In this document: positions 1 through 64,000 of the stretch, piece by piece
How positions within the stretch are numbered: position 1 is the first letter of the stretch
Layout of the letters: the number at the start of each line of letters is the position of its first letter
Source: Candidatus Borrarchaeum weybense
GTDB lineage: Archaea; Asgardarchaeota; Sifarchaeia; Borrarchaeales; Borrarchaeaceae
Length of the DNA stretch: 64,000 nucleotides
Direction of reading: 5' to 3'
Assembly (NCBI GenBank): GCA_019057385.1
Contig: JAHQJS010000006.1
Location: 805,038 to 869,037, forward strand
Translations under genes and position numbers: made by a program
Notes under the pieces: model-generated
Told to the model about the DNA's origin: nothing
Seen by the model: only the letters and a program-made list of their open reading frames with translations
Databases searched by the model: none

Positions 1-2
1 CA

Positions 3-743
3 AATCAGTTAACTGAAGTCGGCAGAACTATTCTCAAAGAAAATCCAGATCATCCAGGGTCGTTGGGTATCGCAATTTCCGAGGGGTTAGAATATGCTGA
101 AAAACATGATGGATATGCGTATTCTCTGGGAAGCGTGCTAAATCACGTACTGATGCATCAAACAATAATCGGTCTCGAAACAATCGAACAATTCAACATA
201 GTAGATGAACAACCAGATCTGCTAATAGGCTGCTTCGGAGGTGGATCGAATTTCGGTGGTTTCACATTACCTTTCATTGGGGAAGTATTAAACGGTAAAC
301 GAGAATGTGAATTTCTTGCATCTCAGTCTTTGGCAGCACCAAACATAAGTCAGGGTGAATACCGCTATGATTTTGCAGATCACGCAGGAAAAACACCTTT
401 GTTGAAAATGTACACCTTAGGTCACGATTCAAATATGCCACCAATATTCGGAGACGGTCTCCGATACTCTGGAGCATCACCAATTCTAAGCCTATTGAGA
501 AATCTAGGACATATTAAAACAAGAACCTACCCTGTAGACGAGAAAGACGTATTCGAGGCTACACGGACATTCCTTCAAACAGAAGGATTTTTACCTGCAC
601 CAGAATCCTCTTATGCTATCAGAGCCATGATTGATGAAGCGATAGAGTGTAAGAAAACCGGCGAGGAAAAAACCATCGCCTGTAATGTCTCAGGGCATGG
701 ATTTCTTGACATCTTTGGCTATAAAAGTGTGTTAAACCTGTAA
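3..743 (+). CDS. trpB2: Tryptophan synthase beta-type protein (TrpB2), 5'-truncated by window edge
   Basis: Frame is open from nt 3 (NQLTEVGRTILKENPDHPGSLGIAISE); motifs YSLGSVLNHV, GCFGGGSNF, PAPESS, SGHG. Confidence 0.9.
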   Translation, partial: NQLTEVGRTILKENPDHPGSLGIAISEGLEYAEKHDGYAYSLGSVLNHVLMHQTIIGLETIEQFNIVDEQPDLLIGCFGGGSNFGGFTLPFIGEVLNGKRECEFLASQSLAAPNISQGEYRYDFADHAGKTPLLKMYTLGHDSNMPPIFGDGLRYSGASPILSLLRNLGHIKTRTYPVDEKDVFEATRTFLQTEGFLPAPESSYAIRAMIDEAIECKKTGEEKTIACNVSGHGFLDIFGYKSVLNL

Positions 744-989
744 ATAAGTAGAACGGTTTTAATTACAAAACACTTTTTCTTTTTCTATAGAATTCGCAAT
801 TCAAGACTTGCAAATCAATTCTGTTTTTCTTCAGTTTTTTCATATTCTGATTTGATTCAAATTAATACAACGTATTCTAAGTTGCGAATTTTACCGACAT
901 AAATTTTTCTGTCTTGAGAAGTTTTCTAGCCTGATAAAGTTTAAGAATACACAGCACATATATGTTACGCAACGTGGGAGAACTCGAAA

Positions 990-1151
990 ATGAGTCAAAC
1001 GGACAATAAGATCCGATTATCTACTAAATATAAGCAAGCGATCGAAGAACCAACAAAAGTAAAAAGAGCAAAAGAAATTATTGGATATTTAAATTTATTA
1101 GTAGATGAAGCAAGAAAGATGAGAAAGGACAAAGATCTCGCTTATAAATAA
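990..1151 (+). CDS. Small basic hypothetical protein (53 aa, MSQTDNKIRL...KDLAYK)
   Basis: ATG at 990 with GGGAG at 976-980, open to TAA 1149-1151; below the ORF-track length cutoff. Confidence 0.5.
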   Translation: MSQTDNKIRLSTKYKQAIEEPTKVKRAKEIIGYLNLLVDEARKMRKDKDLAYK

Positions 1152-1183
1152 TAGAAATTAGTTTTGAAAAGTATTACAGTGAG

Positions 1184-2332
1184 CTAGTTATCATCAGATA
1201 CAAGTTCTGCATCTGATGAATGCAATGAAACACGATCTGAAAAATCACTCAGTTGATGTTGTATACGTTCTAGTTCTTTTTCATTTGGTGAATAGGGGAA
1301 ATTTCTACATTCGCCAATATATGCTTGATAAGGTGTAGAATTCGCATAAGGTCTAGTACATGCAACGCGTAGAGTAGAACCTGGGCAACCGCTTGTCATA
1401 AATGGTATGCCTGTTTTGACTATTTCTTTTAGAAATTGTTCTGGGATTCCAAAATCGATAAGTCCTCCCTCATTATCAAATTTCATGTTTTCGACACGTG
1501 CTTTCTTCTCTTCAATAAGAAATCTTGCTAATTGCATTCTTCGATACTGTCCGATTGGGGGTTGCTCTCTATTTTCTAAAGGAGAACCAGGTTCTGGGAA
1601 AAATGAGAAAAGATGTATGAGAACTTCACGATCCGCGGCTTGTTGAAATATTTTTGCCATTTCTTCTTCTGTTTCCCCGAGTCCTACGATTAAGTGTATC
1701 CCAACATTTTTACTTTCAAAAACCTGGAGTCCCTCTTGAATAATCTTCCAATATGTTTCCCAACGATGTGGTCCTCGTATATCTTTCCCTCTAAATTTAT
1801 CAAATAATTCGGGAGTGGCGGCGTCGATAGCGATACCTAACTTATCAACGCCCGCATTTTTCAAGGCTATAAGCCAGTCCTTATTAACGATAGTAGGCGT
1901 GATTAATCCAGAAACTAATAACCCTGTTTCATTTTTGATTCTTTTTGCGATGATGATAGTATCTTGGAGGGCTCTTTTATTTGTGAGCATTGAAATACAA
2001 ACGCGTTCTACGTGAGAGTATTTCTCTTTCGAATTTAATTTCTGTATTATTGTATTAAGGTCGTGGGTTGGCCATTCAACTCTGATAAAAGATTTATCTT
2101 TATGAAGTTCGCTTTCACATTCTCTTACGAAACTTAAACCACAGTAAGCACATCGCGCAAAGCAGCCTTCTTCGTAGGTCAATAAAAGGTTCACACACGG
2201 TAATGTAGCGTCTTTATAAAATGATCCTGATTTTAGACCAAGTGTCATCGCTGCGGCAAGGCTCATTTGAAGATATTCAGGTGATTCTTTTGATACTGTG
2301 TCTTCAATCTCTTGAGATGCTGCTTTGTCCAT
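1184..2332 (-). CDS. lipS2: Radical SAM protein, LipS2-type lipoyl synthase subunit
   Basis: CxxxCxxC (CFARCAYC); C-terminal TSGCPG...CTRP resembles the LipS2 TxGCPxC(N/D)RP motif; divergent from lipoate ligase. Confidence 0.75.
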   Translation of the reverse strand: MDKAASQEIEDTVSKESPEYLQMSLAAAMTLGLKSGSFYKDATLPCVNLLLTYEEGCFARCAYCGLSFVRECESELHKDKSFIRVEWPTHDLNTIIQKLNSKEKYSHVERVCISMLTNKRALQDTIIIAKRIKNETGLLVSGLITPTIVNKDWLIALKNAGVDKLGIAIDAATPELFDKFRGKDIRGPHRWETYWKIIQEGLQVFESKNVGIHLIVGLGETEEEMAKIFQQAADREVLIHLFSFFPEPGSPLENREQPPIGQYRRMQLARFLIEEKKARVENMKFDNEGGLIDFGIPEQFLKEIVKTGIPFMTSGCPGSTLRVACTRPYANSTPYQAYIGECRNFPYSPNEKELERIQHQLSDFSDRVSLHSSDAELVSDDN

Positions 2333-2500
2333 AATAAAGCCCTCTTTGAAAGTACTTCACTAGATATTTCAGTTTCATTAAGAATATATGCAGACATAAA
2401 AAAGTTTATCATAACTACATATCAGACAAATCCTTAAGAGGCTATGCGCTAAGACATACAAAATTTCACACATTTCATAGCAGAACAGCGAGGTAAGAAC

Positions 2501-4072
2501 ATGGATACAGGTGAAAACAGCAGATTTTGGCGTCTATTGGATACAGGTGTACTTACTGGTGCTGAAAACATGGCTCTAGACGCAATATTACTTCAAGAGC
2601 GAAATGGAGTTAATAGCTCCAATATCTTCAGATTTTTACAGTTTTCACCTCCCGTAGTTTTGATTGGATATCACCAAACCGTGGCTCACGAGGTCAGAGT
2701 AAATTACTGTAACTCAAAGGGCATTGATATTAATCGTCGAATTACAGGTGGTGGCGCTATTTTTTTTGATGAATCTCAAGTAGGTTGGGAATTAGTTTTC
2801 AATAGCGAGGATTTAGACGTAGGAAGAAATCTTGAGGATATAACAAAAAAAGTCTGTGAAGGGGCAGTCAGAGGTCTTCAAAAATTAGGTCTAAAGGCGG
2901 AATTTAGACCTAGGAATGATATTGAGGTTAACGGCAAGAAGATATCTGGAACAGGGGGAGTTTTTGAGGATAATGCTTGTCTTTACCAAGGAACTTTGTT
3001 AGTTGACACTGATATGGAAATGATGCTTAAAGCATTGAGGATCCCTATAGAAAAACTAACTAAACGAGGAATTGAATCTGCTAGAGATCGTGTAACCTGT
3101 CTTAAGGAAGAGTTAGGAACTATCCCACCTCTTGAAAAAATTAAAACGGCTTTGCTACAAGGTTTTTCTGAAGAACTTGGTATACAATTCAGACCTGACT
3201 CGCTTACTTCTCATGAACGATCTTTGCTTCAAAGTGAACTTGTTGAAAAAAGATCTGATGACTGGAAAAACCTGATAGTTGAACCTAAAAACTACAGTCA
3301 AATGTTACGATCAATATACAAAGTAGACGGAGGTCTATTAAGGCTAAATCTTCATGTTGATGCAAAAATGCGTTATATTAAGCAAGTTTTAATAACAGGA
3401 GACTTCTTCGTTGATCCAGCGAGGACGGTTTATGACTTAGAAGCTTGTCTTAAAAACACACCAATTGCAGATCTAAAGGAGAATCTCCACGAATTTTTTG
3501 TAGAAAAAAAGCCGAGATTTTTAGGTTTATCTGAAGATGACATCTATCAAGCAATCAACGAGGCACTTGAGAAACTAGAATATGTTGGTCTTAGCATAGA
3601 TGAGGCCAATTCAATATTTGTCGTTAATGATTCATTTAGAAATCTATTGAAAAATAATACGGTTTTACTTCTGCCGTATTGTGCTAAGCTTCCAGATTGC
3701 GAGTTTAGAAACGAAGACTATTGTGCAAGATGTGGAGGCTGCAGCATAGGTGAAGCTTACGATATTGGTCAAGAAAAGAATCTGCGAGTTATAAGTATCT
3801 GCAGTTTTGAGCATCTTGTTGAGACCTTTAAACAGCTCCAAAGTGAAGGTATTCAGTCATATATAGGTTGTTGTTGCGAAGCGTTTTTCGAAAAACGGCA
3901 GAAAGCATTTCGAGAATCTGGGCTCGGCGGTTTACTAATTGATATCGATTCATCCACGTGCTATGAACTCGGTAAAGAGAAAGAAGCGTATGAGGGCGTA
4001 TTTGGTCATCAAACAGACCTAAAACTTGATCTATTAAAAAAAATCATTGAAAACGTTAGAGTTCGCTCATAA
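2501..4072 (+). CDS. Lipoate-protein ligase (LplA/B domains) fused to a Cys-rich DUF116-like domain
   Basis: NMALD, RRITGGGAIF, NDIEVNGKKISGT, ITGDFF motifs; C-terminal LPYCAK..C..CARCGGC..GCCCE. Confidence 0.85.
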   Translation: MDTGENSRFWRLLDTGVLTGAENMALDAILLQERNGVNSSNIFRFLQFSPPVVLIGYHQTVAHEVRVNYCNSKGIDINRRITGGGAIFFDESQVGWELVFNSEDLDVGRNLEDITKKVCEGAVRGLQKLGLKAEFRPRNDIEVNGKKISGTGGVFEDNACLYQGTLLVDTDMEMMLKALRIPIEKLTKRGIESARDRVTCLKEELGTIPPLEKIKTALLQGFSEELGIQFRPDSLTSHERSLLQSELVEKRSDDWKNLIVEPKNYSQMLRSIYKVDGGLLRLNLHVDAKMRYIKQVLITGDFFVDPARTVYDLEACLKNTPIADLKENLHEFFVEKKPRFLGLSEDDIYQAINEALEKLEYVGLSIDEANSIFVVNDSFRNLLKNNTVLLLPYCAKLPDCEFRNEDYCARCGGCSIGEAYDIGQEKNLRVISICSFEHLVETFKQLQSEGIQSYIGCCCEAFFEKRQKAFRESGLGGLLIDIDSSTCYELGKEKEAYEGVFGHQTDLKLDLLKKIIENVRVRS

Positions 4073-5136
4073 TGGCAATTCCAACAGAATGTGAAGTATT
4101 AGTAATTGGCGCTGGACCCGCTGGAAGCACTACTGCCAGTAATATTGCAAAAGACGGAGTAGATGTTGTTCTTATTGATAAAAGAAAAGAGTTGGGCGTG
4201 CCAGTGCAATGTGCTGAACACATACCTTTTCAAGTTGCTTATTTTACTGATTCAAAAAAGGAAATAATTGCACAGAAAATTAACTACATGCATACAGTTA
4301 TGCCAAACGGTGATGTAACCATTACTGAATCCAAAGGATATATTATTCACAGGGATTTGTTTGATAAGCACTTAGCTGAGAAAGCGAGGAAACTGGGGGT
4401 ATATATTTTTCCTAATACAGAAGCGTTAGGCTTCCATAGAGACAAAGTCAAAATACGTGAAGGAAAACAGGAACAAATTATTTCTCCAAGAATAATTGTA
4501 GATGCGAGTGGTCCAAAATCTGCGATGGGAAAAACTCTTGGAATATATAACACCACATATATTTATGCAAATCAATTTTTAATGCCACTGAGAGAAAAAA
4601 GGGACTTTACAGAGGTTTATTTTCGAAAGTACATACCTGGAGGCTATGGTTGGGTATTTCCAAAAGATGATGTATGTAACGTTGGAGTTGGTGTAAGTCT
4701 TAAGTTTGGAATACCACCACGAGAGGCATTAAAGAATTTTGTTAAAGAACTGGTAAAACAAGAGATAATCCTTGATCAAAGATTAGCTATAGTCGCTGGA
4801 ATAATCCCTGCAGGAGGAATGCTACCTCTTCAAAAGGAAAATATTCTATTTGTTGGAGATGCAGCCGGACAATGTCACTCAATAACTGGTGCCGGTGTAC
4901 CATTTGCTCTGCTTTGTGGACAACTTGCTGGAAAATATGTTGTGGAAGCGGTTCAAGAAGAAGATTTAGAAATTTTAAAAGATTATGAAGAGGAATGTAT
5001 TGACTCTTTTGGCGATTCACTCATGCATGCAGTAGAAAAAAGAAAATTCTTTGAATCATACTGGAATAATCCCCAGCATGATTTCAATGAAATGGTAAAA
5101 AAAACGTGGGTTGTCTTCGAAGATTATTATAGTTGA
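4072..5136 (+). CDS. Geranylgeranyl-reductase-family FAD oxidoreductase (LipT-like by context)
   Basis: VIGAGPAG, PVQCAE, YGWVFPK, VGDAAG, GAGV motifs; TAATG overlap with the ligase gene. Confidence 0.8.
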   Translation: MAIPTECEVLVIGAGPAGSTTASNIAKDGVDVVLIDKRKELGVPVQCAEHIPFQVAYFTDSKKEIIAQKINYMHTVMPNGDVTITESKGYIIHRDLFDKHLAEKARKLGVYIFPNTEALGFHRDKVKIREGKQEQIISPRIIVDASGPKSAMGKTLGIYNTTYIYANQFLMPLREKRDFTEVYFRKYIPGGYGWVFPKDDVCNVGVGVSLKFGIPPREALKNFVKELVKQEIILDQRLAIVAGIIPAGGMLPLQKENILFVGDAAGQCHSITGAGVPFALLCGQLAGKYVVEAVQEEDLEILKDYEEECIDSFGDSLMHAVEKRKFFESYWNNPQHDFNEMVKKTWVVFEDYYS

Positions 5137-5139
5137 ATG

Positions 5140-5304
5140 TTATTCTGAAAGTTTGTCGAACATATTTTTTCCCACAAAGCAAACTGGACAGAGCCAGTCA
5201 TCAGGAATGTCTTTAAAAAGAGTACCAGGATCAATTCCGTTGTCGGGGTCACCCTTTTCTTCGTCATAAACATAATCACATGCTAAGCAAGCCCATTTAG
5301 CCAT
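5140..5304 (-). CDS. Rubredoxin
   Basis: CLAC...YVYD..GDP...PDDWLCPVC; true start ATG at 5304 follows a GGAGGT RBS (5311-5316). Confidence 0.93.
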
Positions 5305-5560
5305 TATATTACCTCCGTACTTGGATGGTATCTTCATTTTTTCGCTTTTATATTTCGAATGGATTTTCGCTTAAAAAATTTGAGGATAGTTCATAGCTAA
5401 TTCTTTACATATCATTTGCATTGAACTAAACTACATATATAGAAGACTAATGCGGATGAATTCACTAGAAATTATAAAATCTGTTTTTGAGTCTATTACT
5501 TGTGAAATGATACTTAGGCTTTCTAGCACTGTCGTGCATTTAGAAAGGAGTTAAACGTCA

Positions 5561-6355
5561 TTGATCCATAATATATTCCTAATTAAGGATGGCAACTGTA
5601 TTTATAGCTATAGAACTGGAACTAAAAAGAGTTTAGACTCAAATCTAGTGAATGGGCTATTAGAAGCCATATTCGGCATGGGGGAAGTGTTCTTCCAAAA
5701 GAGAATTAATAAGATCATGTTCCAAGAAATTCGTACAATATTTCGAGCCTTAAGTAAGAAACTAATTCTCGGAGTTATTGAGGATATAGATACAGATAAT
5801 GAAGTTGTTGAGGTGTTACTTAAGAAACTCTCAGAAGCTCTTCGTCAAGTCATTTTAATTCTTGAATATGATGGAATTAATCATTTGACAATGACACAAA
5901 TGCCCTCCCTAAAAGATGAACTGGAATATACCCTTCGGAGAACCCTTCTTAAAATTCCCTGTCCATTTTTGAAAAAAAGATGGTTTAGAAAAAGATGTAC
6001 CTTTGTTGATAAACCTCTTAAACGTTCATGTATCTTTTGTAATTTATACGAAATCAAGAATTGTCCATACTTGCAAAATGACCAGTTATGGCAATTTTAT
6101 AGAACTCCTTTTCAATTTAATAATGGTGTTCAGTTAGAAGAATCGGTGAAACAATTAGGAAGATGGAAAAAAACCGAAAAATTCAGCCTCCATATTCTCG
6201 AAACAAATAATGGAACCAATGCTATGGATCTTAGATCGAAACTAAAAGCATATGAAATTTTTGTCTCTCCTAGAAAAGCGCTCGAAATAATGTCTAAGTT
6301 AGAGGAAAAAGGGTTGTTATTGCGAGATTCGCCACCTATTCACGAATATCACTAG
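5561..6355 (+). CDS. Longin-like domain + Cys-rich segment + C-terminal winged-helix protein
   Basis: N-terminus MIHNIFLIKDGNCIY...DSNLVNGLLEAI fits the longin pattern; five-Cys cluster; C-terminal ..MSKLEEKGLL wHTH-like. Confidence 0.55.
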   Translation: MIHNIFLIKDGNCIYSYRTGTKKSLDSNLVNGLLEAIFGMGEVFFQKRINKIMFQEIRTIFRALSKKLILGVIEDIDTDNEVVEVLLKKLSEALRQVILILEYDGINHLTMTQMPSLKDELEYTLRRTLLKIPCPFLKKRWFRKRCTFVDKPLKRSCIFCNLYEIKNCPYLQNDQLWQFYRTPFQFNNGVQLEESVKQLGRWKKTEKFSLHILETNNGTNAMDLRSKLKAYEIFVSPRKALEIMSKLEEKGLLLRDSPPIHEYH

Positions 6356-6501
6356 TATTTTTTATTTAGTAACTAAGTCTTCTTAACTGATTCTCCAGCT
6401 AAATAGTCAATGTTTTAAGCCATTCTAACTGTTGATTCAGTTTTGTTCGTGTTTGAGTTTCTTTCTCATCGAATTCCAATTAAAAGAGTCTCAAAATGAT
6501 T

Positions 6502-6834
6502 TCATAGTTCTTTGAGATCTGAGAGTTCGTATGCGCTACCTTCGATGCAGTAGTACTTCCAGCGGAGATTCATCATCTTTGTGAGGGGGCATTGGTCACA
6601 AAGACAACCCTTTTGCTCTTGTATCCTGTCACTTTTGCCGATGGTACAAAAGACGAGTTGGTATTCTTCAGTCTCCGCGTAACTGGGACATTTCCCGCAC
6701 ATACACATATAGGCTACTTGCTCGGCGTTCTGTTTCGCTAACTCAGGTGTCCATGTTCCTTTTGTAAGTGCTTTATATTTTTCTTCAAAGGTAGTTGCTT
6801 TATAGTACTCTTCGTCTGCCATTTTATACACCAA
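6502..6834 (-). CDS. DUF2769-like Cys-rich small protein
   Basis: CMCGKCPSY...FCTIGKS...GCLCDQCP...YYCIEG pattern. Confidence 0.75.
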   Translation of the reverse strand: MVYKMADEEYYKATTFEEKYKALTKGTWTPELAKQNAEQVAYMCMCGKCPSYAETEEYQLVFCTIGKSDRIQEQKGCLCDQCPLTKMMNLRWKYYCIEGSAYELSDLKEL

Positions 6835-7218
6835 AATCTAAAGTGATTCTTAAACTCTATCCATTTTTAAGTATATCAGATTTTGATAAAAAGGAATCAT
6901 AGTTTTTCTTGAGTCTTTTCTCATTTTAACTTCCCACAGTTTTTTAAGCATTAAGATAAACTTCAATAGAGAAATCAATTCATTATTGACTGATCATTAG
7001 AATTTGATTGTTTTAATGACCTGATATCTCCTTATATCAAAACCTGAATCCGTTTCTTATATTTTTTTTTGCATTAAAAATAGCTGAATATAGAAAAAAT
7101 GGTTAGGCCAAAAAGCTGTCATTTTAGTCAAATTAATATGTACCTTGGTGTAAAACATAACGATATATTTGATAAAATAAATTCAAGGCGTCAACTTAGA
7201 ATCAAATAGAAAAAGCTG

Positions 7219-7557
7219 GTGACACATTTGATTATAAAGAAGATAGAGGAGAATTTGGGAAAGAAGGATGGGACACATAGATTAGTTGGCTTATGGGATT
7301 CAATTCTCCTAGAAGGTCAGGGGACAATACCACATTACCATGAAAATATGGAAGAGATCTATTATATTATCTCTGGGCAGGCACTTATGACCATCAATGG
7401 AGATACTGAGTTAGTCGATGAGGAAGATATAATCTACATAGCGCCCAGAAAGAATCATAGTATTCGACAAACAGGCGACCTACCACTACGCTATATCACA
7501 GTCTCGATTGATATCAGAAAAAATCCGCGTATACCATCACAAAGTCACTATATTTAA
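7219..7557 (+). CDS. Cupin-domain protein
   Basis: HYH..MEEIYYIISG...P...H cupin motifs. Confidence 0.85.
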   Translation: MTHLIIKKIEENLGKKDGTHRLVGLWDSILLEGQGTIPHYHENMEEIYYIISGQALMTINGDTELVDEEDIIYIAPRKNHSIRQTGDLPLRYITVSIDIRKNPRIPSQSHYI

Positions 7558-7752
7558 CTTCTTTTAATTAAGACTGCCTAAAACTGCCTACCTTTTAATT
7601 ATTTTGATTTTTGCGATTTATGAATCCTATTGAAAATCTTTTTAAGTGTGAGATTAGAGTAGAAAAGATATATCATTTTAACCTGCAATTTTATATGACG
7701 CATCTCCGCGACTATTGTAGGATGAAATCCAAGCATTTGGAGGATAGAATTT

Positions 7753-9009
7753 ATGAAATTTGCAGATTGGGCGTATAAAATTCCAGAATCTGAAATTCGT
7801 CGTCTCCTGAGGTTCAATGTAAAATATTATTACGCAGGAGGCAAGCCAGGTGTACTTCCTACTGAAATTATAGCTAAAATTCTTAAGAAAATTGGAGAAG
7901 ATCAGCTTAAAAATATTGAGGATGGTCGAGAACAGGAAGTTGCCGATATTTATAATTATGGAGTCACTGCTGGAACGGATTTTTTTAGAAAAACCCTTGC
8001 TGAAAGACTTCGTAGAGAAGGAATTGAAACTAATTGGGAACAGTTAATGATCACGACAGGATCTCAGCAAGCAATTTATTTAGTTCTTGATACATTAATT
8101 GATCCCGGGGATGTCATAATTACGACTCGTCCAGCATACTTAGGCTTCCTCGGGCCAGCTGGAAAACTTGGCGCGAATATTATTACTGTACCCACTGATT
8201 TGGATGGCATTGTCCCCGAATATGTTGAGAATGCTATCGAATTATCAGAGAAAGAATTCGGGAAAAAACCTAAAATGATTTATTTAGTTCCAGATGGTGA
8301 CAATCCAAAAGGCACTAATCTCCCAGCAAAAAGAAGACAGGCACTTTTTGACGTCGCAGAAGCACAAGATGTCTTGATTATCGAGGATAGCCCATATAGA
8401 AACATTCATTTCAAAGGAGAAAAAGTTTTTCCCATTAAGTCATTAGATAAAGAGAATCAAAGAGTTGTTTATCTAGGAAGCACAACTAAGGAAGCTATGG
8501 CCGCACGGGTTGGTTATGCACTCGCACCAGAAGAATTAAGAGAAAATATGATAAAAGGTAAGGGATTTTTAGATCTGTGCACACCGCTGATCATGCAAAG
8601 GATTTTGGACGAATATTACCGCAATTATATTGATGATATGCTCCCGAAGATTAACTCAACTTATGAAGCTCGAGCAAAAGCAATGATTGAAGCAATGGAT
8701 GCTACATTCCCTGCAGGAGAACGTACAGATCCAAAGGGCGGCTTTTTCATATGGTGGGAATCTGAGAATAAGAACTTTAATGCAAAAGAGTTCCTTGAAC
8801 GGGTAGCTATGCCTAATGAAGTACTATTCGTACCTGGAGAAGCCTTCTATCCACTTGGAGGTATGGCTTATTTGCCAGACAGCAACTCGCTACAACCAAC
8901 TGTTGCAGAAACGCATGAATTGAGATTAAGCTATTCTTTCAAAGATGAAGAGAATATTCGTGAAGGTATTCCACTCCTTGGAAAATTGCTAACTGAGGAA
9001 CTCGGGTAA
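7753..9009 (+). CDS. PLP-dependent class I aminotransferase (aminoadipate/aromatic type)
   Basis: TTGSQQA, NPKG, IEDSPY, GSTTK..RVGY, PKGGFFIW, FVPGEAF. Confidence 0.88.
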   Translation: MKFADWAYKIPESEIRRLLRFNVKYYYAGGKPGVLPTEIIAKILKKIGEDQLKNIEDGREQEVADIYNYGVTAGTDFFRKTLAERLRREGIETNWEQLMITTGSQQAIYLVLDTLIDPGDVIITTRPAYLGFLGPAGKLGANIITVPTDLDGIVPEYVENAIELSEKEFGKKPKMIYLVPDGDNPKGTNLPAKRRQALFDVAEAQDVLIIEDSPYRNIHFKGEKVFPIKSLDKENQRVVYLGSTTKEAMAARVGYALAPEELRENMIKGKGFLDLCTPLIMQRILDEYYRNYIDDMLPKINSTYEARAKAMIEAMDATFPAGERTDPKGGFFIWWESENKNFNAKEFLERVAMPNEVLFVPGEAFYPLGGMAYLPDSNSLQPTVAETHELRLSYSFKDEENIREGIPLLGKLLTEELG

Positions 9010-9088
9010 ACATCCTCTCTTTTTAATTCTTTTTTCATACATTTTAGTTAGTTACATTAACGATCATCTCGCACTCAAGCAGAAGTGA

Positions 9089-9574
9089 CTACTCATTTTT
9101 AGAATAATCGCTCTTGTCTTGATTTACAGTGACATCCTTCACTAAAGCTTTACTTTGTCTAAGAATGTCTGCAGTATTTAGCTTGACCATTTTTTTGCGA
9201 GTACCTCCACCCGCCCAAATGAACTCATTTTCTAAGACTAAGGGATCGATCACAGTCTTTAAAGGATTTCTATGCCCAATTGGCGGGATGCCTCCTGTGG
9301 GATACCCTGTGATCTGTTCAGCTATTTTTGGACTTGATGTTTTTGCTTTTTTTAAATTAAGAGCGCGCTGAAGTTTCTTGCGAGAAACATGCTGATCTCC
9401 TCGAACAATTGCAAGAAGGGGCAATTTATTTTCAGCAATAAAAACTATCGATTTAACAATCTTTTCTAGCGGAACATTAAGCGATTTAGCAGCGGCTTCT
9501 GCAGTATGTGTCTCTTTTTTTTCGAAGAATTCGAATTCAACTCCTGAACGTATTAGATACGCTTTTAAATTCAT
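9089..9574 (-). CDS. YbaK/EbsC aminoacyl-tRNA deacylase family
   Basis: IVKSIVF, TGYPTGGIPPIG, WAGGG motifs. Confidence 0.88.
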   Translation of the reverse strand: MNLKAYLIRSGVEFEFFEKKETHTAEAAAKSLNVPLEKIVKSIVFIAENKLPLLAIVRGDQHVSRKKLQRALNLKKAKTSSPKIAEQITGYPTGGIPPIGHRNPLKTVIDPLVLENEFIWAGGGTRKKMVKLNTADILRQSKALVKDVTVNQDKSDYSKNE

Positions 9575-9816
9575 TTTCGATCCCTAAAGCAATATTCATT
9601 AATTTAAATTTGTTTTCGATTAGTTTATACTTCAAAATCTCTTTATTTATAACTTTTAAAGAAATTGTGGGTTGCGAATTGTCATAACTACTAATCAAAA
9701 CTATGTTAAAAGGCACGATCACTATAGAAATCTTTATTTTCTTAACTAGAACTAATTGAGAACTAATTTTCTAGGTTATATTTAATTAACAATAGCCTTG
9801 AAATCATTATCCAAAG

Positions 9817-11574
9817 ATGAATTTCGAAGAAGGTCTCATATTGAAAACTGATGGCCATGAAACACTGATTAACTTTATTAGGCGCACGCTACTGAAAAAA
9901 GAGCATGTCATCCTCGCAACTATTTTGGCTGTAAATTTTGCATTGAGACTTTATGGCGTCATTGTTAATGTAGACCATTTTTTTCGTGAAGCTACTTTCG
10001 GCATGGCTGCATGGAGGATAGTTGACGGTGATCTTCCTTACCGTGATTTTTTTCACGCACAAGCTCCGCTTTCCCCTTATTTACTTGCTTTCGTTTTCCT
10101 TATGTTTGGAGTCGGCATTCTTCAAGCAAGGTTATTCTTGGTATTCTTTACAACCTTTACATGTTTTATGATCTTCATGGCAGGAAAAAGGATTGATTAC
10201 AAAACGGGATTGTTAGGAAGTTTGATTTTTGCAATAACCCCCCTTTCCGTTAAGTATGGCATGAATGCAGTGAATGATTTTATTGCAATGACTTTCTGTG
10301 CCATAGGATATTATTTTCTGACATCTGTCATTATGATTAACGAGAATAAAAAGAATTTGACAGCTGAAAGAAATAATTCAATTTTGGCCGGACTCTTTAT
10401 GAGTATAGGAGTTATGATCAAACTCATTGTTGCACCAATATTATTTGCCTTTATCGTTATTTTAATAATTGAAGGCATATTTTCTGAATTTGAAATTAAA
10501 AATCAGGTAAAAAAGATTTTTTTCCTTATAGTTGGATTCGTAATTCCTTTTCTAGTTGTATTTTCTTCTTTTTATCTTCTGTTCGGCGACAATTTCACTG
10601 CACAAGTTTTGGGACAACATTTGGCAAAAAAGCCAGTATCTTATGGAGAGCGTTGGAATAAACTGATGTCTCGCCTGATCATAGTAAATCCTTATTTTTT
10701 CGTATTATTTAGTTTAAGTGTTCTGTTTGCAGCACGGCAACCTTACGGACGCGGTTTAATCATTTGTTTTCTTTGCATGATATTAGCGGTATTTACTTTT
10801 GTTCCATCACAGAATACCAATTACTATCAAATTAACATCCTAATTATGTCCATGGTCTGCGGTTTTTTTCCCCTACCCGATTTCAAAGCATTAAATTTTA
10901 AATCACTGATCCCAAATTTTATAGTTATTTTGAATTTGTTGTTATATAAAATATATCGCTATTCGAACTCTAATGTAGCAGGATTTGCTTATTTTGAGCA
11001 TTATTTGGCAAAGGTAGCCCTTGCAGCAACTTTAATCACCTTAATCGCATTTATTGTAATTTTAACAAAAGAAAAGCAAATTACTGAATTGAAAATTAGC
11101 GATCGAGCAAAAAAACTTCTTTCTTCCCCTTACCAAGTTTTAAAAGGCTTAAAAAACGTTCTTAATAAGGACGTAACAAAGTTGGTCCTTGCATCAGCCT
11201 TAATTGTTATAATCGCGACAACTGGTGTTTCATATCCCAGTCTTTCTGAAAGTGATAAGAAAACTATCGAATGGATTAAAGCAAATACGTCTCCTGACGA
11301 TTATGTTCTTGCTGACGACTTAAAAATCAATTTTCGGGCAAAAAGAAGAAGCCCATTTGCTGAAATTTCAACACCGAGAACACGTTTTGGTGAACTTACT
11401 GGAGAAATGTTTATTGAAGCTTGCTATGAGTTTGATATTAGAGTCGTTGTGAAAACAAGAAGGCTGTTTGACTCCTTTGATACATACGATGTCTTCCTGG
11501 AATTTCTTGAAATTAACTATGTTCCAATTAAAGAAGGTCACATAATCTATGTGCGCACAACACCTCTAAAATGA
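9817..11574 (+). CDS. GT-C membrane glycosyltransferase (ArnT/PMT_2-like), copy 1
   Basis: Polytopic; GDLPYRDFFHAQAPL motif; soluble C-terminal WIKANT.PDDYVL domain. Confidence 0.75.
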   Translation: MNFEEGLILKTDGHETLINFIRRTLLKKEHVILATILAVNFALRLYGVIVNVDHFFREATFGMAAWRIVDGDLPYRDFFHAQAPLSPYLLAFVFLMFGVGILQARLFLVFFTTFTCFMIFMAGKRIDYKTGLLGSLIFAITPLSVKYGMNAVNDFIAMTFCAIGYYFLTSVIMINENKKNLTAERNNSILAGLFMSIGVMIKLIVAPILFAFIVILIIEGIFSEFEIKNQVKKIFFLIVGFVIPFLVVFSSFYLLFGDNFTAQVLGQHLAKKPVSYGERWNKLMSRLIIVNPYFFVLFSLSVLFAARQPYGRGLIICFLCMILAVFTFVPSQNTNYYQINILIMSMVCGFFPLPDFKALNFKSLIPNFIVILNLLLYKIYRYSNSNVAGFAYFEHYLAKVALAATLITLIAFIVILTKEKQITELKISDRAKKLLSSPYQVLKGLKNVLNKDVTKLVLASALIVIIATTGVSYPSLSESDKKTIEWIKANTSPDDYVLADDLKINFRAKRRSPFAEISTPRTRFGELTGEMFIEACYEFDIRVVVKTRRLFDSFDTYDVFLEFLEINYVPIKEGHIIYVRTTPLK

Positions 11575-11870
11575 AAACTAAAACATAAAGTGGAAGCTCT
11601 GATGATGAAATTTGAGTTACTGAAAAAAGAGCATGCTGTGCTCGTAATTATTTTATTTTTAAATTTTGCATTGAGACTTTATGGTGTCATTGTTGATGTC
11701 GACTATTTTTTTCGTGAAGCTACTTTCGGCATGGCTGCATGGAGGATAGTTGACGGTGATCTTCCTTACCGTGATTTTTTTCACGCACAAGCTCCGCTTT
11801 CCCCTTATTTACTTGCTTTCGTTTTCCTTATGTTTGGAGTCGGCATTCTTCAAGCAAGGTTATTCTTGGT
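9977..11870 (+). repeat. 166-bp identical segment shared by the two GT genes (9977-10142 = 11705-11870)
   Basis: Base-by-base comparison, offset 1728. Confidence 0.9.
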
Positions 11871-13332
11871 TTTTTTTACAACCGTTACATGTTTTATGAT
11901 CTTCATGGCAGGAAAAAGGATTAATTACAAAACGGGATTGTTGGGATGCCTAATTTTCGCAGTAGTTCATTTATCTGTTATGAATGGCATGGTGGCTGTT
12001 AATGATTTCATTGCCGTGACCTTCTGTATTGTTGGATACTATTTTTTAACACCCGTCATCATGGGGAACAGGTACAAAGGGGAATTTCTTGCTAATCGAA
12101 ACTGCGCATTTTTGGCTGGAGTTTTTTTAAGTATCGGAGTAACGATCAAAATCATAATTGCACCAATATTGCTCGCCTTCATTGTTGTTTTGGTCATAGA
12201 AGGACAATTTGCAGGAGTTAGAATCAATGAACAGGCTAAAGACCTTGCTTTTCTTCTTCTTGGGTTTATAATTCCTTTTTTAGTTGTGTTTTCGCCTTTC
12301 TATTTAATAGTTGGTAACAAAATTACACTGCAAGTATTGGGGCAACATTTAGAGAAGCCTTTTGTGTCATGGGGAACGCGTTGGAATAGTCTAACGAAAT
12401 ACATAATTAGGGAAAATCTCTATTTTTTCGTTTTCTTCTCACTAAGTGCTCTTTTCGGGGCACGAAAACCATATGGAAGAGGGCTACTCATTTGCACTCT
12501 ATTCATGTTATTCAGCGTATTCCTGTTTGTTCCACGACAACAAGCAAATTACTACTATTTAAGCGTTCCATTGATGGCCATGGTTTGCGGTTTCTTTCCC
12601 TTATCAGATTTTAAATCGTTTAATTTAAGATCAACGCTTTTGAGTGTTATTGTTTTCTTTGGTTTCATTATTCTAAACTTCACCATTTTTATCCGATTTT
12701 ATCGTCCTCGTTTTTATTTTCCAGTTCTATCATTGCCTTTTTATAGTTATTCAAGCTATTATTGGATACAGTTAACTTTTGTAGCGTTTTTTATTGCTTT
12801 ATGTGTCTTTATCGTTTTTTTAATCAAAGAAGGACAATTTGATGGACTTAAAATTACGGATTCGGTGAAAGATATATTTTCTTCCCGTCACCAGATCTTT
12901 AAGAGTCTAAGAGGTATTCTTAGTTATGATGGGGTAAAACTCGCTCTTGTAGTGTTCTTTGTTGTGCTAATCACAGTGTGTAATGTAACATATCCCCGTC
13001 TTTCTGCAAAAGATAGAAAAGCAATTGATTGGGTTAAAGTAAACACTTCTCCCGATGAGTATATCCTTGCTGATAATTTGAAAATAAATTTTAGGTCAGG
13101 AAGGAGGTCCGCATTTGCTGAGATTTCAAGAGAGCGAACGCATATTGGCGAACTTACTGGAGAAATGTTTATCCAAGCATGTTATGATTTTGATGTTAGA
13201 GTCGTTGTAAACACAGGATTTCTTTTTGGAAAAGACGATACCTATGATGTTTTCATAGAGTTTCTTGAAGATAACTATGCTCAAATCGAAGTAGGTCACA
13301 CAATCTACGTACGTGCCACTTCCTTGCAATGA
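11590..13332 (+). CDS. GT-C membrane glycosyltransferase (ArnT/PMT_2-like), copy 2
   Basis: Tandem paralog of 9817..11574 with the same motifs. Confidence 0.75.
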   Translation: MEALMMKFELLKKEHAVLVIILFLNFALRLYGVIVDVDYFFREATFGMAAWRIVDGDLPYRDFFHAQAPLSPYLLAFVFLMFGVGILQARLFLVFFTTVTCFMIFMAGKRINYKTGLLGCLIFAVVHLSVMNGMVAVNDFIAVTFCIVGYYFLTPVIMGNRYKGEFLANRNCAFLAGVFLSIGVTIKIIIAPILLAFIVVLVIEGQFAGVRINEQAKDLAFLLLGFIIPFLVVFSPFYLIVGNKITLQVLGQHLEKPFVSWGTRWNSLTKYIIRENLYFFVFFSLSALFGARKPYGRGLLICTLFMLFSVFLFVPRQQANYYYLSVPLMAMVCGFFPLSDFKSFNLRSTLLSVIVFFGFIILNFTIFIRFYRPRFYFPVLSLPFYSYSSYYWIQLTFVAFFIALCVFIVFLIKEGQFDGLKITDSVKDIFSSRHQIFKSLRGILSYDGVKLALVVFFVVLITVCNVTYPRLSAKDRKAIDWVKVNTSPDEYILADNLKINFRSGRRSAFAEISRERTHIGELTGEMFIQACYDFDVRVVVNTGFLFGKDDTYDVFIEFLEDNYAQIEVGHTIYVRATSLQ

Positions 13333-13407
13333 AAATATCGGAAAAAAATTAATGTGTAATTATGAGTTACATGAAAGGGAGATTTCAAGTAATAATTCAT
13401 TCTAAAA

Positions 13408-13875
13408 CTAGTCTATGAATATCTCACTGAAATTATTTCCTCCGAAGAAAGACTTCAAAATCTGTTTCGTATCATCCCATCCTTTATCCAAAAATAATGC
13501 ACCGATCACTGCCTCAATAGTATCTGCAATGACTTTTTGTAATCCGTCTTTCCGAACTCCTCTCATTTGAATTATTTCATCGATTTTTTTTAACATCCCA
13601 ATTTTTGCAAGAAACTCGTCTTTAACGAGGTCCTTTCGCATTTCTGTAAGACTACCTTTATCTTTTTCACTAAATTTCGTATAAAGCAGTTCAGCAATTA
13701 GAAGATCGAGGACTGCATCTCCAAGAAAGGCCAGACGTTCGTTATTTTTGTGATTATTTTTTGGACTACTTGAATGTGTTAATGCTAAATCGAATAAATC
13801 TAAATCATTAAACCGAAGATTGTTTTTCTGAAGCCAAGCGTTGAGTAATTCTTCTCTTAATTTCTCTAAATTCAA
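13408..13875 (-). CDS. Stand-alone ribonuclease III nuclease domain (no dsRBD)
   Basis: ALTHSS, NERLAFLGDAVL, ADTIEAVIGALFLD; 155 aa; TTG start after AGGAGG. Confidence 0.85.
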   Translation of the reverse strand: MNLEKLREELLNAWLQKNNLRFNDLDLFDLALTHSSSPKNNHKNNERLAFLGDAVLDLLIAELLYTKFSEKDKGSLTEMRKDLVKDEFLAKIGMLKKIDEIIQMRGVRKDGLQKVIADTIEAVIGALFLDKGWDDTKQILKSFFGGNNFSEIFID

Positions 13876-14021
13876 ATTCTTTCCTCCTTGTAAGATTTCT
13901 GGTAAGTAATATTAATTAAAGTCTAAAGATTTTCAGAAAACTTCATCAACATCAAGTTTTGAGTTATAGAAGTCCTTATAACAAATGAAGACTTTTCAAT
14001 TATAAATAGAGACTGATTTAA

Positions 14022-14891
14022 ATGCCTGAGATAATTTCAAAATTTTTGTCAATCATCGAAACAAGCAGACCGATTATTTGGCTTTTTGCAGTTGGAACGG
14101 CATTTTGTGGAATGCTCATGGCATTGAAAAGCATTCCACCTGTCTTTGAGTTTCTGCTAATGTGCATAGCGATGATTTCTGCAACTTTTTCTGCTAATCT
14201 GGTTAATGCTGCAACTGATGTCGAAGTTGACAAAATTAATAAGCCTAATCGACCGCTTCCTGAAGGCCGAGTAACTGTTCATGAGGCTTTTATGATAGGA
14301 ATCTTTTGTCTAATATTAACTTTAATTATCTCTTTTCTATTTGGAATTGTACCTTTCCTAATTGCTATAGTCGGTCTAACTTTTGCTGTAATTTATTCTG
14401 TTCCACCAATTGCCCTGAAGGAGCGGGGAATTCTAGCTAATATTGCACTGGCATTCAGCTACAGTACACTCATTTTCCTTTGGGGCTGGGCAATAGTTGC
14501 GCCGCTTATCTTAGAATTAACTGTTATCATAATATTGATCTTTCTGCTTATTCAGATCACTGGCGCAAACATAATAAAAGATTTAGTAGACTTTGAAGGT
14601 GATCTTATAAGTAGACGAACGGTTCCAGGTCAATTGGGATTGAAAAAGACAATAATAGTTATTGCACCATTTATGGTAGGGCTTTATTTTCTTATTCCTG
14701 TATTATGGTTGTTCAAAGTTTTTTCATGGCATTATTTACCGATTTCCTTAATGTCGCTATGGGGTATCGCTATAATAGTTTTTTTGTATAAGAACCCATC
14801 AAAGGATCGGCGAATTAAAGCCTTTCTCCACGCTTTTTTCATGTCTTTGTTATCCGAGTTTTTATTTGCTGGTGTCTATGTCCTAAGCTAA
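14022..14891 (+). CDS. UbiA-family prenyltransferase
   Basis: NAATDVEVDKINKPNRPLPEG, YSVPP, KDLVDFEGD motifs; multi-TM. Confidence 0.85.
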   Translation: MPEIISKFLSIIETSRPIIWLFAVGTAFCGMLMALKSIPPVFEFLLMCIAMISATFSANLVNAATDVEVDKINKPNRPLPEGRVTVHEAFMIGIFCLILTLIISFLFGIVPFLIAIVGLTFAVIYSVPPIALKERGILANIALAFSYSTLIFLWGWAIVAPLILELTVIIILIFLLIQITGANIIKDLVDFEGDLISRRTVPGQLGLKKTIIVIAPFMVGLYFLIPVLWLFKVFSWHYLPISLMSLWGIAIIVFLYKNPSKDRRIKAFLHAFFMSLLSEFLFAGVYVLS

Positions 14892-15039
14892 GGTTTTTCT
14901 TAAAATAAAGTCTAAGAAAGTCTGAACTCAAAGCTAGTTTAGAAAAATGTTAACTAACTTCCGATGCAAATTGAAGGTCCGCAATACTTGTATCTTTTGA
15001 TCTACTAACTTTAATTGAATGGCTAGGTCCTTCATAGAA

Positions 15040-16086
15040 TCACCCCAAGGAGACTCCCCTGTTTACCGAGGAGAGGAATTGCGTTCTAAAGGATATCTTT
15101 GTGAGGATGTGACAATCTTCTTTTTTACCGCTTTGTGTAAGTCTTTTTCCAGTTCTTACACAATGTAAACTTAACCGATTGTTCAGATTTCCGCCCACAT
15201 AACATAAACCATGCTTTTTGTGGCATATTAAGGTGCCGCGTTTTAGCCCTAATGAGATTGCCCCGCCGTACCTCTTTCGTATGCCGCCTTGTGAAAACTG
15301 CAGCCGGTGTAACTGTCATCGGTGAAATCGTATCGGTTCTACATAATAGAGGCCGGTTGTAGAAGGATTTTTCGCCCCTGTTATGGCGGCGGCCATTACC
15401 CAAGCATCTACACAATGCGTTTCAAACGCCACCTTTGATTTGTTTGGTGATTTCTTCAGTCCAAAGGCCTCCCGTAATTGTTTGGTTTCGTGGCCTTGCA
15501 TGGTGATGAGGATGAGCCCTAGTTTTTCTAGTTCTGCATAAAAATAGTGTTTACCAACTTCCAGCGGACTGAAATTGCGATTCCAGCCTCGCTGATTTTT
15601 CCGTGTTGTTGCCTTGACATCCTCGCTCACTGCGTATTGTAAGGGCAGGATTTTACACAACTGACGGACAAGTCGCAACTTTGCGTCCCATCTCGCCTTT
15701 GTTGAGGGTGGTAAAAACGTTTTATTATTCCGCCTGTTCTTCTTAGATTTTCTTCGGCGGTTTTTTCTATATCTTCGTACTCTACGCATAATTTTACGCT
15801 GTGCTACTGCCTTTTTTACCCAGTCCACCGCTTTTGACATCAGGTTAAGCACCGTGTCCTCTATTCCGACGACTGAAAACCCCTCGAATTTCGTGCCGGG
15901 ATCTATACCTATTGCTAGTGGCTGTGTGACGGGATGGTTGGGATCGAACTCTAATTGGAGGTAAAATATGCCCAATTTATTACGTTTCTTAATGGCTTTT
16001 CTTTGTTCGAGAAGTTTCCTCGCCTTTGTCGGTCTGCACGGCATTAGTGGTATTCCGCTTTTGCTAACGACAGGAATTCTACCGAT
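15040..16086 (-). pseudogene. isrB: IsrB (HNH-less IscB homolog) with an in-frame TGA at 15316-15318
   Basis: PLMP, RuvC-I IGIDPG, Arg-rich bridge helix, RuvC-II SEDV, RuvC-III THCVDA, no HNH; after RFHR*(TGA) the frame continues QLHRLQFSQGGIRKRYGG...GVSLG* to 15040; no ATG before PLMP (ATC at 16086 after GGGAG). Confidence 0.85.
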
Positions 16087-16326
16087 TGCGGTCTCCCTGC
16101 CCGAGTCGAGTATCCCTTCGCCAATGCCAAGTAGGCTTAGCCTCTTGAGATGAGAGACATGACATTCAGTGGTTCTGTCGAAGAGGAGGGGACTAGGGAG
16201 GCATCCCCGACATTCTTGTAGCCCACAAGGCGTAGTTCTTGAAGTATTTCTTCTGAACTTAGGCTAGTCAAGACTTGTATTGCTACCACCATCACAAGCC
16301 CCGTCCTTCAGGGCGGGGTTCTTGAC
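16087..16326 (-). ncRNA. omegaRNA (HEARO-like) scaffold of the IsrB element
   Basis: GTCAA start, TTGACTAGCCT, GGGATGCCTCCCTAGTCCC, TTGGCGAAGGG motifs directly upstream of isrB. Confidence 0.8.
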
Positions 16327-16605
16327 CTGTTTGTGTATGTGTGATAAGAAAGATCTGATTGAACTAACATAGAGCAAAATATCATTAAGAATTCCACAGT
16401 CCTGTTGTCTTAAAAATTTTTGTTGATAAAGCATTCTTTTAAAAGGAATATACTTCCTTTGACCCTACATAGTCTATTTTCGCTTAAGGTCAAAGGCAAA
16501 AACTTAGTGAAATACAAATGAATATGCGCCTACAATTGTGCTTAGATTAAAATCAGAAAGTGTTTTATCCCTTTACATTTCAATTCTCTATGTGCTAAGA
16601 TCTTC

Positions 16606-19167
16606 TTAATTTGTAAGTTGAAGATCAACTATGCTTCTATCTGTTCCTCTAGTAACCGTGATTGTGTGGCCAGTGTCTTTAATTGTTTGTGTATGTGTGA
16701 TAAGGAAGATTTGATCGAAGGATTTATTATTCATCAATGCGCTTAATACGCCTTCTCTTCTTTCCGTGTCTAAACTTCCAAGAGGTTCATCTAAAATGAT
16801 TGTTTTAAAATAGATAGGATGTAAACCAGATGAACGAAATGGACGTATATGCCCCATCAATTCTGAGATACCCATTCGTAATGCTAATCCGAGTGCAGCC
16901 TTATCACCACCACTAAGCATGTCTTTATCTTTTTCAAGTCCGTCGACCAAATCGGTAAGTGTTATTGATACACCGTGAGTCTTCCCATGCTTAGTAATCA
17001 AGATCTCATTCATCTTATATTGTCCGTAAGTAAATTGCTGCAGATATTTCGAAACGACACTACGTAATGATTTGAAAAGTTTGTTTTGAATAACTTCTTG
17101 AGAGATAAATTGCTCTAAATATGGTTTAATTAGCACATCATGATGCTTAATAGTTGATTCTTCTTGTCGTATTCGTTTTTCAATGTCGTCTAATTTATTT
17201 ATTTCATCCAATAGTTTATTTAAGCGAATAGTTTCTTCATTAATGTCTTTTTTAAGAGAATTGTATTGGTTAAGTTTCTCTTTCTTTTCTTGAAATAAAA
17301 CTTGAATAGCAGTAATCATATCTTGCAACTTTGTAGCTTTAAATCTCTCTAGTAATCCATTAATGGTATCAACACTTAATTTATTCAAAAGATCCTGTTT
17401 CTGGCTTTCATTTTTTATTTTTTCATTTACTATAATTTCCTGTTCCTGCAAAAGTTTCTGAATTCGATCCTCTTTTTCTTGTATCTTTAATGTTAATCTA
17501 CCGATGTCTGTATTAAATTCTTCCAAACGATCCTTTTTTGATGTAAATTCATTTTTAATGCGTCCAATACTCTCGCTAAGTTCACTTATGTCGCTAATAT
17601 TATATTTAGTTAATAAATCCTCATAAGATGAGACTTCAAATGACTTTAAAAGTCGAGAAACTTCAGTTTCAAGATCTGATAAATTATGGTCTATTTGTTG
17701 GGTTCGTGTTAAACAGTGTGAAATGTTTTCAAGTTTTGAAGAATTCTGTCTAATAATCTCTAAGTTCTCTTTCATGGCACGCATTGAAGTTTCATTTTCT
17801 TGTACAAGTTTTACTAATCGATTGATTTCGTTAGTATAATTCAAGATATCTTTTTCGATTCTCTGAACAACTTCATCCAATTCTTCTTCATCATGGAATG
17901 GAGTGAAACAAGTAGGACAGTCTCCCTTTTCTTTAAGTAATTCTATATTAGATTTTAAACTGGAAATCACACCTCTTTTAGTATTTATTGTTCCCAAGAG
18001 ATCCTTTATCTTTTGTTCGATTTCTGTGAGTGATTTCTGTGCCGTCTCTTCATTATTTTGGAGCGTTTCTCTTTGTATTTTTTCATATTCTATTCTCTGT
18101 TCTAAGGTTTGAGGAAAATCAAAACCAGAACTCGATTTGATAAACTCATCGTCCAGACTTTTAATTTGCTCTGTCAGATTTAGTCGCTTGCTAATCAAAT
18201 TTATCAAAGCAGTAACGCTTTCCAGTGTTGGTAGACTCTTAATCTTTTTTTCAAGAGTTTGAAATTCTTTTTCTTCTTTAGAAAGAGTGTGTTTCTCCTT
18301 TTCTAATTCATTACGATCGTCTTTTAGAATATCATTGAGTATGGAGATTTCTTTTGAGTAACCTTCAACTTGATTTGATGCATTTTTAATTTGCTCGTTT
18401 AATGTTTCTATATTTTGGATATCTTCAATTGTTGGATACTTAACAAGTTTATCATCTAAATGCTGAATAACTTGCTCTAAATTCAATTTATCTTCATTTA
18501 ATTTTTCAATATCCTTTTTAAGTTCAGGTAACAATTCCATTTTTCCTTCAATTCTACTTTTTTCACTCATTAAATCTTGTTGCAGAGTAATATGTTCTTC
18601 TCTCATTTCTTTTAGTTCTTCTTTGATAAGATCAAATTGATCAAGTTGAAATAGTTCTTGAATTTTATTACGAAGTTCTGAGCCGCTTACATTTGCTAGA
18701 TAGTCAATTTCACCTTGACGAACAAAAAATGTGCTGTCCAGTTGTTTCCCATCGCAGTTCATAACAGATTCTAACTTCTTACAAACTGCTTTAGAACCTG
18801 AAATCGGATTGATTAATTGATTTTTCTGATTGTAATCATATATCGTTGCTATTGTCGGTTTGCCACGTGTTTTTTCACGTTTAATTCTATATCTTGCATT
18901 CCCTACTTGAACATCCAATTGTACTTTGCATTTTGCTGCATCTTTTTTAATTAATCGATCTTTTAACTCGTCAATTACTCCACAATCCCTCTTTGATCCC
19001 CACAATCCCCACAAAATCGCTTCGATAAGGCTAGATTTTCCAGATGAATTTCGACCTCTTATTGTGTATAGACCATTTGGCAATTCTGATACATTTGCCG
19101 TTTTGTCTGGTAATTCTAACCTTGAAAATGGTTTAAAATTTTCTACTACAATCGATGAGATCTTCAT
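16606..19167 (-). CDS. rad50: DNA double-strand-break repair ATPase Rad50
   Basis: Walker A GRNSSGKS, Q-loop VRQGE, coiled coils, central CPTC zinc hook, LSGG signature, LDEPLGSLD, LITH. Confidence 0.93.
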   Translation of the reverse strand: MKISSIVVENFKPFSRLELPDKTANVSELPNGLYTIRGRNSSGKSSLIEAILWGLWGSKRDCGVIDELKDRLIKKDAAKCKVQLDVQVGNARYRIKREKTRGKPTIATIYDYNQKNQLINPISGSKAVCKKLESVMNCDGKQLDSTFFVRQGEIDYLANVSGSELRNKIQELFQLDQFDLIKEELKEMREEHITLQQDLMSEKSRIEGKMELLPELKKDIEKLNEDKLNLEQVIQHLDDKLVKYPTIEDIQNIETLNEQIKNASNQVEGYSKEISILNDILKDDRNELEKEKHTLSKEEKEFQTLEKKIKSLPTLESVTALINLISKRLNLTEQIKSLDDEFIKSSSGFDFPQTLEQRIEYEKIQRETLQNNEETAQKSLTEIEQKIKDLLGTINTKRGVISSLKSNIELLKEKGDCPTCFTPFHDEEELDEVVQRIEKDILNYTNEINRLVKLVQENETSMRAMKENLEIIRQNSSKLENISHCLTRTQQIDHNLSDLETEVSRLLKSFEVSSYEDLLTKYNISDISELSESIGRIKNEFTSKKDRLEEFNTDIGRLTLKIQEKEDRIQKLLQEQEIIVNEKIKNESQKQDLLNKLSVDTINGLLERFKATKLQDMITAIQVLFQEKKEKLNQYNSLKKDINEETIRLNKLLDEINKLDDIEKRIRQEESTIKHHDVLIKPYLEQFISQEVIQNKLFKSLRSVVSKYLQQFTYGQYKMNEILITKHGKTHGVSITLTDLVDGLEKDKDMLSGGDKAALGLALRMGISELMGHIRPFRSSGLHPIYFKTIILDEPLGSLDTERREGVLSALMNNKSFDQIFLITHTQTIKDTGHTITVTRGTDRSIVDLQLTN

Positions 19168-19224
19168 TAAGATCGCCTCTGGAGCCTCTTTCCTTTTAAG
19201 CTGGAGAGGAAAGAGGTGCAGAAA

Positions 19225-20427
19225 CTAACATAACGTGAATAATAACCCTTTTCCATATTTTACCAACTTAACGTTTTTAATTGCAATACTTGGATTTTTC
19301 CCTTTAGGATTTTCTAACACAACGCGCTTTCCAAGACAATGAACTCCTTTTACTCTATAGATTTTATTGTTATATTTTACAAGGTCATACGGTTGTAATT
19401 TGTATATCTGTCTCCTAATTGATGGCTTAAACCCTTTTCTATTCTTCTGTAGCGAACGATTATTTCTTCTGATTTGCTTGACCTTATACCGTCGGCAGCG
19501 TTCTTGATTGCTTCCACCAGCAATGACAAACGCATCGCTAACATGCGACTTTTCTAGCCCTAGTTTGGTACGCTGATATTTAGTAACGTATCCGTAGGTA
19601 TGCTCTGCCCCTAACTGCTCAACTATCCTCCAACGGAAAATATTCAAACATGTAGGTGCTTTAAGTGGTTGATTTGCCTGGTGCTGGATGGTAGAATAGC
19701 CAAACTCCTCAGCGGTCTGATTTCCCTTCTTTACATTACAAGTTCTACATGAGATTGTCAAATTAGACACTCGATCTGACCCACCTCTGCTTTTAGGAAT
19801 AATATGCTCGACTTCTAAAGGGATATCCTTTTTACCACAATAAGCACATGTTCGCCCCCACTTGTCTAACAGGTATTCCTTGACTTCGTAACCCTGAAGT
19901 TCACCCTGCTGATATGCTATGCCTGTAATTTCTGGCTGCTGCATTTTTTGAGTGTCGAAATTGGCTACTTCTACCCTTTTGTAGGTTATCGGTAGTATTG
20001 TTTCAAGCTTCGCAACTAATCTAATATGTGAATCTAATCTATGTTGATTACTAGGTGCTAACCATCCTTTAGGTCTTGTTCGGTTATTAAATCGAGGTGA
20101 TCTATACCCTAATCTTCTTCTACGGGCTTTGCGATACATCCGTCGTTCTTCTAGTTTTTGAGGCATATCTTTCCGAAGTGTTACTGTCCCACTTATGAGC
20201 TCTAACTTGTCGTTTTTGGCACTAAAACCGATGTTCGTATATCCGAGGTCCACTCCAAGTGTAATCGGTTGCCTAGTTTCTCCGGTGGAATAGTTCAACT
20301 GAATGGTAAAAGGGCATCTCTGAACAACGTGTGCCTTGCCGTCTCGTAGTAATTTCTTTCCTTTGGGTTGTGTAGTAGGCATGAGAGGTTGCCCTCTCAT
20401 GTTCAACACATAGATAGGTACTCTCAA
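19225..20427 (-). CDS. iscB: RNA-guided endonuclease IscB, apparently intact
   Basis: PLMP, RuvC-I LGVDLG, bridge helix RRMYRKARRRR, RuvC-II VEVANFD, HNH CAYC..EHIIPKSRGGSDRVSNL..C..CN, RuvC-III SHVSDA. Confidence 0.95.
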   Translation of the reverse strand: MRVPIYVLNMRGQPLMPTTQPKGKKLLRDGKAHVVQRCPFTIQLNYSTGETRQPITLGVDLGYTNIGFSAKNDKLELISGTVTLRKDMPQKLEERRMYRKARRRRLGYRSPRFNNRTRPKGWLAPSNQHRLDSHIRLVAKLETILPITYKRVEVANFDTQKMQQPEITGIAYQQGELQGYEVKEYLLDKWGRTCAYCGKKDIPLEVEHIIPKSRGGSDRVSNLTISCRTCNVKKGNQTAEEFGYSTIQHQANQPLKAPTCLNIFRWRIVEQLGAEHTYGYVTKYQRTKLGLEKSHVSDAFVIAGGSNQERCRRYKVKQIRRNNRSLQKNRKGFKPSIRRQIYKLQPYDLVKYNNKIYRVKGVHCLGKRVVLENPKGKNPSIAIKNVKLVKYGKGLLFTLC

Positions 20428-20699
20428 GTCCTATCTCCTCCTTTAAATTGCTTTAAAGTCGGTTGGTTCTCTTCGCCAAGGTTATCAGTCAGTACTCTAC
20501 GATGATCACTGAGAGTTTCCTCTCTGTTTAAACCACCGTTTACAGAGCAAGGGACTAGAGAAGCATCCCGTGGTGTGTTCTTTAACTCTCCTGATAACAT
20601 AGATATCGTCATAAACTATATGACCTCTCTTAGGCTAATCAACTAATTGCTCTTACTCCTCACGGAATAAGCCCCTACCTTTTGGGTGGGGTATTTGAC
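20428..20699 (-). ncRNA. omegaRNA (HEARO) scaffold of the IscB element
   Basis: GTCAA 5' hairpin, GTTGATTAGCCT, GGGATGCTTCTCTAGTCCC, TGGCGAAGAG motifs upstream of iscB. Confidence 0.85.
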
Positions 20700-21973
20700 G
20701 CTTCCTCTACTCTTTTCACTGCATCAGAAAAAAGCCTAATGAGTAGATCTATATCATAATCTTCAGGTGATATCTTTTCAATGAATTTTCTAAAATCTTT
20801 TTCTGGATTTTCGATTAGATACTCAACTTCTTCTCCAGGTTTAAGCTCCAAGTCTTCTGCAATAGGATCTGATATTCTGCCTATTGAGAATTGGAGTATG
20901 TTATAATCATCCTTTCGCATTATTTCATTATATAACTCAGTTAGTTCTGCATTGAAGCGTGCCCAGAATGTATGAGGCATATCGCCTTTCACACCAATTT
21001 TGACACGAAACGCTGAATCAAAATCAAATCCAGTAGCTAATTTGTGTGTGTTGAGATACTTTTGTACTTTTTCAATTACCGCTGAAGGAGGATCGTCAGT
21101 ATTTGCATCAATTATCGTAGAAAGCATAGGTCGCGAATCAAGGGTGATAGATGTAACATTGGGTAGTTCATCATGTTCTGCTTGTACCTCTAATATTACT
21201 TTTTCTTGATCTGATTCATCAAAACGCCAACGCTCTATTGCTCCTGCATTATAGGCTTTTTTGCTAATTTTTTCAAAATGATGATTATGTCCGACCGCTA
21301 AATAATCAAAATCTATATCAAGAAGTTCTGCTGGCAAAGTTTCATCTAGTTTCATTCCATGGGTTACACCTATTTCTGTAACACCTTTATTTGAAGTATT
21401 GTAAGTTTTCAGCCAATTTAAATACTCATCTTTAGCATCTTCGCTAAGTGATCCAAGATATTTTTTATTAACGAATGGAAAACAATGAATTACACAGTCT
21501 TTTTCGTTGAGATTGTAGATCAATTGTTTTTTGTTCCCTTGCAAGACGTTTATTAGGTCATCCCAAAATGTAAAGACCTTCACATTTTCTAGAACTTCAA
21601 AACTCTGTATCGTTGAAGTCCTTCGGGAATGAAAAATGCCATGATTTCCATCTATTATGATCGTTGGAATGCCTGCACGATCTAATCTTTTAAGTCCTTT
21701 AACTGCGATGTTCCGAGAAGCCTCAGACGGTGGATAAGGATGTCTTAAAAAGGGGTAATGATAGAAATCGCCGCTATGAACAATAAAATCAATTTCATCC
21801 TTTTTTTCAAGCGCATATGTAATAATCTTCCAATAGGCCCTTGCAAAATCAAATTCAATTGGTTGGAAGTTCATATTGAGATATTTTATTGTCATATGTC
21901 GGACATCGCTTGAAGTGCACCCAAGATGGGTATCTGAAACATGCAAAAAGTTGACCATTATGAAGTTCCTCAT
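20675..21973 (-). CDS. mre11: Mre11 nuclease; the last 7 residues are encoded by the IS end
   Basis: SDTHLG, SGDFY, GNH, THG, GHNH phosphoesterase motifs; operon position. Confidence 0.88.
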   Translation of the reverse strand: MRNFIMVNFLHVSDTHLGCTSSDVRHMTIKYLNMNFQPIEFDFARAYWKIITYALEKKDEIDFIVHSGDFYHYPFLRHPYPPSEASRNIAVKGLKRLDRAGIPTIIIDGNHGIFHSRRTSTIQSFEVLENVKVFTFWDDLINVLQGNKKQLIYNLNEKDCVIHCFPFVNKKYLGSLSEDAKDEYLNWLKTYNTSNKGVTEIGVTHGMKLDETLPAELLDIDFDYLAVGHNHHFEKISKKAYNAGAIERWRFDESDQEKVILEVQAEHDELPNVTSITLDSRPMLSTIIDANTDDPPSAVIEKVQKYLNTHKLATGFDFDSAFRVKIGVKGDMPHTFWARFNAELTELYNEIMRKDDYNILQFSIGRISDPIAEDLELKPGEEVEYLIENPEKDFRKFIEKISPEDYDIDLLIRLFSDAVKRVEEASNTPPKR

Positions 21974-23721
21974 TACAGTATAACTTTTGGATCCTTAGCA
22001 TCTTTAATGGTAGTATATTTTGCACTATCCTTTTTAAAACGATCGTCAAAGAGAGGTACATGAACAACAAAAGGAAGATCACGATAACTTGCTGTTACAA
22101 CAGCTTCTCCACGATCTAATACCTTAAATTCACTCTCAAAGTCTGAAATGTCTCTGCTAGCTGCTTTTATGGCTAATCGTATTTCATCAGCATTTCCAAG
22201 TGCTAAAACAATTTGTGTGTTAAGTTGACTCAATAGAGCGGGATTAATCGATGAAACTTGTTGACTTATGACCGCCAAACCGATTCCAAACTTTCTGCCT
22301 TGACGGGAAATAGCTTTATAGACATTACCTTCAAATCTCATTAGATCTGGAGTGAGAATAGAGGGTGCTTCTTCCACAGTTATGAGAATAGGAACAAGCT
22401 CTGAAGTGTCTTTTACTGTAGTTTGATCTTTTAAGTAGAACTTTTGTATCAAGTTTTTTTGTGAAAAGTCTTTTCTAATGCATTCAGATAAATCACGCGT
22501 TGCAATTTGCTTCTTTAGGATATCTAGTGTATTACTGGATTTTACTGCTTTGCGCAGTTCAAAAACTGTGCGCGCAATTATTGTTGTGCTGAGAAATTGC
22601 TCCCTTTGACTCGTAATGCTTGTATTGAATAATAATACACGCCCCATCTCAAGGGCAGAAACAACATCTAACAGATTTGAACCAGTGTAGCCATCACGAA
22701 AAATGTTAGATCGTCTTAAGAAGGCCAAGTATCTTTCGACAGCATTAACTGTTGCATCCATAAAACCTTGCGCGTCTCCAACATTATTTATCCATTCGTC
22801 ACCGTAAACTGCATGTAGTGAATACATATAAGCTATTTGTGGTGGGGTAAATTGATGGATAGACATAAGATCAATTGGCAGTATCTCTTGTAAGGAAATT
22901 TTGAGTTTTTTAGCATATCTTTGGACATCCCTTGCTGTAGCATCGATACTAGTGGTTAGGTAATAGAAATCGCCAAAAAGCTCACGTCGTACTTTGCTTG
23001 AGCGACTGTCGATTTCATCTATGATATCTTGTATTCCAAACTTTCCTGTCCCTAATGCATATTCATCATGTGGATCGATTGTTAAGAGAGTTATTCTATC
23101 TTCAATACCGTTTAAATAACATTGAAGGTTGTAATCTATGAAGGATTTTGTGATAACCTGCATTAGATTAGATTTTCCAGAGCCAGTAGCACCAAAAATA
23201 CCAACGTGCATTGGAATTTTTCCTTTCGGTATCATAACATCAATATTGAGACTTTCTTCACCTACCAGTAAGTCCCCGACAAATATATCGCCTGAAAGTT
23301 GTGATGCTAAAATATCCTTCAAAGAATCTTCGTTTTGAACTTTCTGAACTTTATAGATTGCTGAAAAATGTTCAGGTAGTCGTCTAGCTTTTTTGAAAAC
23401 GAATTTATTGTCTTTATCATGGTATTTGCCATATCCTAATAGACTTCCTTCGACAGCAATGAGTTTTTCCTCTTCCAAATTAGCAAGATATGCGTCTTTT
23501 TCGACAACCAAGGTTTCAGCAACGGTATCAATAGAGCTGAGTCGTCTTATTATATTCTCAAAATTACTTATACGAAAAATAAAATACCGATACTCACCTC
23601 TCGAAGATGGAATAAGAAAGATGTCTCCTACAGAAAGATCTTCATTTTTTGTAATAACAACAAGTTTTCCTAAATGCCCTCCGGCTAAGACGCCAAATGG
23701 CATACCTAGATCTAATTCCAA
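21973..23721 (-). CDS. herA: HerA helicase/ATPase
   Basis: HAS-like N-terminus, GATGSGKS, DPHDEY, VEEAP, RQGRKFGIGL..ISQ. Confidence 0.88.
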   Translation of the reverse strand: MELDLGMPFGVLAGGHLGKLVVITKNEDLSVGDIFLIPSSRGEYRYFIFRISNFENIIRRLSSIDTVAETLVVEKDAYLANLEEEKLIAVEGSLLGYGKYHDKDNKFVFKKARRLPEHFSAIYKVQKVQNEDSLKDILASQLSGDIFVGDLLVGEESLNIDVMIPKGKIPMHVGIFGATGSGKSNLMQVITKSFIDYNLQCYLNGIEDRITLLTIDPHDEYALGTGKFGIQDIIDEIDSRSSKVRRELFGDFYYLTTSIDATARDVQRYAKKLKISLQEILPIDLMSIHQFTPPQIAYMYSLHAVYGDEWINNVGDAQGFMDATVNAVERYLAFLRRSNIFRDGYTGSNLLDVVSALEMGRVLLFNTSITSQREQFLSTTIIARTVFELRKAVKSSNTLDILKKQIATRDLSECIRKDFSQKNLIQKFYLKDQTTVKDTSELVPILITVEEAPSILTPDLMRFEGNVYKAISRQGRKFGIGLAVISQQVSSINPALLSQLNTQIVLALGNADEIRLAIKAASRDISDFESEFKVLDRGEAVVTASYRDLPFVVHVPLFDDRFKKDSAKYTTIKDAKDPKVIL

Positions 23722-23733
23722 GTTTGCTCATCC

Positions 23734-24999
23734 TCACAATCCTATTTTTTTCCTAGCTGATATTAAATGTTCTTCCTTTATGCCTAATTCTTTTGCAATT
23801 TGTATTGCCCTACTAGTTAAAACCTCACGAACGATGTGAGTTAGAGTACATTTTTTATGAGCGAATCCAGGTGGACAAGGATAGCCATACCAGTTTGCTT
23901 CATGGCTCATGAAGTCAAGTTCTCTAAATAGTTTCATTTCACGGTTCTTCATTTTTTCTTTATCTTCATTGAAAATAGACTTCATCCACCAAAAATAGTC
24001 AAAGTCGATTCTAAATATCGGAGAAGTCTCAGAAAACTTGAAAATATAAGTAACTGCCATAGCAGGGGGTATTTCTCGATTTTCATAGATAGTGAGTTTC
24101 CCTTGCGGATCTTCACGACCTGGTATTCGACAAAACCAATGTGCATGGGATCCAAAACGCTCTTTAGCAATATCTGAAATTTGCGTGGCTCCAGGAAGTG
24201 TATGTGTTTTGCTCAATCCACAGACAATGATATCGCGTTTTCTTGAAGTTAAACATAGATCTCTAAGAAGATAATCCCCAATTGGCACTTTCTGTCTGCC
24301 TGGTGGAAAAATTGTTAATGATCCATCGAGAATAAGATATTTTATTGGTAAATCACTAAGTACAACCTGTTTTGCCAGACTATATTCCGCAATTTCTCGT
24401 ACCGATTGAAGTATGTTATCCTCCTGCAGTGGACTTGGGAATAGAATATAATTTAGTAGTTCCGATGCGATTTTTTTAATTAATTTATTTTTATCAGTGA
24501 TTTGTAATTCCTCTGGATCCCATTCTGAATACTCCGTCATATGTGAGAGAATTGGATCAACTAAATCTGGCATTGGGTAGACTGACTCACAAAAATCAAT
24601 TAATTGTTGAATGAAAAGCGATCGATCCGCTGAAAAGTTAAAAACTTTCGTTAATAGTCCATTATTTGGAATTACGTCATCTAAAGCTATAAATTTCATT
24701 GGTTTGTTTTCATGTGTATTTGTATTGTGAATTACAGTCGCTGCTGTCACTAATTGTATAAAATTGTCTTCAAAATTACAAAGAGAAGATATACCACTTC
24801 CGTCTACCGCTGCAACTAAAAAATCATCATCAAATTTATGTGCAAATGGAAACGGCTCAAATTTCATTAATAGGTTTTCTAATCTCTGTAAATCTTGATT
24901 TAGTTTTTTAGCTTGAGATATGCTCCTTTCCTTAAGAAGTTTGAAAGTCTCTCGCATCTCTTCATCAAAAGTTTTCGAAAAAAAATTGTCTATGGACAA
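23734..24999 (-). CDS. nurA: NurA nuclease
   Basis: AAVDGS, LILDGSL, GLSKT, GYPCPPGFAH motifs; upstream of herA. Confidence 0.88.
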   Translation of the reverse strand: MSIDNFFSKTFDEEMRETFKLLKERSISQAKKLNQDLQRLENLLMKFEPFPFAHKFDDDFLVAAVDGSGISSLCNFEDNFIQLVTAATVIHNTNTHENKPMKFIALDDVIPNNGLLTKVFNFSADRSLFIQQLIDFCESVYPMPDLVDPILSHMTEYSEWDPEELQITDKNKLIKKIASELLNYILFPSPLQEDNILQSVREIAEYSLAKQVVLSDLPIKYLILDGSLTIFPPGRQKVPIGDYLLRDLCLTSRKRDIIVCGLSKTHTLPGATQISDIAKERFGSHAHWFCRIPGREDPQGKLTIYENREIPPAMAVTYIFKFSETSPIFRIDFDYFWWMKSIFNEDKEKMKNREMKLFRELDFMSHEANWYGYPCPPGFAHKKCTLTHIVREVLTSRAIQIAKELGIKEEHLISARKKIGL

Positions 25000-25046
25000 A
25001 GTAACTCCTCAGTACTAATTTACTATACTGTGTATAAATTTCTTGA

Positions 25047-25054
25047 TTTATAAA
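25047..25054 (-). promoter_or_regulatory. Putative TATA box of the nurA-herA-mre11-rad50 operon
   Basis: TTTATAAA about 48 nt upstream of the nurA TTG. Confidence 0.45.
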
Positions 25055-25358
25055 CAACTACAGGGATCAGTGAAAGTGATCAAAATAAGGGTTTTTAATG
25101 TAAAGTATCCTGCAGATATTGAGAGTTATCAGAAATCAGGTTAGAACGCCAAAACGTTATTTATAAATAACCTTAAATTAATGGCACAAACTTTTTGCTT
25201 AGTCACGTTCTTATATCACTCAACTTGAGTTACATCTCAATTATCATAGGGAATTGGTCGATTGGAAAGCTTCTCGTTCTGGCAAAGATGGTTCAAATTC
25301 CTTAATTGTACTCTCCTTAAACATCAAAAAGAAATTTGTGATCAAGAGTTTATAGATA

Positions 25359-26255
25359 TTAAGAGGATTTCGCATTTTCTTTTAAAATAGACAATTTAGA
25401 CCTAATTTTTGAACGATAATATTCAGAGGGGATCTTTTCTGATAATTTTAATGCGATCTGAACGATTTCCAGGTTTCTATTGTGTGTAGCAGTTTTTGTT
25501 AAGAGTCGCGTGATTTCCACAATAGCTTTTTCACGATAATTTTTCAGCTCGATTTGATCTACAATTTTCAAAACGTCTTTGATATAAGAGATATCAGTTG
25601 TGTTTTTACAAAGATCAGCAAGACGGAATGCAATATTTCTTAAAAGCATTTTGCGATAATCTTTATCATTGAACTTTTTACTTAATACTAAGATTTCATT
25701 AAGTATAGAAAGGTTTCTTGACTTCTTAACAATGTTTCTCAAAATTACAGTTACTTGATGTGCAATATCGATGTGAGGTTGATCTATAATATTATTAAGA
25801 ATTTTTTCTGTAATTTCAAGAGTTTCATGAAGAATTTTAACATTCTGAATTTCGGAACTGGTTTCACTCAGCGATCTTGCAATTTCAAGAAGAATTTCTA
25901 AACGAGATGCAGTGAAAACAATTTCGTTTGCAATGTTTATAGCTTCATGAATGATTTGAATAGCTTCTTGCATTTTATCCAGTTTCAACATTGCTTGTGC
26001 AATTTCATTTAGGACATATGGTCTTAAATATTCGCTTTGTATTGTTTTTGCTAGATTTATTGCCTTCTCAAGTTGGATCATGGCTTGATCTTTTCTCCCT
26101 TTTCCAATAAGAAAAAATACTTCTTTTAGCACCTTTTTTGCTTGTTCAGAAGCATCCATTTCAATCAACTCCGTGCAAATGAACCTCCTTACCCTAAACT
26201 TGCCCCTAAGACTTGAGAAGAAAAATAGGTCCGAATTATAGATTACTATTAGCAT
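25359..26255 (-). CDS. Alpha-helical repeat (TPR-like) hypothetical protein; true start probably at MDASEQ
   Basis: Repeated ..AI.LA..I.....R...L.EIA helical units. Confidence 0.6.
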   Translation of the reverse strand: MLIVIYNSDLFFFSSLRGKFRVRRFICTELIEMDASEQAKKVLKEVFFLIGKGRKDQAMIQLEKAINLAKTIQSEYLRPYVLNEIAQAMLKLDKMQEAIQIIHEAINIANEIVFTASRLEILLEIARSLSETSSEIQNVKILHETLEITEKILNNIIDQPHIDIAHQVTVILRNIVKKSRNLSILNEILVLSKKFNDKDYRKMLLRNIAFRLADLCKNTTDISYIKDVLKIVDQIELKNYREKAIVEITRLLTKTATHNRNLEIVQIALKLSEKIPSEYYRSKIRSKLSILKENAKSS

Positions 26256-26414
26256 CTATATAAAACTGAAATGAACTATTCCCTTAATAATTCTAAAATT
26301 AAGATTATCAGCAAAAATGCATATTAAAAGTCGTAAGAATAATGATTTAAATGAAGAAATAATAAGATATTCTTGTTATTTATAAGCTACAAGAAACAAA
26401 GGGAGGAATTTTAA

Positions 26415-26876
26415 ACGTATAATAAGATTTTAGTTCCGGTAGATGGCTCTAAAATTGCTTTAAAAGCTGCAGGTCACGCAATCAATATGGCTAAACTCAT
26501 GAACGCAGAAATAGAGGTCCTTCATGTAATACCCGAAACCGAAGAAGCTGAAAAAGAGAAAAAATTTCTGGAAGACAAAGTTGAAGAATCGCTTAGTCTA
26601 TTTACTGAACTTTTTGGACAAAGTTATATCAACCAAATAGAAGAGGTTTGTAGCACGCAAGGAGTAGCTATGACAAAGATAATAGAACGTGGTGAACCCG
26701 GTCCAAAAATTGTGGAGGAAGCAAAAAAGCAAGATATCGAACTGATTGTAATCGGTCGCCGAAGCGAAACAACGGAAGCCAAGCTAATGGGAAATATCAC
26801 AGAATATGTATTGAAAAACTCAAGATGCCCAGTTTTAATCGTTACAACAGATGCACCTAATTTCTGTGAATTATAA
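26415..26876 (+). CDS. Universal stress protein, copy 1 (ACG in start position)
   Basis: Frame extends upstream of the track start to (T)YNKILVPVDGSK after GGAGG; ends ..CPVLIV. Confidence 0.85.
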   Translation, partial: TYNKILVPVDGSKIALKAAGHAINMAKLMNAEIEVLHVIPETEEAEKEKKFLEDKVEESLSLFTELFGQSYINQIEEVCSTQGVAMTKIIERGEPGPKIVEEAKKQDIELIVIGRRSETTEAKLMGNITEYVLKNSRCPVLIVTTDAPNFCEL

Positions 26877-26953
26877 AGGTACTATGAATCGAAAGGAAAA
26901 AATTGAGCTAGTAGGTTTTCCGGTATTGAGTATCATAATTTAAAGATTGGCTA

Positions 26954-28309
26954 TCACCAGCCGAGCACAGCTGAAAGTAGGATAATATATCCTGTTGCCA
27001 CTGCAAGATTTGCGAGAGTTATAATTCCTCCTAGTTTGATAAAGTTAAGCCATGAAATATGTGCGTCTTCTTTTTCGAGCAAAGAAATTGCCACAATGTT
27101 TGCGACGCCTCCGATCGGAGTCAGATTTGCGCCTAAATTCGCGCCTAGAATTGTTGCCCATATTATCGATGTTTCATTAAATCCAATTGCAGCAATATTT
27201 GGAATAACAAAAACTAACACTGCAGCTACGCTGATATTATCCATAAACCCAGAAAGAAGTGCACTGAGCCAAATAATAATAACCCACAGCACATACTTAT
27301 TCCCTCCCGCTGCAGCACCTATAGACTCCGCAAATAAATCCAAAAGTCCTACTTTATGAGCTCCTCCAACAATAATGAAAATACCCACGAAGAAAATGGC
27401 CATTTCCCAATCCAGCTTTCTTAGGATAACTTCTATTCTTATGCCTGAGAAGAATATAAAGAGAATGGCACTAGTCAATGCCACGACATAAAATGGAATA
27501 TTTATGAAACTGGCAACCACAAATCCCGCGATCGTTCCTATTAACAATACTGCAGATCTATAAAATACTGGTCGACTTCTAACTACTTGCCACTCATCTA
27601 AACTCAATAAAGCGCTTTTAAGGTCTACAGATGCGTTCGCAGCTTCTTCTTGTATCTTTTTGCCATAAAGTAATTTAAATAAGAGTAGATTTGTTATGAC
27701 AAGAAGTGCACCTATTGGAAGACCAAGTGCGATAAATCCTTCGTAGGTAAGAAAATGTTCAGGGGCAAGTTGATATCTCGCAGCAATTAATATGTTTACA
27801 AAGGAACTGATGACTGTAGATACCCCTGCTGAGTTAGCAACCATGATTTCGCTAATAATGAAGGGCTGGGGATCCAATTGCATATTTCTTGTAACGACAA
27901 GAGTAAGTGCTCCGACGATAATAAAAGCTGGAGCAGCACCCAAAAGGGCAGCAAGACCAAAGGTCAACAGATTCATATATAAGAAGATCTTGGTAGGTTC
28001 ACCTTCTGTTAACTTAATTATCTTGATCGTGATCCAATCGAACAGCCCAGAGGTTCGTGATACCTCAACTATTACTAAAACGGATACTACTATTGTTATT
28101 GTTCGCCAATCAATGATTTCGCCGAATAGCTCGGCGTCTGTGAAAATTTCAAGACCTGTAGTTAGGAAAGTAACTTTCACAAATAATATAACGCCTATTC
28201 CTCCGAGCAAAGCCGCCAATGTTTTATTCATTTTTTCTGTCGAAATGAGAATGTATGTGCCGATCAATATTATGGCAATTACAATCACCGCAGTGACGTT
28301 ATCCGACAA
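26954..28309 (-). CDS. ArsB/NhaD (IT superfamily) transporter, copy 1
   Basis: SGLF.W, LSGFMDNI, GANLGANLTPIG motifs; about 12 TM. Confidence 0.85.
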   Translation of the reverse strand: MSDNVTAVIVIAIILIGTYILISTEKMNKTLAALLGGIGVILFVKVTFLTTGLEIFTDAELFGEIIDWRTITIVVSVLVIVEVSRTSGLFDWITIKIIKLTEGEPTKIFLYMNLLTFGLAALLGAAPAFIIVGALTLVVTRNMQLDPQPFIISEIMVANSAGVSTVISSFVNILIAARYQLAPEHFLTYEGFIALGLPIGALLVITNLLLFKLLYGKKIQEEAANASVDLKSALLSLDEWQVVRSRPVFYRSAVLLIGTIAGFVVASFINIPFYVVALTSAILFIFFSGIRIEVILRKLDWEMAIFFVGIFIIVGGAHKVGLLDLFAESIGAAAGGNKYVLWVIIIWLSALLSGFMDNISVAAVLVFVIPNIAAIGFNETSIIWATILGANLGANLTPIGGVANIVAISLLEKEDAHISWLNFIKLGGIITLANLAVATGYIILLSAVLGW

Positions 28310-28652
28310 ATAATGTCCTCCGTTATTTCTTACTCAGTAGTTATTCAATATATGACACACGTATAAAAAAATGGTTTATTAAAGTTATAGATAAATAGCG
28401 TGAATCACAAAATCGGGAATAGTGACAAATAATTATGATTGTTGTGATAAGAGGATTTCTCAAGGTGTTTGGGACAAAGTTCTTTTAAGTGTTCTCCTTT
28501 TTAAAAACCGATGAATACGTCTTAAACAAATTAACTACCTTTATAAGTATTTTAACTCATTAATGAATAGATTAATACAAATTGAAATAGAATGAGACTT
28601 CTTATTAAGTATGCTGGACTTTCATAATTGAAAATTATGACGAGGTATAAAA

Positions 28653-29111
28653 TTGTATACAAAGATTTTAGTTCCAATAGATGGTTCAAAAATTGCTCTA
28701 AAAGCTGCAGGTCACGCAATCAATATGGCTAAACAAATGAACGCAGAACTTGTGATTCTTTATGTTGCACCTGAAACCGAAGATACTAGAACAAGAAAAC
28801 AGTTATTCGGGGATGCAGCTCTCGAAGAAGAAATTGCAAAATTCTCTGAACTTTTCGGAAAAAGTTACATAAAAGAGGTAGAGAGAATCTGCAGCACAAA
28901 AGATGTTAAAATGCACACTATGATTATACGCGGTAAGCCTGGTCCTAAAATAATTGAGGAAGCAAAAAAGGAAGATATTGATTTAATTGTAATGGGACGC
29001 AAAAGTGAAATGACTGAGACAATGCAGTTGGGACCTGCCGCGCGTTATGTTGCAGAACATTCAAAATGTCCCGTTTTGATAATCACGTTGAGCGCACCTG
29101 ATTTCTGTTAA
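28653..29111 (+). CDS. Universal stress protein, copy 2
   Basis: YTKILVPIDGS...DLIVMG...LG..A..V...CPVLI. Confidence 0.9.
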   Translation: MYTKILVPIDGSKIALKAAGHAINMAKQMNAELVILYVAPETEDTRTRKQLFGDAALEEEIAKFSELFGKSYIKEVERICSTKDVKMHTMIIRGKPGPKIIEEAKKEDIDLIVMGRKSEMTETMQLGPAARYVAEHSKCPVLIITLSAPDFC

Positions 29112-29201
29112 GCAAGCGAATCCTTTAAAGCAGAAAGGGCTCTTATTTTTCAAGTATCAAGATTTTTCGGGCATACAAAACATGTTTCAAAATGTATATT
29201 C

Positions 29202-30593
29202 CTACCAACCAAATATGGTTGCAAGCAGGAAAAGATAGCCTGTTGCTACTGCGAGATCTACAAATGTAATAATACTCCCAAGTTTGATGAAATCAAGCCA
29301 TGAAATAGGTGTTCCTTCCTTTTCTAAAAGTCCTATACCTATGATGTTCGACACTCCTCCAATGGGCGTGAGGCTCGCACCCAGATTCGCGCCGAGAATT
29401 GTTGCCCAGATGATCGCAGTCTCGTTAAAGCCTCCCGTAGCAGCGATAGTTGGAATGACAAAGATAAGGACAGCCGTTACACTGACATTGTCCATGAATC
29501 CGCTCAGAATCCCAGTCATCCAAACGAGTATTATCCATAGAAGATACTTATTTCCCCCTGACAAGCCTCCAATGCTTTCAGCAAATATATCCAAAATACC
29601 AACTTTATGAGCTCCTCCAACAAGAATAAATATCGCTATGAAGAAGATTACCATCTCCCAATCAACCTTATGGAGCAATACCTCTATTCTTTTATCTGAA
29701 AAGAAAATAAAAAGTATTGCACTGGTTAACGCAACGAGGAAGAAAGGCACATTTATGAAACTAGCAACTGCAAATGTAGTGATTGTCCCTATTAGCAAAA
29801 ATGCAGACCTGTAGAAGGCACTGCGATTCTTCACGACTAACCATTCGTCCAGTCCAATCAATGTTCTTTTTAAGTCTTCAGAGAGTGTTTCAGCATCTTT
29901 TTGTAACCTTTTTCCATAAATTAACTTGAATACAATTAGATTAACAACAACAAGAAGGCCACCTATAGGAATCGCAAGAGCAGCAAATGCACCATATGAA
30001 AGAAAATACACAGGGTCAAGATTATAGTTTGAAGCGATTAATATGTTGACGAAACTACTGATCACAGTGCAAACACCAGCTGTATTTGCGATCATAATCT
30101 CGCTAACAAGAAACGGCAATGGATCTAAATCTAGGTTTTTTGTTACAACTAGCGTTAACGCGCCCACGATGACAAAAGCAGGGGATGAAGTAAGCGCAGA
30201 GAGACCAAAGGTCAACAGATTCATATATAAGAAGATCCTTATTGGTTCGCCTTTCGTTAACTTGACGATTTTAATAGTTATCCAGTCAAAAAGTCCGGAT
30301 TCACGAGCCGCTTCGACTACGATAAGAATACTCACAACAATTGTGATAGTCTGCCAATCAATTAATTCACTGAATATCTCAGCATCGGAAAATACTTCAA
30401 CGCCTGTAGTTAGAAATGTAACCTTAACAAAAATTAAAACTCCTAATCCACCCACTAACGCAGCCACTGTTTTATTTATTTTCTCAGTTGAAATCAGGGC
30501 ATATGTTGCAATTAAAATGATTGTAATTCCAATCATTGAAATTAGGCTGTTTGTTGACAAATATCTGCCTCTCCAGTACTTTGCACCCGTCAT
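29202..30593 (-). CDS. ArsB/NhaD transporter, copy 2
   Basis: Paralog of 26954..28309; same motifs. Confidence 0.85.
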   Translation of the reverse strand: MTGAKYWRGRYLSTNSLISMIGITIILIATYALISTEKINKTVAALVGGLGVLIFVKVTFLTTGVEVFSDAEIFSELIDWQTITIVVSILIVVEAARESGLFDWITIKIVKLTKGEPIRIFLYMNLLTFGLSALTSSPAFVIVGALTLVVTKNLDLDPLPFLVSEIMIANTAGVCTVISSFVNILIASNYNLDPVYFLSYGAFAALAIPIGGLLVVVNLIVFKLIYGKRLQKDAETLSEDLKRTLIGLDEWLVVKNRSAFYRSAFLLIGTITTFAVASFINVPFFLVALTSAILFIFFSDKRIEVLLHKVDWEMVIFFIAIFILVGGAHKVGILDIFAESIGGLSGGNKYLLWIILVWMTGILSGFMDNVSVTAVLIFVIPTIAATGGFNETAIIWATILGANLGASLTPIGGVSNIIGIGLLEKEGTPISWLDFIKLGSIITFVDLAVATGYLFLLATIFGW

Positions 30594-30771
30594 TAAATAG
30601 CCGAAACTGCATTCAAAGAAGATTTGCTAACCACATAGTATCAGAAATTTCTATTAAGAGTAGTATAATGACGTTAACTATTTATAAAAAGTATATGAGC
30701 AACAATTTTTAATCAATTAGATTTATCTGTGAAACCAATAAGATTTTCTTTAGAAAAGGAAAAGAATGTTT

Positions 30772-32559
30772 TTAGGAGTTATTTAGATCTTTATTATCCA
30801 CGTCATCAGTATCTATTGCTTCAATCTCTCCTAAATCTTTTAATTCTCCTACATCCTCAACAATACCTTCAATTTTCTCAAGATCAGTTTTTTCTTCTGA
30901 AACCTTCTTTCGATTAAGGGTCTTGCGGATACCCCCAAATAACCTTTTTAGTATTGATGGTCCTTCTGCTGTTCCCTCCATTAGTCTAAGAAGTTCAGCT
31001 TCGACATCTTGAATCTTTCTTTCGTACAACTTCACTAAATCTTCACAAGATCTATCCCCAATTTCACAATCTTCTAAAGCATCATATAGACGCTCACAAG
31101 CGTTCCTATACGCCTCTAGTTCTATCTTGAGGGCTTTAATTCTATTTCTTTGCTCAGCATCGAGTGCTTTCTTTTTTTCTGATAAAATGCGGTATTCATC
31201 TTGATAGGGTGTAGAGAGCCTTGTGTAAGTGGTTCTCCCAATTTCTCTATTTTCTAAAGCCTCGTGTAATCTCAATATAACTGCCGCTGTTGCAATTTGC
31301 TTTGCAGTAATCTCCTCAAGTTCATCAACTTCAACTACTACACCAGTTTCTGAAGCTATAAAAGGAATAGTAAGGCCTTGAATAGCGGACGTGAAAAGAA
31401 GAACTAACATTGACGCGTTTACTAATGCCGTTGCATTAGCCGGGTTAGATATATGCAGTTCTTCAAATGAAATTGCGACTAAGGCAGCAGTAGCTAATCC
31501 TCGCATTCCAGTCCAACCCACAAACAGCGTTTCACCTAGAGATAACTTAGTTCCTAGTGTACTAATTAGAACTGCTATTGGTCTTGATACGAGAATTATT
31601 GCTGTCATAAGTAGTGCTAACGGGACAAATGCAATAGCTTCAAGAGGGTTGAAAAAGGCACCAATCAGAATGAAAGCAATAATTTCTCCAAGAAACGATA
31701 TATTCTCCCAAATTTCCAGGGTTCCTTCTTTCGGAAAGGGCTGCTTTTTGATTATATGCGGGCTGCCTAAAGTTATGCCTGCTATAAGTGCTGCTATGGC
31801 TGAACTCGCCCCTGACAGTTCTGCAAGAGAAAATGCTAATAGGGCAGCACTGATGGTTATTAAGGAAATCTCTAATTTTCTACGGACACGTTCTATTAGT
31901 ACATTTCCCAACCAACCACAAGCTAAGCCGATAATTATGCCGCCAATAAGTGTCCAAATTATTAACAACACATTAAATTGAAATTGATTTGTTTTTGCTG
32001 CAGGAAGAAATATCCGTGTAACAATTACGATTCCAACAGCATCGTTAAAAGCCGATTCTCCACCTAAAGTAGTCTCTAAATTCTTTTTGATCTTTGTTCC
32101 TCCGCCCTCGAACAAAGCAAACGTAGCTGCAGGATCAGTCGGTGAAAAAATACTTCCAAAAAGAAGAGCTAGAATTAAAGTTAACTCAAATGCGAACTGT
32201 CCCAGTGCACCAATGAGAAATGTGGTTAACAACGTTCCAAGTGATGCTAACAAAATTACAGGCTTAATTGATTTCTTGAGTTCGTCAATATTAAGATGTA
32301 AGCCTTCTCTGAATAAAACGGCAGCAAGTGCTAGCGTTGCTACTATTTCTAAGGGAATGCCCATTTCTTCTAAATTGAACAGTGGAGTAGCGAATAACGA
32401 ATTTATGACACCAAGGGCTATCCCAGTAAGTATTAAAGGGAGTGTGCGTGGGAATTTTCTGTGTTCCGCGGCGCGAGCTACGAAAATTCCGATTACCACA
32501 ACAATTGCGATAAAGAATAGTATTGGATCTATTTCGATTTGCACCGCTGACACCCTCAA
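30772..32559 (-). CDS. CPA1 (NhaP-type) cation/H+ antiporter with helical C-terminal tail
   Basis: SPTDPA, GESAFND, GMRG motifs. Confidence 0.88.
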   Translation of the reverse strand: MRVSAVQIEIDPILFFIAIVVVIGIFVARAAEHRKFPRTLPLILTGIALGVINSLFATPLFNLEEMGIPLEIVATLALAAVLFREGLHLNIDELKKSIKPVILLASLGTLLTTFLIGALGQFAFELTLILALLFGSIFSPTDPAATFALFEGGGTKIKKNLETTLGGESAFNDAVGIVIVTRIFLPAAKTNQFQFNVLLIIWTLIGGIIIGLACGWLGNVLIERVRRKLEISLITISAALLAFSLAELSGASSAIAALIAGITLGSPHIIKKQPFPKEGTLEIWENISFLGEIIAFILIGAFFNPLEAIAFVPLALLMTAIILVSRPIAVLISTLGTKLSLGETLFVGWTGMRGLATAALVAISFEELHISNPANATALVNASMLVLLFTSAIQGLTIPFIASETGVVVEVDELEEITAKQIATAAVILRLHEALENREIGRTTYTRLSTPYQDEYRILSEKKKALDAEQRNRIKALKIELEAYRNACERLYDALEDCEIGDRSCEDLVKLYERKIQDVEAELLRLMEGTAEGPSILKRLFGGIRKTLNRKKVSEEKTDLEKIEGIVEDVGELKDLGEIEAIDTDDVDNKDLNNS

Positions 32560-32742
32560 AACATGAACTGTTTATGCCTTTTATAGTTTTACTATAGATG
32601 CAATAACTTAAGAAAATCTCTTTTGTGATTCATAGCGCTACATGCATTAAACAATGGGGATAGAATCAAACAAAAATCGTTTGAAGTTCACTTCAAAGTA
32701 CTGTAATTAAAAAAATCTTATTTAAATGTATTAGAAACGCAT

Positions 32743-33492
32743 TCAACCTGATAGAATTACAATTCCTTTATCTGATATTTCAAAGAAGAAGTTCTTTAGT
32801 GAATGCTGAGTAGACCGCATTTTGCGAATCTGCAGATTTCTCTTTAGATTACCTGCGTCATCATTTCTTAAGAATAACTGAATCACGCCTTGGGCGAGAA
32901 ATTCTTCAATCCCGAAACGGGAAATGGATGAGTTTTCTGGTGATTCAACTGTCATAAGAGATGTAACTTCTAACTCATTTAAAAAGGATGTCAACTGAAA
33001 TATTATTGATCTTATCTTTCCCAGCGAATCATAACGAAAACCAAGTGCAGATAATGAATCGACTACCGCACGTTTCGCATTGATTTCTTTATGCGTGTCG
33101 TATATTTTTTTTATAATCAGTGGCAAATCTAACTCACGCAAAGTATAGCGTTCATCTGAAGGTAACCCCGCTCTTGGTGTTGCTATATCGATGATCGCTA
33201 GTAAAGGTGGGTTTGCCTCTTCTAATTCTTTCAAATCCCATCCAAACATAGCTGCTTCTCTTCGTAATTCAGCCGGGCTTTCATCGATCGTTATCAACAA
33301 GCCTGGTTCATTATATGTTTTAGCTCCATTCCATAAGAACTGCAAACTTAAGATCGTTTTACCCGTTCCGACGCCCCCAGTAATAACTGTTGAAGAATTC
33401 TTAATGAATCCACCATGGAGAAGATCGTCTAGTTCTGGAATCCCTATTTTCACTCGTTCAATCGAATTCATAGAAATATTCCCCGAATTCAT
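32743..33492 (-). CDS. KaiC/GvpD/RAD55-family single-domain ATPase
   Basis: GIPELDDLLHGG, GGVGTGKT, VVDSLS, IRKMRST.H. Confidence 0.88.
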   Translation of the reverse strand: MNSGNISMNSIERVKIGIPELDDLLHGGFIKNSSTVITGGVGTGKTILSLQFLWNGAKTYNEPGLLITIDESPAELRREAAMFGWDLKELEEANPPLLAIIDIATPRAGLPSDERYTLRELDLPLIIKKIYDTHKEINAKRAVVDSLSALGFRYDSLGKIRSIIFQLTSFLNELEVTSLMTVESPENSSISRFGIEEFLAQGVIQLFLRNDDAGNLKRNLQIRKMRSTQHSLKNFFFEISDKGIVILSG

Positions 33493-33723
33493 TTTGAATA
33501 GTTCGCTATTGTTACTATGGTTTTTGCAATATTTATACTTTAAATTGCAGTTTTTACCTAATGCCTCGGAGCGTAATACGACTACGAAATTTTCTACTAT
33601 TGAATTTTTCGCGAAGCTTTTTCATATTTGTTATGGTAAATTTGTTCTCAAAAATACATGTTATATGAAAAAAATACAGTGAAACAATTGTTTTGCTTCA
33701 CCTTATAATTGATTGAGAATTTA

Positions 33724-34038
33724 GTGAGCTACCTCGTGCGAAAGCCACAAGGCTTCCTGCTTCTACGACAGACTCGATCCCCTGGCGGGTTACGGAGGTC
33801 ATATCTCCACAGGCTTAACATCCCTACGCTCCGTAGGTACGGCGAACGATGGTGATGCAATCGGAGTATGCACCTTATCTGCAAGTGTGCGTATGATCCC
33901 TCCAATTGTTATTGATACCTCCCACATATCACCTATATAACGGTAGGGAGACCCCTCGATGTACGTGATGAACGTGAACACCCACTACCGCCATTCATCA
34001 CCACGCTGAAGCTGTGGTGCTTTCTTGCTTAATTAATC
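33724..34038 (-). mobile_element. TnpB-derived miniature IS200/IS605 element (MITE 1)
   Basis: Minus strand: TTTAC|..CAAGAAAGCACCACAGCTTCAGCGTGGTGATGAATGGC left end; TnpB-tail-like ...PTERRDVKPVEI*; right end GAAGCAGGAAGCC..GGTAGCTCAC. Confidence 0.75.
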
Positions 34039-34322
34039 GTAAAAATTTATTAAAAGAAAAAAGCCAGAATGCTTTCCTGTCACCCACGCCTTTAAAACCC
34101 CTTGAATTATCATTTTTGTGGTCATTTAATTCTTGTACAATTTTTAACGTTTTTTAAGGGAAATGACCTCAAATTGTCTTTTTGAGAAAATACTCACAAT
34201 GAATTTTAGGAAATTCATAGTTTTAGGTAAATAATATCGATACCAAAAAACTAAAAACTAAAAGCACTTATTTTAGCACCTGCTCACGTTAATTATACAT
34301 CCAAATTGCTAGATATACTCAA

Positions 34323-35573
34323 ATGATTTACAAATTAGGTGATGTGGCGATTATGAACAAGGCAGTTGTTATCGAGCAACTGAAAAATATTCCGCTTCCT
34401 CAGCAAAGAGTTGAAATTGTAGAACGAAAGGGGCTTGGACATCCTGATAACATGTGTGATGCAATTATGGATCAAATTTCTGTGAAGCTTAGTCAAGAAT
34501 ATCTGAAAAAATTTGGTGTAATTCTCCACCACAACATCGATAAAGCATTATTAGCTGCTGGAGAAGTAAAGCACGAATTTGGAGGCGGTCATGTTATTAA
34601 GCCTATGCGGTTAATAATTGGTGACCGAGCTACAAGTAGGTATGGTGATGAAGTAATACCTGTTGATGAAATTGCCATACAAACAGCAAAAGACTGGTTA
34701 AAGGCGAAAATCAGAGGTATTGACCCAACTAAACATGTGGAGTATCAGATAGAACTGAAAGAGGGCTCAGAAGAACTTAAGGACATTTTTCATAAGAATG
34801 AAGGGATTCTTGTCGCAAATGACACATCAGCGGCTGTTGGATATGCACCATTAACCTATACTGAAAAGACTGTATTATCCTTAGAACGATATCTTAATTC
34901 ACGTCAATTTAAAAACCAATTTCCAGAAACTGGGGAAGACGTGAAGGTTATGGGTCATAGAAATGGTCAATCGCTCAATATGATTGTAGCTATGCCCATG
35001 TTGGACTCTTATATGGACTCAGAAGCAACATATTTTCGAAAGAAGAATGAAGTATTAGAGACAATACAAACTTTCGTAGCAAACGAACTTGTAGATGACT
35101 CGCCTACCTTGGATCTATCTTTTAATACACTAGATAGAGAAGGAAAAGGTATTTCTGGATTATATCTGAGCACGCTAGGCACAAGTGCAGAAAGCGCGGA
35201 CAGCGGCCAAGTAGGGCGAGGAAATAGAGCAAATGGATTAATAACTTTAAACAGACCAGTTAGTAGTGAAGCAGCAGCAGGGAAAAACCCTGTGAGTCAC
35301 GTCGGAAAGATTTATAGTTTGTTAAGCCATAAAATTGCAAACGAAATCTATACAACATTTAAAGATGATATAGAAGAAGCATATATATGGTTGTTAAGCA
35401 AAATTGGGCAACCAATTGATAAACCAGAACTAGCAGCGGCAGAAATAATTATGAAAGAAGGAAAGGAACTCTCTTCTATTTCAGAACAGGTCAATGAACT
35501 AATAGAATCCTCTTTTCAAAATATAGATGAATTGTGTAATGACCTAGCTCTAGGTAGATATCCTGTTGCATAA
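34323..35573 (+). CDS. mat: Archaeal S-adenosylmethionine synthetase
   Basis: VERKGLGHPD, ANDTS, GEDVKVMG, DSGQVGRGNR, AAGKNPVSHVGKIY. Confidence 0.95.
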   Translation: MIYKLGDVAIMNKAVVIEQLKNIPLPQQRVEIVERKGLGHPDNMCDAIMDQISVKLSQEYLKKFGVILHHNIDKALLAAGEVKHEFGGGHVIKPMRLIIGDRATSRYGDEVIPVDEIAIQTAKDWLKAKIRGIDPTKHVEYQIELKEGSEELKDIFHKNEGILVANDTSAAVGYAPLTYTEKTVLSLERYLNSRQFKNQFPETGEDVKVMGHRNGQSLNMIVAMPMLDSYMDSEATYFRKKNEVLETIQTFVANELVDDSPTLDLSFNTLDREGKGISGLYLSTLGTSAESADSGQVGRGNRANGLITLNRPVSSEAAAGKNPVSHVGKIYSLLSHKIANEIYTTFKDDIEEAYIWLLSKIGQPIDKPELAAAEIIMKEGKELSSISEQVNELIESSFQNIDELCNDLALGRYPVA

Positions 35574-35600
35574 GAAAATAGCTTAGATACTATTCTAATT

Positions 35601-35667
35601 TCTGAAAGATGCATACAAAATTATATTGTCTGAAAGATGCATACAAAATTATATTGTCTGAAAGATG
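35601..35667 (+). repeat. 28-bp tandem repeat, 2.4 copies (TCTGAAAGATGCATACAAAATTATATTG)
   Basis: Direct reading. Confidence 0.9.
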
Positions 35668-35870
35668 TGCCCAACAAACAAAAATCAATGGAAAAAAGAT
35701 ATCTAGACGTTTCGACTTCCTTTTCACCAGATCCCATGCTTACGCCATCTGGCTGGAATATAGTCCTCGATATCAACCTTTTCGGATATTTGAGGAGTGC
35801 AAGATTCTTTTGATATTCGACTCTCATAAATTTCAATAGTTCCCATTTTTCATCAACTATAGATAGTATC

Positions 35871-36404
35871 TTTACAAACGTAAAGTTTTTTCTATCAAAA
35901 GATAGATTGGTTTGTAGTAACAAATATAATATCTTATTTAAAAAGTTTTTGATAAAGCACAAAAAGCTCTAAATTAGTAGGCCTTATTTAAATAGGATTA
36001 GACACTTTCATAGCAATTTACAAAAGTAAAAACATTGACAAATGTAAAGCCGTCACTCTAATTGAGTAATTTACAACATCTAGGACTCTTGCGTTCAATT
36101 TAGGATCGAATTATTAGCGCGTGAAGGAAAGTTGACATCCATTTTTTTATTTCCAGGTTTCAAATATGTATCTTAAAATGTTTTTTCGTTTTTCATTTCA
36201 AAGAGGAACATTCATGAGGCAATTATTTGAATCAAAGTAAATTTTTTGCTTATATAGATGAACATCTTTTGGAGATAGATCTTATAGAATCTGCTTTGAT
36301 TAAACAGATTTAATTGATGCTTTAATTGTGTTAAATCAAAATCCCATTCTCACATTTACAAATGTAAATGACTATTCAAAATCAAATTAGTTAGCTTTTG
36401 TAAA
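35871..36404. repeat. Dispersed palindromic boxes TTTAC-N4-GTAAA (35871, 36017, 36035, 36355; degenerate inverted copy at 36391)
   Basis: TTTACAAACGTAAA, TTTACAAAAGTAAA, TTGACAAATGTAAA, TTTACAAATGTAAA, TTAGCTTTTGTAAA. Confidence 0.7.
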
Positions 36405-36431
36405 TCTTTGTATTTTTGAGAAAGGTCCAAA

Positions 36432-38081
36432 CTATAAATATTGAGGACTCCTAAAAGAAAGATATTGACTCATTTTCTCTTCCCAGATTTTAGGCACACA
36501 TTCTAGCAGTTTTTTTCGTTTTACATTTTTGAAGGGAAATCCCAATAGACACGCAATTGCATCAAGATACATTTTCTGGTTATTGAGATATCCACACTTC
36601 TTCGCAAGAGACTTATCAAATCCATTCATTCTTGCTATTTTGCCCAAAGCAGTAGCAGTACCCGATCCGAATTGCATAGCAATTTTCTTACGCTTAATAA
36701 CTTTTTTTGGGAGATTAAGTTTTTCAGCAACTCGCCGTAGTATCCATTTTCTTATGAAAGTGTTTCTACTTGTGTCATACACTTTGAAGGATGCTGGAAT
36801 TCTCATCGAATACTCTACTATCCTTTGATCTAGAAAAGGCAATCTGGATAAAGTTCTATGTGATTTGCTTAAAGTGTCATCACGTTCAAGAGTAATAGGA
36901 GGAAACGTCTTAAATTCTTCCCATAACTGCTCGTATAATGCTTCATGGCCCTCCGATTTAACTGTGTCTACATGCCGAGAATAACCGCCAAAAAGTTCAT
37001 CTAGTCCTTGCCCTGAAAAAAAAAGTTGAATCCCATCCTTTTTTGCAAGTAAGGTTGAGAAATGGACGGGGATTGCGATGTTTATCTGCATGATTTCTGG
37101 TTGTTCGATGTAAAAAAGAATTCTCGGGATTTCTACTTCGACATCTTCAAGAATTAACTCATTTATTTTAAGAGTAGCATCATATGTGCTAAAAGATTCC
37201 ATAGCGTGCTCCAGATCGGAAGAATTTTGAAAACCTGATGAGTAGAGATTAAAGTCCACGTCATAGTCCGAAACATACCTTGCCAGAATGGAACTGTCGA
37301 GTCCACCTGAAAATAGTACACCAAATTTCTCATTATAATCTGGCAATCTTCGCTCAATCGCAAACCGAAAGTATCCCTCAAGCGCTTGGATCATTTTATT
37401 GAGAGGTAAATCAAACATCTGACGTTTTTGCAAGCCTTCTCCTGCAAAATCTGCTACATCTCCCGATCCTGAAACGATATAGATTCTATCTTGGTGGACA
37501 CTTTGAATATCTTCGTAGAAGATGTTTTCAGATTTTTGAAAAAGGAGTGGTTTTCTTTGCGAAGAAAAAAGGATGCAGTCAGGAGTTTTCACAAAGTATA
37601 GTGGCTTAACTCCGATTGGATCTCTTGTAATGATCAATTTGTTATGCTTATGCAACATGATTATGAATACATATGCTCCTTCAAGCAGTAAAAGCATCTT
37701 TCTAACTGCTGAAGTTAAATCAAATGAAGAAAGCAGTTTCGTAAAAAGGTGGGCTACCAATTTGGCATCAGGATCTGTTTCTATAGAATATTCAGCGAGA
37801 TATTCCTCAAAAAATTCTCGATTATAAATTTCACCATCAAGAACAACAGCTAATTCATTCTTCTCATCTATGAAAGGTTGACTTATTCTGTTTTCAGTAT
37901 TTTGCCCAAGGTTAACTGCTCCAATACCATAGTTATGATCAACAACCGTAAACTTTTTAGGATCACTCAATTTCTGTTTATTCTGTATATCTGAAAGAAT
38001 TATCATATCTGAAAGTACTTGAGAAACCTTCTCAGACTTTTTACAATACGCTGCGATCAAACTGTGCACATTCATACACAT
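36432..38081 (-). CDS. Asparagine synthetase B-like protein with a degenerate glutaminase domain
   Basis: RDPIGVKPLY, FSGGLDSS, SGQGLDELFGGY, RLPFLD, KWILR; lacks the CGI/HRGPD start. Confidence 0.8.
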   Translation of the reverse strand: MCMNVHSLIAAYCKKSEKVSQVLSDMIILSDIQNKQKLSDPKKFTVVDHNYGIGAVNLGQNTENRISQPFIDEKNELAVVLDGEIYNREFFEEYLAEYSIETDPDAKLVAHLFTKLLSSFDLTSAVRKMLLLLEGAYVFIIMLHKHNKLIITRDPIGVKPLYFVKTPDCILFSSQRKPLLFQKSENIFYEDIQSVHQDRIYIVSGSGDVADFAGEGLQKRQMFDLPLNKMIQALEGYFRFAIERRLPDYNEKFGVLFSGGLDSSILARYVSDYDVDFNLYSSGFQNSSDLEHAMESFSTYDATLKINELILEDVEVEIPRILFYIEQPEIMQINIAIPVHFSTLLAKKDGIQLFFSGQGLDELFGGYSRHVDTVKSEGHEALYEQLWEEFKTFPPITLERDDTLSKSHRTLSRLPFLDQRIVEYSMRIPASFKVYDTSRNTFIRKWILRRVAEKLNLPKKVIKRKKIAMQFGSGTATALGKIARMNGFDKSLAKKCGYLNNQKMYLDAIACLLGFPFKNVKRKKLLECVPKIWEEKMSQYLSFRSPQYL

Positions 38082-38149
38082 TCAATTCCATCATGATTAA
38101 GTTCTAAGCAAATAACTCAGCAAATTCATAGACAGATGTATTTATTAAC

Positions 38150-38809
38150 ATGAAGTTTATTAACATCATTTTCAAAATCAAATTAAGCGTGGATGCATCA
38201 ATGAAACTAAAAATTTTTATCCCACCCCTTGCTGTGATTTGCCTCTTATTGGTCGCAGTACCTATCTCAGCACAAAATTACAGTGCTTCTTGGTCATTCA
38301 GTGATCCTTATACTAATACCTTTTCTTGCCAGTTAGACTATTACGACTCAATGTATTACGAAGAAACATATACGTTTGTTTTAAGAATAGAAATGACACA
38401 GCAAGCCCAAAATGACTATATACGCTTTTCGTTTTGCGATCTCCTCCTCGATAATAATGATTGGCTGTCATTCTCACTCAGTGAGACTGAATTTAACAGT
38501 GTAGGTGATACAGAAACTTTTTATCTCGGATTTACACCTCATTCGGGTACTGCCTCCAGTGGTCAACTTGCTGTAAAATTGGTTTATAGAACCTACATTG
38601 TCGGCGCGACATATGACGGCTATAGAGTAGAAGATATTGGCCAAGTTACATTTTCGGAAAAACCCGCAGAAACGACGTCGCCCGCAACGGAAGAACCAAC
38701 AACGTCTCCGCCAAGAGGAATACCCGGTTATCCTATTGAGGGAATCCTCATCGGCTTGGTCTTAGGACTTATCGCAGTATTTTTCATACGTCGAAATAAA
38801 AAAAGATAA
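38150..38809 (+). CDS. Secreted surface protein with Thr/Pro linker and IPGY-TM-basic C-terminal sorting signal (Loki-CTERM-like)
   Basis: Signal peptide MKLKIFIPP..ISAQ; C-terminus ETTSPATEEPTTSPP-RGIPGY-TM-RRNKKR. Confidence 0.75.
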   Translation: MKFINIIFKIKLSVDASMKLKIFIPPLAVICLLLVAVPISAQNYSASWSFSDPYTNTFSCQLDYYDSMYYEETYTFVLRIEMTQQAQNDYIRFSFCDLLLDNNDWLSFSLSETEFNSVGDTETFYLGFTPHSGTASSGQLAVKLVYRTYIVGATYDGYRVEDIGQVTFSEKPAETTSPATEEPTTSPPRGIPGYPIEGILIGLVLGLIAVFFIRRNKKR

Positions 38810-38856
38810 CTCAAATAAATCAATACGTTCCTCAATCTCTTTTTTTTTTGAAAAGC

Positions 38857-39507
38857 CTAGTCGGCTTCTTCTAAAGCAACGGCTCGTATCCACGAGGAAT
38901 CTAACCCTGCTATTCTGAGAGGAAAGCCTATGAAGAAAAACCTTTGCTTTGTTAACGCTTGAAGGTTATCTAATCCTTCGATTATTGGAATATCATTTCT
39001 AAGCAAGAAGTCATGTGTTGCCATGGAACCAGGTGCCTCAATAGAAATAGAGTCATCAATGCCCAGCATTTTTATTCTTTTTTCGTAAAAGTATTCAGCA
39101 GCATCAGGGGCTATGTAAGGGCGCTCTTCCATCTTGTAATTCTTAGAAGCAAATAGGAGAACTATATCTCCCTGATTGACTCCTTCTAAGTCATTAGGGC
39201 AAATAGACTCATTTGGTTTCTTATGAGTTAGAGCGATTACTAGGGCCTCACCGATGAAGTTTTCTAAAGGTAAAGATGCAATATCTTTTTCTCCTTTAAG
39301 ATAATGTGAGGGACCTTCGACGTGAGTGCCAATATGAGTTTCCGTCTCGACCCAGTACATATATGTATTATCCCCAGCGAAAATGAACTCTCTTAGTTCA
39401 AGACGCCGTAATTCAGTTCCATGCATGTATGTTCCATCAAAATGTTTAATTCCAGGCTGTAATTTCTTTGAAAGGTCAACCAGCCTGACGTTTACTAAGT
39501 CAATCAT
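38857..39507 (-). CDS. Cyclase family (kynurenine formamidase-like) metal hydrolase
   Basis: HIGTHVEGPSH, LGID, H..LL...IIEGL, PLRI.G.DSS..RAVA. Confidence 0.85.
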   Translation of the reverse strand: MIDLVNVRLVDLSKKLQPGIKHFDGTYMHGTELRRLELREFIFAGDNTYMYWVETETHIGTHVEGPSHYLKGEKDIASLPLENFIGEALVIALTHKKPNESICPNDLEGVNQGDIVLLFASKNYKMEERPYIAPDAAEYFYEKRIKMLGIDDSISIEAPGSMATHDFLLRNDIPIIEGLDNLQALTKQRFFFIGFPLRIAGLDSSWIRAVALEEAD

Positions 39508-40084
39508 TTCCTACCTCCATATCTCTTGATTTCTTTGCTTTAAGATTCGAAATCCAGATGTTATTAATATGTGTATACATGGCTTTTACAAGATCTATAA
39601 TGAATTCAGAAAATTGTGGATATATTTGTTCGGTTACAATAACCAGAATGAATATACCGATAACTCCAAGAACTAGACTTAAAGGATAATGTGTAAGCGC
39701 GTAAGAAAGAAGACCGCTTTCGATTAGCCATATTTCAAATGCAATTCTAAAAACATTCGAAGCATAAACAAAACCTATTATAAGCGCCAGGGATAGGTTT
39801 TTTTTCTTCCAAGGTCCTCTAGGAACAAATAAGACAAGGCCCACAAACACAACGATTGCTTGGATACCTGTACACTCTCTAATGATCTCAAAGTCGTTAA
39901 TAAAGACTTTATTCCCGACAACTTGAGAATGATTAGGTATTAAAAACAAATGTTCCAGGAGTAAAGAGGAATGAAATGCGGTTAGAACTTTTAGGTAGAA
40001 ATAATCGGAAATATAATAAAACACAAGAATGAATAAGGATACAAAGACAAGATAAAGGACATATGTCCTGTTTTGTGTGAACAT
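39500..40084 (-). CDS. Archaeosortase/exosortase-family membrane protein
   Basis: IIRECTG (Cys), NVFRI (Arg), THY (His) triad pattern; multi-TM. Confidence 0.75.
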   Translation of the reverse strand: MFTQNRTYVLYLVFVSLFILVFYYISDYFYLKVLTAFHSSLLLEHLFLIPNHSQVVGNKVFINDFEIIRECTGIQAIVVFVGLVLFVPRGPWKKKNLSLALIIGFVYASNVFRIAFEIWLIESGLLSYALTHYPLSLVLGVIGIFILVIVTEQIYPQFSEFIIDLVKAMYTHINNIWISNLKAKKSRDMEVGND

Positions 40085-40111
40085 GCCTGCAAACCTCTAG
40101 GGGTCTCTACT

Positions 40112-40288
40112 GTGAGATTTATTTTAGTGGTTTTAGCTATATTTGTACTTTTTCTTGGAATGCTAACATATTATTTTGGAATCCGATTGATAGGCGAAAT
40201 CATTGTACTTATTGGAACATCTCTTTTCATTATTGGGATTATTGTTGCAAAAAATTTTCAGTTACCTTTAGAGGATAATAACCAATGA
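40112..40288 (+). CDS. Small two-TM membrane protein
   Basis: GTG at 40112 after AGGGGT; two hydrophobic helices. Confidence 0.45.
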   Translation: MRFILVVLAIFVLFLGMLTYYFGIRLIGEIIVLIGTSLFIIGIIVAKNFQLPLEDNNQ

Positions 40289-40356
40289 TATTATATCAAA
40301 GGTAGAAGTTTAAATTAAAGAGGTAGTCGCATATATTTCTTGTAGGGGGATTATGA

Positions 40357-40920
40357 TTGGGCAAACTTATTGAGATTCGCTGGCATGGACGTGGAGGACA
40401 AGGTGCAGTCACAGCAGCACAAATTTTGGCTGAAGCTGCTTATTTAGAGGGGTATAAAGGAGTTCAGGCATTTCCTTATTTCGGTGCAGAAAGAAGAGGG
40501 GCTCCAATCATGGCATTCACAAGAATGTCTGATGAAGAAATTCGTATTAGGTCACAAATCTATAATCCAGACTTCGTTGTGGTCTTAGATTCTACATTAC
40601 TTGGTTTGATAAGACCTGATGAAGGGCTTAAGGATGGAGGAACTATAATTATCAATTCCTCTAAAGAACCTTATGAACTAAACCTTAAAGGAAATTTTCA
40701 AATATGTACAACTGATGTAACAACTGTAGCACAAGACTTAGGTTTGATAGTAGCTGGAATTCCTGTTCTTAACACACCTATACTTGGGGCATTTTCTAAA
40801 ATTACTGCTTTAGTCTCCCTCGACACTCTTACGAAAGTAATTGGGAAAAAGTGGCATGGAGAGATAGGTAAAAGAAATGCAGAAGCAGCAAGACTTACAT
40901 TCCAACAAACTACCTGCTGA
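40357..40920 (+). CDS. porC: 2-oxoacid:ferredoxin oxidoreductase gamma subunit
   Basis: EIRWHGRGGQGAVTA, FGAERRGAP. Confidence 0.92.
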   Translation: MGKLIEIRWHGRGGQGAVTAAQILAEAAYLEGYKGVQAFPYFGAERRGAPIMAFTRMSDEEIRIRSQIYNPDFVVVLDSTLLGLIRPDEGLKDGGTIIINSSKEPYELNLKGNFQICTTDVTTVAQDLGLIVAGIPVLNTPILGAFSKITALVSLDTLTKVIGKKWHGEIGKRNAEAARLTFQQTTC

Positions 40921-40935
40921 GTCGCTTATTATACT

Positions 40936-41490
40936 TTAAGGTTTTGTGAGTGACAATCTAAGTTTAGCAAAATCTTCCTTAATCTCGATTTTATAACCCA
41001 AACCTTCTAAAACCTCTTCCAATAGTATTTTTAAAAACTTTTGAGGGATTTCAGAACCTAGCAATAGGGTAAATCTGTTAATAGAGTCTTTTTTTACTTT
41101 GAAAAAATTGCAGGCTGCAAACCGTTCTAGAACTTCTTCCACTGTATTCATTTTTTGTGAAAGTTGTTCTGAATGTGCTCTAGCGATTTTCCGGTGTGTA
41201 TCCCAGAACATGTCTTGATCTGAGGATTTTTCAATAAACTTCAAGCATGAAAGCCAATGATCTACATCAAGAATGACGTGTTCGCCTGTTGGCAACATAT
41301 CAAGGTAAATGTCAGTTTTTGTATTCGAAACAGACTCAAGGATATTCTTATAATCGAAATAGAATCGTATTGCTTTTCGTATTAATTCTGATTGTGATAT
41401 TTTCAATTCTATTTTCATCTTGTCAAATAAAGACGCCATATCTTTATCTAGTGCGATAGTTATTCTTACAGGATCTTTCATTGCTTTCAC
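40936..41490 (-). CDS. CopG/ribbon-helix-helix regulator with C-terminal sensor-like domain
   Basis: RITIALD....SQSELIRKAIRFY RHH pattern; GEHVILDVDHW. Confidence 0.75.
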   Translation of the reverse strand: MKAMKDPVRITIALDKDMASLFDKMKIELKISQSELIRKAIRFYFDYKNILESVSNTKTDIYLDMLPTGEHVILDVDHWLSCLKFIEKSSDQDMFWDTHRKIARAHSEQLSQKMNTVEEVLERFAACNFFKVKKDSINRFTLLLGSEIPQKFLKILLEEVLEGLGYKIEIKEDFAKLRLSLTKP

Positions 41491-41884
41491 ATTTTTAGCT
41501 GAATTGTCTTTTTAAACTGTTCAGTATATTTTGATTAAATTCGTCAAATTAACAAATTTTTATGTTTCTAGTAATATAAACATCACTTTTTTTGATTTTA
41601 ATAATTAATCTGTTCACCAACAAATGCATTGCTTATAAAGTTTTTGACAAGCAAATAAAAGAGCATTAACTACGATTCTATGTTCTGTTAAAATGAGAGG
41701 CTATGTTTCAGCACATTCTAATTTGTTTAATGCGAATTGGTAATTCCTAAATTTTCTTAAAATTTCTTAAGTTTTCATAATAATTGATATTTTATACTGA
41801 AATATGCAGAAACATTCTCAAATATATTTTTAATATACAATCTACTCGTGCATCAAAAATCAGAAAGCAAAATGAGGTGAAACT

Positions 41885-43090
41885 ATGTCAAGCGCAGATC
41901 TAGCGTTCATATTTGTCTGTACGGGTCTAGTATTTATAATGACTCCTGGCTTAGCGTTGTTCTATGGAGGTCTATTACGTAAGAAAAATATGCTTTCAAT
42001 GATGGGAATGTGCTGGATTTCTATTGTAGTTGTGAGTATATTATGGTTTATAGCAGCATACAGTTTAGCATTTGCACCAGATGCAGGCGCAGGCTTTGTT
42101 GGTGGCTTAGATTTCATTGGTTTAAATAAAGTTAGCATTGAACCCTATGATGTATACACTTCAGGCATACCGCACTTATTGTTTATGGCATTTCAACTAA
42201 TGTTTGCTATTATAACAGTGGCAATTGTTGCAAGTCCTTTTGCTGATAGAGTTAAATTCCGTTCTTTCGTAATTTTTATAGCTATTTGGCTATTTGCCGT
42301 TTATGCCCCCATATCTCATTGGGTATGGGGCGATGGTGGTTTCTTAGGTGCAATTGGAGCTTTAGATTTTGCAGGTGGTACTGTTGTTCACATTAATGCT
42401 GGATTCACAGCATTAGCAGTAGCATTAGTAATTGGACCTAGAAAAGGTTACCAGGATGAAGCATTTGAACCTTCTAACATCCCATTCGTACTACTCGGGA
42501 CAGGTCTACTCTGGTTAGGATGGTTTGGCTTCAATGGTGGTAGTGCGTTAGCAGCAAATGGGATAGCAGTCTTAGCAATGTTCAATACACACCTTGCAGC
42601 AAGTGCAGCAGCATTAGTTTGGTTAACTATTGACTGGTTCCGAACTGGTAAAGCGGGTACTCTCGGTATAGTAACTGGTGGATTAGCTGGTTTAGTGGCC
42701 GTAACTCCGGCTGCAGGCTTTATCACTCCTTCAGCAGCTCTAGTGATAGGTATAGTCGTAGCAATTGTTTGTTACATTGCATTTGACTTACGTAATAAAT
42801 CAAGTATAGATGAATCCTTAGACGCTTGGGCTGTTCACGGAATTGGTGGAATCTGGGGTGCCTTAGCAACTGGGATCTTTGCTTCAGTTGGAGCTACAGG
42901 GTTAATTCTAGGCAATGCTGGGCAACTTTGGATACAATTAATTGGAGTTGTTGTGACAATTGTCTACGCTTTTGGAGTCAGTTTAGCAATTGCATTGGCA
43001 ATTAAGTACACCATTGGACTGAAAGTCAGTGAAGAAGAAGAATATGTAGGCTTGGATATTTCCCAGCACGGTGAAAAGGCATTTACTTAA
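41885..43090 (+). CDS. amtB: Ammonium transporter
   Basis: MTPGLALFYGG, FQLMFA, HWVWG, DFAGGTVVH, WFGFNGGS, VHGIGG. Confidence 0.96.
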   Translation: MSSADLAFIFVCTGLVFIMTPGLALFYGGLLRKKNMLSMMGMCWISIVVVSILWFIAAYSLAFAPDAGAGFVGGLDFIGLNKVSIEPYDVYTSGIPHLLFMAFQLMFAIITVAIVASPFADRVKFRSFVIFIAIWLFAVYAPISHWVWGDGGFLGAIGALDFAGGTVVHINAGFTALAVALVIGPRKGYQDEAFEPSNIPFVLLGTGLLWLGWFGFNGGSALAANGIAVLAMFNTHLAASAAALVWLTIDWFRTGKAGTLGIVTGGLAGLVAVTPAAGFITPSAALVIGIVVAIVCYIAFDLRNKSSIDESLDAWAVHGIGGIWGALATGIFASVGATGLILGNAGQLWIQLIGVVVTIVYAFGVSLAIALAIKYTIGLKVSEEEEYVGLDISQHGEKAFT

Positions 43091-43105
43091 GATATATGCA
43101 TAGAG

Positions 43106-43456
43106 GTGAGTAATTTGAAAAAAATCGAATGTTATATTAGACCAGAAAGACTCGAAAAAGTGAAAAAAGCACTTTTTGCTTTAGGAGTTAAAGGCATGAG
43201 TATTACTGACGCAAAAGGCCACGGACATCAGGGCGGAATAAAGCTAACGGGAAGAGCTGGAGATTATGTTGTTGAATGGATCGATAAACTTAAACTAGAG
43301 CTTGTTGTGAGCGAAACAATGCCACTTGAAAAAATAATGGATATCATTGTAGAAAATGCGGCAACAGGAAAACCAGGCGATGGTAAAATCTTCGTTCTTC
43401 CTGTTGAAGAAGCGATCAGGATACGGACACGTGAGACAGGAGAAGGAATCTTATAA
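43106..43456 (+). CDS. glnK: PII nitrogen regulatory protein
   Basis: IRPERL, T-loop with Tyr, TGKPGDGKIFV, RIRT.E; follows amtB. Confidence 0.93.
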   Translation: MSNLKKIECYIRPERLEKVKKALFALGVKGMSITDAKGHGHQGGIKLTGRAGDYVVEWIDKLKLELVVSETMPLEKIMDIIVENAATGKPGDGKIFVLPVEEAIRIRTRETGEGIL

Positions 43457-43495
43457 GCATTATCACTTTTTTAAGTGAAATCAGAAAGGGTTGTG

Positions 43496-43570
43496 ATGAT
43501 AGGAAAACGTAGGGATCCAACAGCTCCTTTTTTCCTTATCTTCTCCACCTATTTTTTTAATTTTTTTTCT
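43496..43570 (+). terminator. Stem-loop plus T-tract after glnK
   Basis: GATAGGAAAA...TTTTCCTTATC pairing followed by T runs. Confidence 0.4.
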
Positions 43571-43772
43571 ATTGTTTTGAGTCATCTTGAGTTTTTAGAA
43601 ACGAAATGAGAATTCATTCCAATATTCTCATCTGTTAATAACAGAATCCAATAATAACGATTCTTTTTTTAATAGGTTAGCACTAAGCCTAATTGATGTG
43701 TCAAAATCGAAAGGGGATTAAGTCTATAATCCTATATTATATGACGAGTTTTGTGATTTCTTTCAACGAGGG

Positions 43773-44078
43773 GTGAAAAGCCTTATGGCAACATCAAATG
43801 TTTCTTCAAAAAAGAAGAAAAGTGCTAAGTTCATAATACCAATAAATGTGCCTGAAGAAGGTGAAGCAGGCGAAACTGGGACTTGGAGGTCACAAAGACC
43901 AGTTCTTATTCCTGAAAAATGTATAGGCTGTTTTAGTTGTTGGTTATTCTGTCCTGAGGTAGCAATTAAGAAGACTAACCCCATTGAAATCGACTTGCGA
44001 TTTTGCAAGGGATGCGGCATCTGCGCACAGGAATGTCCCGTTAAAGCCATTATAATGGTGAAAGAGGAGGAGGAGTGA
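43773..44078 (+). CDS. porD: 2-oxoacid:ferredoxin oxidoreductase delta subunit
   Basis: TGTWR..RP, two 4Fe-4S motifs CIGC..C...CP and CKGCGICAQECP. Confidence 0.92.
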   Translation: MKSLMATSNVSSKKKKSAKFIIPINVPEEGEAGETGTWRSQRPVLIPEKCIGCFSCWLFCPEVAIKKTNPIEIDLRFCKGCGICAQECPVKAIIMVKEEEE

Positions 44079-44081
44079 GCA

Positions 44082-45281
44082 ATGAGTCAGGAGATAATTG
44101 CTACTGGAAATTCTGCAGCAGCCTTAGCAGCTAAAATGGCTAAAGTTCAAGTAATTTCTGCCTATCCAATTACACCTCAAACCTCGATCGTTGAAACTCT
44201 CTCAGAGTGGATTGAACGCGATGCATATCCCATAAAAGCCAAATATGTGCGAGTCGAATCTGAACACAGTGCACTAGCAGTAGTTACAGCAGCGAGTGCT
44301 ACAGGTGCAAGGACATTTACTGCGACAAGTAGTCATGGCTTAGCTCTCATGCATGAAGTCCTACACTGGGTAGGAGGCGGAAGACTTCCTATTGTGATGG
44401 CAGTTGTCAATCGGGCCCTTGGACCTCCTTGGAGTGTCTGGGCTGATCATACTGATTCACTATCTCAAAGGAACACCGGTTGGATTCAATTTTATGCAGA
44501 CAATAATCAAGAAGTTTTTGACACAATCATTCAATCTTATCGCATTTGTGAGGATTCAGATGTTCTCTTACCAGCTATGGTTTGCCTAGACGCGTTTATT
44601 TTATCCCATACAGTAATGCCCTTTAGTATCCCCAGTCAAGAAGCTATAGATTCGTTTTTACCTTCATATAATCCCGAACACGTCTACTTAGATCCTAATC
44701 GACCTGCTGTGCTATACCCGATGGTTTTTCCAGAGAGTGATCCAGGATACCCTGGATTTATGGACTTCCAATACTTGAGGCATAGAGCAATGGAGAATGC
44801 AAGAATAAAGATTAATGAGGTGGACAAAGAATTCGAAAAACTCTTTGGAAGATCGCATGGAGGCATGATAGAGCGCTATAGATGTGATGATGCAAAGTTC
44901 CTGATTTTAAGTATGGGAACATTGTCTTCAGAATCTAAAATGGCAGTAGATAGACTGAGAGAGCAGGGCTACAAAGTCGGAAGTGTTAAAATTCGTGTAT
45001 TTCGACCATTTCCAAACGAAGAATTACGAGATGTTGCAAATGGCAAAACACTTGTAGTCATAGATAGGAACATTTCATTTGGAAATGAAGGCTGCCTGTT
45101 CACGGAGGTAAAAGGAGCATTATACAACCTTAAACAAAGACCAAATCTATTCGGCTTTGTAGCAGGACTGGGTGGAAGAGACGTAACACAAATGCACATA
45201 GAAAAATTTGTGAAAAGATCCATAACTGCAGCGGAAAAAGGCGAAGCTCAAGAAAAATTTGAGTTTATAGGATTGAGGTGA
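44082..45281 (+). CDS. porA: 2-oxoacid:ferredoxin oxidoreductase alpha subunit
   Basis: AYPITPQT, VESEHSA, TATSSHGL, GLGGRD. Confidence 0.93.
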   Translation: MSQEIIATGNSAAALAAKMAKVQVISAYPITPQTSIVETLSEWIERDAYPIKAKYVRVESEHSALAVVTAASATGARTFTATSSHGLALMHEVLHWVGGGRLPIVMAVVNRALGPPWSVWADHTDSLSQRNTGWIQFYADNNQEVFDTIIQSYRICEDSDVLLPAMVCLDAFILSHTVMPFSIPSQEAIDSFLPSYNPEHVYLDPNRPAVLYPMVFPESDPGYPGFMDFQYLRHRAMENARIKINEVDKEFEKLFGRSHGGMIERYRCDDAKFLILSMGTLSSESKMAVDRLREQGYKVGSVKIRVFRPFPNEELRDVANGKTLVVIDRNISFGNEGCLFTEVKGALYNLKQRPNLFGFVAGLGGRDVTQMHIEKFVKRSITAAEKGEAQEKFEFIGLR

Positions 45282-45285
45282 GAAG

Positions 45286-46176
45286 ATGGGTGTCAAGACA
45301 ATTATTCCAGAAGAAGAATTCATTTTAGGAGGGAATAGAGCGTGTCCTGGCTGTGGAGCTGTAGTTGCGCTTCGTACAGTAGCTAAAGCATTAGGTAAAG
45401 ATGTGATTCTAGTTATTCCAGCTTCATGTGCTACAATAATCTCTGGTAAATTTCCGGCTACCCCGTTCAAGTTCCCTGTTTTGAATATGCCATTTGAAAC
45501 TGCGGGAGCTGCAGCCTCAGGAGTTGTTGCAGCATTGGAAGTTATGGGAAAAGATGATATTACAGTAGTAAGTTGGGCAGGTGATGGCGGAACCGCTGAT
45601 ATAGGTCTGCAGGCTTTGTCAGGAGCTGCTGAAAGAGGTACAAATTTTATCTATATTTGCTACGACAATGAAGCATATATGAATACAGGAAATCAGAGAA
45701 GCGGTGCAACACCCTTCGGTGCATTAACTACAACAACTCCCACAGGTAAATTTGAATTAAAAAAGGATATGCCGAGGATTATGGCAGCACATGATATTCC
45801 CTATATAGCTACAGCTTGTAGTGCATTTCCTGAAGACTTATTTCAAAAGGTAAAGAAAGCTAAAACTTTTAAAGGACCACGGTACATCCATATCTTGTCG
45901 ATGTGCCCGACTGGTTGGAGAGTTGACTCAAGTCTTTCGATTGCTGTTGGAAGAAAAGCAGTTTCTACAGGTATGTGGATTCTTTACGAAATTGAAAACG
46001 GGCAACTTACACTAACTGGTAAGAGCAAGTATCTTGTTAACCCAGCAAAAAGAGAACCAATCGAGGAATATCTGAAGTTACAGGGCAGATTTGCACATAT
46101 TACTGATGAAGAAATTGAACAACTCAAGAAGATCAGAGAAGAAAAATGGTCTAAACTATTATCGTGTACAGAATAA
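45286..46176 (+). CDS. porB: 2-oxoacid:ferredoxin oxidoreductase beta subunit
   Basis: ACPGCG, GDGGTADIG, DNEAYMNTG.QRS, CPTGW. Confidence 0.93.
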   Translation: MGVKTIIPEEEFILGGNRACPGCGAVVALRTVAKALGKDVILVIPASCATIISGKFPATPFKFPVLNMPFETAGAAASGVVAALEVMGKDDITVVSWAGDGGTADIGLQALSGAAERGTNFIYICYDNEAYMNTGNQRSGATPFGALTTTTPTGKFELKKDMPRIMAAHDIPYIATACSAFPEDLFQKVKKAKTFKGPRYIHILSMCPTGWRVDSSLSIAVGRKAVSTGMWILYEIENGQLTLTGKSKYLVNPAKREPIEEYLKLQGRFAHITDEEIEQLKKIREEKWSKLLSCTE

Positions 46177-46267
46177 GTCGGTTAATGCAAATAGTTCGAC
46201 CATAGGTCTTAATAACTATTTACAACTCTTTTATACTCTTAGATCTTTTCTTATTTGTGATAATAGC

Positions 46268-46518
46268 GTGAACTACCACCCTACAAGTAGGCTGGCTTCC
46301 TGAATCATCCATTCCCCAACGGGACATGTCAAACAGGCTCGACGGGCAGTTCCTGCCCTGAACTTGATGGTAATTTGAGAACTGGCGAGTGTGACCTCAA
46401 CTCAATTCTACCTACTATTAAGGTGCAAAGACCTATTTAAAGATTGGAGACCGTTGTGAAAGTGAAAACAAGCAATTCATCCCCCAAACTAGTTGGGTGG
46501 TCTTCTTGCGAAACATCT
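46268..46518 (-). mobile_element. TnpB-derived miniature IS200/IS605 element (MITE 2)
   Basis: Minus strand: TTTAT|AGATGTTTCGCAAGAAGACCACCCAAC..GGGGGATGAATTGC left end; GGGCAGGAACTGCCC hairpin; right end CAGGAAGCC..GGTAGTTCAC. Confidence 0.75.
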
Positions 46519-46545
46519 ATAAAATTAAGATAGCCGTTAATTCTA

Positions 46546-47127
46546 TCAGATCAGCGATTCCATGATTAGCGAAGATATACTTGAAAATACAGTTGCAATA
46601 TTTTCCCCTGTTTTTGAACTCGTTTTGAAAAAAAATGACTGATCAAGACCTATAGACAATAAAAACTGATTAATTAGATCATCTGGTATAATATTATCTC
46701 CATTCTCTTTTGCAAGATCACTTTTAGTTCCAATGAGCAAAATAACGGGGTTTTTAGTATGATCTTTAATCAATTTTATCCACTCATGTAAATTGAGTAG
46801 ACTTGAAATGCTTGTTAAATCGAAAGCTAGGATGACTCCATGAGCGCCATTGCAATAAGTGGGGAGGAGAAAGCGAAACCTTTTTTCCCCGCCGAAATCC
46901 CAGACCTGAAGCTTAATCGTTTCATCAAACGTGTGGTTTGCTTCACATATAAGAAAACCTACACCGATGGTCATCTTTGTGTCGACATTGAACTTTCCAG
47001 TGGCATGCCTGTTTATTAAAGTAGTCTTTCCTACACCGCCTTCGCCAGCTACAATTACCTTAAAAATATAAGTACGTTTCTTGTTAACTTTCACATTTGT
47101 TTGGTGGATTTCTTTTGCGCGCGCCAA
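46546..47127 (-). CDS. Rab-like small GTPase (eukaryotic signature protein)
   Basis: G1 GEGGVGKT, G2 TIGV, G3 WDFGG, G4 TKSD, G5 TSSK. Confidence 0.9.
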   Translation of the reverse strand: MARAKEIHQTNVKVNKKRTYIFKVIVAGEGGVGKTTLINRHATGKFNVDTKMTIGVGFLICEANHTFDETIKLQVWDFGGEKRFRFLLPTYCNGAHGVILAFDLTSISSLLNLHEWIKLIKDHTKNPVILLIGTKSDLAKENGDNIIPDDLINQFLLSIGLDQSFFFKTSSKTGENIATVFSSISSLIMESLI

Positions 47128-47167
47128 TCTGAATACCCTTTAAAAATTTATTCCTAATTCTTATTTG

Positions 47168-47248
47168 AATTAAGAATAGATAAAAAGAATCTGGTAAAAC
47201 TCTCCGTTTAATTAAGAATAGATAAAAAGATTATAGTAAAACTCTCCG
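47168..47248 (+). repeat. 42-bp imperfect tandem duplication upstream of the GTPase
   Basis: AATTAAGAATAGATAAAAAGA-N5-GTAAAACTCTCCG at 47168 and 47210. Confidence 0.85.
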
Positions 47249-47447
47249 CAACACAATCAGTTATTATGTCTCAATAGATTACTTTAAAAGCCTATTTTAA
47301 AAGCAAAGAATTGTCGGGCGCTCCATTAGGGATTATTATATACAAATGCAAGTGGCAGATCATGGGCAAAATAACTTAAGCATAACATTTATCATAGAAT
47401 TCGAAGATGTACAATAAAATTCTCTTTAGTAGCTAAGAGTGATTCCA

Positions 47448-47576
47448 ATGACAAAACGTGAAAAGCCACTTATAACAACAAATCAATTTGGAACTAGTTC
47501 TTTAATTTCTTATTTGTTTGATCAAGAAATGCTTAAAGAATCTGTTAATCTGCGGTATGTGAAAAATGAAGAATAA
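47448..47576 (+). CDS. Possible 42-aa small protein (MTKREKPL...KNEE)
   Basis: ATG after GAGTGA, open frame in AT-rich DNA. Confidence 0.3.
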   Translation: MTKREKPLITTNQFGTSSLISYLFDQEMLKESVNLRYVKNEE

Positions 47577-47751
47577 ATCGTTACTCACTATTTCTCACAT
47601 TTACAGTTCATCTATTTTCATCAAATATCGTTTTATTTTATATTAACAATTTTTTACGATATTTTGGGTTTGAAATTTGAAGTATTAATACAATATCTTT
47701 TTGTTTTCCCCTAAGAAAAAATTAAAATCTCCAAAGATTCTTTCGTAGACT

Positions 47752-48699
47752 ATGAGTTATCTAGTTATTGATTTTCATGTACATCCAAAAAGAAGTTCAA
47801 AATTAATCATAAATGAGATTCTCGAAGAAATGGATATTTCAGGCGTCTCCCATAGCGTTTTATTAGGGAAAGATTTTGGAGGATCTATAAAGAGGCCGGA
47901 GATTAAGAACTGGATAAAAGACGCCTTTTTAAAGAGTGATGTGGCCTCCCATTACTGGCCAAATGGTGTATCAAGTCGGTCGTTTTCACAACTTGAGGAA
48001 GCATGGCGTGAATTGGAATATTATCTTAAGGAAAGAGCCTCTAGTTCCCCTACCTCTCTTAAAGAATTGGCAGAAATAGTTAATACCCATCCTGATAAAT
48101 TTACTGGCTTTGGATCAATTAATGTGCTGCAAGATGAAGAATATGTTACAGAAAAGTTAAGAGAATTGAATACACTTCAATTAAAGGGATTAAAAATTTG
48201 GCCTTTTCTTTTCAATCCTTCTGAAAATGAGAATCTTAGAATGGTCTGTGAAGATTTTGAAAAACGTAGAAAGATTCTATTAGTGCACACAGGTTGTGGT
48301 CCTGGTCCATGGGAAATCCCTGAATTAGCAAAATATTGTAATCCGAAATATTTGGAACCTCTTGCTAAGGATTTTAATGATCTTCCTATTGTTTTAGCAC
48401 ATTCTGGATATTACAGTCGCGATAACCCTGGAATTTTCTTTAAAGATGCCCTTGAACTCTCCAGAAAACATGAAAATGTTTGGCTTGAGGTATCCGCGGT
48501 ACCAGATGTTGTTACAGATCCTATCTTAGCAGATAAAGTAAAAGATGCTATTGGTGGATTCGATCGAGTTCTGTTTGGAAGCGATTATCTCGAATATATG
48601 CAGATAACTGTCCATGTAATTAAAAAAGCACGTCATTTAAAAGATGAGGACAAGGCAAAGATACTCGGGCTAAATGCGAAACAACTTCTTGGGCTATAA
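47752..48699 (+). CDS. Amidohydrolase_2 family metal hydrolase
   Basis: DFHVH, GLKI, VHTG, LAHSG, LFGSDY, NAKQLL. Confidence 0.88.
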   Translation: MSYLVIDFHVHPKRSSKLIINEILEEMDISGVSHSVLLGKDFGGSIKRPEIKNWIKDAFLKSDVASHYWPNGVSSRSFSQLEEAWRELEYYLKERASSSPTSLKELAEIVNTHPDKFTGFGSINVLQDEEYVTEKLRELNTLQLKGLKIWPFLFNPSENENLRMVCEDFEKRRKILLVHTGCGPGPWEIPELAKYCNPKYLEPLAKDFNDLPIVLAHSGYYSRDNPGIFFKDALELSRKHENVWLEVSAVPDVVTDPILADKVKDAIGGFDRVLFGSDYLEYMQITVHVIKKARHLKDEDKAKILGLNAKQLLGL

Positions 48700-48753
48700 G
48701 CATAGTGATTAGAATGTGAGAACTCTTTTAATGTCCTAAAAAAGAAAAAAAGA

Positions 48754-49524
48754 TTAGGGCATCGATCTTATAGCAAGTTTTTGCTTTCCGAACCAACTAA
48801 AGGCAACGATCAGTGGGATCAAAGCAATCATTATGGTACCTAAACACCTGCCACCACCGCCATCACTAGTGTAATCCACAACTAATTGAGGCTCCCTATT
48901 GGTTTCTTTTGTACGGAATGAAACCCATGGCGACTTTGACTGTTCACTTTCATCTATTTGTAGCACAATGCTAATTGTTGTATCCTTTTTGGCGATGCTT
49001 GTCACATCCCATTCATGCCATTCTCCCGGTTCTGCGACAGAGACCGTGTCTACAGCATCACCTGAAGTATCTGGTGCATTTGCCCATGTAATCTCTAACT
49101 CTTCCCACGTATTATCAGGACAGTAAAAGGCACCTATTTTAGTTGTCTCCGTAACAACAACTGTATGTAATCTCAATGTTGCTGAATTAATAGTTGAGCC
49201 ACTTGGCACCTCAGAAAGATTGAATTTTAAGTAGGCACGACGTTCTATATCATCAAAAAAGGTTCTATTTTGATATGTCACGCGTAAAACATCTTGGCCT
49301 CCGAAGTTACTAGTGGATTTTTCTGAATTAATAAATGAATCGGCAATTGGTTCTAAAGTCTTTGTTTCTGCTTTAGCGCTAGGAGTTAGCAAAAGAATAC
49401 CTAATATAAACACAGCAAATATAAGCGGTTTTTTAATTTCTTCCGCCTCCTTATTTTTAGTATAAAAATCATGAAAGCTAATACTATTTAACATTTCAAA
49501 TATAGGGCAAAAATTACAAAACAA
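48754..49524 (-). CDS. Secreted DNRLRE-type beta-domain protein with Cys-containing C-terminal anchor; likely start ATT at 49437
   Basis: DSFI...NFGG, YLKFNLS, SATLRL, W.E..ITWANAP, WDVT, P.LVV.Y; C-terminus GGGGGRCLGT-TM-basic. Confidence 0.75.
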   Translation of the reverse strand: MFCNFCPIFEMLNSISFHDFYTKNKEAEEIKKPLIFAVFILGILLLTPSAKAETKTLEPIADSFINSEKSTSNFGGQDVLRVTYQNRTFFDDIERRAYLKFNLSEVPSGSTINSATLRLHTVVVTETTKIGAFYCPDNTWEELEITWANAPDTSGDAVDTVSVAEPGEWHEWDVTSIAKKDTTISIVLQIDESEQSKSPWVSFRTKETNREPQLVVDYTSDGGGGRCLGTIMIALIPLIVAFSWFGKQKLAIRSMP

Positions 49525-51394
49525 ATATCATTATGCTGCTATTCTCAAATACTTTTGCAAAGCTTCCTTCGAAAAACTGTAGTTTATCCTCAGGAAGTGT
49601 ATCTAAGACGACAAATAAGAAACTCGAATTGTATTTTTTAATTATCATCTCAGATTCTTGATAACTTCCTTCACCAAACACTATTAAACTCTCATTTATC
49701 CTGAGTGCGCGCTCCTCCTCTCTGGTAAGAGAGTAATAAGAAACGTAACCTAACGCAACTTTGTTTCCTGATAATGCGGGTATTTTCCTTGAAACATCTT
49801 CTGGGGCATAAACAATTTGGGAATTTTCTGTATTCTCTGCTAGCCACATAATACCTTCGTATTCATCTCCATCAACAATGAAATGTATCGGTGTCTTTCG
49901 CAGATTAAAAATGAAGAAACCAACTAATTGTGAAGTGAAAAGACCAATAAGAAGAATAAGAATAAATAAAATCCGTGCTTGAAATCGTGTAGGTTTTAGT
50001 TTTCTTAATCTATCGAAGAGTTTTATTTTGGATTGATTAGCAGAAAATAAATCAAACTTAAGAAATATGTATTCAAGAGCAAAAGGCGCATAGAAAAAGA
50101 ATGCATAGAACAAGAAATTTGTCTGACGAAATAATACCTGATATTCTATTCCTACCCACTGTAAATTGCCAATAACCATCCCCCAGAACCCCATAACTGC
50201 AGGAATTCCAAACTTATCCAAAGTTCCTTTTTTATATAGCCAGTAGACCCCTAGTACTGCTAATAGAAATACTAGGCCATAAGCCTCAAATATCTCCCAT
50301 GGATATGGCCATGATGGTCTTCCTGAAGGAGTTCTCAATCCCCATCCAGCACCTGTTGTTTGGCTTTCTAATACCCAGAGCGTAGACCCTCCTCCAGATA
50401 GGTTCAAAAGTACTGGTATTGTGACGAATGAACCAATTAGATGCCCAATTAAGAGAATTAAGAATTCACTTGAAATTTTCTTATCTCTAAAAAGCCTGAT
50501 AAAGAGTAAAATGAGGAATATCGCACTAAAACCTAGTGTAGAAAGATGATGTGTTATTATTGCCAGTCCTAAAAAGCCACCCGAGATGCCAAGATATTTC
50601 CAGTCGGTTAACCTCTCTATTTTCTTATAAAACAAAAGACTAAAGAAACCAAAACTGTATGAGAGCTTTGAATTTCTTTGAGTAAATAGATTATGTCGTA
50701 GATCCCAGTATTCAAACATCACAAAGTTTATCTTCTCTTTCACAAATGGGTCAACGTTTAAATTCGTGTTTCCTGTAAGGATACTCATTATTCCTACTTG
50801 TACTGTTCCCCAATTGAATATAAGTATGCCTAACAAACGAATCCAGGATAATGAATACGCAAAAACGGAAAAAAATAGTGCTAATCTGGCTTGTTTTTTG
50901 TTATTGAATATCGTAAGGCAAAGCATGTAAAATGCATAATGAAACAAAAACTGTGCGATTATATTCATTATATGCTGCGTCCAAAAAGAAGGGAGATTAA
51001 ATGCTTCACCAATAAGCAAACAGGTCCAAAAAAATAATGGTGGTTGATGTAATAAGGGTTCTGTAATATCTGCGTTATAAGGATCGCTGAAAGGATAAAT
51101 TCTGCCAGTTCTAATTTCTTCAATTACTGCAACTTCACCCCATCCATCTCCGAGTAATCCTACAAAAACATTCCCATCTCTTGCTGCAAATACAAGCCCA
51201 AAGATGATTAGAATGATTATTAACAATGAATTGAACAATGAAAGAAGGACTGGATGCGTTAAGTATCTAACCCATTTATTTTGGAAGTCATAATCATCAA
51301 AAAGCAGTTTAGCCATTATAACACCATCATTCTTAGGAGAGGACCAAACACTTAGTAGATTCTTTTTTTTACGTACTTTTCGAATTTGGTTCAT
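49514..51394 (-). CDS. Polytopic GT-C-like membrane protein
   Basis: HQPPLF, many TMs, C-terminal WLAENT..IPALSG..VFENS domain. Confidence 0.55.
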   Translation of the reverse strand: MNQIRKVRKKKNLLSVWSSPKNDGVIMAKLLFDDYDFQNKWVRYLTHPVLLSLFNSLLIIILIIFGLVFAARDGNVFVGLLGDGWGEVAVIEEIRTGRIYPFSDPYNADITEPLLHQPPLFFWTCLLIGEAFNLPSFWTQHIMNIIAQFLFHYAFYMLCLTIFNNKKQARLALFFSVFAYSLSWIRLLGILIFNWGTVQVGIMSILTGNTNLNVDPFVKEKINFVMFEYWDLRHNLFTQRNSKLSYSFGFFSLLFYKKIERLTDWKYLGISGGFLGLAIITHHLSTLGFSAIFLILLFIRLFRDKKISSEFLILLIGHLIGSFVTIPVLLNLSGGGSTLWVLESQTTGAGWGLRTPSGRPSWPYPWEIFEAYGLVFLLAVLGVYWLYKKGTLDKFGIPAVMGFWGMVIGNLQWVGIEYQVLFRQTNFLFYAFFFYAPFALEYIFLKFDLFSANQSKIKLFDRLRKLKPTRFQARILFILILLIGLFTSQLVGFFIFNLRKTPIHFIVDGDEYEGIMWLAENTENSQIVYAPEDVSRKIPALSGNKVALGYVSYYSLTREEERALRINESLIVFGEGSYQESEMIIKKYNSSFLFVVLDTLPEDKLQFFEGSFAKVFENSSIMIFVL

Positions 51395-51601
51395 ATTAGT
51401 TTAAATGAAAATGTTGCTGTTGCAAGTCAAGGGAGTAGACTATTCACCTGATCATAGTTGCGTGGTAAACTTGCGTTTATGATGATTTAGAAGTTGTTAA
51501 TAAAAAGTTATTGTGAAATAATAGATTTTTCAATCAAAAATGAGTTGTTTTGCCAGATTTTAGAGAACCTGAAATTTAATATAATGTCCAAATTCACGGT
51601 C

Positions 51602-52666
51602 TTATGATTTTTTTAATAACTTCTCCACACTTATCTCGATCCCTCGTGCAGTAAGCAATAGAATGGATGGGACCGACGGAAGTAGATAAAAAATAAATTG
51701 AGTAGTTCTAGGTAAGAGAAAGAAAAAACCATATTGGGTTATGAACCACAAGACTGGCAGTATTTCAGTGAAATTTACGTTGTTCTCTTTGTTCTTGATA
51801 GCTAAGTAGATTAAGTATATACTGGTTGGAATAGCAAGAAGATAAAGATATGGGTTGGCGACAGCTATTAGATCACAAGTATTTCGATAGAATACAAAGG
51901 GCTTTATGTTAAAAAGCCAGCCCTCTGGTCGACTTGCAAAAGGATGTTCAACATTCAATCCGAAACTCCATACTAGATAGAAAAGTGTATAGGCAGACCA
52001 CTTCCCTATGCCCTCAATGAACATAATCGGTAAAACTATCACAAAAAAGACTGCTATCGGAACACTAACAAACAATCGAATAAGTCTCCATTCCCTTATA
52101 TAGAGGAGATATAATACCACCCCGCATATAGAGAATACAGCAACAAATTTCACACTAGATGCAAGTCCAAAAAATACTGCCGATATAAAATATCTCTGAT
52201 AAGTGAAGGCAAGAAATGCAAAAGTAATGAAAAAGGTTAGGTAAATGTCTAACATGGCAATGCATGACATAGCATAAGTAAGCGGATCAATAAGGATGAA
52301 AACTCCGCTTAAGATACCAACTTTTTCATGCCAAATTTTTTTACCAATTAAATAAACAAGTGGCGAGATTAAACTTCCAAGAAACGCTCCATTAATCCTC
52401 CAGCCAAATGAATTGTCACCAAACATAAGAATTCCAAGACCTATGAGATATTTCCCAAGAGGCGGATGAACAAGATTAGGGTCGCTACCTGTGGATATTA
52501 AAGACCTTGCTGCTACAACATAATATATTTCATCAGAGATAATATGTGGCGGATGAGTTAATCTAAGAATTCTAGTAATAAAAGCCGTAGAAAATAGAAG
52601 AAGAATTACAATAATGTGCTTATGCTCTTTTACAATATTAATGAAATGATTCAATCGCAATTTCAT
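51602..52666 (-). CDS. Dolichyl-phosphate-mannose protein O-mannosyltransferase (GT39/PMT)
   Basis: DEIYY, HPPLGK, FGWR, AMLD, HPFASRPEGW, FYLLP. Confidence 0.85.
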   Translation of the reverse strand: MKLRLNHFINIVKEHKHIIVILLLFSTAFITRILRLTHPPHIISDEIYYVVAARSLISTGSDPNLVHPPLGKYLIGLGILMFGDNSFGWRINGAFLGSLISPLVYLIGKKIWHEKVGILSGVFILIDPLTYAMSCIAMLDIYLTFFITFAFLAFTYQRYFISAVFFGLASSVKFVAVFSICGVVLYLLYIREWRLIRLFVSVPIAVFFVIVLPIMFIEGIGKWSAYTLFYLVWSFGLNVEHPFASRPEGWLFNIKPFVFYRNTCDLIAVANPYLYLLAIPTSIYLIYLAIKNKENNVNFTEILPVLWFITQYGFFFLLPRTTQFIFYLLPSVPSILLLTARGIEISVEKLLKKS

Positions 52667-52795
52667 ACATCTCTTAGAAGAACTAAGTCCTTTTACTATT
52701 TGATTTATTTCACCATAGATTTTATGATGTAGATTAATCAGTGTGCTTTTTATCCTTTAGACCACAAATTATCTGACTATTGATTCAACTAGGAT

Positions 52796-53746
52796 ATGAA
52801 CAAAATGGTAAGTGTTATCACTTGTGGAGCGATTAATAGCGACATTAAGCTTTTTGTAAAGAGGTTTCCTAAAATAGGAGAAGAAGTCCCGATAAAACAG
52901 ATAGGGAGAGTTCCTGGAGGAAAAGCAGCAAATGTTGCAGTAGCAGCAGCGCGAGTTTCTGATCCACATGCCGTGGCAATATTTGGAGGAGTTGGTCATG
53001 ACGAGATCGGAAAAGAGCAGATAAATTTACTGAAACAAGAAGGTGTAGTTACAGATGGAATCAAAATCGTAGACAACATAGAATCTGGTCAAGCATATAT
53101 TGTCATCGATGAAGGTGGACAGAACGTTATACATACTTACTTCGGTGCAAATAATGAGATAGAACCACAAGATATAATATCACCAGAACGAATAGCGCTA
53201 ATTAAAGAAGCGAAAATAATAGCAATTTCCGATCCTCCCTTAGAAACTGCTACAATGCTGGCCAAACTTGGGAGTGAATACAAAGCAGAAATTCTTTGGG
53301 ATCCTGGTACAAAGATAAGTGAGGGGCTATCAGGACTCTCAAAATGTCTTAATTTTGTGGATTTTTTACTTCTTAATGAAGTAGAAGCGGAAACTCTTAC
53401 TGGTTGTACAGATCTTTCAGAAGCGGTCGAATCAATTTCTAAGTTTAATAAGAATCTAAAAATAATCTTTAAACAGGGTAAGAATGGATGTATTTGTGCC
53501 TTCAATCAAGAAATAATGAAGATTCCAGGAATTGACTTGGAAAAAATGGGACTCAAAGTGGTTTCCACAGTAGGATCTGGAGACGCGTTTTTCGGTGTTA
53601 TTGCTGCATTCCTGAGTATAAAACATTCAATAAAAGATGCTTTAATTCATGCAAATGCTGCTGGTGCATTAAATGCTACACGTCCTGAAACAAGAGGTAG
53701 CCCTACTAAGACACAACTGAGCACATTTCTTAAGAAATTAGATTAA
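52796..53746 (+). CDS. PfkB/ribokinase-family sugar kinase
   Basis: GGKAANVA, NEVE, STVGSGDAF. Confidence 0.88.
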   Translation: MNKMVSVITCGAINSDIKLFVKRFPKIGEEVPIKQIGRVPGGKAANVAVAAARVSDPHAVAIFGGVGHDEIGKEQINLLKQEGVVTDGIKIVDNIESGQAYIVIDEGGQNVIHTYFGANNEIEPQDIISPERIALIKEAKIIAISDPPLETATMLAKLGSEYKAEILWDPGTKISEGLSGLSKCLNFVDFLLLNEVEAETLTGCTDLSEAVESISKFNKNLKIIFKQGKNGCICAFNQEIMKIPGIDLEKMGLKVVSTVGSGDAFFGVIAAFLSIKHSIKDALIHANAAGALNATRPETRGSPTKTQLSTFLKKLD

Positions 53747-53842
53747 ATAAGAACTGCTCAAGCAAAGGGTATAGAATCGCTTAGAAAACACTCTAATATA
53801 TAAGAACAAAAAAAATGAAAAGAAAGGGTGAAAAATCATTGT

Positions 53843-55105
53843 TTATAGATAGATCTCTCTTGCCTTTTCAGTATCAATCAAGTTAACAGGGATAATAAGT
53901 ACTAGCATAAATGTTGCCACAAGGAAAAATGTACCTTCCATGCCAAGGCTTGGAACAACAACTCCAGCAAGTCCGCGACCAACAAATGTTCCAATATTCA
54001 AAAATGCCATATAGAGTGCAAACATAATACCTGCAATTTTTGGTTTCGTTATATCCATGAATATTGCAATCTGAGCAACTCTTCCAAAGCCAACAGCTAA
54101 GAATATGAACACCCAGACATAATATAGCTCTGTCAAAGTGGTCACGAGTGCAGTGAGAACATATCCAGCTGCGAAACAAAGTAAGGCAACTGACAACACT
54201 TTTTTCTGACCGAATTGTTGTATTTTTTCCCCTAGTAGCCATCCAATTATTGCTCCGACTATAGCAAAGATAGAGGTCACCGCAGTAAATGCACCAACCT
54301 GATAAACAGTGGCTCCGAATTTCATGACCATCCATGGCTCGAAAAAGAAGTCTGTCATACCAGAATCTATATTATAGAACGCGGCAAAAATTAGTCCCCA
54401 TATCACAAATCGTTGATTCGAAAAGATATCCTTTAAGTTATCTTTGCTGAAAAAATCCTTTATATCATCCGTTGTGACGCTTTCTGCTTTACTTACTTCT
54501 TTTTCAGGTGCGAAGATTACAAAGAGGAGTGTAGTAGTCGATACAAGCGCCCCAATAACGAAACCAGTGACAAAACTACCTGCCATAAGAATAGATCCAA
54601 TCACAAAGCCAGCAAATAATGTACCAAGATATGAGCCGATCCATAGGACCATACTAAGCAAATTTCGTTTTGTTGTTTCATTTTCAACGCTCAAGGCATC
54701 TACACAAGTGTCAAGCATTGACCATCCGAGATTTTGGAAGAACCAAACTGTTACATAGAGTATTCCATTTGTCGGGTCGATTATCACCAGAAACGGCAAT
54801 AAAGCGAAATTTAAAACGCTTCCTAATACTATATAGGGCCTTCTTCTTAAGTTTCTTCCAAATAGGGTAAATGAGTACTTGTCACTAATAAATCCCCAAA
54901 TTGGTTTTGCCAACCATGGAATAAATGCTACTGTGGAATATATAGCTACAGTGACTATATCTAACCCCATGAACACAATTAAGTAGATAGGAAGAAATGT
55001 CGAAGTTAAGATTGACGCAATACCCTCTACGAAATAAGTGCCAGAAACTAATGGATAATACCGTATCCTTGAAATATCTTCACTTTCTCCACCCATTTTA
55101 ATCAA
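53843..55105 (-). CDS. MFS transporter (AmpG/BT1-like)
   Basis: PWLAKPIWGFISD...RRRPY, DTCVDAL; 12 TM. Confidence 0.82.
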   Translation of the reverse strand: MIKMGGESEDISRIRYYPLVSGTYFVEGIASILTSTFLPIYLIVFMGLDIVTVAIYSTVAFIPWLAKPIWGFISDKYSFTLFGRNLRRRPYIVLGSVLNFALLPFLVIIDPTNGILYVTVWFFQNLGWSMLDTCVDALSVENETTKRNLLSMVLWIGSYLGTLFAGFVIGSILMAGSFVTGFVIGALVSTTTLLFVIFAPEKEVSKAESVTTDDIKDFFSKDNLKDIFSNQRFVIWGLIFAAFYNIDSGMTDFFFEPWMVMKFGATVYQVGAFTAVTSIFAIVGAIIGWLLGEKIQQFGQKKVLSVALLCFAAGYVLTALVTTLTELYYVWVFIFLAVGFGRVAQIAIFMDITKPKIAGIMFALYMAFLNIGTFVGRGLAGVVVPSLGMEGTFFLVATFMLVLIIPVNLIDTEKAREIYL

Positions 55106-55287
55106 CCAGCAGAAACTTTACTATTTTATAAGTATTATACGGTGCTTCTTTTTTTGTAGTAGAAGAAGTTAGTAGACAAATATCACTTCTTAATAATAAA
55201 TCTATGCGTCAATGAGTATTAACTCTCATCAACTTTTTGATTTCCTTGTCTGGAATGCCGATAATCAGGAAGAAAACTCGTGCACAA

Positions 55288-56493
55288 TTAAACATTACTC
55301 ACAGGTGTCCTCAGTTCCCTATCAGGAATTCCGACCAAGAGGAAAAAAATACCGCCTACTAACACACATACTGCAGGTAATAAGAAACTGTATACTGGAG
55401 CTATGGTTTCCCATAATATACCAGATATAATCGGACCAATTATCCCTCCTGACATTTTCAAAACGTTCAATATGCTAACAGTTCTTCCACGAATCTCGAT
55501 CGAGGTAAGGTTCATCATGTATGATGTGCCTGCATTTAAAATCATCGAATTACCAGTTCCAAAAAAAATCAAAGCCACCGTTAAGCCTATAAAACTGCCT
55601 TGTGTCCCGATTAAATAGAAAGAAAATGCTGCAACGAGGAGTCCAATACCCAGTGTATTCTTATTGGAGTACTTATCAGCAAGTTTTCCCGTCGGCACAG
55701 AAGTAATGAAATACGCGATCATATAAACGAACCATGCTATGCCGACGTAATTCAAAGTTAAATCATACTGGAGTATCATGAAGATGGACAAAACAGGCAT
55801 TATTGCGGCCACACCAAAGTTGGCTAATATAATTGCGATGAGATAGATTATCAGGGGTCGTCTTGTTTTTTCACTAAATATGCGTTTCAAGTTAATTTTG
55901 TATCGCTCCTCAATATCCAACCTTAGGGTTTCCCTCATCAGCAATACCACGACAATCAATGAAACAAAACAAAGTAACGAGCCAATCAAGAAAGAGAAAA
56001 AGAATGAGAGCGTTGTCGCCACAAATCCGCTCAAAAAATACCCTACAATAATTGCCCCCGCACCAGCAGCATGATATATACCATAGGCACTGCCTCTTTC
56101 CTCATCTGTTACTACATCTGCAATTGCAGATTGTGCAGCGGGTTTGAATGAAGAATCCCCCAATCCTTCAAGTGAATACAACACCCCGAATGCCATAGGT
56201 TTATCTGCTAATATCCTAAGAAGATAAGAAAACGCATAACCTAAAAGTCCTAACATCATGGTGGGTTTTCTCCCTTTTTTATCGGAAAATATACCAAAAG
56301 GAATAGGAAATACCACAAAAGCTGCTGTATAAAAAGCGTAAATCAATCCAATCGTAAGCACATCGAAGCTCATCACGTCATATAAAAAAAGCGTGAAAAC
56401 TGGTGTGATAAGACCCGCACCAAGAGCGGCAATCCCAGTAATTGCAGAAAGAAAAAGAACAATACGTTTTGATATACCATCCATAAACTTCAC
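55288..56493 (-). CDS. MFS transporter (drug:H+ antiporter-like)
   Basis: GIFSDKKGRK motif A, RG.AYG, GKLADK. Confidence 0.85.
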   Translation of the reverse strand: MKFMDGISKRIVLFLSAITGIAALGAGLITPVFTLFLYDVMSFDVLTIGLIYAFYTAAFVVFPIPFGIFSDKKGRKPTMMLGLLGYAFSYLLRILADKPMAFGVLYSLEGLGDSSFKPAAQSAIADVVTDEERGSAYGIYHAAGAGAIIVGYFLSGFVATTLSFFFSFLIGSLLCFVSLIVVVLLMRETLRLDIEERYKINLKRIFSEKTRRPLIIYLIAIILANFGVAAIMPVLSIFMILQYDLTLNYVGIAWFVYMIAYFITSVPTGKLADKYSNKNTLGIGLLVAAFSFYLIGTQGSFIGLTVALIFFGTGNSMILNAGTSYMMNLTSIEIRGRTVSILNVLKMSGGIIGPIISGILWETIAPVYSFLLPAVCVLVGGIFFLLVGIPDRELRTPVSNV

Positions 56494-56610
56494 TAAAACA
56501 AAATATCGTAAAATAGTATTTAAGTCCCTAACAAAGAAACTTAATTTAATCCCTTTGCAGACAATTAGCTTTCATTCTACAACATAAGTAGAAAAAGGTT
56601 TGAGCGGTGT

Positions 56611-56841
56611 TTAAGCGCAGATAGGTAAGTTAAAGACCACGTTGGTGCTACCTAATAGCACTCTTATCCGCAGAACTGTTACTTTTCGTATATGTTGCAA
56701 GATTTGATTGAGATAATGTTCAAGCATAGATTCTTCAACATTCTCTATATTTAGTCGAATCCAGGTTTCATCAGAGTCTTCAATAGTAACTTCACCGCTC
56801 TTAATAAAGCCCAAAGCATCTAAGTCATTAAAAATGTTCAT
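56611..56841 (-). CDS. Small hypothetical protein (76 aa, possibly ACT-like)
   Basis: ATG preceded by AGGAGGT; alternating beta/alpha pattern. Confidence 0.55.
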   Translation of the reverse strand: MNIFNDLDALGFIKSGEVTIEDSDETWIRLNIENVEESMLEHYLNQILQHIRKVTVLRIRVLLGSTNVVFNLPICA

Positions 56842-56890
56842 CTAGTTTCGACCTCCTGTATTGTTCGGTAGTGAAAACCTGTTTCAGACT

Positions 56891-56920
56891 TTACATTGGC
56901 CATGGACCGCCAGGACCCAT
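56891..56920 (-). CDS. Candidate 9-aa micropeptide MGPGGPWPM
   Basis: AAAGGAGGT 7 nt before ATG GGT CCT GGC GGT CCA TGG CCA ATG TAA; TTTATAAA at 57007-57014 upstream. Confidence 0.45.
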   Translation of the reverse strand: MGPGGPWPM

Positions 56921-57399
56921 TCACATAACCTCCTTTGCAATTTTTCACAAACATTTGAACCCTCTCATTGGATAAGAACTATATTGGATATAACTAGTAG
57001 TTAGTCTTTATAAACGAGTAGCTTAGGTTGCCCAATTTCTAGAAATCTTCAATTACTGAGAACTTAGCAATTTTTTTTGTCGGTATTTTTCGCAATAAAT
57101 TTCAAAAAGGAATTTACAAGATCTTTTTAATAACACTTCAACTAATGAACTTCAATAGGAGTTATGTCGGATACAGATAACCACAAAAGCGAAAAGTAGT
57201 TTTTACAGAATTCCCAAAACTCCCAAATATAATACCCCAATGTTACGACAAAGTCTAATCAAATTGCCGACAAAAAAGAAGATCTCACAAAAAGATTTAC
57301 AAGATTCCCCAAATTTAAATGGCTTACGAGCGAAGATTCTAGATATTTTTGAGCCATCCTGAAAAGTTTTTTATATTACTAAAACTATGTATATAAATT

Positions 57400-59007
57400 A
57401 TGGCGCCTTCTGGGGAAGAAATCACTATTTCTGAAGATCATAAGGAAACAACTCAACCTGAAGGTCTTGAGACACTACAAAATGAACTTGTTTTTATTGC
57501 GAAATTTCTTGCAACCCCCATCCCTCAGAGGGAAAAACTTGATGTAGAACATTACATGTCTTTCAACCGGCAAAAAAGATTGATGAATCTTTTTTTAGAC
57601 TACTTCTTACCGACAAAGATATTTCCAGAGACCGTAGAAGAGGATCTTGCCTATTTACTCGCATATAATCTATTAGATGTTCTTGAAAAAGAGGAATTAC
57701 TCAAGGAATGGTATAAACTACGCGGTTTAAATCCCAATAAGCCCGATGAGATATTTACCGAATGCGAGGATGGATCAACCTATCGAAGTGTACACGATTT
57801 ATTGGAGGCAGACTCCCGCACTTTCGGTCAGTTTCTCCCCACATTATTAAAGAAAATGCAGCGACTGAGAAAATATATTACGGAACCTCTCGAATTAGAT
57901 GAAACCACCCGCTATTTAGATAATATTTGGCTTAGTCAAAAACCGACACTATCAAAAAACGACATTAATGTTATTCTCTATATTGACGCCCGCCCCTTTG
58001 CTAAGAATAAGGAGATTGCTCAAGCAGTAGACATGCACGAAAACTCAATAAGTTATATATTGGATCGCTTAGAAAAATTGTGTCGTTTTGGTGTGTTCGG
58101 TCGACCGAACCTTGGGAAATTAGGTCTTCAAAAAATAATTGTCAAAACAGAAGGTAACATCACCATTGACTTTCCCTACTTAATATCAACTCAAGAACTA
58201 CGTGCTGGCAATGTAGTAAAGTTGTTCCCCTTCCATATCCCCAGAAAAAGGGATATATATATTCGAGAATTCTATGATTCTTTAAAAAGCCATCTAGAAC
58301 TTGAAATGTATCGGCTCATAGAACTGAAGGATAATCTCTCGTTCCAATACTATGATCAAGAGACTCAGGAATGGGATATCGATTGGGATATTTGGACGTT
58401 ATGGCTGGAACGTTTCCTCTATAAAGAAGGATATAACGAAATCGGTCCTGATATTACAAAGATTAGAGTTAGTGATCAAACACCTATTTCATTTGACTCT
58501 AAAGACCTTCAAATCATTGACTATTATAAGAATAACTTAAGAATGCCGATGTCTCACATAGGGGAACACGTCGGTATGACAAAAGCAGGTGCACGCCATA
58601 GAGTCAAGAAATTGAGAGATAATGATGTCATCGTTCCGTTTGTCACTTTAATGCAAATTGGGTTAGATGAACAAATCGTGGTGTTATATACTGGCGAGGA
58701 AGAATATTTAAACTCCTTTGAGGCTGCACTCTTTGAATTACCCGTAGTATATAGTTACTCACTTCAGGGATTTCCAGATACAACTAAAAAATGTCTTCTT
58801 GCTTGGCTACAGGTACCATCAGGTAGTTTTGTCAAATTTGCCGATGCCGTGACGAGCACTCTAAAAGAAAGTGAATCAATTTGGCTCGGTCATCGCTATC
58901 TTCTTAGATCTAGTGCGCGATTGATTCCTATTGATATGTTCGACCCCGAAACGAAAAAATGGCGCTGGGGTAAAGATGTGCTTGCTCAACTAAAGATTGA
59001 AAAATAA
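57400..59007 (+). CDS. Large tandem Lrp/AsnC-type winged-helix regulator
   Basis: Two HTH units (LSKNDINVI..KEIAQAV..; FDSKDLQII..SHIGEHVGMTKAGARHRVKKL) each followed by an alpha/beta domain and a Trp-rich turn. Confidence 0.7.
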   Translation: MAPSGEEITISEDHKETTQPEGLETLQNELVFIAKFLATPIPQREKLDVEHYMSFNRQKRLMNLFLDYFLPTKIFPETVEEDLAYLLAYNLLDVLEKEELLKEWYKLRGLNPNKPDEIFTECEDGSTYRSVHDLLEADSRTFGQFLPTLLKKMQRLRKYITEPLELDETTRYLDNIWLSQKPTLSKNDINVILYIDARPFAKNKEIAQAVDMHENSISYILDRLEKLCRFGVFGRPNLGKLGLQKIIVKTEGNITIDFPYLISTQELRAGNVVKLFPFHIPRKRDIYIREFYDSLKSHLELEMYRLIELKDNLSFQYYDQETQEWDIDWDIWTLWLERFLYKEGYNEIGPDITKIRVSDQTPISFDSKDLQIIDYYKNNLRMPMSHIGEHVGMTKAGARHRVKKLRDNDVIVPFVTLMQIGLDEQIVVLYTGEEEYLNSFEAALFELPVVYSYSLQGFPDTTKKCLLAWLQVPSGSFVKFADAVTSTLKESESIWLGHRYLLRSSARLIPIDMFDPETKKWRWGKDVLAQLKIEK

Positions 59008-59067
59008 GCTAACTAAGAAAAATTGAAATTTCTTTCTTGCATTAAAAAAAAGACCAAAATCTAGATT

Positions 59068-59547
59068 TTAAGATGCCACTTCTTCTGTAAAGTCTCCTAA
59101 TACATTAGCAACTGCTTTTTCTACAATTTTCTTGGCATTTTCAGTAAATTGTAAGTCATCATTGTCAATAACATGCACGTAATCAATTTGATAAGATCCG
59201 TCATTCCATAAAGTTATTGATCCAACCACATGTCCAATTTCTGATACAATGCCTACATTTACTATTGCCATTTCAATTAAGTCGGTGAGATCTCCCAATC
59301 CACTAAGAATTTCTAAAGCACTTCTAATTCGAAAGTTAGTATTCTTTGATATTTCTCTTAAGGAAATCACACAGTAACAGTCTGCCAATCGTCCAAGTTG
59401 CAATTCGTCCTGAAAAAATTCTTTAACAGTGGGAAGAATTTCCCTTTCAATTATAGCGCTATCATCTAATATTAGAAGGAGATCACCCAAGTTACTCTGT
59501 TCGCCTACTTCAGTTACCTGTAACAGTTGATTTTTCCAATTGAACAA
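59068..59547 (-). CDS. Hypothetical protein
   Basis: 159-aa ORF, TTG start after GAGGGG. Confidence 0.55.
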   Translation of the reverse strand: MFNWKNQLLQVTEVGEQSNLGDLLLILDDSAIIEREILPTVKEFFQDELQLGRLADCYCVISLREISKNTNFRIRSALEILSGLGDLTDLIEMAIVNVGIVSEIGHVVGSITLWNDGSYQIDYVHVIDNDDLQFTENAKKIVEKAVANVLGDFTEEVAS

Positions 59548-59828
59548 TATTTCCCCTCTAAGAGACTATTAGTGCACCTTTAGTTGTTTGAGTTCTCAAG
59601 TGTTTCAACTTTTTTACTATTTTCCTAAATAAATGTTCTTGATTTTAAACATATAATTTTGGATTTCTTCAGCATCATCTTACAAAGATATTCTGTTTAT
59701 ACTTCGCGGATGCCTGTAAATTGTCTTAAAGATTACCACAGTCCATAAATATGACATTTTGAATTTTTTTTCTCTGAACAACTATAGTGTAGTAGCATTT
59801 CATTTCTTATAAAAACTTAATGCATTAT

Positions 59829-60722
59829 TCATATAGACCCTATCAAGAATCCTACAAGTCCAAAAAGTGCTCCAATTTTGGCAAAAAGACTTGATTTATG
59901 TTGTTTTTCTTTAGATGTGAAATCTAAAAGAAGTATTATTATTGAAAGTGATACCGCACTATCACCTAAGATTAGGAAAGGAATAAACCAGATATTTACA
60001 AAAGATAAAACCCAAATTAGTGAGAAAAATATAATAGCGAATACCCCACAAATTGCCGCTGATAAAGCAGCGATCTTATAACCATAAACCATGGCTATAG
60101 TCTCTACTTGACGGATTTTATCTCCTTCAACATCTTCCATACCTTTTATGATCTCTCTGCTTTGTAACATAAAAAAGGATGATAAAAAGAAAATAATTAT
60201 AACTAGAGAACTTGCAAGTTGATTCAAGGCGCCTGTAATGACTCCTCCATAGATATAACCAAATGAAAAGGAAATTGCGACCATAAAATTTCCAAAAACT
60301 CCCATTATTTTCCCTTTCGCAGCATATACGAAACCAATAACTGAAAAGAAAACTGCGATAATTGGACACCAAAATCCAGCAGGACTAATCGGAACTGTTA
60401 AGAAAGAGAGAATTATGCCAATAGCCCATAATACAATGGAATAGATTTTTGCTTGTCTGAGAGACACAACACCGCTGGGAATCGGGCGATCGGGTCTATT
60501 AATTTTATCGATCTCGATATCATATATATCATTCACGACGTTTCCTGCAGCGGCAATAAACATATATGTAAGATAAGAGAGAATTAAAACAACAAAAAAC
60601 GTTAACTGAGAGTATAACGGGATATAAAATTGTCTTGTAATCATAACGCCAATGATTGAAGTGAGGCCGCCCATTAAACAGTTGATTGGACGTGTAATTT
60701 TGACAAATGCTGTAATAGCCAA
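59829..60722 (-). CDS. Digeranylgeranylglyceryl-phosphate synthase (UbiA family)
   Basis: TRPINC, NDIYDIEIDKINRPDRPIPSG, REIIKGMEDVEGD. Confidence 0.85.
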   Translation of the reverse strand: MAITAFVKITRPINCLMGGLTSIIGVMITRQFYIPLYSQLTFFVVLILSYLTYMFIAAAGNVVNDIYDIEIDKINRPDRPIPSGVVSLRQAKIYSIVLWAIGIILSFLTVPISPAGFWCPIIAVFFSVIGFVYAAKGKIMGVFGNFMVAISFSFGYIYGGVITGALNQLASSLVIIIFFLSSFFMLQSREIIKGMEDVEGDKIRQVETIAMVYGYKIAALSAAICGVFAIIFFSLIWVLSFVNIWFIPFLILGDSAVSLSIIILLLDFTSKEKQHKSSLFAKIGALFGLVGFLIGSI

Positions 60723-60768
60723 TATTTTATCTCCACAGGAGTGTTTCTATTGAATATTTTAATTCAAT

Positions 60769-61479
60769 TTAGGCAATTATTTCTTCGCTTTCAATTATTC
60801 CATCTCTAAAGCGAATAAGCCTATTGCCTTTTTTACCTATTGACTGGTCATGAGTTACAATAAGAAATGTTGTGCCTTGTTCTTTATTGATTTGTTCCAT
60901 CAATTCAACAATTTCAGCGCCAGTCTTTGTGTCGATATCTCCTGTCGGCTCGTCTGCCAAGATCAAAGAAGGATCATTTGCAAGCGCACGAGCAATAGAA
61001 ACACGTTGTTGCTCGCCGCCACTAAGTTCATCAGGCCTGTGATGTAATCTATCTCCTAGTCCAACTGTCTCTAGAAGTTCTTTTGCACGTTCTTGTCGTT
61101 CTTGCTTCGATTTTTTAGCAATTAGCATTGGAAGTTCAACATTTTCAAACGCTGTTAACACCGGGATAAGATTATAAAATTGGAAAATGAAGCCAAGTTT
61201 GTATCTGCGAAGATCTGTAACCTTTTTATCGCTTAATTCTGTGACGTTCACTCCGTCAATGTAAACTTCACCTTCAGTTGGTGCATCCAATGCACCAATC
61301 ATATTGAGAAACGTCGACTTTCCGCATCCTGAAGGTCCCATGATGATCACAAATTCACCTTTATAGAGTTTGAAATCAATTCCTTTTAAGGCCTGAACTA
61401 CTGTTCTACCCATGACGTAGTCTTTCCTTAGATTAACAGTTTCAACAACTATCCCGTTTTGCATTAATAGCCCGTCCAT
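60769..61479 (-). CDS. ABC transporter ATP-binding protein (LolD/MacB-like)
   Basis: GPSGCGKST, FQFYNL, LSGGEQQRV, LADEPTG, VTHD. Confidence 0.92.
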   Translation of the reverse strand: MDGLLMQNGIVVETVNLRKDYVMGRTVVQALKGIDFKLYKGEFVIIMGPSGCGKSTFLNMIGALDAPTEGEVYIDGVNVTELSDKKVTDLRRYKLGFIFQFYNLIPVLTAFENVELPMLIAKKSKQERQERAKELLETVGLGDRLHHRPDELSGGEQQRVSIARALANDPSLILADEPTGDIDTKTGAEIVELMEQINKEQGTTFLIVTHDQSIGKKGNRLIRFRDGIIESEEIIA

Positions 61480-61565
61480 ACCAATGTCGCTTTTTAGAAT
61501 TAAAAAACTAACTTGCAGTGTTATACAAACTGTTTGATATAAAAACTTAAGTGTCTGTGAACTGA

Positions 61566-62534
61566 TTAATTTGTTTTTGTAAGTTTGAGTTTCTTTACTA
61601 ATTCCTTATACCGTGTGCGAAGTGTTACTTCTGTGATTTGAGCGGCTTCACAAACCTCGCTTTGTGTGCGTCGTTCATCTAACTCAATAGCAGCTATATA
61701 GACTACAGCTGCAGCAATACCTATCGGCAATTTTCCTCGCGTTATATGTAATTCTTTAGCTTGCTCTAGAATCTCAAGAGATCTTACTTGTACTTCGCCA
61801 CTTAATTCCAAATCTGTTGCAAGTCGTGGAATATATTCATCTGGTTCTATAAGAGGAATATGTAGTTGTGGAAGTTTATTGAGAAGAATTCTATAAACTC
61901 GTGCTACTTCTTTTTTTGAAATACGTTTACTCATTTCAGCAATTTCTTCCAAAGTTCTGGTCGATTTTTGAAGGCGAGCCGCCGCATACAGTGCTGCAGC
62001 GACAACAGCATTTATTGATCTTCCTTTCGTGATACCTTCGCTGAAGGCATCCTTGTATATTTTTTTAGCACTCTCCAAAATACCTGAAGGCATATCTAAT
62101 TGTGAACTAATCCGTTTCAATTCCGCCATTGCGCGTGCCAAATTTCGTCTACCCGGTTCCCCCATTTCAGCTCTAACTTGGGTTCTTCTTAGACGATCTA
62201 TTCGGGCTCTTCCCTCTGGAGAAAATCCTTTTCCGAATATATCCTTTTGATCTCTTCCTATTTTCGTTGATAAATATCTGTCTGGGGCTGTTAGAGAACT
62301 AGGTGGTCCAATTCGACTTTTCTTATCATGGTCTTCAGGAGAGAAAGCACGCCATTCAGGTCTGCTATCGATGAGAGAATCCGAAATAACAAGTCCACAA
62401 TTACCACATTTTATTTCGCCCCGCTCTTCATCACTCAAAATATGAGTTGATCCACATTCAGGGCATTTAAGAGGAAAGGCGTCTACTTTTTTCGTATCTT
62501 TTTCGTTTTCGGTCAAAAATTCCCCACTCATCAC
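61566..62534 (-). CDS. tfb: Transcription initiation factor IIB
   Basis: Zn ribbon CPEC..CGNCG, PEWRAF B-reader, two cyclin repeats, TEVTLRTRYKEL. Confidence 0.95.
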   Translation of the reverse strand: MMSGEFLTENEKDTKKVDAFPLKCPECGSTHILSDEERGEIKCGNCGLVISDSLIDSRPEWRAFSPEDHDKKSRIGPPSSLTAPDRYLSTKIGRDQKDIFGKGFSPEGRARIDRLRRTQVRAEMGEPGRRNLARAMAELKRISSQLDMPSGILESAKKIYKDAFSEGITKGRSINAVVAAALYAAARLQKSTRTLEEIAEMSKRISKKEVARVYRILLNKLPQLHIPLIEPDEYIPRLATDLELSGEVQVRSLEILEQAKELHITRGKLPIGIAAAVVYIAAIELDERRTQSEVCEAAQITEVTLRTRYKELVKKLKLTKTN

Positions 62535-62768
62535 AAAATTTTGTCTATTTTGAAAATTCTAATTATTTGAGTGGCTCATTCATTTCAACTCCCCTCTATT
62601 TATAGTTTTTAGAAGCGGAAATCAAGTTTTCATGCAATTTTTGGTTCTTAACGAATTAAAAAATAAACAAAAAAATATATTGCGAGGTTAATGAAAGAAA
62701 TGAAGTCCTACCTACCTAAAAGAAGAGTTTTTTCAAGCAGTAATGATAAAACAAAAGATTAATGTAGT

Positions 62769-63815
62769 GTGTTTAACGAAGTAAAACCTGATAAAGTTAA
62801 GATTAATGGAGGTTTAGGTATGAGCTACTTTGAAGTCACCCCAGACATTGTACGTGTAGTAGGCGATGAGTCTATAGAAGACGAAATTAACGCCTGTTAC
62901 ATCATATTCGATAGTGAAATCGCAATAATAGACTCTGGAACACCCCAAACTCCCAAAAACGATATTTTGAACTGTATTGGGGACTATGGAAGAAACGCAG
63001 AGGATGTCGCTTACATTTTAACAACACACGAACACTACGATCATTTTGGTGCTCATGCGTGGTTGAAAAAGAAAACTAACGCTAAGATAGTTGCTCATCA
63101 AAAAGCAGAAGCGACACTTTCAAATCCCAAAAAATTAAGTACAGATCATTATATGCTCGGAAAGAGCGATAAATTTATGCTTTCCTTCTATGGCTCACCC
63201 ACTGATCGTTTACATGCTTGTAATGTTGATCAAACCGTCGAGGATGGCGATACAATATCTTTTGGAAATATTGATTTAGAAGTTATCTACACAGGTGGAC
63301 ATTGTGCGGGACATGTCTTCTACTATGAGCCACGAAGTAAAGCGATTTTTATTGGCGATGAAGCATTGATGTATCCTGGAGATAGTTATAAGTATTATAT
63401 CGATTTCACGGGTGATGCGTCAAGGCGATTCAAAGCATTAAAAGGGTTACTTAACATGAATTGGAAATTGTTATGCCCAATTCACGATGAGGCGTATATG
63501 AAAACCGATGGGATGGAAATGTTGAGAATGGCAATTGACGGGCACAAGCAATGGAATCAAACTATTATCGATGTATTAAATGAATATGGAAAAGAGATGT
63601 CAACAGGTAAACTAGCCAGAGAAGCGGAGGAAAGAATGGGCATCTCATGGGGACCTCAAATGAGCCGATTAATCGACCATTCCACAGTATATATGCATCT
63701 CTTAGCGCTGAAAAAGGCTGGTAAGGTTGACGGAAGAGGCGAATACGATAAAGCAAGATGGAAATTATCAGCAGAAGCACTTTTGGAAGAATTTGACTCA
63801 GAATTAGCATTCTAA
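62769..63815 (+). CDS. Metallo-beta-lactamase-fold hydrolase with C-terminal winged helix
   Basis: IDSG, THEHYDH, GGH, GD, PIH motifs. Confidence 0.85.
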   Translation: MFNEVKPDKVKINGGLGMSYFEVTPDIVRVVGDESIEDEINACYIIFDSEIAIIDSGTPQTPKNDILNCIGDYGRNAEDVAYILTTHEHYDHFGAHAWLKKKTNAKIVAHQKAEATLSNPKKLSTDHYMLGKSDKFMLSFYGSPTDRLHACNVDQTVEDGDTISFGNIDLEVIYTGGHCAGHVFYYEPRSKAIFIGDEALMYPGDSYKYYIDFTGDASRRFKALKGLLNMNWKLLCPIHDEAYMKTDGMEMLRMAIDGHKQWNQTIIDVLNEYGKEMSTGKLAREAEERMGISWGPQMSRLIDHSTVYMHLLALKKAGKVDGRGEYDKARWKLSAEALLEEFDSELAF

Positions 63816-64000
63816 ACAATTCACAAAAATTGACACACTTTTTTTTAATAGAAAATACAGATTTTCTTCCCATTGCTACAGATTTTCTTTCAATTGTGAT
63901 GATGAATTAAGATTAATTTAGAAACAAACTTTGAAAAGCTTTAAAAACCAATGATCAACCAATTCCGCTTACCATATATTATTAGGTGAATAAAATTCAG

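Follow-up and report, generated by a model that had tools for sequence, protein, structure and literature searches.

The 64,000-nt window analyzed here, i.e., the whole stretch of Candidatus Borrarchaeum weybense DNA under study (GCA_019057385.1, contig JAHQJS010000006.1, positions 805,038–869,037 of the forward strand), contains a rad50 gene with an OMEGA element at either end; all checks of the rad50/IsrB locus were read on the minus strand. The live rad50 gene (16606–19167) is an open reading frame of 853 aa with Pfam matches to AAA_23, SMC_N, and the zinc hook, and its C-terminal 264 residues are 90–94% identical in relatives. Its last two segments are R1 (16684–16719), which encodes the H-loop block (FDQIFLITHTQT) and is the upstream copy of a 36-nt repeat, and a replacement tail (16606–16683) of 25 codons and a stop that begins ATTAAA and gives the gene its end, IKDTGHTITVTRGTDRSIVDLQLTN. 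Downstream follow a patch spacer (16364–16605), a second repeat copy R2 (16327–16363) that is the 5' piece of the relic and forms the guide region of the omegaRNA, an IsrB element (15036–16326), and an 86-nt relic of a rad50 tail (14950–15035), all on the minus strand. A convergent UbiA-family gene on the plus strand (14022–14891) is the downstream neighbor of rad50 at all empty sites. On the other side, an IscB element (19168–20699, minus strand) encodes a 400-aa RRXRR and HNH protein (19225–20427) with its omegaRNA and is inserted between GAAGC and ATGAA at the mre11 stop/rad50 start. The same repair operon was thus hit twice, as the original prediction held, both times beside ATGAA. The IscB insertion is present in GCA_019058535.1 and absent from this site in the G001, G003, G004, and P0001 contigs.

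The IsrB element (1291 bp) is of the IS200/IS605 type and lies between the 37-nt R2 (16363–16327) and the 86-nt relic tail (15035–14950). Its ends at 16326 (GTCAAG...) and 15036 (...GATTCT) are set by three full paralogues (67–71% identical) and one end fragment from the same genome; among the paralogous copies, similarity begins and ends exactly at these positions. The same ends are given by a 90%-identical copy at another locus and by the empty sites of G003 and G004, which read ...ACAG|ATGAA... with no target duplication, indicative of a scarless IS200/IS605-type insertion. A composite transposon that includes the patch was ruled out because paralogue similarity starts precisely at GTCAA. 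No Y1 TnpA transposase is encoded within the element and the genome holds a single Y1_Tnp gene elsewhere (C7:194221–194586); mobilization would therefore have to occur in trans.

The omegaRNA scaffold (16105–16326, minus strand) matches HEARO (RF02033) over the full model length with an E-value of 3.5e-15 and 80.1 bits, just below the gathering score of 83; the IsrB-type paralogues score 56–98 bits, and the scaffold is 95.9% identical to the G001 copy. Its layout is of the HEARO type, i.e., the RNA is upstream of isrB, the guide is 5' of the scaffold, and the guide is encoded beyond the element end. The isrB coding region (15040–16080, minus strand) carries a PLMP motif and the RuvC motifs IGIDPG, SEDVK, and HCVDA; it matches Pfam RRXRR (2.4e-34) and no HNH family, unlike the neighboring IscB (HNH, HNH_4, HNH_5). 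The intact IsrB of JGI metagenome contig L080 matches the IsrB of Desulfovirgula thermocuniculi (DtIsrB, PDB 8DMB) with an E-value of 2e-51 over residues 1–294. The element here and DtIsrB share a PLMP/RRXRR N-terminus, a split RuvC without HNH, a core of ~350 aa, an upstream HEARO-type RNA, a guide outside the element end, and an ATGAA flank compatible with an NTGA target-adjacent motif (TAM). In contrast to DtIsrB, the element resides in an Asgard host, the copy in this genome has a stop codon, the frame is open through the omegaRNA scaffold (410–450 aa ORFs), and the activity is a predicted one.

Joining 16363–16327 to 15035–14950 yields an open frame, FNQIFLITHTQT-DEGPSHSIKVSRSKDTSIADLQFASEVS-stop, in which the relic tail itself (DEGPSHSIKVSRSKDTSIADLQFASEVS-stop) is still open; a TAG stop and non-rad50 sequence precede R2. 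The flanks therefore rejoin in frame as a Rad50 C-terminus, as had been proposed, and a recount gives the same 10 of 23 residues shared past the junction with the live tail, IKDTGHTITVTRGTDRSIVDLQL. In the congeneric genomes G003 and G004, rad50 is uninterrupted, reads ...ACACAAACAG|ATGAAGG..., and ends in a live tail of the same DEG type that differs from the relic at one to three residues. At the nucleotide level, a hand count of four differences puts the relic at ~95% identity to the G003 live tail, and the relic is identical or near-identical to the live tails of P0004–P0012, G003, and G004. As for which tail type is ancestral, the relic type is found in nine protein clusters vs three with the other, all empty sites carry it, and the GATGAA/AATGAA junction is retained in both outgroups. 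These sequence comparisons support the relic being an authentic Rad50 C-terminus of the ancestral type. Together with the ends set by the paralogues and the empty sites, they bear out that IsrB sits inside a second, fossil rad50 3' end.

R1 (16719–16684) and R2 (16363–16328) match at 33/36 nt, differing at repeat positions 4, 9, and 15, after which all 21 remaining bases are shared, and a repeat search reproduced their spacing of 356. The original prediction had placed R2 at 16328–16363; this match stands, though the last G of the flank is 16327, hence R2 is 37 nt including that G. The shared 21-mer occurs exactly twice in the window vs zero times in 100 shuffles. The three R2-specific bases are confined to its 5' 15 nt; one reciprocal crossover with a small circular molecule, or a frozen polymorphism, could produce this pattern too. 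R2 shows one change in 37 nt vs ~2.6 expected, which gives no significant signal of selection on it.

The live gene is ~91% identical to empty-site alleles through ...ACACAAACA and roughly 60% identical beyond (judged by eye). Where empty-site alleles and outgroup P0013 have GATGAA, and outgroup P0014 has AATGAA, the live gene has ATTAAA and has consequently lost both the TAM and the TAM-proximal base; its junction reads ...ACAA|TTAAA, in agreement with the first reading of the locus. Both the relic and live tails match TH-x(6-8)-[PH][ST]I-x-V-x-[KR], a pattern read off related Rad50 tails. By hand count, the live (IKD) tail has 13–14 of 23 residues in common with outgroup P0013, compared with 10 of 23 for the relic type. 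Moreover, in both lineages that combine a live IKD tail with IsrB (G000 and G001), outgroup-like sites cluster up to 120 nt upstream of the junction: G000 has four unique outgroup-like sites at −120 to −90, while G001 differs from its near-identical relative P0005 at six sites between −62 and −30, two of which equal both outgroups. Such clusters fit recombination with a divergent allele, and the live tail is an authentic but divergent Rad50 tail that looks to be of divergent-allele origin, consistent with the rescue and rad50 breakpoint initially proposed. Searches of relatives, JGI metagenome contigs, and short protein fragments turned up no donor, i.e., no lineage in which the IKD tail and this spacer occur in native context; the JGI contigs yielded five loci, every one of an already known type.

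The patch spacer (242 nt) holds a hairpin and a 56-nt promoter-like segment (16460–16405) that is 89% identical to the region upstream of an XRE-HTH gene on contig C4. No other full copy of the spacer occurs in the genome. A common promoter motif was ruled out, as the 23-nt core is present only twice in the genome; the segment may be a dedicated promoter between rad50 and the guide. Among the 36 omegaRNA loci of this genome, the guide is duplicated beside a gene only here and none of the other 35 is patched, which rules out patching as a general mechanism. The repeat at C6:781536–781603 is an ordinary tandem repeat of 28 nt.

The whole arrangement recurs in an independent assembly, GCA_019058535.1 (L088), with six mismatches in 4926 nt (99.88% identical). 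The same architecture is present in the second species, G001, and in L080, which extends to the UbiA gene; the IsrB sequences of these two are identical and they probably represent one population. Three more metagenome contigs run from the live tail into the spacer and so confirm this join. Two features could have suggested an assembly chimera of two strains, namely the 7% marker contamination in the genome and the breaking of short-read contigs of a related population within the spacer. Such a chimera is refuted by the contiguity of the locus in L088, the G001 contig, and L080, even counting the last two as one population. An IsrB in an old rad50 end beside a patched live gene is thus a real arrangement.

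The cassette is old and polymorphic, and its distribution departs from the rad50 tree. It is polyphyletic on the rad50 core tree, whose well-supported branches require two or more changes. Core dS between G001 and the empty-site P0005 is 0.016, and the sites at which the two differ cluster beside the cassette. P0011 has the last ~620 nt in common with both and may have been the donor or the recipient, so that a gain in G001 is indistinguishable from a loss in P0005. In none of the resolvable IKD lineages was a patch found without IsrB, nor was a rad50 with IsrB found without a patch.

An ATGAA motif (15031–15035, minus strand) adjoins the element end, and the 3' flanks of five related copies read ATGAA (three), ATGGA (one), and TTGAA (one). 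DtIsrB uses an NTGA TAM and a 20-nt guide and nicks 8–11 nt upstream of the TAM (PMC9581776); the ATGAA flank appears consistent with such a motif. The last 19 nt of R1 equal the guide sequence. Against live rad50, the guide matches 19/20 nt, the sole mismatch being TAM-proximal, and TTAA stands where NTGA is expected. Against the G003, G004, P0011, and P0008 alleles, it matches 20/20 nt followed by ATGAA (read from strings); two further empty-site alleles have synonymous changes near the TAM, P0005 at −6 and L087 at −1. A loaded IsrB with this guide should nick empty-site alleles and is predicted to spare the patched gene, because neither the TGA core nor the TAM-proximal base is present in the replacement tail. 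The live allele would thereby be immune. A near-match to the guide now lies 356 bp from it and is predicted to stay uncut.

The persistence of this near-self-targeting guide was likewise proposed at first, though its carrier needs qualification. In this genome, isrB has an in-frame TGA at 15318–15316 and its upstream frame is shifted relative to G001, so no current activity is expected from this copy alone. The stop is a private C-to-T change (GCA_019058535.1 has CGA there and no stop) and isrB is intact in G001 and L080; the guide therefore belongs to a copy that was broken very recently here and is intact in relatives. Between G000 and G001, isrB has a dS of 0.271 and a dN/dS of 0.14, compared with a rad50 core dS of 0.335, and purifying selection acts on the gene.

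The best overall explanation, which we hold to be probable, is that IsrB sits in the original rad50 3' end and that the gene is kept whole by a patch with a divergent tail. The IsrB/omegaRNA element lies just 5' of the coding-strand ATGAA and cuts off the last 28 codons; rad50 is whole in carrier lineages because of the 356-bp patch just upstream of the element. This patch, beginning within the conserved H-loop coding block, would have supplied the divergent Rad50 tail of another lineage, followed by that lineage's downstream intergenic DNA with the promoter-like segment. It would end in an illegitimate joint 36–37 nt upstream of the element, leaving a short copy of old rad50 (R2) to serve as the omegaRNA guide. 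The fewest steps would be needed if one homologous crossover in rad50 were paired with one illegitimate joint. Later recombination with native alleles would have eroded the foreign sequence as far as the last block of identity. In bacteria, homology-facilitated illegitimate recombination integrates foreign DNA through one homologous anchor and one illegitimate joint (PMC3240628); the tract seen here resembles this in starting inside rad50 and ending in a novel joint. We somewhat favor insertion first, followed by rescue, as the order of events.

The reverse order is possible, if doubtful. A foreign rad50 3' fragment would have recombined by chance, leaving 123 nt of neutral relic sequence (R2 together with the old tail), and IsrB would later have entered the only ATGAA of that relic. 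In two lineages, foreign sequence continues beyond R1 on its upstream side, such that the abrupt break where IsrB inserted may reflect no more than where the conserved H-loop block stops; a transposon would also land safely in a dead relic, and this family is mobile, copies 86–90% identical to this IsrB (P0034–P0037) all lying at loci other than rad50 in related genomes. Yet two rare and independent events would have had to strike the same nucleotide, the first without selection, and no resolvable IKD lineage preserves the patched, IsrB-free stage. It is very unlikely that the locus is instead the mostly deleted remnant of a site-specific integrative element that brought its own rad50 3' end (Campbell-type, with a 36-nt core), with IsrB arriving later. 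Integrative elements such as e14 and phage 21 (both in icd) and those targeting tRNA genes carry a new 3' end for the gene into which they insert, and the rad50 locus resembles them in its substituted 3' end on a live gene, direct repeat, and displaced original 3' end as a downstream relic; the R1/R2 base pattern is also what a single reciprocal crossover predicts. However, only 320 bp separate the repeats, no integrase is present, the mobile element lies within the relic rather than between the repeats, the foreign tract continues upstream of the repeat, and the coincidence of the core end with the insertion point would be fortuitous. No longer, integrase-bearing insert between R1 and R2 was found in the relatives or metagenome contigs searched. 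If the rad50 3' end and the DNA beyond it had been duplicated in tandem in situ, with the upstream copy then diverging fast, a direct repeat with 356-nt spacing would be accounted for; such a duplication is rejected as highly improbable because no similarity was detected between the spacer and the sequence that follows the relic. The diverged copy would, moreover, be the upstream live one despite being under selection, and the IKD tail and upstream patches share states with outgroups.

A further proposal extends insertion and rescue by a divergent tail rather than replacing it. The 1.65-kb unit at 16683–15036 (TAM-less rescue tail, terminator/promoter spacer, guide, omegaRNA, and isrB) might act as a natural home-and-rescue drive, in which IsrB nicks unpatched rad50 and repair templated by a chromosome with the cassette copies both the rescue tail and the element. 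Engineered home-and-rescue or recoded-rescue drives place a nuclease and guide beside a recoded, cleavage-immune coding end while the wild type keeps the target. By functional analogy, the cassette would correspond to these in its guide match to wild-type-like alleles and its linked TAM-less end; it differs in its natural, apparently accidental origin and in having a nickase as its enzyme. Besides this architecture, the proposal draws on the perfect guide match and TAM of empty-site alleles, the synonymous near-TAM changes in P0005 and L087, the polyphyly of the cassette, the clustering of differences between the closely related G001 and P0005 beside it, the purifying selection on isrB, and the published cut-and-copy and gene-drive behavior of IS200/IS605 nucleases. 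Set against it are that ordinary homologous recombination among strains explains the same incongruence, that gain in G001 looks the same as loss in P0005, that IsrB is a nickase, and that this is the sole patched omegaRNA locus of the genome. We thus regard homing as rather unlikely; copying of the cassette in this manner is only suggested by the tree incongruence and flank mosaics.

IsrB, IscB, and TnpB are thought to persist by cutting empty sites and being copied back. To our knowledge, the natural consequences of such elements for host genes are poorly documented. At this locus, the guide records where the element inserted, the nuclease is predicted to target the empty-site allele, and the element is co-oriented with the upstream gene; the disrupted host gene would have been repaired in cis through a TAM-less replacement end. 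The locus would thus record a full episode in an Asgard archaeon, i.e., a rad50 gene that was hit, a repaired allele, and a change predicted to confer immunity. Empty-site, patched, and outgroup alleles are all in public data, making the predicted nicking of ...ACAG-ATGAA and sparing of ...ACAA-TTAAA testable with an intact orthologue. The layout matches that of the resistance-proof gene drives built by engineers, and if the entire unit homes, it would set a natural precedent for them; were this true, an RNA-guided transposon could endure within a gene for DNA repair and spread from one Asgard lineage to another. More generally, a host gene may be able to escape an OMEGA element through loss of the TAM while the element stays.

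The window carries an archaeal repair operon on the minus strand, consisting of herA (23721-21973), mre11 (21973-20675), and rad50 (19167-16606). Downstream of rad50 lies a UbiA-family gene in convergent orientation (14022-14891, plus strand). Database names of close homologues ('Promethearchaeota', 'Ca. Sifarchaeia') place the organism in the Asgard archaea. Rfam returned two HEARO (omegaRNA) matches in the window, both on the minus strand: one at 20699-20462 (124.7 bits) upstream of a gene encoding IscB (RRXRR and HNH), and one at 16326-16105 (80.1 bits, gathering score 83; E = 3.5e-15) followed by a frame containing RRXRR, a PLMP motif, and RuvC motifs, without HNH. Given this domain content, and given that an intact orthologue aligns with the structurally solved Desulfovirgula thermocuniculi IsrB (E = 2e-51), we identify the second frame, from its sequence, as IsrB. 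The IscB/omegaRNA element is intact (20699-19168, minus strand), flanked by GAAGC and ATGAA, and inserted exactly at the overlap of the mre11 TGA and rad50 ATG found in three other genomes of the genus (G001, G003, and G004). Its insertion extends Mre11 by seven residues (SNTPPKR), and the rad50 ATG comes to lie at the end of the element, such that the ATGAA of rad50 doubles as a flank motif. This element is present only in this genome and the near-identical GCA_019058535.1, and is absent from G001, G003, G004, and the contigs of Rad50 protein cluster P0001. Elsewhere in the window, a pair of neighbouring ORFs that are paralogues of each other (585 and 580 aa) occupies 9817-13332 (plus strand). 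Copies in relatives cross-match at 63-86% identity; in an outgroup contig this neighbourhood has just one PMT_2-like gene, of 574 aa, on the rad50 strand.

Three full paralogues and one end fragment from the same genome set the ends of the IsrB element at 16326 (GTCAAG...) and 15036 (...GATTCT). The 3' flanks of five IsrB copies (three ATGAA, one ATGGA, and one TTGAA) fit the published IsrB TAM, NTGA (PMC9581776). The original prediction placed this element within a relic rad50 3' end, and rejoining the flanks (16363-16327 and 15035-14950) indeed gave an open frame ending DEGPSHSIKVSRSKDTSIADLQFASEVS-stop. In the congeneric G003 and G004, rad50 is uninterrupted (...ACACAAACAG|ATGAAGG...), encodes the same DEG-type tail, and has UbiA directly downstream. 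Alignment of Rad50 C-termini from relatives likewise showed the DEG-type tail to be common to nine protein clusters (85-91% identity), while the IKD tail of the live gene was found in only three. The open rejoined frame, the empty sites, and the nine clusters sharing this tail together indicate that the relic is the authentic original end of rad50 and that IsrB inserted without a scar. The predicted repeat between the live gene (R1, 16719-16684) and the relic (R2, 16363-16328) was also recovered, with 33 of 36 positions identical, 21 of them contiguous, and the two copies offset by 356 nt; the window has two occurrences of the 21-mer, and 100 shuffles gave none. On JGI metagenome contig L080 (11215-11480), which is of the G001 type, the relic tail extends into a longer end (ESRRAEDVL) resembling that of outgroup cluster P0014. 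It is followed by a ~77-nt repeat with ~20 copies in the window's genome, often paired ~1.1 kb apart, and then by a UbiA allele that shares only 81-83% identity with its counterparts in the genus.

The relic is not the product of a chimeric assembly: GCA_019058535.1, a separate NCBI assembly 99.88% identical over 4926 nt, covers IscB, rad50, its 356-bp patch, R2, IsrB, and the relic without a gap. The same architecture occurs in G001, another species of the genus (92.6% identity), and in L080, where it continues into UbiA; having identical IsrB sequences, G001 and L080 probably represent one population. The join between live tail and spacer is seen in three more metagenome contigs, all of which break inside the spacer.

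The 356-bp patch upstream of R2 includes the live tail and a 242-nt spacer. Live rad50 and empty-site alleles are ~91% identical up to ...ACACAAACA and, by eye, roughly 60% identical beyond it. The live tail is a proper Rad50 tail with the pattern found across the phylum; by hand count it shares 13-14 of 23 residues with outgroup cluster P0013 versus 10 of 23 with the relic type. DNA downstream of the relic shows no similarity to the spacer, of which the genome has no second full copy. A 56-nt segment of it (16460-16405, minus strand) is 89% identical to C4:964390-964445 on another contig, just upstream of a 524-aa XRE-HTH gene (C4:962818-964389); its 23-nt core is found at just two places in the genome, and weaker copies are present in G004 and G001. 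This segment contains a TATA-like TTTTTAAG ~70 nt before the omegaRNA scaffold, and may mark the gene that once followed rad50 in the donor lineage. Outgroup-like bases are clustered just upstream of the junction in both cassette lineages (the cassette being patch, guide, omegaRNA, and isrB). In the window's genome, four of the seven unique outgroup-like sites in the last 900 nt fall at -120 to -90 (chance probability ~0.004, a rough binomial estimate). Between -62 and -30, G001 differs from the near-identical cluster P0005 at six positions, and at two of these it has the base of both outgroups.

The guide, formed by the final 20 nt of R2, agrees at 20/20 nt with the alleles of G003, G004, P0011, and P0008, in which ATGAA follows, as read from aligned strings. 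Against live rad50 it matches at 19/20, with the mismatch adjacent to the TAM, in agreement with the original prediction; the G of NTGA is missing, since TTAAA replaces the expected ATGAA. The patched allele is thus predicted to be immune to the IsrB guide. In published work, IscB-type guides are encoded outside the transposon end and depend on outside transcription, the TAM is common to nuclease and TnpA, and the element is regained when its empty site is cut. In the TAM-proximal protospacer, two of the empty-site alleles differ synonymously, with ACA to ACG at -6 (L081, P0005) and ACA to ACC at -1 (L087); these changes could reflect chance or escape from targeting.

The in-frame TGA of isrB (15318-15316, minus strand) is CGA in the 99.88%-identical assembly, from which it differs by a single C-to-T change among only 6 differences in 4926 positions, and AGG in G001; the stop would therefore be either private and very recent or a sequencing error. 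Between the window's genome and G001, dS is 0.271 for isrB (dN/dS 0.14) and 0.335 for the rad50 core. These values put the age of the cassette close to that of the sampled genus and indicate purifying selection on isrB over most of this span. The IsrB family is mobile, with copies 86-90% identical at other loci in related genomes; the window's genome totals 36 HEARO matches, 16 RRXRR frames, and one Y1 transposase gene. In all IsrB paralogues (C8:111881-113149, C6:253512-254782, and C4:509730-510955) and G001, the frame is open across ~210 nt of omegaRNA scaffold, with an ATG ~30 nt into the scaffold and ORFs of 410-450 aa; a 1-nt deletion breaks this extension (16077-16295, minus strand) in the window's lineage. 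Outside the window, another omegaRNA of this genome has a perfect 28-nt tandem duplication (C6:781536-781603) directly upstream, in a non-coding flank.

The IKD type appears at two separate positions on the Rad50 core tree, where branches with good support require at least two changes. G001, with the cassette, and P0005, without it, show 14 differences over 2484 core positions (dS 0.016), and seven of the 14 lie within the final 207 nt. Farther downstream, across the tail end and UbiA (taken from L080), the G001 lineage shares only 81-85% identity with each of the other sequences compared. G001-like and P0005-like populations occur together at the sites of JGI 3300009150 and 3300009488. These patterns mark the locus as a long-lived presence/absence polymorphism shuffled by homologous recombination; the G001/P0005 difference fits either gain in G001 or loss in P0005.

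We read the patch as a divergent rad50 3' end, together with its downstream intergenic DNA, that was probably recombined in. The incoming DNA would have entered by homologous crossover, no less than 120 nt upstream of the junction, and ended in an illegitimate joint at 16364/16363; later recombination with native alleles would then have trimmed the foreign tract as far as the final block of identity. Homology-facilitated illegitimate recombination (PMC3240628) is the simplest named route, though one crossover with a small circular molecule would likewise produce the R1/R2 base pattern. Duplication of the rad50 end in situ and the remnant of an integrative element are both disfavoured as sources. 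As to order, we lean towards insertion of IsrB before arrival of the patch. A bare insertion would leave a truncated, read-through Rad50 ending ...THTQTGQEPRPEGRGL; the patch would restore this end, which would explain its retention, and this order demands that the bare insertion be a loss of function. The reverse order, in which a foreign 3' end displaced the original before IsrB arrived, gains from the extension of the foreign tract past R1 but requires two unrelated rare events at one nucleotide, and we consider it rather unlikely.

The layout of the rad50 cassette is like that of engineered home-and-rescue drives, although it is doubtful that the cassette homes as a whole unit. The literature searched held no description of a host gene mended in cis by a TAM-less replacement end with guide, nuclease, and relic retained. 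Elements of this type, and the logic by which they home, are already known; what appears to be new is the repair of the host gene in cis.

Follow-up and report, generated by a model that had tools for sequence, protein, structure and literature searches.

Between mre11 and rad50 of an Asgard archaeon sits a non-autonomous IS200/IS605 element that encodes an omegaRNA and has an intact iscB gene; it is inserted at the ATGA overlap of the two genes and very probably takes its guide from the end of mre11. Further copies in the same genome and empty sites in relatives delimit the element to the base, and it lies in a position where neither neighboring reading frame is broken.

An IscB element at the mre11-rad50 junction

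The open reading frame list of the window (the whole 64,000-nt stretch of DNA that was analysed) places four genes next to one another, all on the minus strand and in the order nurA-like, herA, mre11, rad50:

23734..24999, minus strand: nurA-like gene, first in the operon (open reading frame; named chiefly by its place before herA-mre11-rad50)
21973..23721, minus strand: herA helicase gene (Pfam DUF87/HerA central domain, 1.6e-14)
20675..21973, minus strand: mre11, 432 aa (Pfam Metallophos, 1.3e-8; NCBIfam Mre11/SbcD matches)
16606..19167, minus strand: rad50, 853 aa (Pfam AAA_23 and SMC_N over cut-off; NCBIfam Rad50 models, 6e-39)

Family-level matches are clear for Rad50, HerA, and Mre11; the nurA-like product scores 20.1 bits with Pfam NurA (E 4.9e-4), short of the cut-off of 21, and the Rad50 zinc hook likewise stays sub-threshold. 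HerA matches NCBIfam helicase_HerA at 1.5e-25, under the equivalog cut-off, and such cut-offs are reached by no protein of the operon, as one would expect of an Asgard lineage this divergent. The end of herA and the start of mre11 have one base in common. The host is an Asgard archaeon of the Promethearchaeota type, with a genome of 4.18 Mb and a contamination score of 7%.

Between mre11 and rad50 the following features are found:

19168..20699, minus strand: non-autonomous IS200/IS605-type IscB element, 1,532 bp (limits from other copies and empty sites)
20700..20719, minus strand: putative omegaRNA guide template, the final 20 nt of native mre11 (...GTAGAGGAAGC)
20462..20699, minus strand: omegaRNA scaffold (HEARO, RF02033; 124.7 bits, E 1.5e-26, model positions 1-211 of 211)
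19225..20427, minus strand: iscB, 400 aa, with a TTG start after GGAGG (RRXRR 1e-58, HNH 5e-14, guided_IscB 3.9e-111)
19185..19216, no strand assigned: subterminal hairpin of the TAM-side end, two 9-nt arms and a 14-nt loop
19176..19179, minus strand: GAGG within the element end, 12 nt ahead of the rad50 ATG
19163..19167, minus strand: ATGAA (TTCAT on the plus strand), candidate TAM/target motif, rad50 start, and mre11 TGA stop of the empty site

The element limits were set by the other copies in the genome (about 30, of which about 10 are full-length) together with seven empty sites, and they coincide with those that a preliminary description of this DNA had proposed. Excising 19168-20699 restores ...GTAGAGGAAGC joined directly to ATGAAGATC; precisely this segment separates the occupied site from the empty ones, and there is no target duplication. 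On the gene strand the insertion point falls between ...GAGGAAGC and ATGAAG, that is, where the mre11 stop and the rad50 start overlap by 4 nt, while on the plus strand TTCAT is present at one element end only and the insertion lies directly 3' of it. The empty junction was found in four same-genus genomes (G001-G004) and in three metagenome contigs, the latter being the only contigs matched in a scan with a relaxed, degenerate junction pattern; no second occupied mre11/rad50 site was found in these four genomes and three contigs. The preliminary description had made an overlapping, rather than spaced, junction in relatives one test of its reading, and the mre11 TGA overlaps the rad50 ATG in 7/7 empty sites.

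The copies elsewhere in the genome have regular ends. All 5' ends start with GTCAA, and in all five sister copies of the subfamily the other end reads GCGAT and 4 further nt, with ATGAA next to it. ATGA(A) thus adjoins the element end in 5/5 sister copies and is present in all empty sites, a comparison that argues for the earlier proposal of ATGA(A) as the TAM. Assigning ATGAA to the element itself was rejected because every empty site retains it as the rad50 start. With its limits fixed by other copies and empty sites, the arrangement is not a chance pattern.

Both the mre11 and the rad50 frame remain open after the insertion, and the rad50 ATG is kept. Mre11 has 432 aa here and 425 aa in relatives, the added tail being SNTPPKR as previously suggested: the omegaRNA supplies, with its first 24 nt, the last seven mre11 codons and the stop (20675..20698), and the orthologues of the same genus (90-96% identity) align just to residue 425/426. 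As the site is empty in a species with a 96%-identical Mre11, the insertion is younger than the split from that species.

The nuclease, the omegaRNA, and the element ends

The IscB protein carries PLMP at residues 14-17 within a Pfam RRXRR match spanning residues 5-175, split RuvC residues D60 (GVDLG), E153 (VEVANFD), and H295/D298 (SHVSDA), and Pfam HNH and HNH_5 matches at residues 194-243 that include C194xxC, H208, N222, and C227xxC. These RuvC and HNH motifs align to solved IscB structures (matches with E of about 1e-40 to 1e-45), which agrees with the earlier observation that the catalytic motifs are kept; the nuclease is predicted to be intact, since no catalytic residue of RuvC or HNH is missing. 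Against its paralogues iscB gives dN/dS values of 0.11-0.20, which point to purifying selection as assessed among transposon copies rather than at the mre11/rad50 locus.

The HEARO match, well over the Rfam gathering score of 83 bits, lies directly upstream of the HNH-bearing iscB open reading frame, and its first scaffold base is the first base of the element, as fixed by the other copies and the empty sites. The putative guide template stands directly 5' of this base, a position that bears out the proposal that the guide derives from the 3' end of mre11. The 5' flanks are unrelated among all copies, and the guide suffix followed by ATGA has no further occurrence in the genome. The outer 31 nt of the omegaRNA match the right end of the sole tnpA-tnpB IS605 of the genome at 26/31 positions, with a hairpin inside, and a hairpin equivalent to that at 19185..19216 is found in all sister copies; subterminal hairpins at both ends and the absence of terminal inverted repeats are the pattern of the IS200/IS605 family.

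On the sense strand, no T-run of at least five is found within the element. Upstream, 29 nt from the element, lies a T6 run (20728-20733) that is conserved in the empty-site relatives and could terminate some archaeal transcripts. A scan for sigma-70 promoters and intrinsic terminators gave matches at shuffle level, these models being uninformative for an archaeon. We infer co-transcription with the operon, the guide length, and the activity of IscB; co-transcription fits both published IscB logic (Meers et al.) and the absence of an internal T-run of five or more.

Relation to known systems and a model for retention

The closest parallel is GstIscB of ISGst5 from Geobacillus stearothermophilus, for which the TAM is TTCAT, the omegaRNA is at the right end of the transposon, the guide lies outside the element and needs outside transcription, the upstream genes are biased toward the same orientation, and cleavage of the donor joint is followed by recombinational reinstallation (Meers et al. 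2023, bioRxiv 10.1101/2023.03.14.532601). The present element resembles ISGst5 in being a non-autonomous IS200/IS605 element with a HEARO-type omegaRNA upstream of iscB, a guide outside the element, a co-oriented upstream gene, and a motif, ATGAA, of which TTCAT is the reverse complement. It differs in its Asgard host, in the exact stop/start overlap, and in the host-type GAGG at the TAM-side end. That host read-through supplies the IscB guide is a general inference already published by Meers et al.

OgeuIscB and the solved complexes (PDB 7XHT, 7UTN, 8CSZ, 9K30) share the PLMP/RRXRR N-terminus and the split RuvC with inserted HNH, although OgeuIscB is longer (about 496 aa against 400 aa) and reportedly has the TAM NWRRNA rather than ATGA(N). 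The RNA matches HEARO (RF02033) over its full length with no substantive difference. Meers et al. draw an analogy with the homing endonuclease genes that occupy group I introns and inteins in conserved genes. It also holds here, in that a selfish nuclease insert leaves host products usable and the empty allele would be cut; the differences are that IscB is RNA-guided with recognition set by the flank, that a separate Y1 transposase is involved, and that genes are spared by docking between open reading frames, not by splicing. The element itself is therefore of a known kind, and its TAM and guide logic is already-known biology.

On the published IscB mechanism, the guide would be templated by the final 16-20 nt of mre11, and with such a template it would be made solely by transcripts that run in from the operon. 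Loaded with this guide, IscB and its omegaRNA would recognize the guide match next to ATGA(A), a pairing that exists in the empty site only. Should a Y1 TnpA acting in trans excise the element, IscB-omegaRNA would cut the emptied site and homologous recombination would reinstate the element. The site may have been retained as one of few ATGA sites at which no gene is broken, transcription is provided, and the downstream gene stays translatable.

Start-codon docking and the GAGG motif

Sixteen elements of the genome are flanked by ATGA. In 7/16 the flanking ATG is the start of an open reading frame of at least 100 codons, where 1.55 are expected from ATGA sites outside long open reading frames (P 4e-4), and stop/start overlaps, the mre11/rad50 junction included, underlie 2/16 (P 3e-3); these counts use a gene model built crudely from open reading frames, and the elements are few and share ancestry. 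Element ends were called by regular expression, with three ends of the host genome (G000) set by hand and six of its HEARO loci omitted. In the relatives alone, where 25/51 loci were scorable after a BLAST end search, the strict count of docked elements was 3/12 and not significant (P 0.12). The genes downstream of docked elements are real (HEPN, FKBP26, GT2, SF1 helicase, HTH), and two more docked elements have empty sites in relatives. The earlier idea of ATGA overlaps as safe harbours thus gains statistical support in this genome.

Host genes show a preferred spacing of GAGG: ahead of the first ATG in long open reading frames it is most frequent at a distance of 11-12 nt (137 and 96 occurrences against a background of about 8). 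The GAGG of the element end, 12 nt ahead of the rad50 ATG and already noted in the preliminary description, is at this host-preferred Shine-Dalgarno distance. It recurs 11-12 nt upstream of ATGA in 8/10 omegaRNA-type ends and in 0/11 TnpB-type left ends of the same genome, despite their common hairpin foot and ATAAA motif. It is tempting to propose, at somewhat less than even probability, that the IS200/IS605 elements with omegaRNA-type ends in this lineage, whether they encode IscB, are IsrB-like, or lack a protein, are adapted to start-codon docking, pairing an ATG-bearing motif with GAGG at Shine-Dalgarno distance and riding as an extra cistron.

Short sequences beside the end hairpins of IS200/IS605 elements help TnpA to choose its cleavage site, as in IS608. 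The GAGG may accordingly be a structural or TnpA-recognition feature of the end, its Shine-Dalgarno spacing coincidental and the docking a product of the purging of gene-disrupting insertions, a reading that we also place a little below an even chance. It would explain why GAGG is kept equally in docked (6/8) and undocked (8/12) copies, and these copies share descent. It sits less easily with the split between TnpB-type and omegaRNA-type ends, with a position at exactly the host Shine-Dalgarno peak, and with start-codon docking above expectation even outside long open reading frames. Our literature search, limited in reach, returned no report of start-codon or ATGA docking, or of a Shine-Dalgarno motif, in IscB/IS605 ends; the docking pattern is apparently new, and the mre11/rad50 element is a clear case of it.

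Mobility and alternative origins

No Y1 (HUH) TnpA is present inside the element, which is therefore non-autonomous, as are most iscB elements, which lack a TnpA of their own. The sole TnpA gene (PF01797) in the 4.18 Mb belongs to one tnpA-tnpB IS605 on contig C7. The TAM-side end of the IscB element gives a weak, gapped alignment to the left end of this insertion sequence, so mobilization by the C7 TnpA is not assured. The genome holds about 36 HEARO elements; about 17 of the elements are protein-less, with HEARO RNA alone, and IsrB-like relatives of IscB elements also occur.

These observations bear on whether the insertion is an inert relic, placed long ago by a since-lost TnpA and tolerated as harmless, with no excision, homing, or guide. 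A closer donor copy, sought in five genomes of the genus, was not found (best match 86% identity, dS at least 0.63), and recent activity of the element is a possibility at most. The dissimilar left end of the single TnpA-bearing element points in the same direction, as does a stop codon in 2/11 paralogous iscB copies. We nevertheless consider a relic unlikely: the element has a complete open reading frame, every catalytic residue, and a full-length omegaRNA, its insertion postdates the split from a close relative, and a missing donor is what peel-and-paste transposition would lead one to expect.

Instead of carrying a selfish passenger, the host might have recruited IscB or its RNA, which would now serve under regulation within the nurA-herA-mre11-rad50 break-repair module. 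Co-orientation, tight embedding in the operon without an internal T-run, and an intact iscB with past purifying selection would suit such a role, but we judge it very improbable, given the empty site in 4/4 same-genus genomes and three metagenome contigs, the roughly 35 other HEARO elements in unrelated contexts, and a selection signal gauged between transposon copies. The preliminary description overstated the link to the break-repair machinery, as only one of about 36 elements is inserted here, in one lineage, and every relative found has the empty site, which leaves a functional tie unsupported; the location in the operon is most likely incidental. Least credible of all is a repeat misplaced in assembly between mre11 and rad50, for although the genome has many related copies and a contamination score of 7%, this copy is unique in sequence (at most 86% identical to any other), its base-exact junctions follow the family rule of a GTCAA start and an ATGA flank, and the flanking frames match the empty site precisely.

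Implications

Read as a non-autonomous element with its guide templated in mre11, the locus displays the IscB life cycle in an unusually clean natural form. With guide template, TAM, and empty and occupied sites all readable, tests of cleavage, TAM, and transcript can be designed directly. It also puts on record an Asgard archaeon whose IscB elements look active and occur alongside IsrB-like and omegaRNA-only relatives, and its placement in a double-strand-break repair operon is a striking coincidence. If adaptation to start-codon docking is true, guide and nuclease would both be transcribed from a promoter or operon of the host, the element would return translation initiation to the gene that it displaces, and ATGA stop/start overlaps would be ideal docking sites. 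An ATG-bearing motif combined with a ribosome-binding motif at the element end would then explain both how the outside transcription of the guide is secured and how such elements persist at low cost in gene-dense genomes.

The IscB element and its locus

Every feature of the locus (rad50, iscB, omegaRNA, mre11, herA and a nurA-like gene) lies on the minus strand.

Features of the mre11/rad50 locus and of a second omegaRNA element nearby
15316..16044, minus: IsrB-like ORF, RRXRR-only, 242 aa, 3' of the second element's HEARO
16105..16326, minus: HEARO of the second element, 80.1 bits, slightly below the gathering score
16606..19167, minus: rad50 (Pfam AAA_23, SMC_N; NCBIfam Rad50 models, 6e-39)
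19176..19179: GAGG in the end of the mre11/rad50 element
19225..20427, minus: iscB, 400 aa (Pfam RRXRR 1e-58, HNH 5e-14; NCBIfam guided_IscB 3.9e-111)
20462..20699, minus: full-length HEARO omegaRNA (Rfam, 124.7 bits; gathering score 83)
20675..21973, minus: mre11 (Pfam Metallophos; NCBIfam Mre11/SbcD models)
21973..23721, minus: herA (Pfam DUF87, 1.6e-14)
23734..24999, minus: nurA-like gene (ORF; NurA match sub-threshold)

The IscB protein contains the PLMP motif (residues 14-17), the RuvC residues D60, E153 and H295/D298, and, in its HNH domain, H208, N222 and two CxxC pairs. These motifs align to their counterparts in solved IscB structures (E 1e-40 to 1e-45), in agreement with the preliminary description, which held all RuvC and HNH catalytic motifs to be kept; relative to its paralogues, iscB has a dN/dS of 0.11-0.20 (at dS 0.63-1.45). 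The host genome (4.18 Mb, 8 contigs, 37% G+C) contains 36 HEARO matches in total and about ten other full-length copies of the element at 76-85% identity. Every copy opens with GTCAA(T/A/C)TACCCC, preceded by sequence unrelated between copies, and the five copies of this element's subfamily end in GCGAT plus four bases, followed by ATGAA and then unrelated flanks. These shared starts and ends therefore place the element at 19168..20699, the limits originally proposed. The element itself is of a known kind. Its nearest copy anywhere in the genus is 86% identical, so that no surviving donor was found there, which fits non-replicative peel-and-paste movement.

The second omegaRNA element (15036..16326, minus strand) begins about 280 nt past the rad50 stop and ends in ...GGGGTGATTCT, then ATGAA; its IsrB-like ORF may be frameshifted with an ORF at 15125..15415. 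One same-genus relative carries an orthologous copy after rad50 (L101) with a nearly identical guide, and the insertion of this element therefore predates that of IscB. Downstream of both elements lie genes for an RNase III-domain protein (13408..13875, minus, 155 aa) and a UbiA prenyltransferase (14022..14891, plus, 289 aa).

Empty sites in relatives

Mre11 queries against 40 relatives recovered orthologues in four same-genus genomes that are 90-96% identical over residues 1-425/426. The junction is unoccupied in all four (...GAGGAAAC|ATGAAGATC; ...GAAGACAC|ATGAAAATT, twice; ...GAAGAAGC|ATGAAAATT), and in every one the mre11 stop codon TGA shares bases with the rad50 ATG, as had been predicted for the empty site. 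When metagenome contigs were scanned with a degenerate pattern fitting occupied and empty junctions alike, three further empty sites and no occupied junction were found. Judged from these junctions, the ATGA overlap is ancestral and the IscB insertion specific to the host lineage. Comparison of occupied and empty junctions bears out the claim that both genes are intact: the insertion silently alters the last native Ala codon of mre11 (GCA to GCG), extends Mre11 only by SNTPPKR and leaves rad50 untouched.

Target motif, guide and transposase

IscB omegaRNAs come from the transposon right end, whereas the sequence specifying their guide lies beyond the element, so that making a guide requires transcription entering from outside; genes upstream of IscB elements show a same-orientation bias (Meers et al., bioRxiv 10.1101/2023.03.14.532601). 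The same study reports that TTCAT is recognised by both GstIscB and its TnpA, and that donor-joint cleavage forces recombinational reinstallation of the element (bioRxiv 10.1101/2023.03.14.532601). The ATGAA flanking the mre11/rad50 element reads TTCAT on the opposite strand, so the earlier assignment of ATGAA as the TAM agrees with published biology, as does the suggestion that the element would be co-transcribed with the operon; neither is new. No run of at least five Ts occurs on the sense strand inside the element; the sole such run nearby (T6, 20728-20733) lies within mre11 and is also present in relatives with the empty site. The guide suffix plus ATGA has no second occurrence in the host genome.

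The genome has one Y1 transposase, part of a tnpA-tnpB IS605 (L053, G000:C7:192721-196086) whose right end matches the omegaRNA end of the IscB element at 26/31 positions and whose left end aligns weakly with the TAM-side end of that element. The 10-mer ATAGACTTGG occurs twice in L053, within its left part (about 1389-1398) and immediately after its right end (3167-3176). A further TnpB family, present at 11 host loci, has proteins of about 378 aa that share roughly 30% identity with the TnpB of the IS605. Because its left ends have the hairpin foot and TTTAT/ATAAA motif common to ATAAA-type omegaRNA elements, the sequences suggest that one transposase may serve both classes.

Docking at start codons

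We surveyed the 30 HEARO-bearing elements of the host genome with both ends defined, including full IscB elements, one IsrB-like element and some 17 that encode no protein and measure 360-415 nt. In these protein-less elements (e.g. C7:124223-124620, C4:319852-320258 and C6:872756-873116) a full omegaRNA is accompanied by a few codons from the start of an IscB/IsrB gene and by the hairpin of the TAM-side end. Each has a separate guide flank and either ATGA(N) or ATAAA as its motif, and would depend on IscB/IsrB and TnpA supplied in trans. One (C4:705592-705994) stands in tandem with a full IscB element (C4:704025-705554), the 37 nt between them starting with the ATAAA flanking the former and ending with the guide flank of the latter.

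The flanking motifs were ATGA(N) in 16 elements, ATAAA in 10, GTGA in three and ATCAA in one. At 7 of the 16 ATGA elements the motif ATG opens an ORF of at least 100 codons without a long upstream extension, and at three the TGA is the stop codon of an ORF lying upstream; genuine stop/start overlaps occur at two (mre11/rad50 and an upstream ORF/HEPN pair). The null was all 49,829 ATGA sites in the genome, with 12,758 outside long ORFs, 1,320 that are such ORF starts and 75 such overlaps. Elements fall at such starts more often than expected from all sites (P 8.5e-8) and from non-genic sites (7/15, 1.55 expected, P 4e-4), and the proposed enrichment at overlaps was also found (P 3e-3). The genes behind docked elements, those whose motif ATG is the start codon of the adjoining gene, are real (HEPN, FKBP26, GT2 glycosyltransferase, SF1 helicase, HTH protein), and for HEPN and FKBP the empty site, as reconstructed, is present in relatives. 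Three ATAAA elements stand 4-6 nt upstream of a start codon. Across the four relatives, five or six of 16 scorable ATGA elements lie at starts by a lenient count, and 3/12 by a strict non-orthologous count that is not significant alone.

The second overlap is occupied by a protein-less element (L014, G000:C4:1252929-1253329, minus) between a 112-codon ORF and the HEPN gene; its empty site was found in G003 with one mismatch.

A GAGG motif in the element end

Upstream of the first ATG of long host ORFs, GAGG is most frequent at 11-12 nt (137 and 96 counts; background about 8). Of 20 RTGA/ATCA elements, 14 have it at -11 or -12 relative to their motif, and 8 of 10 ATAAA elements have it at -8/-9. 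The mre11/rad50 element is one of the 14, and its end was correctly said to supply a GAGG shortly before the rad50 ATG. TnpB-type left ends that share the hairpin foot and ATAAA motif carry GAGG in 0/11 cases. These counts favour a translational role over recognition by the transposase. Against a translational role, the copies share common descent, and docked and undocked ones retain GAGG equally; we rate the translational reading as somewhat less likely than not.

Discussion

The observation of an IscB element at the mre11/rad50 junction is confirmed and its structural interpretation supported. The suggested functional relation to break repair is unsupported: it rests on a single insertion peculiar to this lineage, out of about 36 elements, and coincidence is the best reading. 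We found no report, in the literature searched, of start-codon or stop/start docking with a ribosome-binding motif in the element end. The pattern worth following is that elements with an ATG-containing TAM dock at start codons and at stop/start overlaps and carry a ribosome-binding motif of the host type in their end.
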